From Candidatus Babeliales bacterium (GTDB lineage: Bacteria > Babelota > Babeliae > Babelales > Vermiphilaceae): a stretch of 32,007 nucleotides of DNA. Under the pieces are notes generated by a model, which worked only from the letters and a program-made list of their open reading frames with translations, did no database searches and had not been told where the DNA came from. The position numbers and the translations under genes are program-made. Where the stretch lies: the NCBI GenBank assembly GCA_044451405.1, contig JBIOKB010000007.1, positions 1-32,007 on the forward strand, read 5' to 3'. Positions 1-32,007 of the stretch are shown here, one piece after another (positions within the stretch are counted from its first letter, which is position 1; every line of letters begins with the position of its first letter).

Positions 1-90
1 ATGATGCCTACAGCACCAGCAAAAAAACGTGATGCCGCTTATGAAAAAGCTAAAGCAGAACAAGAAGAAACAAAAAGACAACAAAAATAG
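1..90 (+). CDS. Probable upstream part of the 29..1093 protein, in a different frame (possible frameshift at the A5 run 83-87); may extend beyond the window start
   Basis: Frame 1 reads MMPTAPAKKRDAAYEKAKAEQEETKRQQK then TAG at 88-90. Its composition matches the downstream protein, and removing one A from the run joins it to ...NRLNQFVIEARN. Confidence 0.5.
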   Translation: MMPTAPAKKRDAAYEKAKAEQEETKRQQK

Positions 91-1093
91 GCTCAATCAA
101 TTCGTAATCGAAGCAAGAAATGCATATCAGAATGGAAGCTTTGAAGGACTTCAAGCTCTCAATAGCATATATAATGATGCGCGAGCAATTCTCCCACAAT
201 TAAATCTCATTCCCGAAGAATATCGACAAGGAACATTGACATCGATTCGAGGTATGAGAGATGGATTAGAAAAAATATTAAAGGGAGGCAAAGAGGGTAA
301 ACAAGCGCAAGTACAAGTTCTATCTCCAGCAGAAGCACAACAAGAATTAAATGATATTATAAACACACTTAGAGAAGCTTGGTTTAGTAACGATGAAAAA
401 ACCAAACAAGCAGCAGTAAACGACGCCGTTAAGCGTATGATGGAACTTGCAAAACAACCAAATATCACTCAGGAACAAATAAAGAAAGGGCTTAGTGATA
501 TTGAAGAATTTATGAAACCACCACAAATTGAAACGGGTACCACTCCAGCATATGCACCTGCCGGCACATTAACACCTGGAGCAGGAGCAGGACAACCAAT
601 AACTAAACAAGGCGCACAACCCGGATATGCGGCTATATCAGGAACAGAAAAAGCAAAAAAACAATTTGCGGCTTTAGAAGTTGCTTTTTTGACAGCCCTA
701 GAAACTGCTGATGTAAGCCAAATGAAATCAACATACAATCAAATGATAGCGCTATTACCATCTATTGGTTACACAGCTGCTGATCAAGAATCTCTTAAAA
801 CTGATTATCAAAAGTTAATAAATGCCGCTACCATCATTGAGAATAGAAGTAATCAGTTTTTCAAATTATTACAAACTAAAAAACCATCCGAAAATATTGT
901 TAAATTAGAAGCATTTTATGCTGTAACAAGAAATTTTGTTGAAGGTAAAGTAAAAGACATTAGTCCTTCTCTTCAATATATGAAATCTATAGATGACTCA
1001 ATTAATGGATTACTTGAAAACATGAGAAAAACGATTGATGCTCGAAAAGAGGAAGCTCAATTAAAAAGTAAGAGCTCATTCCCATTAGACTAG
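29..1093 (+). CDS. Hypothetical alpha-helical protein with a central G/P/A/T-rich linker; true N-terminus uncertain
   Basis: 354-aa ORF rich in K/E/Q/A helical segments, followed by a perfect inverted repeat. No family recognised. Confidence 0.75.
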   Translation: MMPLMKKLKQNKKKQKDNKNRLNQFVIEARNAYQNGSFEGLQALNSIYNDARAILPQLNLIPEEYRQGTLTSIRGMRDGLEKILKGGKEGKQAQVQVLSPAEAQQELNDIINTLREAWFSNDEKTKQAAVNDAVKRMMELAKQPNITQEQIKKGLSDIEEFMKPPQIETGTTPAYAPAGTLTPGAGAGQPITKQGAQPGYAAISGTEKAKKQFAALEVAFLTALETADVSQMKSTYNQMIALLPSIGYTAADQESLKTDYQKLINAATIIENRSNQFFKLLQTKKPSENIVKLEAFYAVTRNFVEGKVKDISPSLQYMKSIDDSINGLLENMRKTIDARKEEAQLKSKSSFPLD

Positions 1094-1106
1094 TCGCACA
1101 TAATTT

Positions 1107-1144
1107 CAGCAAGCGCCATGAAATACCGCTCATGGCGCTTGCTG
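1107..1144 (+). terminator. Perfect 15-bp stem-loop, possible terminator or RNA-stability hairpin
   Basis: CAGCAAGCGCCATGA (1107-1121) pairs with TCATGGCGCTTGCTG (1130-1144) around an 8-nt loop, 13 nt after the stop. The U-tract is weak. Confidence 0.6.
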
Positions 1145-1239
1145 CTTGCAATCCATTGCTTGACCAACTCAATATAAAATTGGTACATATAAAGCTAAAT
1201 CATGTTTTACCCTTTTTCTAACTCTAAAGGAGAGAAGAA

Positions 1240-2976
1240 ATGAGAAAATTTCTCGCGTGTGGATTACTGCTACTTATGAGCAGTATTTCTACGGCAACAG
1301 TAGTGACATCGGTGTGCGAATCAAGCAGCAGCGGATGCTCACAAAGTATCCCAACTATCGAATGTGGTGCATGCACCTTTAAAGCAACAAGCCAAACATT
1401 CTTCTCTTTCTATCCTGCATACCAAATTGGTCGTCCTGAATTAGAAACAATCTGGCGTGATCGCATGCAATCACGTGAAGATGGCCGTGATGGCACATTC
1501 CAATTTGTACCATTTGGCAGCCGTACCACTAACGCAGCTAACCTCGCTTCCTACTTCATGCCATTTAAACCACAATCAGCATTGGTATTAGATGTTCTTG
1601 AAAAAGAAAACACTGACCCTCAATTTAGAAACAGCTTACTTGCGCGTTATTTCAATATTGAAACAGCACAAAACAACTTCCACAGCCAAATCACTTTCAA
1701 TCCCGTGCATGTTGAAGCCGGTATGGGTATTTCCTACAAACAAGGATTTGCTGAACGCACTGATGGCAGAGCATTTTGGTTCCAAATAAACATGCCTATC
1801 AGCCATGTAAAAAATAGTTTAGGATTTAGTGAAAATGTCATTAATGATGGTGGCGGCGCATTACCAGTACCAGCAGACTGTGCATCTATCACCCAAACAG
1901 CATCTCCTGTAGCATCATCATCTTCTTCTTCAACTGAGATCTGCTTAGGCTCAAGCTCAAGCAGTGAAAGCCTCTGTTTTGATAGCTGCAATCCGCGCAC
2001 ATTGCCGGTAGTAACAACGCCAGTTGCAAACATGACTGAAGCATTCAAACAACCTGGTTGGGATTTTGGCAGAATTGATCATCCATGCGGGTCAAGCAAA
2101 ACAACTATCTCTAACATAGACGTAGTAGTTGGATTTGAAAGCGTTCGCTGTGATCGTTGCAACTTAGAAAACTTCATTGGTGTATCATTACCAACTGGTA
2201 ACCGCGTACACAGCCGTGAACTTTTTGAACCAATCGTTGGGTTTAACAAGAATTTTGGATTTATGTTTGGTAGCCATGCTGATTTAGAAATGTATGTCAG
2301 CAAAAATGGCAAACACAGCTTGTGGCTTGATTATGCAATCAACGGTATCTACTTTGCGCCAAACACCCAAACACGTTTAATGGATTTAAAATATAAGCCA
2401 TGGTCACGCTACATGAGAATGTATGCAAACTTAGCACAAGCAGAAGAAGCTGCAAGCACCTTATGTGACACTGTGCATACACCAGGCGTAGACATCTTGG
2501 CACAGCGCGTAAAAGTACACCCTGGGTTCATTCGTTTATATAACTCAGGTGTAGTGTATAACTGTGGTGGTTTTGAAGGGGAAGTTGGATACAGCTTCTT
2601 AGCACGTTCAGCTGAATGCATTTCATTAAAATGTGAATGGCAACAAGGACCTGCATTAGTCGCAAATAACTTAGATATAACAGGAGTACCAGGATCAACT
2701 GACCGCGTACAAATGATTAATGATGACTTTGGTGGTGCTAATGCGGTGACCGTTGCTTCTTATAGTCAAAACTTGATTCAAGCGTCAGATCTTGACCTTG
2801 ATTCAGCAGCACACCCAAGCATGGCAACTCATACCGTGTATCTATCATCTGGCTATTGTTGGAATCATGTTGAATTCCCACCATTTGTTGGTATTGGCGG
2901 CTCCTATGAGTTCTCCCGTGACAACACAGGACCAGATCGTTGGACTATCTGGGGCAAATTCGGACTTTCATTCTAG
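1240..2976 (+). CDS. Exported Cys-rich protein, putative outer-membrane beta-barrel
   Basis: AAGGAG RBS, Sec signal peptide (MRKFLACGLLLLMSSISTA), amphipathic aromatic beta-strand-like segments, C-terminal WGKFGLSF ending in Phe (beta-signal-like), about 17 Cys. Confidence 0.7.
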   Translation: MRKFLACGLLLLMSSISTATVVTSVCESSSSGCSQSIPTIECGACTFKATSQTFFSFYPAYQIGRPELETIWRDRMQSREDGRDGTFQFVPFGSRTTNAANLASYFMPFKPQSALVLDVLEKENTDPQFRNSLLARYFNIETAQNNFHSQITFNPVHVEAGMGISYKQGFAERTDGRAFWFQINMPISHVKNSLGFSENVINDGGGALPVPADCASITQTASPVASSSSSSTEICLGSSSSSESLCFDSCNPRTLPVVTTPVANMTEAFKQPGWDFGRIDHPCGSSKTTISNIDVVVGFESVRCDRCNLENFIGVSLPTGNRVHSRELFEPIVGFNKNFGFMFGSHADLEMYVSKNGKHSLWLDYAINGIYFAPNTQTRLMDLKYKPWSRYMRMYANLAQAEEAASTLCDTVHTPGVDILAQRVKVHPGFIRLYNSGVVYNCGGFEGEVGYSFLARSAECISLKCEWQQGPALVANNLDITGVPGSTDRVQMINDDFGGANAVTVASYSQNLIQASDLDLDSAAHPSMATHTVYLSSGYCWNHVEFPPFVGIGGSYEFSRDNTGPDRWTIWGKFGLSF

Positions 2977-3002
2977 AACTTTGCATCATAGATTTGTGTA
3001 AT

Positions 3003-3038
3003 AAAAAACCCGCACCTAAAAAGTGCGGGTTTTGTTTT
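3003..3038. terminator. Bidirectional intrinsic terminator
   Basis: AAAACCCGCAC (3005-3015) / GTGCGGGTTTT (3023-3033), flanked by A and T tracts, between convergent genes. Confidence 0.85.
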
Positions 3039-3057
3039 GGATATATTTTCTCAGAGC

Positions 3058-4932
3058 TTATTTATTTGTAGTTTCACGCTCTCGTCTGATAGCGTCCATA
3101 ACATTATTATAAGCATTAATAAATTCACCGTATGAAGCAGCATCCTGCACATTAACCTTACCATAACTCTCAATAAATTCTCGCGCTGGTTTTTCTAATG
3201 ATGCCGGAACATCCTGCAACAATGGCAATACTTGTTCCACTAAGCTATCGGCACGGCGTAGATTATCAAAACGGTCACTGTACATCTTATTTTTATCTTT
3301 AATTACTTTATCTTCTAAATCATCAAACGCACTTCTTTTTTGCACACGCTCTGGCGGTAAATTATTTGCATTACCAAGATCTACCACAGGCTGAGGCCTT
3401 GGATGTACGCGTGGCATTGGTATTGGACGTACACTACCACTATCAGAATCTGATTCTTCTTCCTCATCATCACCAAGATTAATATAAGGAATTAATCCTA
3501 ATGCAGCGGTTCCTGCCACCGGTCCGCCTATTCCTGGTCGCACAGGTGCTCGATGACGTAGTCCACGGCTGCCACCATTATTATTTTTATTACCATCGTT
3601 ACCGCGGCGTGCATCTTCTACAAGTGTGCTACGTTCTAATTTTGGATTTGTGGTCGCACCTCTGCGAAACTCATGACTCGCATCTGGTGCTACATTTTTC
3701 ACGGTCCCACGATGACGCGATTCGTTTAATCTGTTTGTTGCATCTGCATTACCTTTTTCTGCTGAAAAAGTTGTTGTGTCAGGCTTAACTACACGTTCTG
3801 CTGTGGTACCTGCTTGTGGAGCTGCTCTTCTTATACGATTTTGTGATTCTGTATTCACAGCCGCACCAACAAATATCGCCGCTGTTCCAGCCGCTGTTGT
3901 TGCTGCGGTAGCTGTTTCTGCATTACTTGATACTGCTCCTGCCATTTGTTCTGGTTGAGGAGTTGCGCCATACTCAACTGCTGCACGAACTTCAGGTTGT
4001 TCTGTTTGCTTGTTTGTAATTGGCGCTGCATTTGTTTCTGTAGATTTTAATGCCGTACCCTCAGATACTTGTTTAGCTGTACCCGATTCAAAAATAACTG
4101 ATTGTTGAGTTTCTGCTTCTTTTGTTTGTTCTGGAGTAATTGTTTCTTCAGACATCGCAGAAATTGCTCTGCCCAATTCTCCTTTAGATACTTGTGTACC
4201 ACCCATAACAGGCGCGTATTCACGAACAGCCTCGGCTCTATTTACTAATTGATGTGTATCAGCTGGCGTTGGTGATAGTACGTGTCCTGTTTGTTGGGTT
4301 TGTGGTATCTGTGCTTCTCCTGTTTTAATATCAGGAGTTTTTTCTGGAGTTTTTATGGTTCCATCTTCTAAAATTTCTACTATTTCTTCTTCACCGTATT
4401 TTGGTGCAGGCTTTGCTGGCAATATAACTTTAGGCTTAAACGAAGAAGCAGTTTGAGTAGGTATTTGTTCTTCAGCTGCTGGTTCTTCAATAACTTCTTT
4501 CTCGCTTTCAGGTTTTGCTTGTTGTTTAACGGGTATTTGCGGCGCTCCAAAGGCTGCACCCGGTAGCAATGCCGTAGCTGGAAGTTGTGGCAATTCTCGC
4601 GGTACTTCAGGTACTGGCTCTAAAATAGGCGGTTCAGGAAACGCTGGTTTTACACCAAGAGTTCCCATGGGATACGTTTCTTCCGAACTTCCATTATACC
4701 TAGGATACGCTGACGGTGTATGCGCTTGAGGAGCACGTAAACTTGGTTGTGTGGCTAAACGAGGTACTTTTGATACTGCAGGCACTGCCGTTCTACCAAG
4801 TTGTACCCCTGGCCGAGCCAATGCTCGTACCGCTCTTGTACCCATACCAAACATAGGTACCATTGAAAGGATCATAGAAACCAATACTAAAATTCCGATA
4901 ACTATTTTAAGGGTTCTTATAGAGATAGACAT
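3058..4932 (-). CDS. Exported low-complexity (P/E/T/A-rich), largely disordered protein with a small helical C-terminal domain
   Basis: 624-aa ORF, GGAGG RBS, hydrophobic N-terminus ending VPMFGM, acidic DDEEEESDSDS patch, own promoter and terminator. Confidence 0.8.
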   Translation of the reverse strand: MSISIRTLKIVIGILVLVSMILSMVPMFGMGTRAVRALARPGVQLGRTAVPAVSKVPRLATQPSLRAPQAHTPSAYPRYNGSSEETYPMGTLGVKPAFPEPPILEPVPEVPRELPQLPATALLPGAAFGAPQIPVKQQAKPESEKEVIEEPAAEEQIPTQTASSFKPKVILPAKPAPKYGEEEIVEILEDGTIKTPEKTPDIKTGEAQIPQTQQTGHVLSPTPADTHQLVNRAEAVREYAPVMGGTQVSKGELGRAISAMSEETITPEQTKEAETQQSVIFESGTAKQVSEGTALKSTETNAAPITNKQTEQPEVRAAVEYGATPQPEQMAGAVSSNAETATAATTAAGTAAIFVGAAVNTESQNRIRRAAPQAGTTAERVVKPDTTTFSAEKGNADATNRLNESRHRGTVKNVAPDASHEFRRGATTNPKLERSTLVEDARRGNDGNKNNNGGSRGLRHRAPVRPGIGGPVAGTAALGLIPYINLGDDEEEESDSDSGSVRPIPMPRVHPRPQPVVDLGNANNLPPERVQKRSAFDDLEDKVIKDKNKMYSDRFDNLRRADSLVEQVLPLLQDVPASLEKPAREFIESYGKVNVQDAASYGEFINAYNNVMDAIRRERETTNK

Positions 4933-4992
4933 ATTATACCTCCGATTTAAAAGGGTGCGTTACGCACACCTGAAAATAATCCATTTATCCTC

Positions 4993-5020
4993 AGTATAGA
5001 GGAATCTACAGGGATGTCAA
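4993..5020 (-). promoter_or_regulatory. Sigma70-type promoter for 3058..4932
   Basis: On the minus strand, TTGACA (5015-5020), 16-nt spacer, TATACT (4993-4998). Confidence 0.65.
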
Positions 5021-5045
5021 TTGGGTTATTTCAAATAGAATACTA

Positions 5046-5075
5046 TTGATATCTAACCTTAAGATACCCTATAAT
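5046..5075 (+). promoter_or_regulatory. Sigma70-type promoter for 5117..5491
   Basis: TTGATA (5046-5051), 18-nt spacer, TATAAT (5070-5075). The -10 is overlapped by the palindrome TACCCT-N6-AGGGTA. Confidence 0.6.
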
Positions 5076-5116
5076 AAGGGTAGAAAGCAAATTTGAGGCA
5101 ATTTGGGGGATTTTCG

Positions 5117-5491
5117 ATGATTTTAACGTTTCTAGGTTTTTTATACGCCCTGGGGCTGGTATACGTCCAGTACCCGGAGATCGTGGCTTATAGCTTGAAC
5201 CTGGTACGCCTAGGCCTTAATCTAAAGCCGGTATATCTTACTCTTTTAAGCTTGCTGCTCCCATACAACCTTCAAGCTGCTGGCCCAAAGGCCCCGCCTC
5301 CCGTGTTAATAAACGTAGTGCCAACCCCAATGGGATTTGAAAGCGCGTACATCTATTTCACTGGAAAATATATGGTCAGAATTGATAAAAAGGCAAACAC
5401 AGTTACTGTGTATGATGTATCAGATCCTCAACATCCCGAGTTAATTTCTACAAATGAATATGAAGCAAAAATAGAAGCTGGCGCTGAGTAA
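5117..5491 (+). CDS. Small membrane or exported protein with one LVIVD-like beta-repeat
   Basis: GGGGGA RBS before ATG 5117 (ORF track starts at 5093), two hydrophobic N-terminal segments, and C-terminal VTVYDVSDPQHPELIS resembling the LVIVD repeat. Confidence 0.6.
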   Translation: MILTFLGFLYALGLVYVQYPEIVAYSLNLVRLGLNLKPVYLTLLSLLLPYNLQAAGPKAPPPVLINVVPTPMGFESAYIYFTGKYMVRIDKKANTVTVYDVSDPQHPELISTNEYEAKIEAGAE

Positions 5492-5493
5492 AA

Positions 5494-8043
5494 CTATTTA
5501 CCACAGCATTTCTTGTACTTCTGCCCAGATCCACATGGACACGGATCATTGCGCCCAATTTTATCAGAACGTCGCTCTTGCGGTGCTCCTTGCCCAGTAC
5601 CGCCAACCTCAGTAGTTTGACTGCTGGAAAGCATGTTAAGCTCATTAAGCTCTTGTTCCCGCTTGTATTCAAGCGCGTGGGTATCAAACCGTTCAAGATT
5701 GAGATGGAATAAGTGATGCACCACATCAGAGCGCACTTGACGCATGGTATCTTCAAACATACCAAATGCTTCTTTTTTATACTCAATAAGCGGATTTTTA
5801 CTTCCCCACTGACGCAAGCCGATGCCTTCTTTTAAATGATCAAGGTTGAGCATATGCTGCTTCCATGCCTGATCAATAGTTTCAAGCATGAGCCATTTCT
5901 CTGCATCGTGGATTATCTCTTCTTTTTGTTGCCCACGATAGAGCATGTATTTTTCTAATAAGAAGTTCATAAGATCGCGCTCGAGCGCTTCACTCGTAGC
6001 TGTACTTATTTTTATTGTTTGAAAATCTCGTGCTGTTAATCCCGTTAAGCTAGCTGCCGCTTCAAAAACACTCTGCGCTTGTTCAGCAGTTACTGTGCGG
6101 TTTGGCGCGTAATACGCAACAACATCTTGTACCGTTTCAGAGATCATGTCACGAATAAGGCCAACAATCTGCTCTTGCCCCTCAAGAATTTCACGGCGAT
6201 AACGATACACTACAATGCGCTGCTGATTGAGCACATCATCATATTCAAGAAGATTTTTACGAATTTCAAAATTATGTTTTTCAACTTTTTCTTGCGAGCG
6301 CTCGATAGTTTTTGAAACAACTGATGATTCAATAACCTCATCTTCTTTCATACCAAAAAGCTGCATACGTTTTTTTAACGTATCACCCGCAAATATGCGA
6401 ATTAGATCATCTTCTAAGGAAATATAAAAGCGTGATTCACCAGGATCACCTTGTCGCCCTGATCGACCACGCAACTGATTATCAATACGTCTGCTTTCAT
6501 GACGCTCGGTACCTAAAATATACAAACCGCCAGCATCTTTTGATTCTTGTGTCAATTTAATATCAGTACCGCGCCCTGCCATATTTGTTGCAATAGTTAC
6601 CCGCTTTACTTCACCCGCATGGGCAACAATTTCTGCTTCGCGCTGGTGCTGCTTTGCATTCAACACTTCATGAGGAATACCATTGGCGGTTAATATCGTG
6701 CTCAACAATTCAGATGTTTCAATAGCAATGGTACCAATAAGCACAGGCTGCCCATTATCAAAGCGTTCTTTAACATCGTTGACAATCGCTTGATATTTTG
6801 CATTTTTAGTAAGGAAAATAAAATCTGCTTTATCCTGACGAATCATTGAACGATTGGTTGGCACTTCAATAACATTGAGTTTGTAAATCTTGTAAAACTC
6901 TTCTGCTTCAGTCATTGCAGTACCGGTCATACCAGCAAGTTTTTTGTAAATTCTGAAATAATTTTGCAAGGTAATGGATGCTAACGTTTGGCTCTCGCGT
7001 TCAATATCAACATCTTCTTTTGCTTCTAATGCTTGATGTAATCCATCACTGTAACGACGGCCAGGCAATATACGTCCGGTAAATTCATCAACAATCAACA
7101 CTTGTCCGTCTTTAACTACATAATCAACATCACGTCTAAAGAGCGCATGGGCACGCAATGCTTGTGTGCAATGATGCAATAAAGTGAGATGTTCAATGTC
7201 ATATAAATTGGTGATGTTAAATGCCACTTCAATCTTATCATTCCCACTTTCAGTAAGCTGTACAGAACGGGCTTTTTCATCAACTTCGTAATCTTCATCT
7301 TTTTTAAGACGGCTTACAACTTTATCTGCATCTACATACATGCGGCTACTTTTATCTGCCGCACCTGAAATAATAAGTGGCGTACGCGCTTCATCGATCA
7401 AGATTGAGTCTACTTCATCAACAATGGCATAATTTGCTTCGCGCTGCACATAATCTTCAAGTCTGAATTTCATGTTATCGCGCAAATAATCAAAACCAAG
7501 TTCATTATTGGTAGCGTAGATGATATCAGCTGCGTAGACTGTTTTACGTTCTTCATCATTCATGCTGTTTTGTAAGCATGCAACCGTCAACCCAAGCGAG
7601 GTATAAATTGGTGACATCCATTCAGCATCGCGGCGCGCTAAATAATCGTTCACGGTAACTAAGTGAGCGCCTTTGCCTTCAAGCGCATTAAGATACAACG
7701 CCAATGTTGCGGTTAATGTTTTACCTTCACCCGTTCTCATTTCAGAAATTTTACCCTGATGAAGTGCAATGCCGCCCATTAACTGCACATCAAAATGGCG
7801 CTGCCCTAACTCGCGCTTGCCTGCTTCACGCACCACCGCAAATGCTTCAGGTAGAAGATCGTCAAGCGTTTCACCTTTGCTTAATCGTTCACGAAATTCA
7901 ATTGTTTTTGCTTTTAACTGCTCAGGAGAAAGAGCAGCAATAGATGGTTCAAATGCATTGATTTGATCAACAATTGGTTGTAATTTTTTTAATTGGCGGG
8001 CATTATCCGTGCCAAAAATTTTTGCCAAAATACCTGCTATCAT
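5494..8043 (-). CDS. secA: Preprotein translocase ATPase SecA
   Basis: MRTGEGKT, VDEVDSILIDEARTPLIISG, ATNMAGRGTDI, ERHESRRIDNQLRGRSGRQGDPG and C-terminal SEC-C motif GRNDPCPCGSGQKYKKCCG. Confidence 0.99.
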   Translation of the reverse strand: MIAGILAKIFGTDNARQLKKLQPIVDQINAFEPSIAALSPEQLKAKTIEFRERLSKGETLDDLLPEAFAVVREAGKRELGQRHFDVQLMGGIALHQGKISEMRTGEGKTLTATLALYLNALEGKGAHLVTVNDYLARRDAEWMSPIYTSLGLTVACLQNSMNDEERKTVYAADIIYATNNELGFDYLRDNMKFRLEDYVQREANYAIVDEVDSILIDEARTPLIISGAADKSSRMYVDADKVVSRLKKDEDYEVDEKARSVQLTESGNDKIEVAFNITNLYDIEHLTLLHHCTQALRAHALFRRDVDYVVKDGQVLIVDEFTGRILPGRRYSDGLHQALEAKEDVDIERESQTLASITLQNYFRIYKKLAGMTGTAMTEAEEFYKIYKLNVIEVPTNRSMIRQDKADFIFLTKNAKYQAIVNDVKERFDNGQPVLIGTIAIETSELLSTILTANGIPHEVLNAKQHQREAEIVAHAGEVKRVTIATNMAGRGTDIKLTQESKDAGGLYILGTERHESRRIDNQLRGRSGRQGDPGESRFYISLEDDLIRIFAGDTLKKRMQLFGMKEDEVIESSVVSKTIERSQEKVEKHNFEIRKNLLEYDDVLNQQRIVVYRYRREILEGQEQIVGLIRDMISETVQDVVAYYAPNRTVTAEQAQSVFEAAASLTGLTARDFQTIKISTATSEALERDLMNFLLEKYMLYRGQQKEEIIHDAEKWLMLETIDQAWKQHMLNLDHLKEGIGLRQWGSKNPLIEYKKEAFGMFEDTMRQVRSDVVHHLFHLNLERFDTHALEYKREQELNELNMLSSSQTTEVGGTGQGAPQERRSDKIGRNDPCPCGSGQKYKKCCGK

Positions 8044-8211
8044 GAAATCTCCAGGGGGATAAATATCTACGATACGTAGAATTCCAGTGTAAGGGCATGC
8101 AATTAATAAAGTAAATAGAACTTGATGCCGCTATAATTTTTACAAAAAACATTAGTTAAACGTACCATAAAAGCCCCTTCTCAACAATAGGTTATATGTG
8201 TGGGAACACAT

Positions 8212-8955
8212 TTATTTGAGCCATGCAACGGTCATTTGACGTCCTGCATGAGCACCCTGGCGTCTATGGGAGAAGAAATTGTCATTACAGATGGTACACA
8301 CGTTATAACTGAGGCTAATAGCATCAGATTTAATACCATCTTTTTCTAATAATAGTGTATTAAATAAGGGAAGATCAAAATGATAATCTGATCCTATCTT
8401 TTGCATGGTTCTATCAGCCCAGGGAAACGTTGCAATATGATCACGAAATTCTTCAGTTACCGTATAACAGCAAGTTTTTGCACAGGGACCAAATAAGATG
8501 CATAGATGGGCTGGGTTCGTACCAAAAGCCTGCTCCATATGAGCAACTGCTTTTACAGCAATTTCTTGAACTGATCCTCGCCACCCTGCATGCACCAAAG
8601 CAAGTACATGATGCACTTTATCGTACATAACAATTGGCAAACAATCAGCGGTTAACACCCCGAGAGCTATTTCTTTATTCGTAATTAAATAATCACCGTC
8701 AAACAAAAAATTACAAAAGGGAGACTGAGAAAAGGGTGTTTTATCTTGCTCATCTGTTATAAGTATCCCCTGATCACTATGTGTTTGATGTAAAAATGTA
8801 AGACCATCAAGGCGCATTACTTTTTTAAGCTGCGTACAGGATTCATGATCCAAAAGGTTATTTTTCGCTGCAAAAGCACGAAACTGATCGGGGTACACAC
8901 TATCCTGTGCATCGCCAAAATAGACGGAGAATAGCGGATGGGTATGCAGTAACAT
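8212..8955 (-). CDS. pgeF: Peptidoglycan editing factor PgeF / YfiH-family purine nucleoside phosphorylase
   Basis: HQTHS, TADCLPI, HAGWRG, CT..NFFSHRR...GRQ motifs; lies downstream of ftsZ, as in many bacteria. Confidence 0.95.
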   Translation of the reverse strand: MLLHTHPLFSVYFGDAQDSVYPDQFRAFAAKNNLLDHESCTQLKKVMRLDGLTFLHQTHSDQGILITDEQDKTPFSQSPFCNFLFDGDYLITNKEIALGVLTADCLPIVMYDKVHHVLALVHAGWRGSVQEIAVKAVAHMEQAFGTNPAHLCILFGPCAKTCCYTVTEEFRDHIATFPWADRTMQKIGSDYHFDLPLFNTLLLEKDGIKSDAISLSYNVCTICNDNFFSHRRQGAHAGRQMTVAWLK

Positions 8956-8989
8956 GGATCTTCAACTTCCCGTGGGTTAATAAGCGTTG

Positions 8990-9019
8990 TAGCATACCAC
9001 GGGAACACTGCACAGTAAA
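8990..9019 (-). promoter_or_regulatory. Extended -10 promoter for pgeF
   Basis: On the minus strand, TTTACT, 17-nt spacer, TATGCT preceded by TGn (GTGGTATGCTA at 8990-9000). Confidence 0.55.
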
Positions 9020-9100
9020 ATGGGTTGCGTTGTTATTTGGTCGCGGGCGCTGGTTCAGGGTTGGCCTGCTCAAGAATTGCCATCATACCTTCTACGCGTG

Positions 9101-9147
9101 AAAATGCCCCTAGGATAGTGCGTTCTGCACACTATTTAGGGGCATTT
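9101..9147 (-). terminator. Long hairpin, probable ftsZ terminator
   Basis: AAATGCCCCTA...TAGGGGCATTT outer stem with an inner ATAGTG/CACTAT stem, about 26 nt after the ftsZ stop, ending in TTTT on the minus strand. Confidence 0.7.
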
Positions 9148-9173
9148 ATAAGCTAAAAAATCGATGTGGTAGC

Positions 9174-18257: not shown

Positions 18258-18452
18258 ATGGTGAAAAAAATGCTCGGGATTACCGCAATAATACTGTTCA
18301 ACTTTCTAGCGCACTCAGCTTCTCATTATTCGCATCATGAAAAACAATCCCTGCCGCGCTCTAAAAGAAAAAATTCCCTCGACTCCTGCCCCCACCAAAC
18401 AGAACCCCATGTAGAAACAATTCATGAACACAAAGCTAAAAAAAAACTCTAA
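18258..18452 (+). CDS. Small exported His/Lys-rich hypothetical protein
   Basis: GGAGA RBS, signal peptide MVKKMLGITAIILFNFLAHSA; the end lies in an A9 run and may be frameshifted. Confidence 0.55.
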   Translation: MVKKMLGITAIILFNFLAHSASHYSHHEKQSLPRSKRKNSLDSCPHQTEPHVETIHEHKAKKKL

Positions 18453-18464
18453 TTTAGGCGACGC

Positions 18465-18836
18465 ATGATCAAACAGCTATCCATAATAATGCTCTGTCTG
18501 ACTATCAGTACTGCTTATGCCGCAGAGCTAGACCCGCAACCCCTTGATATGAATAAAATTAATCGTATGCTTTCTTCCAGAAGCAAGCCTAAATCTCTAT
18601 CTGTAGCTTTTTATTGTATGCCAATCAACAATCCAGCAATAATCGAAGAATTATCTGGCATACAACCTGAAAAAGATAGGTATGCATATGCGGTTAAAAA
18701 AGCCCGTAAAGAAGCACAAAATGAGTATTGTCAACAATGCAAAGCTATTGATAACCCTGATTGGCTTGCAATTCTTCATGCTGCTCGTAAAAAATGGGGA
18801 ACTTTCGGGTTCTCTGAACAAACAATTAACAGGTAG
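18465..18836 (+). CDS. Small exported hypothetical protein
   Basis: Signal peptide MIKQLSIIMLCLTISTAYA followed by AEL; one CxxC (CQQC). Confidence 0.7.
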   Translation: MIKQLSIIMLCLTISTAYAAELDPQPLDMNKINRMLSSRSKPKSLSVAFYCMPINNPAIIEELSGIQPEKDRYAYAVKKARKEAQNEYCQQCKAIDNPDWLAILHAARKKWGTFGFSEQTINR

Positions 18837-19635
18837 TTGATAGACTACTTTTATATCTTCTTACCAGCTCTTCCATCTCAGCAACGGAAATAAGATGCGG
18901 TAATACACTGCCACCCGCAATAAGATCCGATAACGTAACTGCATGTGCTAGCTTAAATGGACCGATCTGCATACGTTCAAGTACATACGTAGTTGCACAG
19001 CTTCCCAATCGAACACCAATATCATGCACTAATGATCGAATATAGGTTCCATGTGATACGTGGGCGTCTATGGTAAAAAAAGGTGCATTGTGGGTGTAAA
19101 GGGAAATGTTGTATAACTGCACCGTGCGTTTTTTATCTACTGCTACTGCAGCAAGCTCCTCCATTGAAAGTCCCTTGCGCGCTAACGTTGATATACGTTC
19201 ACCCTGATATTTCAGGGCAGAAAAAATTGGTGGTATCTGCTCATACGTAGCACCAAATGATGCCAATGCATTACGTATATGTTCATGAGTAATAAGCGTT
19301 GCCTGCCCGCCGTAGCTTGCCGAGTCTGAGGACCCGGATAAGCGAAGGCTGGGCTCTAATTTTAATACAACCCCGGTAGGATCAAACGTATCGGTGAGTT
19401 CACCTAATTTACCGGTAGCACGATAGTGCTTATCAAGCGTGAGAAATGTATCCATGAGTCGTGTTGCAGATCTGCTAATACCAATAATCATAAGACCCGT
19501 GGCAAACGTATCAAGCGTCCCTGCATGACCAACTTTTACCGTACGGCCAACTAAGCGCTTTACCCGACTCACACACTGGGTTGAACTGATACCAGCAGGC
19601 TTTGCTACCAACACAAAACCTTGCATTGTATTCAT
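18826..19635 (-). CDS. truB: tRNA pseudouridine(55) synthase TruB with a ~17-aa in-frame insertion
   Basis: KPAGISS, VGHAGTLDTFATG (catalytic Asp), QIPPIFSALKYQG, SHGTYIRSL..DIG; extra peptide after GVVLKLEP. Confidence 0.95.
   Translation of the reverse strand: MNTMQGFVLVAKPAGISSTQCVSRVKRLVGRTVKVGHAGTLDTFATGLMIIGISRSATRLMDTFLTLDKHYRATGKLGELTDTFDPTGVVLKLEPSLRLSGSSDSASYGGQATLITHEHIRNALASFGATYEQIPPIFSALKYQGERISTLARKGLSMEELAAVAVDKKRTVQLYNISLYTHNAPFFTIDAHVSHGTYIRSLVHDIGVRLGSCATTYVLERMQIGPFKLAHAVTLSDLIAGGSVLPHLISVAEMEELVRRYKSSLSTTC
19301..19354. mobile_element. In-frame coding palindromic element, copy 1 (in truB)
   Basis: GCCTGCCCGCCGTAGCTTGCCGAGTCTGAGGACCCGGATAAGCGAAGGCTGG is 46/52 identical to 31814-31865, is 35/52 GC, folds as a hairpin and encodes SLRLSGSSDSASYGGQA. 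Confidence 0.88.
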
Positions 19636-19654
19636 AATAAGTACAGTAATTGTG

Positions 19655-20866
19655 TTATTTTAATTGATAAATCTTATGCTTACCTGCTTTGACAATCATA
19701 CCTGATTTCCAGGTTATCTGGGCTTTAAAATCAGTGATAGATTCACCATCAATGGTAATTGCACCAGACTCAATGAGTCGTTTTGCCTCAGAAGATGATG
19801 TTACAGCACCGAGCTCCTTAAGAAATTCTACAATCCAAACGGGATTCCCCTGAATCATATCAAGCGGCATCTGAAATTCTTGTGCCTGTGAATAATCTTT
19901 TTTCTGAAACAGATCTTCAAACGTTTGGCGTGCGCGCTCAGCTTCTGTTTCTGACCAGAATTTAGCAACAATATCATACGCCATGCTTTTTTTAAGTTCC
20001 ATGGGATGGGTAACACCAGCAGCAACACGCTCTTGAAGAGAGCTAATCTCTTCCGATGATAATCCTAATAAGAGATGGAAGTATCGCCACATTAATTGGT
20101 CAGGCATCGACATTAATTTACCAAATGTCTGATCAGCCGGCTCAGTAAGCCCCACGGCATTACCCAATGATTTAGACATCTTTGCATGACCATCAAGCCC
20201 TTCAAGGAGATATGTGGTCACAACTGCCTGGGGCTCTTGTCCATATTGTTCTTGTAAAAAGCGACCCATGAGCAAATTAAATGTTTGATCAGTACCGCCA
20301 AGCTCTACGTCTGCTTTGAGCGCTACAGAATCATAACCTTGAAAGAGGGGGTATAACAATTCATGAAAACCAATTGATTGATGTTCTGCAATACGGTTAG
20401 CAAAATCCTCACGTTCAATAATACGCGCTAAGGTAACTTTGCCACAAAGTTTAACCATATCCTTAATAGAAAGTTGATCAAGCCACTCTGAATTGTAGCG
20501 TATCGTCATCTTTGATGGATCAAGAATTTTGCTCACCTGTTCAAAATAGGTTTTGGTGTTATGGACAATGTCTTCTTCACTTAATGGTGGGCGCGTTTTT
20601 GATCGTCCGGTAGGATCACCAATACGGGCAGTAAAATCACCAATTAAAAAAACAACATGGTGTCCCAAATCCTGAAATTGGCGCATTTTGGCAAGCACTA
20701 CCGCATGGCCTAAGTGCAAATCGGGTGCTGTAGGATCCATACCCAATTTAATAACAAGCTTTTTCCCACTTTCCAATTTTTTAAGAAGATCTTCTTCAGG
20801 GATAATATGGGCCGTCCCTTGTTTAAGAAGTGCTAATGTTTCGTGTGCCGTTGTTTTCATATACAT
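19655..20866 (-). CDS. tyrS: Tyrosine--tRNA ligase
   Basis: [35 protein letters not shown] and C-terminal S4 domain. Confidence 0.98.
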
Positions 20867-20875
20867 TCTTTACGA

Positions 20876-21541
20876 TTATTGGGCGCCTAAAAGATGTGCA
20901 ATCCAATTGCCGATGGTTGAAATAATAGCAAGCATGAGATACCTAATGCTTTCTCCAAAAAGTAACAGCACTACAATAGGAGCCAAAATAATAAAATAGA
21001 AAAAATAAGGAGGAAATTGTACGTTACGCTCTGCTATAACAAGCCCTATAAGCATAACCGCATTAATCACCAAACTAATAGCAGCTAAAAAGATATTTAA
21101 ATTAATAAAAGCAATGATAATACGCGCAAGAGATATAGAAAGTGACGATATCTGCGCTGTAGCATAGAGCCCCAACGATTGTGGTCCTACAATAGTGATA
21201 AAAATAAGGAGCGCAAGCGTTGCTAATACCATATGAGCAAATGTGTCAGAAAAATACGCAGCCAATAATTTAGGCCAACGATATGGGTAGGTAATATTCA
21301 TAGGATTAATGGGTATGTGCTTTCCCCACCCAACACCAAAAAAAAACAACACTAAGATACCAACAAAATCTATATGGGGAATAGGATTTAAGGTAAGAAA
21401 TCCTAAATCTTCTCCGGTCGTATCGCCCATACGGCGAGAAACCCACGCACGAAAATATCCGACAGGGGATATAACAAGGAAATAGGCAAGCAACAGAGTG
21501 AGTGCCGTAATAAGTTGCTGAACAATTTTAACACTAACCAT
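20876..21541 (-). CDS. Peptidase M50 (site-2 protease) homologue with a degenerate active site
   Basis: GDTT...GFLTLNPIPHIDFVG...GWGKHIPINP matches the small Zn-dependent S2P subfamily, with multiple TM helices; HExxH and NxxPxxxLDG are absent. Confidence 0.8.
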   Translation of the reverse strand: MVSVKIVQQLITALTLLLAYFLVISPVGYFRAWVSRRMGDTTGEDLGFLTLNPIPHIDFVGILVLFFFGVGWGKHIPINPMNITYPYRWPKLLAAYFSDTFAHMVLATLALLIFITIVGPQSLGLYATAQISSLSISLARIIIAFINLNIFLAAISLVINAVMLIGLVIAERNVQFPPYFFYFIILAPIVVLLLFGESIRYLMLAIISTIGNWIAHLLGAQ

Positions 21542-21580
21542 AAAACTACTTTTAGAAATGGGGTTGTAAATATATCTGTA

Positions 21581-21609
21581 AGACTAAAATAAATAGGAAA
21601 CACGGTCAA
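21581..21609 (-). promoter_or_regulatory. Sigma70-type promoter for the S2P-like gene, tyrS and truB
   Basis: On the minus strand, TTGACC (21604-21609), 17-nt spacer, TAGTCT (21581-21586). Confidence 0.55.
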
Positions 21610-21710
21610 ATTATATAGCACCATCAGCTTATTTTAAGCCTTTCATTGAAGCCGCAGAGCACCGCTTGCTATGCTGTGTCTATAATTCCAGATGGATGAG
21701 AGGTTATACA

Positions 21711-23072
21711 ATGGGCATATACCGTATACATATGAACATGGGGTACGCGGTACTTATTTTTCCTTTATCTACCTATGCAGCAGAATTACACCTCCTATCG
21801 CAATCAACACTTTCTCAAATTACTGACGCACAAAATATGTCCCTTGTTGCTCTTACTCAAAAAAAACAGCAGTTAGAGAACACAATTACAACTATTACAC
21901 GAGAGCAACGAGAAGCATGGGGGGAAAAGCTTAAGCTTCTTAACCAAGAATATGATCATCTTCAGGCTGAAATTAATCTTTTTGATGATACAATTTATTC
22001 TATAAGTTCGAAAATTGATTTCTTAAATTCAGTAATAATAAAAATAGACAGTCAGGGCACATGTATTATTGACTGTGTAGATATTCGAAAATATTGTGAA
22101 CGAGCTTTTGTTCTTATCCCCAATAATGGCACATTCGCCCAAGCATCTACCGTTATCAAGAAAGTATCTGAAATTCTTTCTTCTCTTATAACAGAAGAAG
22201 CCCCTACTCATATCATTACTCAATGTTTTAAAATGTATGTAGACACTCAAGCAACATGGTGTGTACAAGCAAGTAAAAAATTTGACATGGACCAAAATAG
22301 CGAGTTTTTTATCTCTACAACAGCAGAATTTTTTACTTACATACGGCAGAATAATCCTAAACAAGCTCAATCAGCCATGCAAATGTTAACAACACTATGT
22401 ACCGACTATCAAAAAAAATTTTTTACAAAACAAAAAACTCTCTGCAAAGCGTTTGCTTTCCATCTTTCAGATGTTTTTAATATACGAACGCATATCAATG
22501 AAAAAAAGCTAGAAAATAAAAATAAAAAGAAAAGAGACTCTGCCGGAGGAATAGGTGCTGAAATCATGTGTCGGGATTTTTATCGAGAAGAACTTCGTTT
22601 AAAAGCACAAGAGAGACCACAAAGAGATCTTCTTAATCAAAAAAAAAAGCTTCTTGCTGAACAAATAGCTCACATTGCTCGAAAAATAACACGATACGCT
22701 GATCTTAAAAGAGAGCTCAACGATACCCTCGATAAATTTTCATTCCACTCTCCCTCTCCTCTTTCTACACCCGCATTATCCCCTGATGATCCAGCAATCA
22801 TACTGGCCCTACACAAAGCTCTTAAGGCGGACCCTTTACCTGCTTTATCCCTAACTCCTCCTGCAGACCAAATAGAAGAACAAGACTCCCAACAGGATGC
22901 TGGCCCTAATGTGCCACCACCCCTTATACTCACGCCGCGCCATATTGATTTAGGGACAGAAACACGCGTTGTTACCGAGCCAAAACCACCACGACAACCA
23001 TTTAGATCAAAGGTATTCACCTTCCAACGTCCTATTGATACAGCAACAGATACATTGCACTCTAAGGGCTAG
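21711..23072 (+). CDS. Exported coiled-coil protein with a Pro/Ser/Thr-rich C-terminal tail
   Basis: GAGAGG RBS before ATG 21711 (ORF track start 21666), signal-like segment ending STYA-AEL, heptad-rich segments, KNKKKR basic patch. Confidence 0.75.
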   Translation: MGIYRIHMNMGYAVLIFPLSTYAAELHLLSQSTLSQITDAQNMSLVALTQKKQQLENTITTITREQREAWGEKLKLLNQEYDHLQAEINLFDDTIYSISSKIDFLNSVIIKIDSQGTCIIDCVDIRKYCERAFVLIPNNGTFAQASTVIKKVSEILSSLITEEAPTHIITQCFKMYVDTQATWCVQASKKFDMDQNSEFFISTTAEFFTYIRQNNPKQAQSAMQMLTTLCTDYQKKFFTKQKTLCKAFAFHLSDVFNIRTHINEKKLENKNKKKRDSAGGIGAEIMCRDFYREELRLKAQERPQRDLLNQKKKLLAEQIAHIARKITRYADLKRELNDTLDKFSFHSPSPLSTPALSPDDPAIILALHKALKADPLPALSLTPPADQIEEQDSQQDAGPNVPPPLILTPRHIDLGTETRVVTEPKPPRQPFRSKVFTFQRPIDTATDTLHSKG

Positions 23073-23085
23073 CAGTGGTATGCTA
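23055..23085 (+). promoter_or_regulatory. Extended -10 promoter for 23117..24172
   Basis: TTGCAC (23055-23060), 18-nt spacer, TATGCT (23079-23084) within GTGGTATGCTA. Confidence 0.55.
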
Positions 23086-23116
23086 AGAACAATGGAGTAA
23101 GCGATATGGAGGTTAT

Positions 23117-24172
23117 ATGCGTGCTTGGATACAAACATATGGCATATTGTGCATAGTGCTGGGTATTCATAACTACCTACACAGCGCTGAGCTTCCATTT
23201 CATCTTGTTCCTGCTCCTTTACAACAACACACCAGCACTGATGATCTTGCTCCTGCTCGGTTGGAAACACACAGATCTTTTACTTCAACCGGTTCAGCTA
23301 CTTCAGCCGGTTCATCAGGAGAAATATTACTTCAGGAACAAACTAGCGGAAACAGCGGTACACCCTCTGTATCAACCTCAACCCCTGGACACACTCCACC
23401 AGCTTTTAAAGAATCTGAAATCATGAATCCTGATGGAGGAGTTTATGGTAAGAAATTTGGAGAAAAAAGGAAAGATGAGAAAAATACAGTAAAAGTAAGA
23501 ACACTGAGCGACGATTTATATTCTGCTAGAGACGAACAACTAAAAAGATTTGAAGAACAGAATATTGGGCCCGCTCAATTGCAACAATTAAAGCACGAAG
23601 AACAAGAAAGAGAGGCTTTCGAAAGAAAAAAAGATGCAGTACTGGTACGTATTGCTGCTTCCACAAAACGTCAATCACCCACAAAAAAAGAAGAAATAGA
23701 AAGAGAAAAAGAAAAATCACAGCACTCCCTGACTATCTACATGGAAAAGAGAAAATCTCTTATTGAACAGATCGCAGAAACAGATCCCATTACTGCAGCA
23801 CTTATTATGCACAAGCCTAAGCCCAGAGATACAGGGGATGACTTTTTTAACATAAGCCCAAGTGAATCTCCAGGGTCAAGTCAGACACCATCTTCAACCT
23901 CATCAACTTTTTCTTCTGTAACTCCATCACCTGCTACCAGAAGTCCTGCATTGCCTCCCATCAAAAAAAGTCCTGTCGCTGCACCTATGAGCCCTTCACA
24001 TGGACCGGCATTACCACCCTTGCCGCCTTTAAACCCATCTCCTCTGAGAGGTCCTCTATGGACACAGTCTCAATACAGAGAAGCCCATGACAAAGAAAAA
24101 GATCGATTACCAGCTCTTGTAAGCGCTACTCAATTGTTGACTCGGCAATCTCCAAAAAAAGCTGCGCGATAA
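23117..24172 (+). CDS. Exported Ser/Pro-rich, largely disordered protein with a charged central helix
   Basis: GGAGG RBS, signal peptide ending YLHS-AEL, many SP/TP motifs. Confidence 0.8.
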   Translation: MRAWIQTYGILCIVLGIHNYLHSAELPFHLVPAPLQQHTSTDDLAPARLETHRSFTSTGSATSAGSSGEILLQEQTSGNSGTPSVSTSTPGHTPPAFKESEIMNPDGGVYGKKFGEKRKDEKNTVKVRTLSDDLYSARDEQLKRFEEQNIGPAQLQQLKHEEQEREAFERKKDAVLVRIAASTKRQSPTKKEEIEREKEKSQHSLTIYMEKRKSLIEQIAETDPITAALIMHKPKPRDTGDDFFNISPSESPGSSQTPSSTSSTFSSVTPSPATRSPALPPIKKSPVAAPMSPSHGPALPPLPPLNPSPLRGPLWTQSQYREAHDKEKDRLPALVSATQLLTRQSPKKAAR

Positions 24173-24233
24173 ACACGCTATTGGTGTGCGATAAGCACTC
24201 TGTTTGGTGTGCATTGAGCACACTATTTTGACC
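24166..24233. repeat. Three degenerate 22-23-bp tandem repeats upstream of valS
   Basis: GCGATAAACACGCTA-TTGGTGT / GCGATAAGCACTCTGTTTGGTGT / GCATTGAGCACACTATTTTGACC; units 1 and 2 match at 19/23 positions. Confidence 0.7.
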
Positions 24234-24256
24234 CTATAAGCTTTTGCCAGTATCTT
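24228..24256 (+). promoter_or_regulatory. Sigma70-type promoter for valS-ybeY
   Basis: TTGACC (24228-24233), 17-nt spacer, TATCTT (24251-24256). Confidence 0.55.
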
Positions 24257-24306
24257 TAACACATAGATACCAATTCAACAGATATCATTCGACAGGCTTT
24301 TTACCT

Positions 24307-26802
24307 ATGATAGATAAACAGTACGATCACAAACAGGCACAAACCGATGCGCAACTCTTTTGGGAGCAAGAAGGCACCTACAAAGCAGAAAACAATCCTG
24401 GCAAACTCTATAGTATTGATACGCCACCACCAACAGTATCAGGTTCTTTACACATAGGTCACATATTTTCCTATACCCAAACTGATATCATTGCCCGCTA
24501 TAAACGCATGCATGGTTTTTCCGTATTTTATCCCTTAGGGTTTGATGATAACGGCCTTGCAACAGAGCGGTATGTAGAAAAAAAATTGGACGTGCGCGCG
24601 CAGACCATGGCCCGTTCTCAATTTATTGCCCTCTGCTTACAAGAAACTCATCATGCTGAAGAGCAGTTTAAAAGTTTGTGGCAACGTATGGGCCTTTCTG
24701 TTGACTGGAGTCTTTCCTATTCAACTATCTCAGATACAACGCGCGCTATTTCCCAAGAATCATTTATTGAGCTGTATAAAAAGGGATACGTATATCGCAA
24801 ACAAGAACCAGCTCTTTATTGCACTACCTGTAGAACATCGGTAGCACAAGCTGAACTGGAGGATGTAGAAAAACCCTCCACGTTCAATGATATTGTGTTT
24901 CAAGATGAGCAGGGTAATGATTTAATTATTGGTACAACACGCCCTGAGTTGTTATCTTCCTGTGTTGCTCTTATTTATAATCCCAACGATTCACGTTATC
25001 AACACCTTAAAGGCACGCAGGCAATTGTTCCTATTTTTGGCTACAAGGTTCCTATTTTTGAAGATGAAGCGGTCAGCATCGATAAAGGAACCGGTCTTGT
25101 TATGTGCTGCACCTTCGGTGATAAAACCGATATTGAATGGTATAAAAAGTTCAAGCTTCCGTATAAGCAATCAATTGGCCTTGATGGTAAATGGGTTGCT
25201 GATACCGGTATTCTTGCAGGGCTTAATGCGACACAAGCACGAGAAAAAATTCTTGAAGCATTGCGTGCTCAAAACTTATTACTTACCCAACGCCCTATAA
25301 TCCATGCGGTAAACGTCCATGAACGATGCAAAAAAGAAATCGAGTATATTGAACTCTCCCAATGGTTTTTAAAGATTCTCCCTTACAAACAAAAGTTTCT
25401 CGATCTCGCTGACCAGGTTACCTGGTATCCAGCGTTTATGAAGACTCGCTATAAAAACTGGGTTGAAAATATTAGCTGGGATTGGGGTCTTTCCCGCCAA
25501 CGATTTTATGGTATTCCATTCCCCGTATGGCATTGTATTTCATGCAAAGAAATTATCCTCGCTGATGTTTCCCAACTACCTATCGATCCACAAGAAACTG
25601 CATATCCAGATAAGTGCCCACAGTGTGGTAGCACTGATATTAAGCCTGACACTGATGTTATGGATACATGGAATACCTCATCGCTAACACCCTATATTTG
25701 CTATAAATACTTTAATCCACAGGTTTCCTCAGTATTTACCGACCCGGGCATCACCACCTTCTTGCCCATGAGCATGCGCCCACAAGCCCATGATATTATT
25801 CGCACCTGGGCATTTTACACAATAGTAAAAAGCTGGATGCACCATAACACCATCCCATGGAACAATATTGTTATCTCTGGCCACGTGTTAAGTGATGCAA
25901 AGCAAAAACTTTCAAAATCGCAGGGCAACGCACAGCTAACGCCAGAAAAACTCTTAGAACAGTACCCGGCTGATGCCATCCGCTATTGGACCGCTTCGGG
26001 CAGCTTGGGGCATGATGTAGCATTTTCTGAAGCACAACTTAAAATCGGCATACGTTTAATCACTAAGCTGTGGAATGCGTTTAAGTTCACTGCTGAACAC
26101 ACCGTCAATATTAACCCCTCTGTTAAACCCACCCATTTTGGGGAGGTAAACCAGTGGCTGTTGGATGCTGCAAGCAACACCTTCACCACCTACGAACGCT
26201 ATTTTGTCCAGCATGAATTTGGCTTAGCACTGCAAACAGTTGAACAGTTCTTCTGGAAAGATTTCTGTGACAATTACCTTGAGCTCATTAAACATCAGCT
26301 GTTTAACCCTCAGGAGTACAGTGAGCAGGAAGTGCATGCAACGCGTTGGACGCTCTATACAGTTGGACTCAGAATACTGCAGCTCTATGCACCGTACACG
26401 CCCTACATCACTGAAACTATCTACAAACAGATGTACAAAATAGTTGGTATACCCTCTATCCATCAAACCAAATTTATTGAGGTGCAAACCGGCTTTAGTT
26501 TCCCTGAAAGCGCACAAAATATTGCTACGTGCATCGAGATCATCTCCCAAGTGCGTAGGCTCAAAACAGAAAAGCAGCTTTCATTAAAAACGCCGTTAAC
26601 TACCCTTACTATCGTTATTAATGATCGGGAAGTTGCTGATGCGGTTACAACCCAGACAACCCTTATTAAAGGGATAACCCAAGCACAGGAGCTGGTATAT
26701 ACACAGGACGAAAATGCACAATCATCCATTGAGCAGGTAGGGGAAAACTGGAAGGCGCAGGTAGTGTTTCAAGCAGGTACGCATGATTCTTATAAAAAAT
26801 AG
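24307..26802 (+). CDS. valS: Valine--tRNA ligase, archaeal-type
   Basis: IDTPPPTVSGSLHIGH, GFDDNGLATER, WDWGLSRQRFYG, DVMDTW, RPQAHDIIRTW, KLSKS; no C-terminal coiled-coil arm. Start placed at ATG 24307 (ORF track start 24244). Confidence 0.96.
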   Translation: MIDKQYDHKQAQTDAQLFWEQEGTYKAENNPGKLYSIDTPPPTVSGSLHIGHIFSYTQTDIIARYKRMHGFSVFYPLGFDDNGLATERYVEKKLDVRAQTMARSQFIALCLQETHHAEEQFKSLWQRMGLSVDWSLSYSTISDTTRAISQESFIELYKKGYVYRKQEPALYCTTCRTSVAQAELEDVEKPSTFNDIVFQDEQGNDLIIGTTRPELLSSCVALIYNPNDSRYQHLKGTQAIVPIFGYKVPIFEDEAVSIDKGTGLVMCCTFGDKTDIEWYKKFKLPYKQSIGLDGKWVADTGILAGLNATQAREKILEALRAQNLLLTQRPIIHAVNVHERCKKEIEYIELSQWFLKILPYKQKFLDLADQVTWYPAFMKTRYKNWVENISWDWGLSRQRFYGIPFPVWHCISCKEIILADVSQLPIDPQETAYPDKCPQCGSTDIKPDTDVMDTWNTSSLTPYICYKYFNPQVSSVFTDPGITTFLPMSMRPQAHDIIRTWAFYTIVKSWMHHNTIPWNNIVISGHVLSDAKQKLSKSQGNAQLTPEKLLEQYPADAIRYWTASGSLGHDVAFSEAQLKIGIRLITKLWNAFKFTAEHTVNINPSVKPTHFGEVNQWLLDAASNTFTTYERYFVQHEFGLALQTVEQFFWKDFCDNYLELIKHQLFNPQEYSEQEVHATRWTLYTVGLRILQLYAPYTPYITETIYKQMYKIVGIPSIHQTKFIEVQTGFSFPESAQNIATCIEIISQVRRLKTEKQLSLKTPLTTLTIVINDREVADAVTTQTTLIKGITQAQELVYTQDENAQSSIEQVGENWKAQVVFQAGTHDSYKK

Positions 26803-27232
26803 TCAGCGCACAATTGCTATTGATGTTGGGCAGCTTAAAAAAGATGCCCAGACAATCTTAGATGCATTAAAGTATAGTGATTTTGACCTAGGCATCTGGC
26901 TTACCACCAACCGCACCATTCACAAATATAACCGGGACTACCGGCATAAAGATAAGCCAACTGATATTTTATCATTCCCCTTTTACCCCAATTTAAAACC
27001 CGGCAAGCGCATTGTTGCTCCCAACGATGAGGATAAAAACCTCGGAGACCTTATTATTTCATTGGAATATGTACAGGCTGACGCCAAAAAGCTCGGGGTG
27101 CCCTTTGAACAACGCATGAAGCGGCTGCTCGTTCACGGTATCTGCCACCTGCTTGGCTATGACCATATTAAAGATGAGGATTACAAGGTTATGTACCGTA
27201 AAGAGATGGCGTTGCTGAAAAAACTCCGTTAA
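26783..27232 (+). CDS. ybeY: rRNA maturation endoribonuclease YbeY
   Basis: NRDYRHKDKPTDILSF, LGDLIIS, HGICHLLGYDH. Confidence 0.97.
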   Translation: MILIKNSQRTIAIDVGQLKKDAQTILDALKYSDFDLGIWLTTNRTIHKYNRDYRHKDKPTDILSFPFYPNLKPGKRIVAPNDEDKNLGDLIISLEYVQADAKKLGVPFEQRMKRLLVHGICHLLGYDHIKDEDYKVMYRKEMALLKKLR

Positions 27233-27320
27233 CAAGGGTTTATTTATGTGGTATATTGTGCTTTGCAACAGTCTTTTTTATACTGAAATCAATACGATCT
27301 TCTTACAGCAAGGACCTCTT

Positions 27321-27983
27321 ATGAACAACAGATATATTCTTATAGTAATAGTAGCGTTAGTACCGGCGGCAATGAAGGGGATGGCATCCAAACAGCCATG
27401 GGATGCCCCATTTAATATAGCAGATAGAAATGAATTCCCGGCAGCAACAGAAGAGGAATATAAAGCTGTCTGCGAAGCTCGTGAAAAATTGATGGCGCAC
27501 CACAATAATAATAACCACTTCTTGTCAACTAACGTAAAAAAAACTCTAGATAATTTAATCAACCCCCACCAAAATGAACCCTCTTTTTTAAGCAGATTTG
27601 GGAATCAGATCGGACTCGGGGTCGCATTAACCTTCGCTGGCCTTATCACTACTATGCTTGTTAGAAAATACCTAACACCAAAGTCAGAGCTTGATAGAGA
27701 AGCAACGCAAGCAACCATGACTGAGCAAACTATTCTTAAGAACTTAGAAGCTGATATCCAACGATTAATGCAAGACTTACCGCAAGTTCAAAAAAACCTT
27801 GAAACAGAAAAAAATCTAGAAAAAGCTGAATATTTAAAAATGATAATAGGCCAAGGGCAAGAGCTACTGCAAAGAAAAATGACGATGCATGCAGCATTGA
27901 GCCAAAAATTTAATGAAGATCAAACGCGCAGATATGCAGAGCAATTGCAAAGAACTACAGCAAAACCTGCTCCTGCGGCATAA
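27321..27983 (+). CDS. Exported or membrane protein with a central hydrophobic helix and coiled coil
   Basis: AAGGA RBS before ATG 27321 (ORF track start 27246), signal peptide ending PAAMKG-M, TM-like IGLGVALTFAGLITTMLV, ends PAPAA. Confidence 0.8.
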   Translation: MNNRYILIVIVALVPAAMKGMASKQPWDAPFNIADRNEFPAATEEEYKAVCEAREKLMAHHNNNNHFLSTNVKKTLDNLINPHQNEPSFLSRFGNQIGLGVALTFAGLITTMLVRKYLTPKSELDREATQATMTEQTILKNLEADIQRLMQDLPQVQKNLETEKNLEKAEYLKMIIGQGQELLQRKMTMHAALSQKFNEDQTRRYAEQLQRTTAKPAPAA

Positions 27984-27995
27984 CGGAGAACAAAT

Positions 27996-28469
27996 ATGAA
28001 TATAAAATATCTACTACTTATAACATTAACACTGCCTGCTGCTCCTATGTTTGCTATGCAAGGTGGCGGTGCACCTGCAGCAGCTGCGGCTCCCAATGCT
28101 GGGGGAAACAATGGTGCAGCAAAATTATTCAATTGGGAAAATTTTGCAATCGGCTGCACTGAAAAAGTTGTTGTTGGCCTTGTTGGTGCTGCAATAGGAG
28201 TTGTAATTAAAGAATGGATGAATCCTGATGATAAAAACAATTCAATTTTAAACCAGGACAAAGTGATTGAAAACACGCGCCAACAAATACAAAATCAACG
28301 TCATTTAGCTGCTACAACCACTGATAAAGAAATTGCTGCGCGATGTCTTAAAAATGCTGAATTTGCAGAATTATTACTTGCACAAGGAACTGCATTACGT
28401 AACAAAGATTTTGCAAACATATGTGAAAAGAAGGCGCTGGATACTGGCAATGCCGCTCCTGCTGCTTAA
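27996..28469 (+). CDS. Exported or membrane protein with a Gly-rich hydrophobic helix
   Basis: GGAGA RBS, signal peptide ending PMFA-M, VVVGLVGAAIGVVI segment, ends AAPAA. Confidence 0.8.
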   Translation: MNIKYLLLITLTLPAAPMFAMQGGGAPAAAAAPNAGGNNGAAKLFNWENFAIGCTEKVVVGLVGAAIGVVIKEWMNPDDKNNSILNQDKVIENTRQQIQNQRHLAATTTDKEIAARCLKNAEFAELLLAQGTALRNKDFANICEKKALDTGNAAPAA

Positions 28470-28488
28470 CAGAGTGTGAAAGGAAATT

Positions 28489-29241
28489 ATGAAAAAACTT
28501 ATCTATCTTTCACTTATACTAGTAAGTGTCTCACCTGTAGCTCATGGAGCTAATTGGTTCTCTCGCTTATTTGGATTTGGAGGAAATTCTAGTCCAAGTG
28601 ACGCTGATCAAGCATCCCATGCACTTGCTGGAGGAGATCCAATTTCTGAACGCAGAAATGCCTATATAGCAGACGCATTACATGACTTACCAGAAAGAGA
28701 TCGTCAAGATGTGCTACGGGATGTTGCAAAGCATAATTTAGTTCAAGACAGCGCATTGAATGAAGAAAGAGCAAAACAGATAGGTGAATATCGTGCTAGA
28801 GAAAAATGGCATGAATATCAAGCCAGCCCAGGTTTTTTTGCAAGGCTTCCAGGTCGGGCATCCGCGGGAGCTCTTGATGGATTTCAAGAAGTCATAGCAC
28901 AAGCTACTGCTGCTGGTACTCGTATCGCCTGTAATAAAGCGATTGAAACTTACCAAGAGAAAAATTTTTCTCCAGAAAAGCGCGCTTATTACGAAGGTTT
29001 AAAAAAGCTTCAAGAAGAAACTGAAGAAATAGATAAAAAAACATTGCTCTTAAATGTTCGAGCAGAACTTATCAAATCAAAGTTTGCTCAGGAAGCCGCT
29101 CAAAAAGAATTAGAGAAGCTTGAAAAAGTTCATCAAGAACACATGAAGAAAAAAACTGAGGCCGAAGCAAAGGCTAGAGAAGAAGCAGAAATGGATCTTA
29201 AGGTTGCAATTGCTGAACAACAAGGTTCAGTAACTGCTTAA
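28489..29241 (+). CDS. Exported coiled-coil protein
   Basis: AAGGA RBS, signal peptide MKKLIYLSLILVSVSPVAHG, Ala/Gly-rich central helix, K/E-rich coiled-coil C-terminus. Confidence 0.82.
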   Translation: MKKLIYLSLILVSVSPVAHGANWFSRLFGFGGNSSPSDADQASHALAGGDPISERRNAYIADALHDLPERDRQDVLRDVAKHNLVQDSALNEERAKQIGEYRAREKWHEYQASPGFFARLPGRASAGALDGFQEVIAQATAAGTRIACNKAIETYQEKNFSPEKRAYYEGLKKLQEETEEIDKKTLLLNVRAELIKSKFAQEAAQKELEKLEKVHQEHMKKKTEAEAKAREEAEMDLKVAIAEQQGSVTA

Positions 29242-29265
29242 TAACTGTAGCTTATTTAGAAATTA

Positions 29266-29305
29266 ATAAGGCCTGTATGAAATTCTCATACAGGCCTTAT
29301 GTTTT
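29266..29305. terminator. Bidirectional intrinsic terminator
   Basis: Perfect 15-bp stem ATAAGGCCTGTATGA (29266-29280) / TCATACAGGCCTTAT (29286-29300) between convergent genes, followed by GTTTT. Confidence 0.85.
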
Positions 29306-29321
29306 ATTCTTGAATTATAGT

Positions 29322-30503
29322 CTACGCTCGAGCAACAGACATTTTGCCGCGTAACCAGAAATAGCTTTTAACAAGCAATGCTATGGTTGCTACTGTAGCA
29401 ACTCCTACACCAAAAACTTTCCATACAGGTCTTGTTTTTTGTGCAGTTAAATCTGATAGCTTATCTAGTTTTTGCTTAAATTCTTTATTTAAGCGCTCTT
29501 CACGTTCTTCATGCTCTTTTGCTCTTTTTGCTTTAATTTCTTCTTCTGTTTTTAATTTAAGATCTCGAATGCGTATTGTTATAATATTCTCACTACGTTT
29601 GCGATAATCTTCAAGCTCAGGAGAACATATAGGATGCACTTTCCCTTTACATGATTTTTTTAAATGTTCCAAATTTGGACATCTAAAAGCAAAAGCTTTT
29701 AAAGTTCCAAGATTTGACTCAAGAATCTCAAGTGCAGCAAGTTTGTCATATAAAGAGTCTTTTTTACTAATACGATCTATTTCTGAAAACATATTTTGTT
29801 TTTGTTTTTCTATTTCAAGCAATTCTTCTAAAATTAGACTTTGATGAAGCCTACGCGTATGAAGCGCTTCGCCCCGATCAGAAGTATGTTTTTTTAATTC
29901 TACTGACCTTGCTCCAATTTCCTCTAAACGACCAAGAGCCTTTTGGAAATAGTTAATTCTATGACTGGAAAATAAACGCTCATCAATAACTTCATGTCTC
30001 ATATCAACAAAAGAATTCATGCTGTCATTAACGATTGTAGATCGCATAGCAAACTGAATATCAAATTCTATAAATGAATTAACTTTCTCACTAATTTCAG
30101 CTTTTAAAAGAGCCATTTCCCTTGTTAAAGGTTCTAATCCATCTTTCGATGTAGCTGCAGCTCTTTTAGTTTCCACTTCTTTGTGTTGTTGCTCATGTTT
30201 TTGTTTTTTTTCTCGTTGTTCCAATAATGCTAATTGCTCTGAAGCTTGATCAATATACCGTTGAGCCTGTGTTATTCCATTTTGCAGACGTCGTGGATTA
30301 TGAATACTTCTTCCAAGATCTGTCGCATATGCCCCAGATAAATGACTATGTCCAGTCATATTTAAAATCTCATCTGAAGATGTTTCATCTTCACTGGCAA
30401 GCGCAGGGTTATGCCCCGGTAACACGTGCATCATCCCCCAGGCGTGCCCCATGGGCAAGAATAAACCAAGGGCTAATAAATACATAAAATATTTATAATT
30501 CAT
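29322..30503 (-). CDS. Exported coiled-coil protein with a C-terminal transmembrane anchor
   Basis: Signal peptide MNYKYFMYLLALGLFLPMGHAWG-M (start 30503 or 30518), long helical body, C-terminal VFGVGVATVATIALLVKSYFW plus a short basic tail. Confidence 0.8.
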   Translation of the reverse strand: MNYKYFMYLLALGLFLPMGHAWGMMHVLPGHNPALASEDETSSDEILNMTGHSHLSGAYATDLGRSIHNPRRLQNGITQAQRYIDQASEQLALLEQREKKQKHEQQHKEVETKRAAATSKDGLEPLTREMALLKAEISEKVNSFIEFDIQFAMRSTIVNDSMNSFVDMRHEVIDERLFSSHRINYFQKALGRLEEIGARSVELKKHTSDRGEALHTRRLHQSLILEELLEIEKQKQNMFSEIDRISKKDSLYDKLAALEILESNLGTLKAFAFRCPNLEHLKKSCKGKVHPICSPELEDYRKRSENIITIRIRDLKLKTEEEIKAKRAKEHEEREERLNKEFKQKLDKLSDLTAQKTRPVWKVFGVGVATVATIALLVKSYFWLRGKMSVARA

Positions 30504-30637
30504 AGGAAACCTTATCATTTAAAAAAAACATCAAATATATGGGATATAATTAGTTATTAGTTTTAATAGTATATTTTTTTGAATTTTTTACCAGAGCCCC
30601 TAGAGATAGCCTTCTAGATAGTCATTTTCGAAAATTT

Positions 30638-30658
30638 TACCCCTAAAAAGGGGGTTTT
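30638..30658 (-). terminator. Weak hairpin after the symporter stop
   Basis: ACCCCT-AAAA-AGGGGGT next to the stop codon; short stem. Confidence 0.3.
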
Positions 30659-32007
30659 CAGTCATTGATCACATCAGATCGAGTATAGGCAAGAATTAAG
30701 AGAGCTATAAGGTTGGGCACCGCCACTAAAAAGAGTAGCGTATCCATAACCTCCCATATCAACCGCACGGGCGCAATAGGCCCTAAAAAAACTACGGTGA
30801 TGGCAAACCCGAGATACCAGCGTATCCACTGCTTGGTGCGTGCCACGGAAGTAACCGCTTGTGTGCCATTAAAAATGTTGCCAATGATGGTGGTAAGCAC
30901 AAATAACGTCACTGCACCAATTAAAATAAAGCGCCCAAACACGGGTGAATTCATTTTAAATACTTCATAAATGAGGGTGCTTCTAAAACTCCCACTCATC
31001 CATACCCCCGTCACCAGCACGAGTAATCCTGAAATTAATGATAAGCACGCATCGGCACCCATGGAATAGAGTGCAAGGATCCCTTGATCAGTTGGCCGCT
31101 TTGCATCAGACATTGCATGCGCTATTGATGAAGTACCAAGACCTGCTTCTGAAATAAAAATTGCTTGAAACGCCCCTGATTGCATCGCTTTAAGAATAGT
31201 AGCACCTGCAAATCCGCCCATGGCTGCTGCAGGAGACATAATACTATTGGCAACAAGCTTAAACGCCTGTGCAAGTGCGTGCAGATCACGAAATAAAATG
31301 AACAATGAAAAAGTAACATACAATACAAACATAATCGGCACTAATCTACTTGCAATAGAACCAACGCGGGAAGCTCCTCCTTGCAATACTACATAGGTAA
31401 TGCAGGCAAGCACGGCGCCCACTGCCCACACAGGAACCGCTTCTTGCGCAAATATCTGCGCTAAAGTATTTGCTTGTAATCCAGACCAGTACACAAAAAG
31501 AAACATCATCACGCCGATATACCAATATGCTAATACTGGATGCACGAGCTTAAGATATTGCATAGGACCACCAACAAGAGATCCGTCAGCCATTTTTACC
31601 CGCGTATATAATCCAAAGGTAACTTCAGTAAATTTAGTAGCTGATGCAAAAAAGATATATACAAGTAACCAAAATAATGCACCTGGGCCGCCCGCATAAA
31701 TTGCAATGGTTGGCCCTACAATGTTCCCCATGCCAATGGTTGTTGCCATAGCTGCAAACATTGCATGAAAGGGGTTGATCGTCTTACTTCCCTGCTCAGC
31801 TGCTTGACCACGTGCGTGTCCGCCGGAGCTTGCCGAGTCCGACGACCCGGATAAGCGTAGGCTGGAAGCACGAACCAATTTTAATAAACGTGGAAAGCCA
31901 CGGAACTGTATAAAGCGGAGCTTGAGTGTTAACAAAATTCCTGCACCAAAAAAGAGGATGGTAGATGGCAGGGCGATAACCTCATTAAAATATTGAAAAC
32001 AGGCAAG
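30658..32007 (-). CDS. Alanine/glycine:cation symporter (AGCS family, AlsT/AgcS-like), 5'-truncated by the window edge, with an in-frame insertion
   Basis: ATTIGMGNIVG...GGPGALFW, GGPMQYL, QANT, SEAGLGTSSIAHA, VPNLIAL. The frame stays open from 31935 to the window end (LACFQYFNEVIALPSTILFFGAGI...). Confidence 0.93.
   Translation of the reverse strand, partial: LACFQYFNEVIALPSTILFFGAGILLTLKLRFIQFRGFPRLLKLVRASSLRLSGSSDSASSGGHARGQAAEQGSKTINPFHAMFAAMATTIGMGNIVGPTIAIYAGGPGALFWLLVYIFFASATKFTEVTFGLYTRVKMADGSLVGGPMQYLKLVHPVLAYWYIGVMMFLFVYWSGLQANTLAQIFAQEAVPVWAVGAVLACITYVVLQGGASRVGSIASRLVPIMFVLYVTFSLFILFRDLHALAQAFKLVANSIMSPAAAMGGFAGATILKAMQSGAFQAIFISEAGLGTSSIAHAMSDAKRPTDQGILALYSMGADACLSLISGLLVLVTGVWMSGSFRSTLIYEVFKMNSPVFGRFILIGAVTLFVLTTIIGNIFNGTQAVTSVARTKQWIRWYLGFAITVVFLGPIAPVRLIWEVMDTLLFLVAVPNLIALLILAYTRSDVIND
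31814..31866. mobile_element. In-frame coding palindromic element, copy 2 (in the symporter gene)
   Basis: GCGTGTCCGCCGGAGCTTGCCGAGTCCGACGACCCGGATAAGCGTAGGCTGG is 46/52 identical to 19301-19352 and encodes SLRLSGSSDSASSGGHA. Confidence 0.88.

Follow-up and report, generated by a model that had tools for sequence, protein, structure and literature searches.

A REP/RPE-like hairpin repeat of Dependentiae, inserted in frame in truB and frequent at the CCA ends of tRNA and tmRNA genes

MITEs and terminator-like repeats, such as the pneumococcal SPRITE, are small, non-autonomous sequences with inverted arms, some of which act as, or derive from, 3'-end hairpins. Hairpins that are read by HUH enzymes bear a mismatch or a wobble. 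Dependentiae live as obligate parasites of protists and have genomes of 1 Mb, which the Babela genome paper describes as almost free of mobile DNA. REPs of the GTAG and CGTC classes are known inside genes of several phyla, where intragenic copies add 20-30 residues to proteins, and the cleavage of REP hairpins by RAYT has been described (Di Nocera et al., 2013; PMC3733652). The same paper records that truB of R. conorii is interrupted by RPE-1. According to a review, RPEs measure ~150 bp and are grouped in ten families, each family having its conserved peptide; in three of them, nearly half of the copies lie in ORFs. The element discussed here is a REP/RPE-like hairpin repeat of Dependentiae that likewise resides in truB. 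An earlier note on this DNA knew of no description of the family, and we also found none in the open full-text literature on Dependentiae and Babela. The Babela, TM6 comparative and Chromulinavorax genome papers, as covered by that search, make no mention of a palindrome, hairpin or stem-loop.

The window, meaning the whole stretch of DNA analysed (32,007 nucleotides), corresponds to contig C7 of a 1.02-Mb assembly that comprises 89 contigs, has a GC content of 40.3% and is 95.7% complete. Two copies of the element and their host genes lie in it:

18826..19635, minus strand: truB ORF of 269 aa, host of the first copy (Pfam TruB_N 5.5e-34, residues 31-199; TruB_C_2)
19302..19352, minus strand: truB copy, a 51-nt hairpin repeat giving ~16-17 residues in frame (PSLRLSGSSDSASYGG...); nhmmer 19303-19352, model positions 2-51
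19297-19357, minus strand: covariance-model match of the truB copy, 74.9 bits
30658..32007, minus strand: Na:Ala symporter ORF, 5' open at the window end (Pfam Na_Ala_symp 8.4e-70, residues 70-447)
31815..31865, minus strand: second copy, in frame in the N-terminal part of the sodium:alanine symporter; nhmmer 31816-31865
31810-31870, minus strand: covariance-model match of the symporter copy, 68.1 bits

The earlier note had described the copies as 52-bp stretches, 46/52 identical and with 67% GC. Pairwise comparison within the window (19301-19352 against 31814-31865) returns the same 46/52 and GC contents of 67.3% and 69.2%, respectively, versus 40.6% for the whole window. A 30-base core pattern with two free positions matches both window copies alone, against 0.00 matches expected from 100 dinucleotide shuffles. 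Folding returns the hairpin that the note had drawn for both copies, and on either strand (54 nt; -26.8 kcal/mol on the plus strand and -27.7 kcal/mol on the coding strand), and its placement of the six differences, including the compensated change of the outer pair C19306-G19353 to T31819-A31866, was reproduced. Orientation and frame are shared by the two hosts, as had been claimed: both copies lie on the minus strand within open frames and are translated in a common reading frame, as ...SLRLSGSSDSASYGGQA... within ORF 18826-19635 and as ...SLRLSGSSDSASSGGHA... within ORF 30658-32007. The peptide predicted from a host-gene copy is exemplified by LSGSSDSASYGG. The Pfam TruB_N match (residues 31-199) runs across the insert, and the GHAGTLD motif is kept, in agreement with the claim that the catalytic motifs of TruB are intact.

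The last 141 bases of the window (31867-32007) recur at contig C33:1-141, where they correspond to symporter residues 1-47, and C33 ends exactly at the element. Partial copies also stand at the ends of contigs C64, C33 and C36 of this genome. The element breaks the assembly.

Orthologues define the empty sites. TruB shows a 16-column gap at the place of the insert in 13/13 orthologues from relatives of the family and order, and in a wider set from many phyla the segment is missing in 33 of 34 other sequences. The symporter shows a 15-column gap at the copy in 11/11 orthologues from relatives. Because the segment is absent from 33/34 TruBs and from all 11 symporter orthologues, with no homologous stretch of equal length in its place, both copies are real insertions. 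The related-locus search with TruB returned distant phyla only, and the empty site is thus defined at the protein level; the genus is represented in the sample by this genome alone. In one relative (L009), about a dozen residues of unrelated sequence are inserted at this TruB site, which indicates that the site tolerates indels and bears out the proposal that the element entered a variable, tolerant segment. In an AlphaFold2 model of TruB built from a 35-row alignment (mean pLDDT 93.1, pTM 0.89), the 10-residue block 101-110 has a mean pLDDT of 54 and forms coil between strand 90-93 and helix 117-125. In the model, the TruB insert is thus a flexible loop at the surface of a fold that is confident elsewhere.

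Read on the coding strand, the element has an outer stem of 6 bp, then a 3x3 internal loop that is conserved, a helix of 4 bp, a 2/1 bulge and, at the apex, a stem of 7 bp, which contains one fixed G.U wobble. Pairing was compared between 36 copies of this genome and 102 copies in 80 loci of other genomes, among the matches listed:

Cells pairing: 88.3% in the 36 own copies; 92.4% in the 102 others
Cells pairing with the 3' partner slid: 25-50% in the 36 own copies; 22-53% in the 102 others
Pairs changed on both sides: 11/17 in the 36 own copies; 11/17 in the 102 others
Double-changed cells: 43 in the 36 own copies; 136 in the 102 others
Shuffles reaching the covariation score: 0/500 in the 36 own copies; 0/500 in the 102 others, counts that overstate the case because the copies are related, the 102-copy alignment also having been fitted to the model

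The outer stem covaries most clearly, appearing as CCAG/CTGG, CCCG/CGGG or CTCTCC/GGAGAG. The fixed G.U position is kept in 34 of the 36 own copies and in 94 of the 102 others among the matches listed; where it is altered, it becomes a mismatch and never a Watson-Crick pair. Apart from this wobble there are 12 G.U pairs versus 31 A.C mismatches, 15 of the 31 at the doubtful outermost pair. Taken as a test of the RNA strand, these counts give no clear signature, G.U not being the commoner. Intragenic copies preserve the hairpin as well as intergenic ones do. Covariation in the two sets of copies supports the view, already put forward in the earlier note, that the element is constrained as a hairpin. 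On the non-coding strand, GTAG stands ahead of the core stem-loop in 26/36 own copies, and GAAG or GGAG in the remainder.

Searches of this genome return 44 copies with iterated nhmmer (E<=0.01) and 48 with the covariance model (E<=1e-3). At least ten lie well within genes, each in sense orientation, on a crude gene map made from ORFs scored by codon usage. The intragenic copies are placed as follows:

TruB and the Na:Ala symporter: the two copies in the window
PheT: ahead of the B3_4 domain
SulP permease: between the transporter and STAS domains
MutL: in the interdomain linker
C2H2 zinc-finger protein, 384 aa, C25:281-1435: ahead of the first finger
Thioredoxin-domain protein
Rhodanese: C-terminal tail
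C39-like peptidase: C-terminal tail
454-aa protein without a Pfam match

The protein at C25:281-1435 has several C2H2 zinc fingers of eukaryotic type. The copy at residue 5 of the longest AlaRS frame probably sits in the leader, since the Pfam domain begins only at residue 53. Each intragenic copy of this genome keeps the host frame and brings no stops, and all three sense frames are in use, with readings of ...SLRLSG..SAS.GG..., ...AYPG.QARQA... and ...LIRAFRLGKLRR... TruB, the symporter, PheT and the peptidase tail share one frame, and MutL and the 454-aa protein have hybrid two-frame readings after 1-nt loop indels. The antisense strand of the element has stops in 2/3 frames, and sense-only survival in 13/13 genes is therefore only mildly surprising (0.75^13 ~0.02). 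In a Babeliaceae-labelled MAG, an antisense copy (L242:2885-2935) is read through in the only antisense frame that is open, within an epimerase-like ORF of 343 aa. The frame pattern fits a filter acting on insertions, not a selected peptide.

Most copies are intergenic, both on the gene map of this genome and in the pattern-scan loci among the matches listed. On the crude gene map, each of the six copies that occupy divergent spacers has sense orientation relative to the closer gene, and in one-directional spacers ~4 copies are sense and 5 antisense, so that any orientation rule outside genes and tRNA flanks is weak. One divergent spacer holds two outward-facing copies (C4:8084-8132 and 8296-8346), each of them sense to the gene whose ribosome-binding site and start codon follow within a few bases. 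Three copies of 64-91 nt (C10:5251-5319, C33:5470-5533 and L248:6997-7087) carry extra sequence in the apical loop. The extra piece in L248 resembles the outer frame of another module, which suggests nesting.

The element extends well beyond this genome. At family level, 42/61 genomes and 34/46 genera were matched by the covariance model (E<=1e-3), with up to 52 copies per genome; at order level (E<=1e-5), matches were found in 29/101 genomes and 10/21 families. A phylum-level sample, which held only families of the order Babeliales, gave 38/151 matched genomes. Scores exceed 70 bits in other families, and TruBs even within the own family are only ~45-51% identical. Such near-identity across families whose TruBs are ~50% identical is hard to explain without a reader or a mobiliser. 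When 185,579 species, each represented by one genome, were scanned for an exact pattern, at least 107 stretches matched. Among the matches listed, the labels are Candidatus Dependentiae, Babeliales, Babeliaceae and plain 'bacterium', together with several MAGs labelled Pseudomonadota, one Planctomycetaceae and one Clostridiales, tags that are taken as loose labels; no Rickettsia label occurs among them. Rfam, searched with the window segment 19200-19460 at a threshold of E up to 10, returned no curated-family match and a single chance-level hit (E 5.7). The family thus reaches across the whole sampled phylum (Candidatus Dependentiae, order Babeliales), not one lineage. The search for further copies in the genome and its relatives therefore succeeded (44-48 copies here, 42/61 genomes of the family), and the idea of a coding mini-element family confined to this lineage does not hold, since most copies are intergenic, the distribution is phylum-wide and the commonest location is the CCA of tRNA and tmRNA genes.

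In this genome, tRNA-Val(tac), tRNA-Phe and tRNA-Lys(ctt) are each followed by a same-strand copy that starts precisely at the CCA of the gene, and a fourth copy lies 22 nt past tRNA-Thr(cgt). The CCA-fused copies are:

C16:14246-14295, same strand as the tRNA: this genome
C24:9613-9661, same strand as the tRNA: this genome
C44:5440-5482, same strand as the tRNA: this genome
L134, L137, L138, L140, L146, L147, L149 and L151-L154, same strand: other loci, after tRNA or tmRNA genes

In all of these, the outer stem of the hairpin uses the tRNA or tmRNA gene's own CCA. In relatives, the best-scoring copy adjoins a tRNA or tmRNA gene in 11 of 30, and two more weak-hit loci have the same geometry. 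Among the matches listed, 32 of 104 copies in the 80 pattern-scan loci adjoin a tRNA or tmRNA 3' end and share its CCA, covering at least 14 amino-acid identities and tmRNA, and several further copies follow tRNA-like ends that aragorn does not call. Only 4/104 of these copies lie deep inside sense frames of at least 150 aa, which makes this genome unusual in its intragenic load. No other single context is as frequent as a position directly 3' of a tRNA or tmRNA gene. In this genome, no copy is found at the 3' flanks of RNase P RNA, SRP RNA or 5S rRNA, nor at its own tmRNA, and the link is therefore to CCA-ending genes, not to stable RNAs generally; a reading of the element as a general terminator of stable RNAs was rejected on the same flanks. 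A T-run within 30 nt downstream follows 10/26 tRNA-adjacent copies versus 21/61 others and is thus no commoner at tRNAs.

After 13 of the 35 aragorn calls in this genome there is a shared frame that runs from GTCT(T/A)CGC straight after the CCA to an end at GCTACGCCTGG and holds different inner hairpins, the truB-type element being one of them. The 3' motif of this frame occurs 20 times in the genome, in some cases away from tRNAs and twice inside long frames. Modules with other inner hairpins, often in tandem, are found at these 3' flanks:

C8:6751 and C8:23535: tRNA-Met
C27:7659 and C11:18548: tRNA-Arg
C27:9719, C29:10172 and C44:5218: tRNA-Leu
C20:4157 and C27:7808: tRNA-Ser

The modules sharing the frame form a superfamily, of which the element of truB is one member. 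An apparent target duplication of the tRNA end was considered and rejected, as it is mostly the start of the next tandem module, or a small hairpin and T-run.

Taken together, these observations are best accommodated by a phylum-wide hairpin of ~51 nt that has its home at CCA ends, whose intragenic copies are tolerated passengers and whose copying is host-driven, an account that we regard as probable as a whole. The home site lies directly 3' of the discriminator base of a tRNA or tmRNA gene, the first three bases of the element being the gene's CCA, and a further module, or a small hairpin and T-run, often comes next. There, the transcribed hairpin may take part in 3'-end formation, through termination, protection or processing, a role suggested by its position and strand only. 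The phylum-wide likeness of the sequence would be maintained because something reads the element. Copies evidently also arise at unrelated places, and the survivors within genes are those that keep the frame, bring no stop and fall in linkers, loops or tails. Their predicted translation is a disordered stretch of 15-17 residues with a sequence set by the frame hit alone. The copies in truB and the symporter are accordingly best read as tolerated passengers and not as selected peptide modules. The host may drive the copying, with recombination or a switch of template taking place at hairpins or where there is CCA microhomology, and this is favoured over an undetected enzyme because no transposase is linked to the element.

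Other explanations of the intragenic copies fare less well. An assembly artefact, in which the repeat produced a chimeric join, would find some encouragement in the contig breaks at copies (C33 at the symporter copy, and the partial copies at the ends of C64, C33 and C36), but both flanks of each window copy belong to one gene that aligns with orthologues on either side, and the truB copy is 12 kb away from the contig end; such an artefact has next to no chance of being correct. It is only slightly more credible, and still very improbable, that the shared peptide has been selected as a protein module, namely a functional Ser/Gly linker, as the common frame in TruB, the symporter, PheT and the peptidase tail might suggest, given that the remaining host genes use the other two frames or hybrids, that an antisense reading exists in another genome, that the insert is low-confidence coil in the AlphaFold2 model of TruB and that most copies lie outside genes. 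More plausible than either, although improbable in its own right, is an effect in RNA, whereby intragenic copies act in cleavage, stability or pausing for regulation, or leave the mRNA so that the peptide is never made. The hairpin is kept in intragenic as well as intergenic copies, and the same module stands at the RNA 3' ends of tRNA and tmRNA genes, yet every intragenic copy is stop-free and frame-keeping, which would be needless if it were spliced out, and the copies occupy linkers and tails, as translation would predict. The bulge-helix-bulge motif has 3-nt staggered bulges; the 4-bp helix of the element lies between 3x3 and 2x1 loops, so that archaeal-type splicing was rejected as a candidate, no EndA or RtcB having been found either. 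An RNase III site was likewise rejected, and loss of RNase III across the phylum is reported in the Babela genome paper. Searches of this genome for RNase III, the RtcB ligase and the tRNA-splicing endonuclease gave no match, which makes it unlikely that the copies are cut by RNase III or excised by splicing of the archaeal type. RNase E/G is present (C33:7080-7889).

As to how the copies spread, the element might be a classical REP/REPIN whose mobility depends on a Y1 (HUH) transposase, a RAYT or another, that works on hairpins in single-stranded DNA. The GTAG ahead of the core stem-loop on the non-coding strand in 26/36 own copies, the stem mismatch or wobble that is never repaired to Watson-Crick, the arrangement of modules in arrays and the presence of Y1_Tnp genes in 20 of the 61 genomes of the family would all suit this mechanism. 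However, the present genome has 44-48 copies and no Y1_Tnp; domain searches, which were limited to Y1_Tnp (PF01797), RVT_1 and the TnpB zinc ribbon, gave no match in it. Across the family, Y1_Tnp was found in 14/42 element-positive and 6/19 element-negative genomes and hence shows no association with the element. The Y1 genes examined in relatives belong to multi-copy, IS200-like units of ~565-567 bp, which have end hairpins of their own that are unrelated to the element, and no copy of the element lies nearer to such a unit than 237 nt. We therefore give a RAYT-type mechanism little credence. The units are:

L299:1310-1876 and L300:1324-1890, genome G004: IS200-like Y1 units
L304 and L305, genome G056: IS200-like Y1 units

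These multi-copy units contrast with the near-lack of mobile elements for which the phylum is described in the Babela genome paper. The earlier note had seen neither a target-site duplication nor a mobilising enzyme, and the search of the two window copies and the three domain searches gave the same answer. Flanking direct repeats measure at most 7 nt, at scattered distances, in 32 of 36 copies, the exceptions being 8, 8, 14 and 17 nt. The 14-nt and 17-nt repeats flank C17:3974-4022 and C38:5263-5304, respectively, and could reflect a duplication accompanying insertion or a later rearrangement. With 95.7% completeness and 89 contigs, the assembly could lack an enzyme gene, and a missing or novel mobilising enzyme is possible.

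A further alternative, which we hold to be unlikely though the most credible of those weighed against the account of host-driven copying, is that the hairpin is the recognition module of a dedicated CCA-end termination or processing system for tRNA and tmRNA precursors, with a lineage-specific protein reader. Such a system, if real, would account for ~50 nt that hardly differ between families in which the housekeeping proteins have diverged by half. Copies in 5' leaders and coding regions, including that of truB, would then place mRNAs under the same factor, and the result would be a phylum-wide post-transcriptional regulon spread by a transposase-free hairpin. Under the preferred account, in which intragenic copies are tolerated passengers, the element raises the questions of how short hairpins spread in reduced genomes and what reads hairpins at tRNA 3' ends. 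Palindromes that remodel proteins in an intracellular lineage would also be known from a second case, independent of Rickettsia, and in both the same gene, truB, is hit. In practical terms, MAGs of this phylum suffer from broken assemblies and inflated ORFs on account of the element.

Among described repeats, the REP/BIME GTAG class and the RPEs are the closest. Like the former, as far as its published description extends, the Dependentiae element is a short, GC-rich, imperfect palindrome with a GTAG-type tag by the stem-loop and tens of copies, mostly between genes, often arrayed (here as tandem modules after tRNA genes) and in some cases intragenic. Unlike REP/BIME, it has an extra outer stem that brings it to 51 nt, it is fused to the CCA of tRNA and tmRNA genes with its sequence kept phylum-wide, and no RAYT/Y1 transposase accompanies it. 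Dependentiae are not among the phyla given for GTAG repeats in the part of the survey consulted (Di Nocera et al., 2013; PMC3733652). With RPEs, it shares the character of palindromes of an obligate intracellular bacterium that are inserted in frame in unrelated housekeeping genes at tolerant sites, and truB is hit in both, by RPE-1 in R. conorii and by the present element in Dependentiae. Judged by their description in the review, RPEs are set apart by the element's length of 51 nt, its frame-dependent peptide, its mostly intergenic copies, its tRNA-end context and its other lineage. The earlier suggestion of an RPE-like element tolerated as a Ser/Gly linker is thus sound with regard to in-frame insertion at tolerant places, whereas the peptide varies with the frame and the likeness is greater to REP/BIME. 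The element also resembles MITEs and terminator-like repeats in being a small repeat with inverted arms; it differs from MITEs in having no target-site duplication at 32/36 copies and no autonomous partner (Y1_Tnp, RVT_1 and TnpB zinc ribbon searched), and from terminator-like repeats in that a T-run follows only a minority of copies. Judged on size and form (51 nt, GTAG-type tag, arrays), it is nearer to REP/BIME than to the ~150-bp RPEs. What distinguishes it from known intragenic repeats is its fusion to CCA, its phylum-wide conservation, its freedom from an associated Y1 transposase and its lineage.
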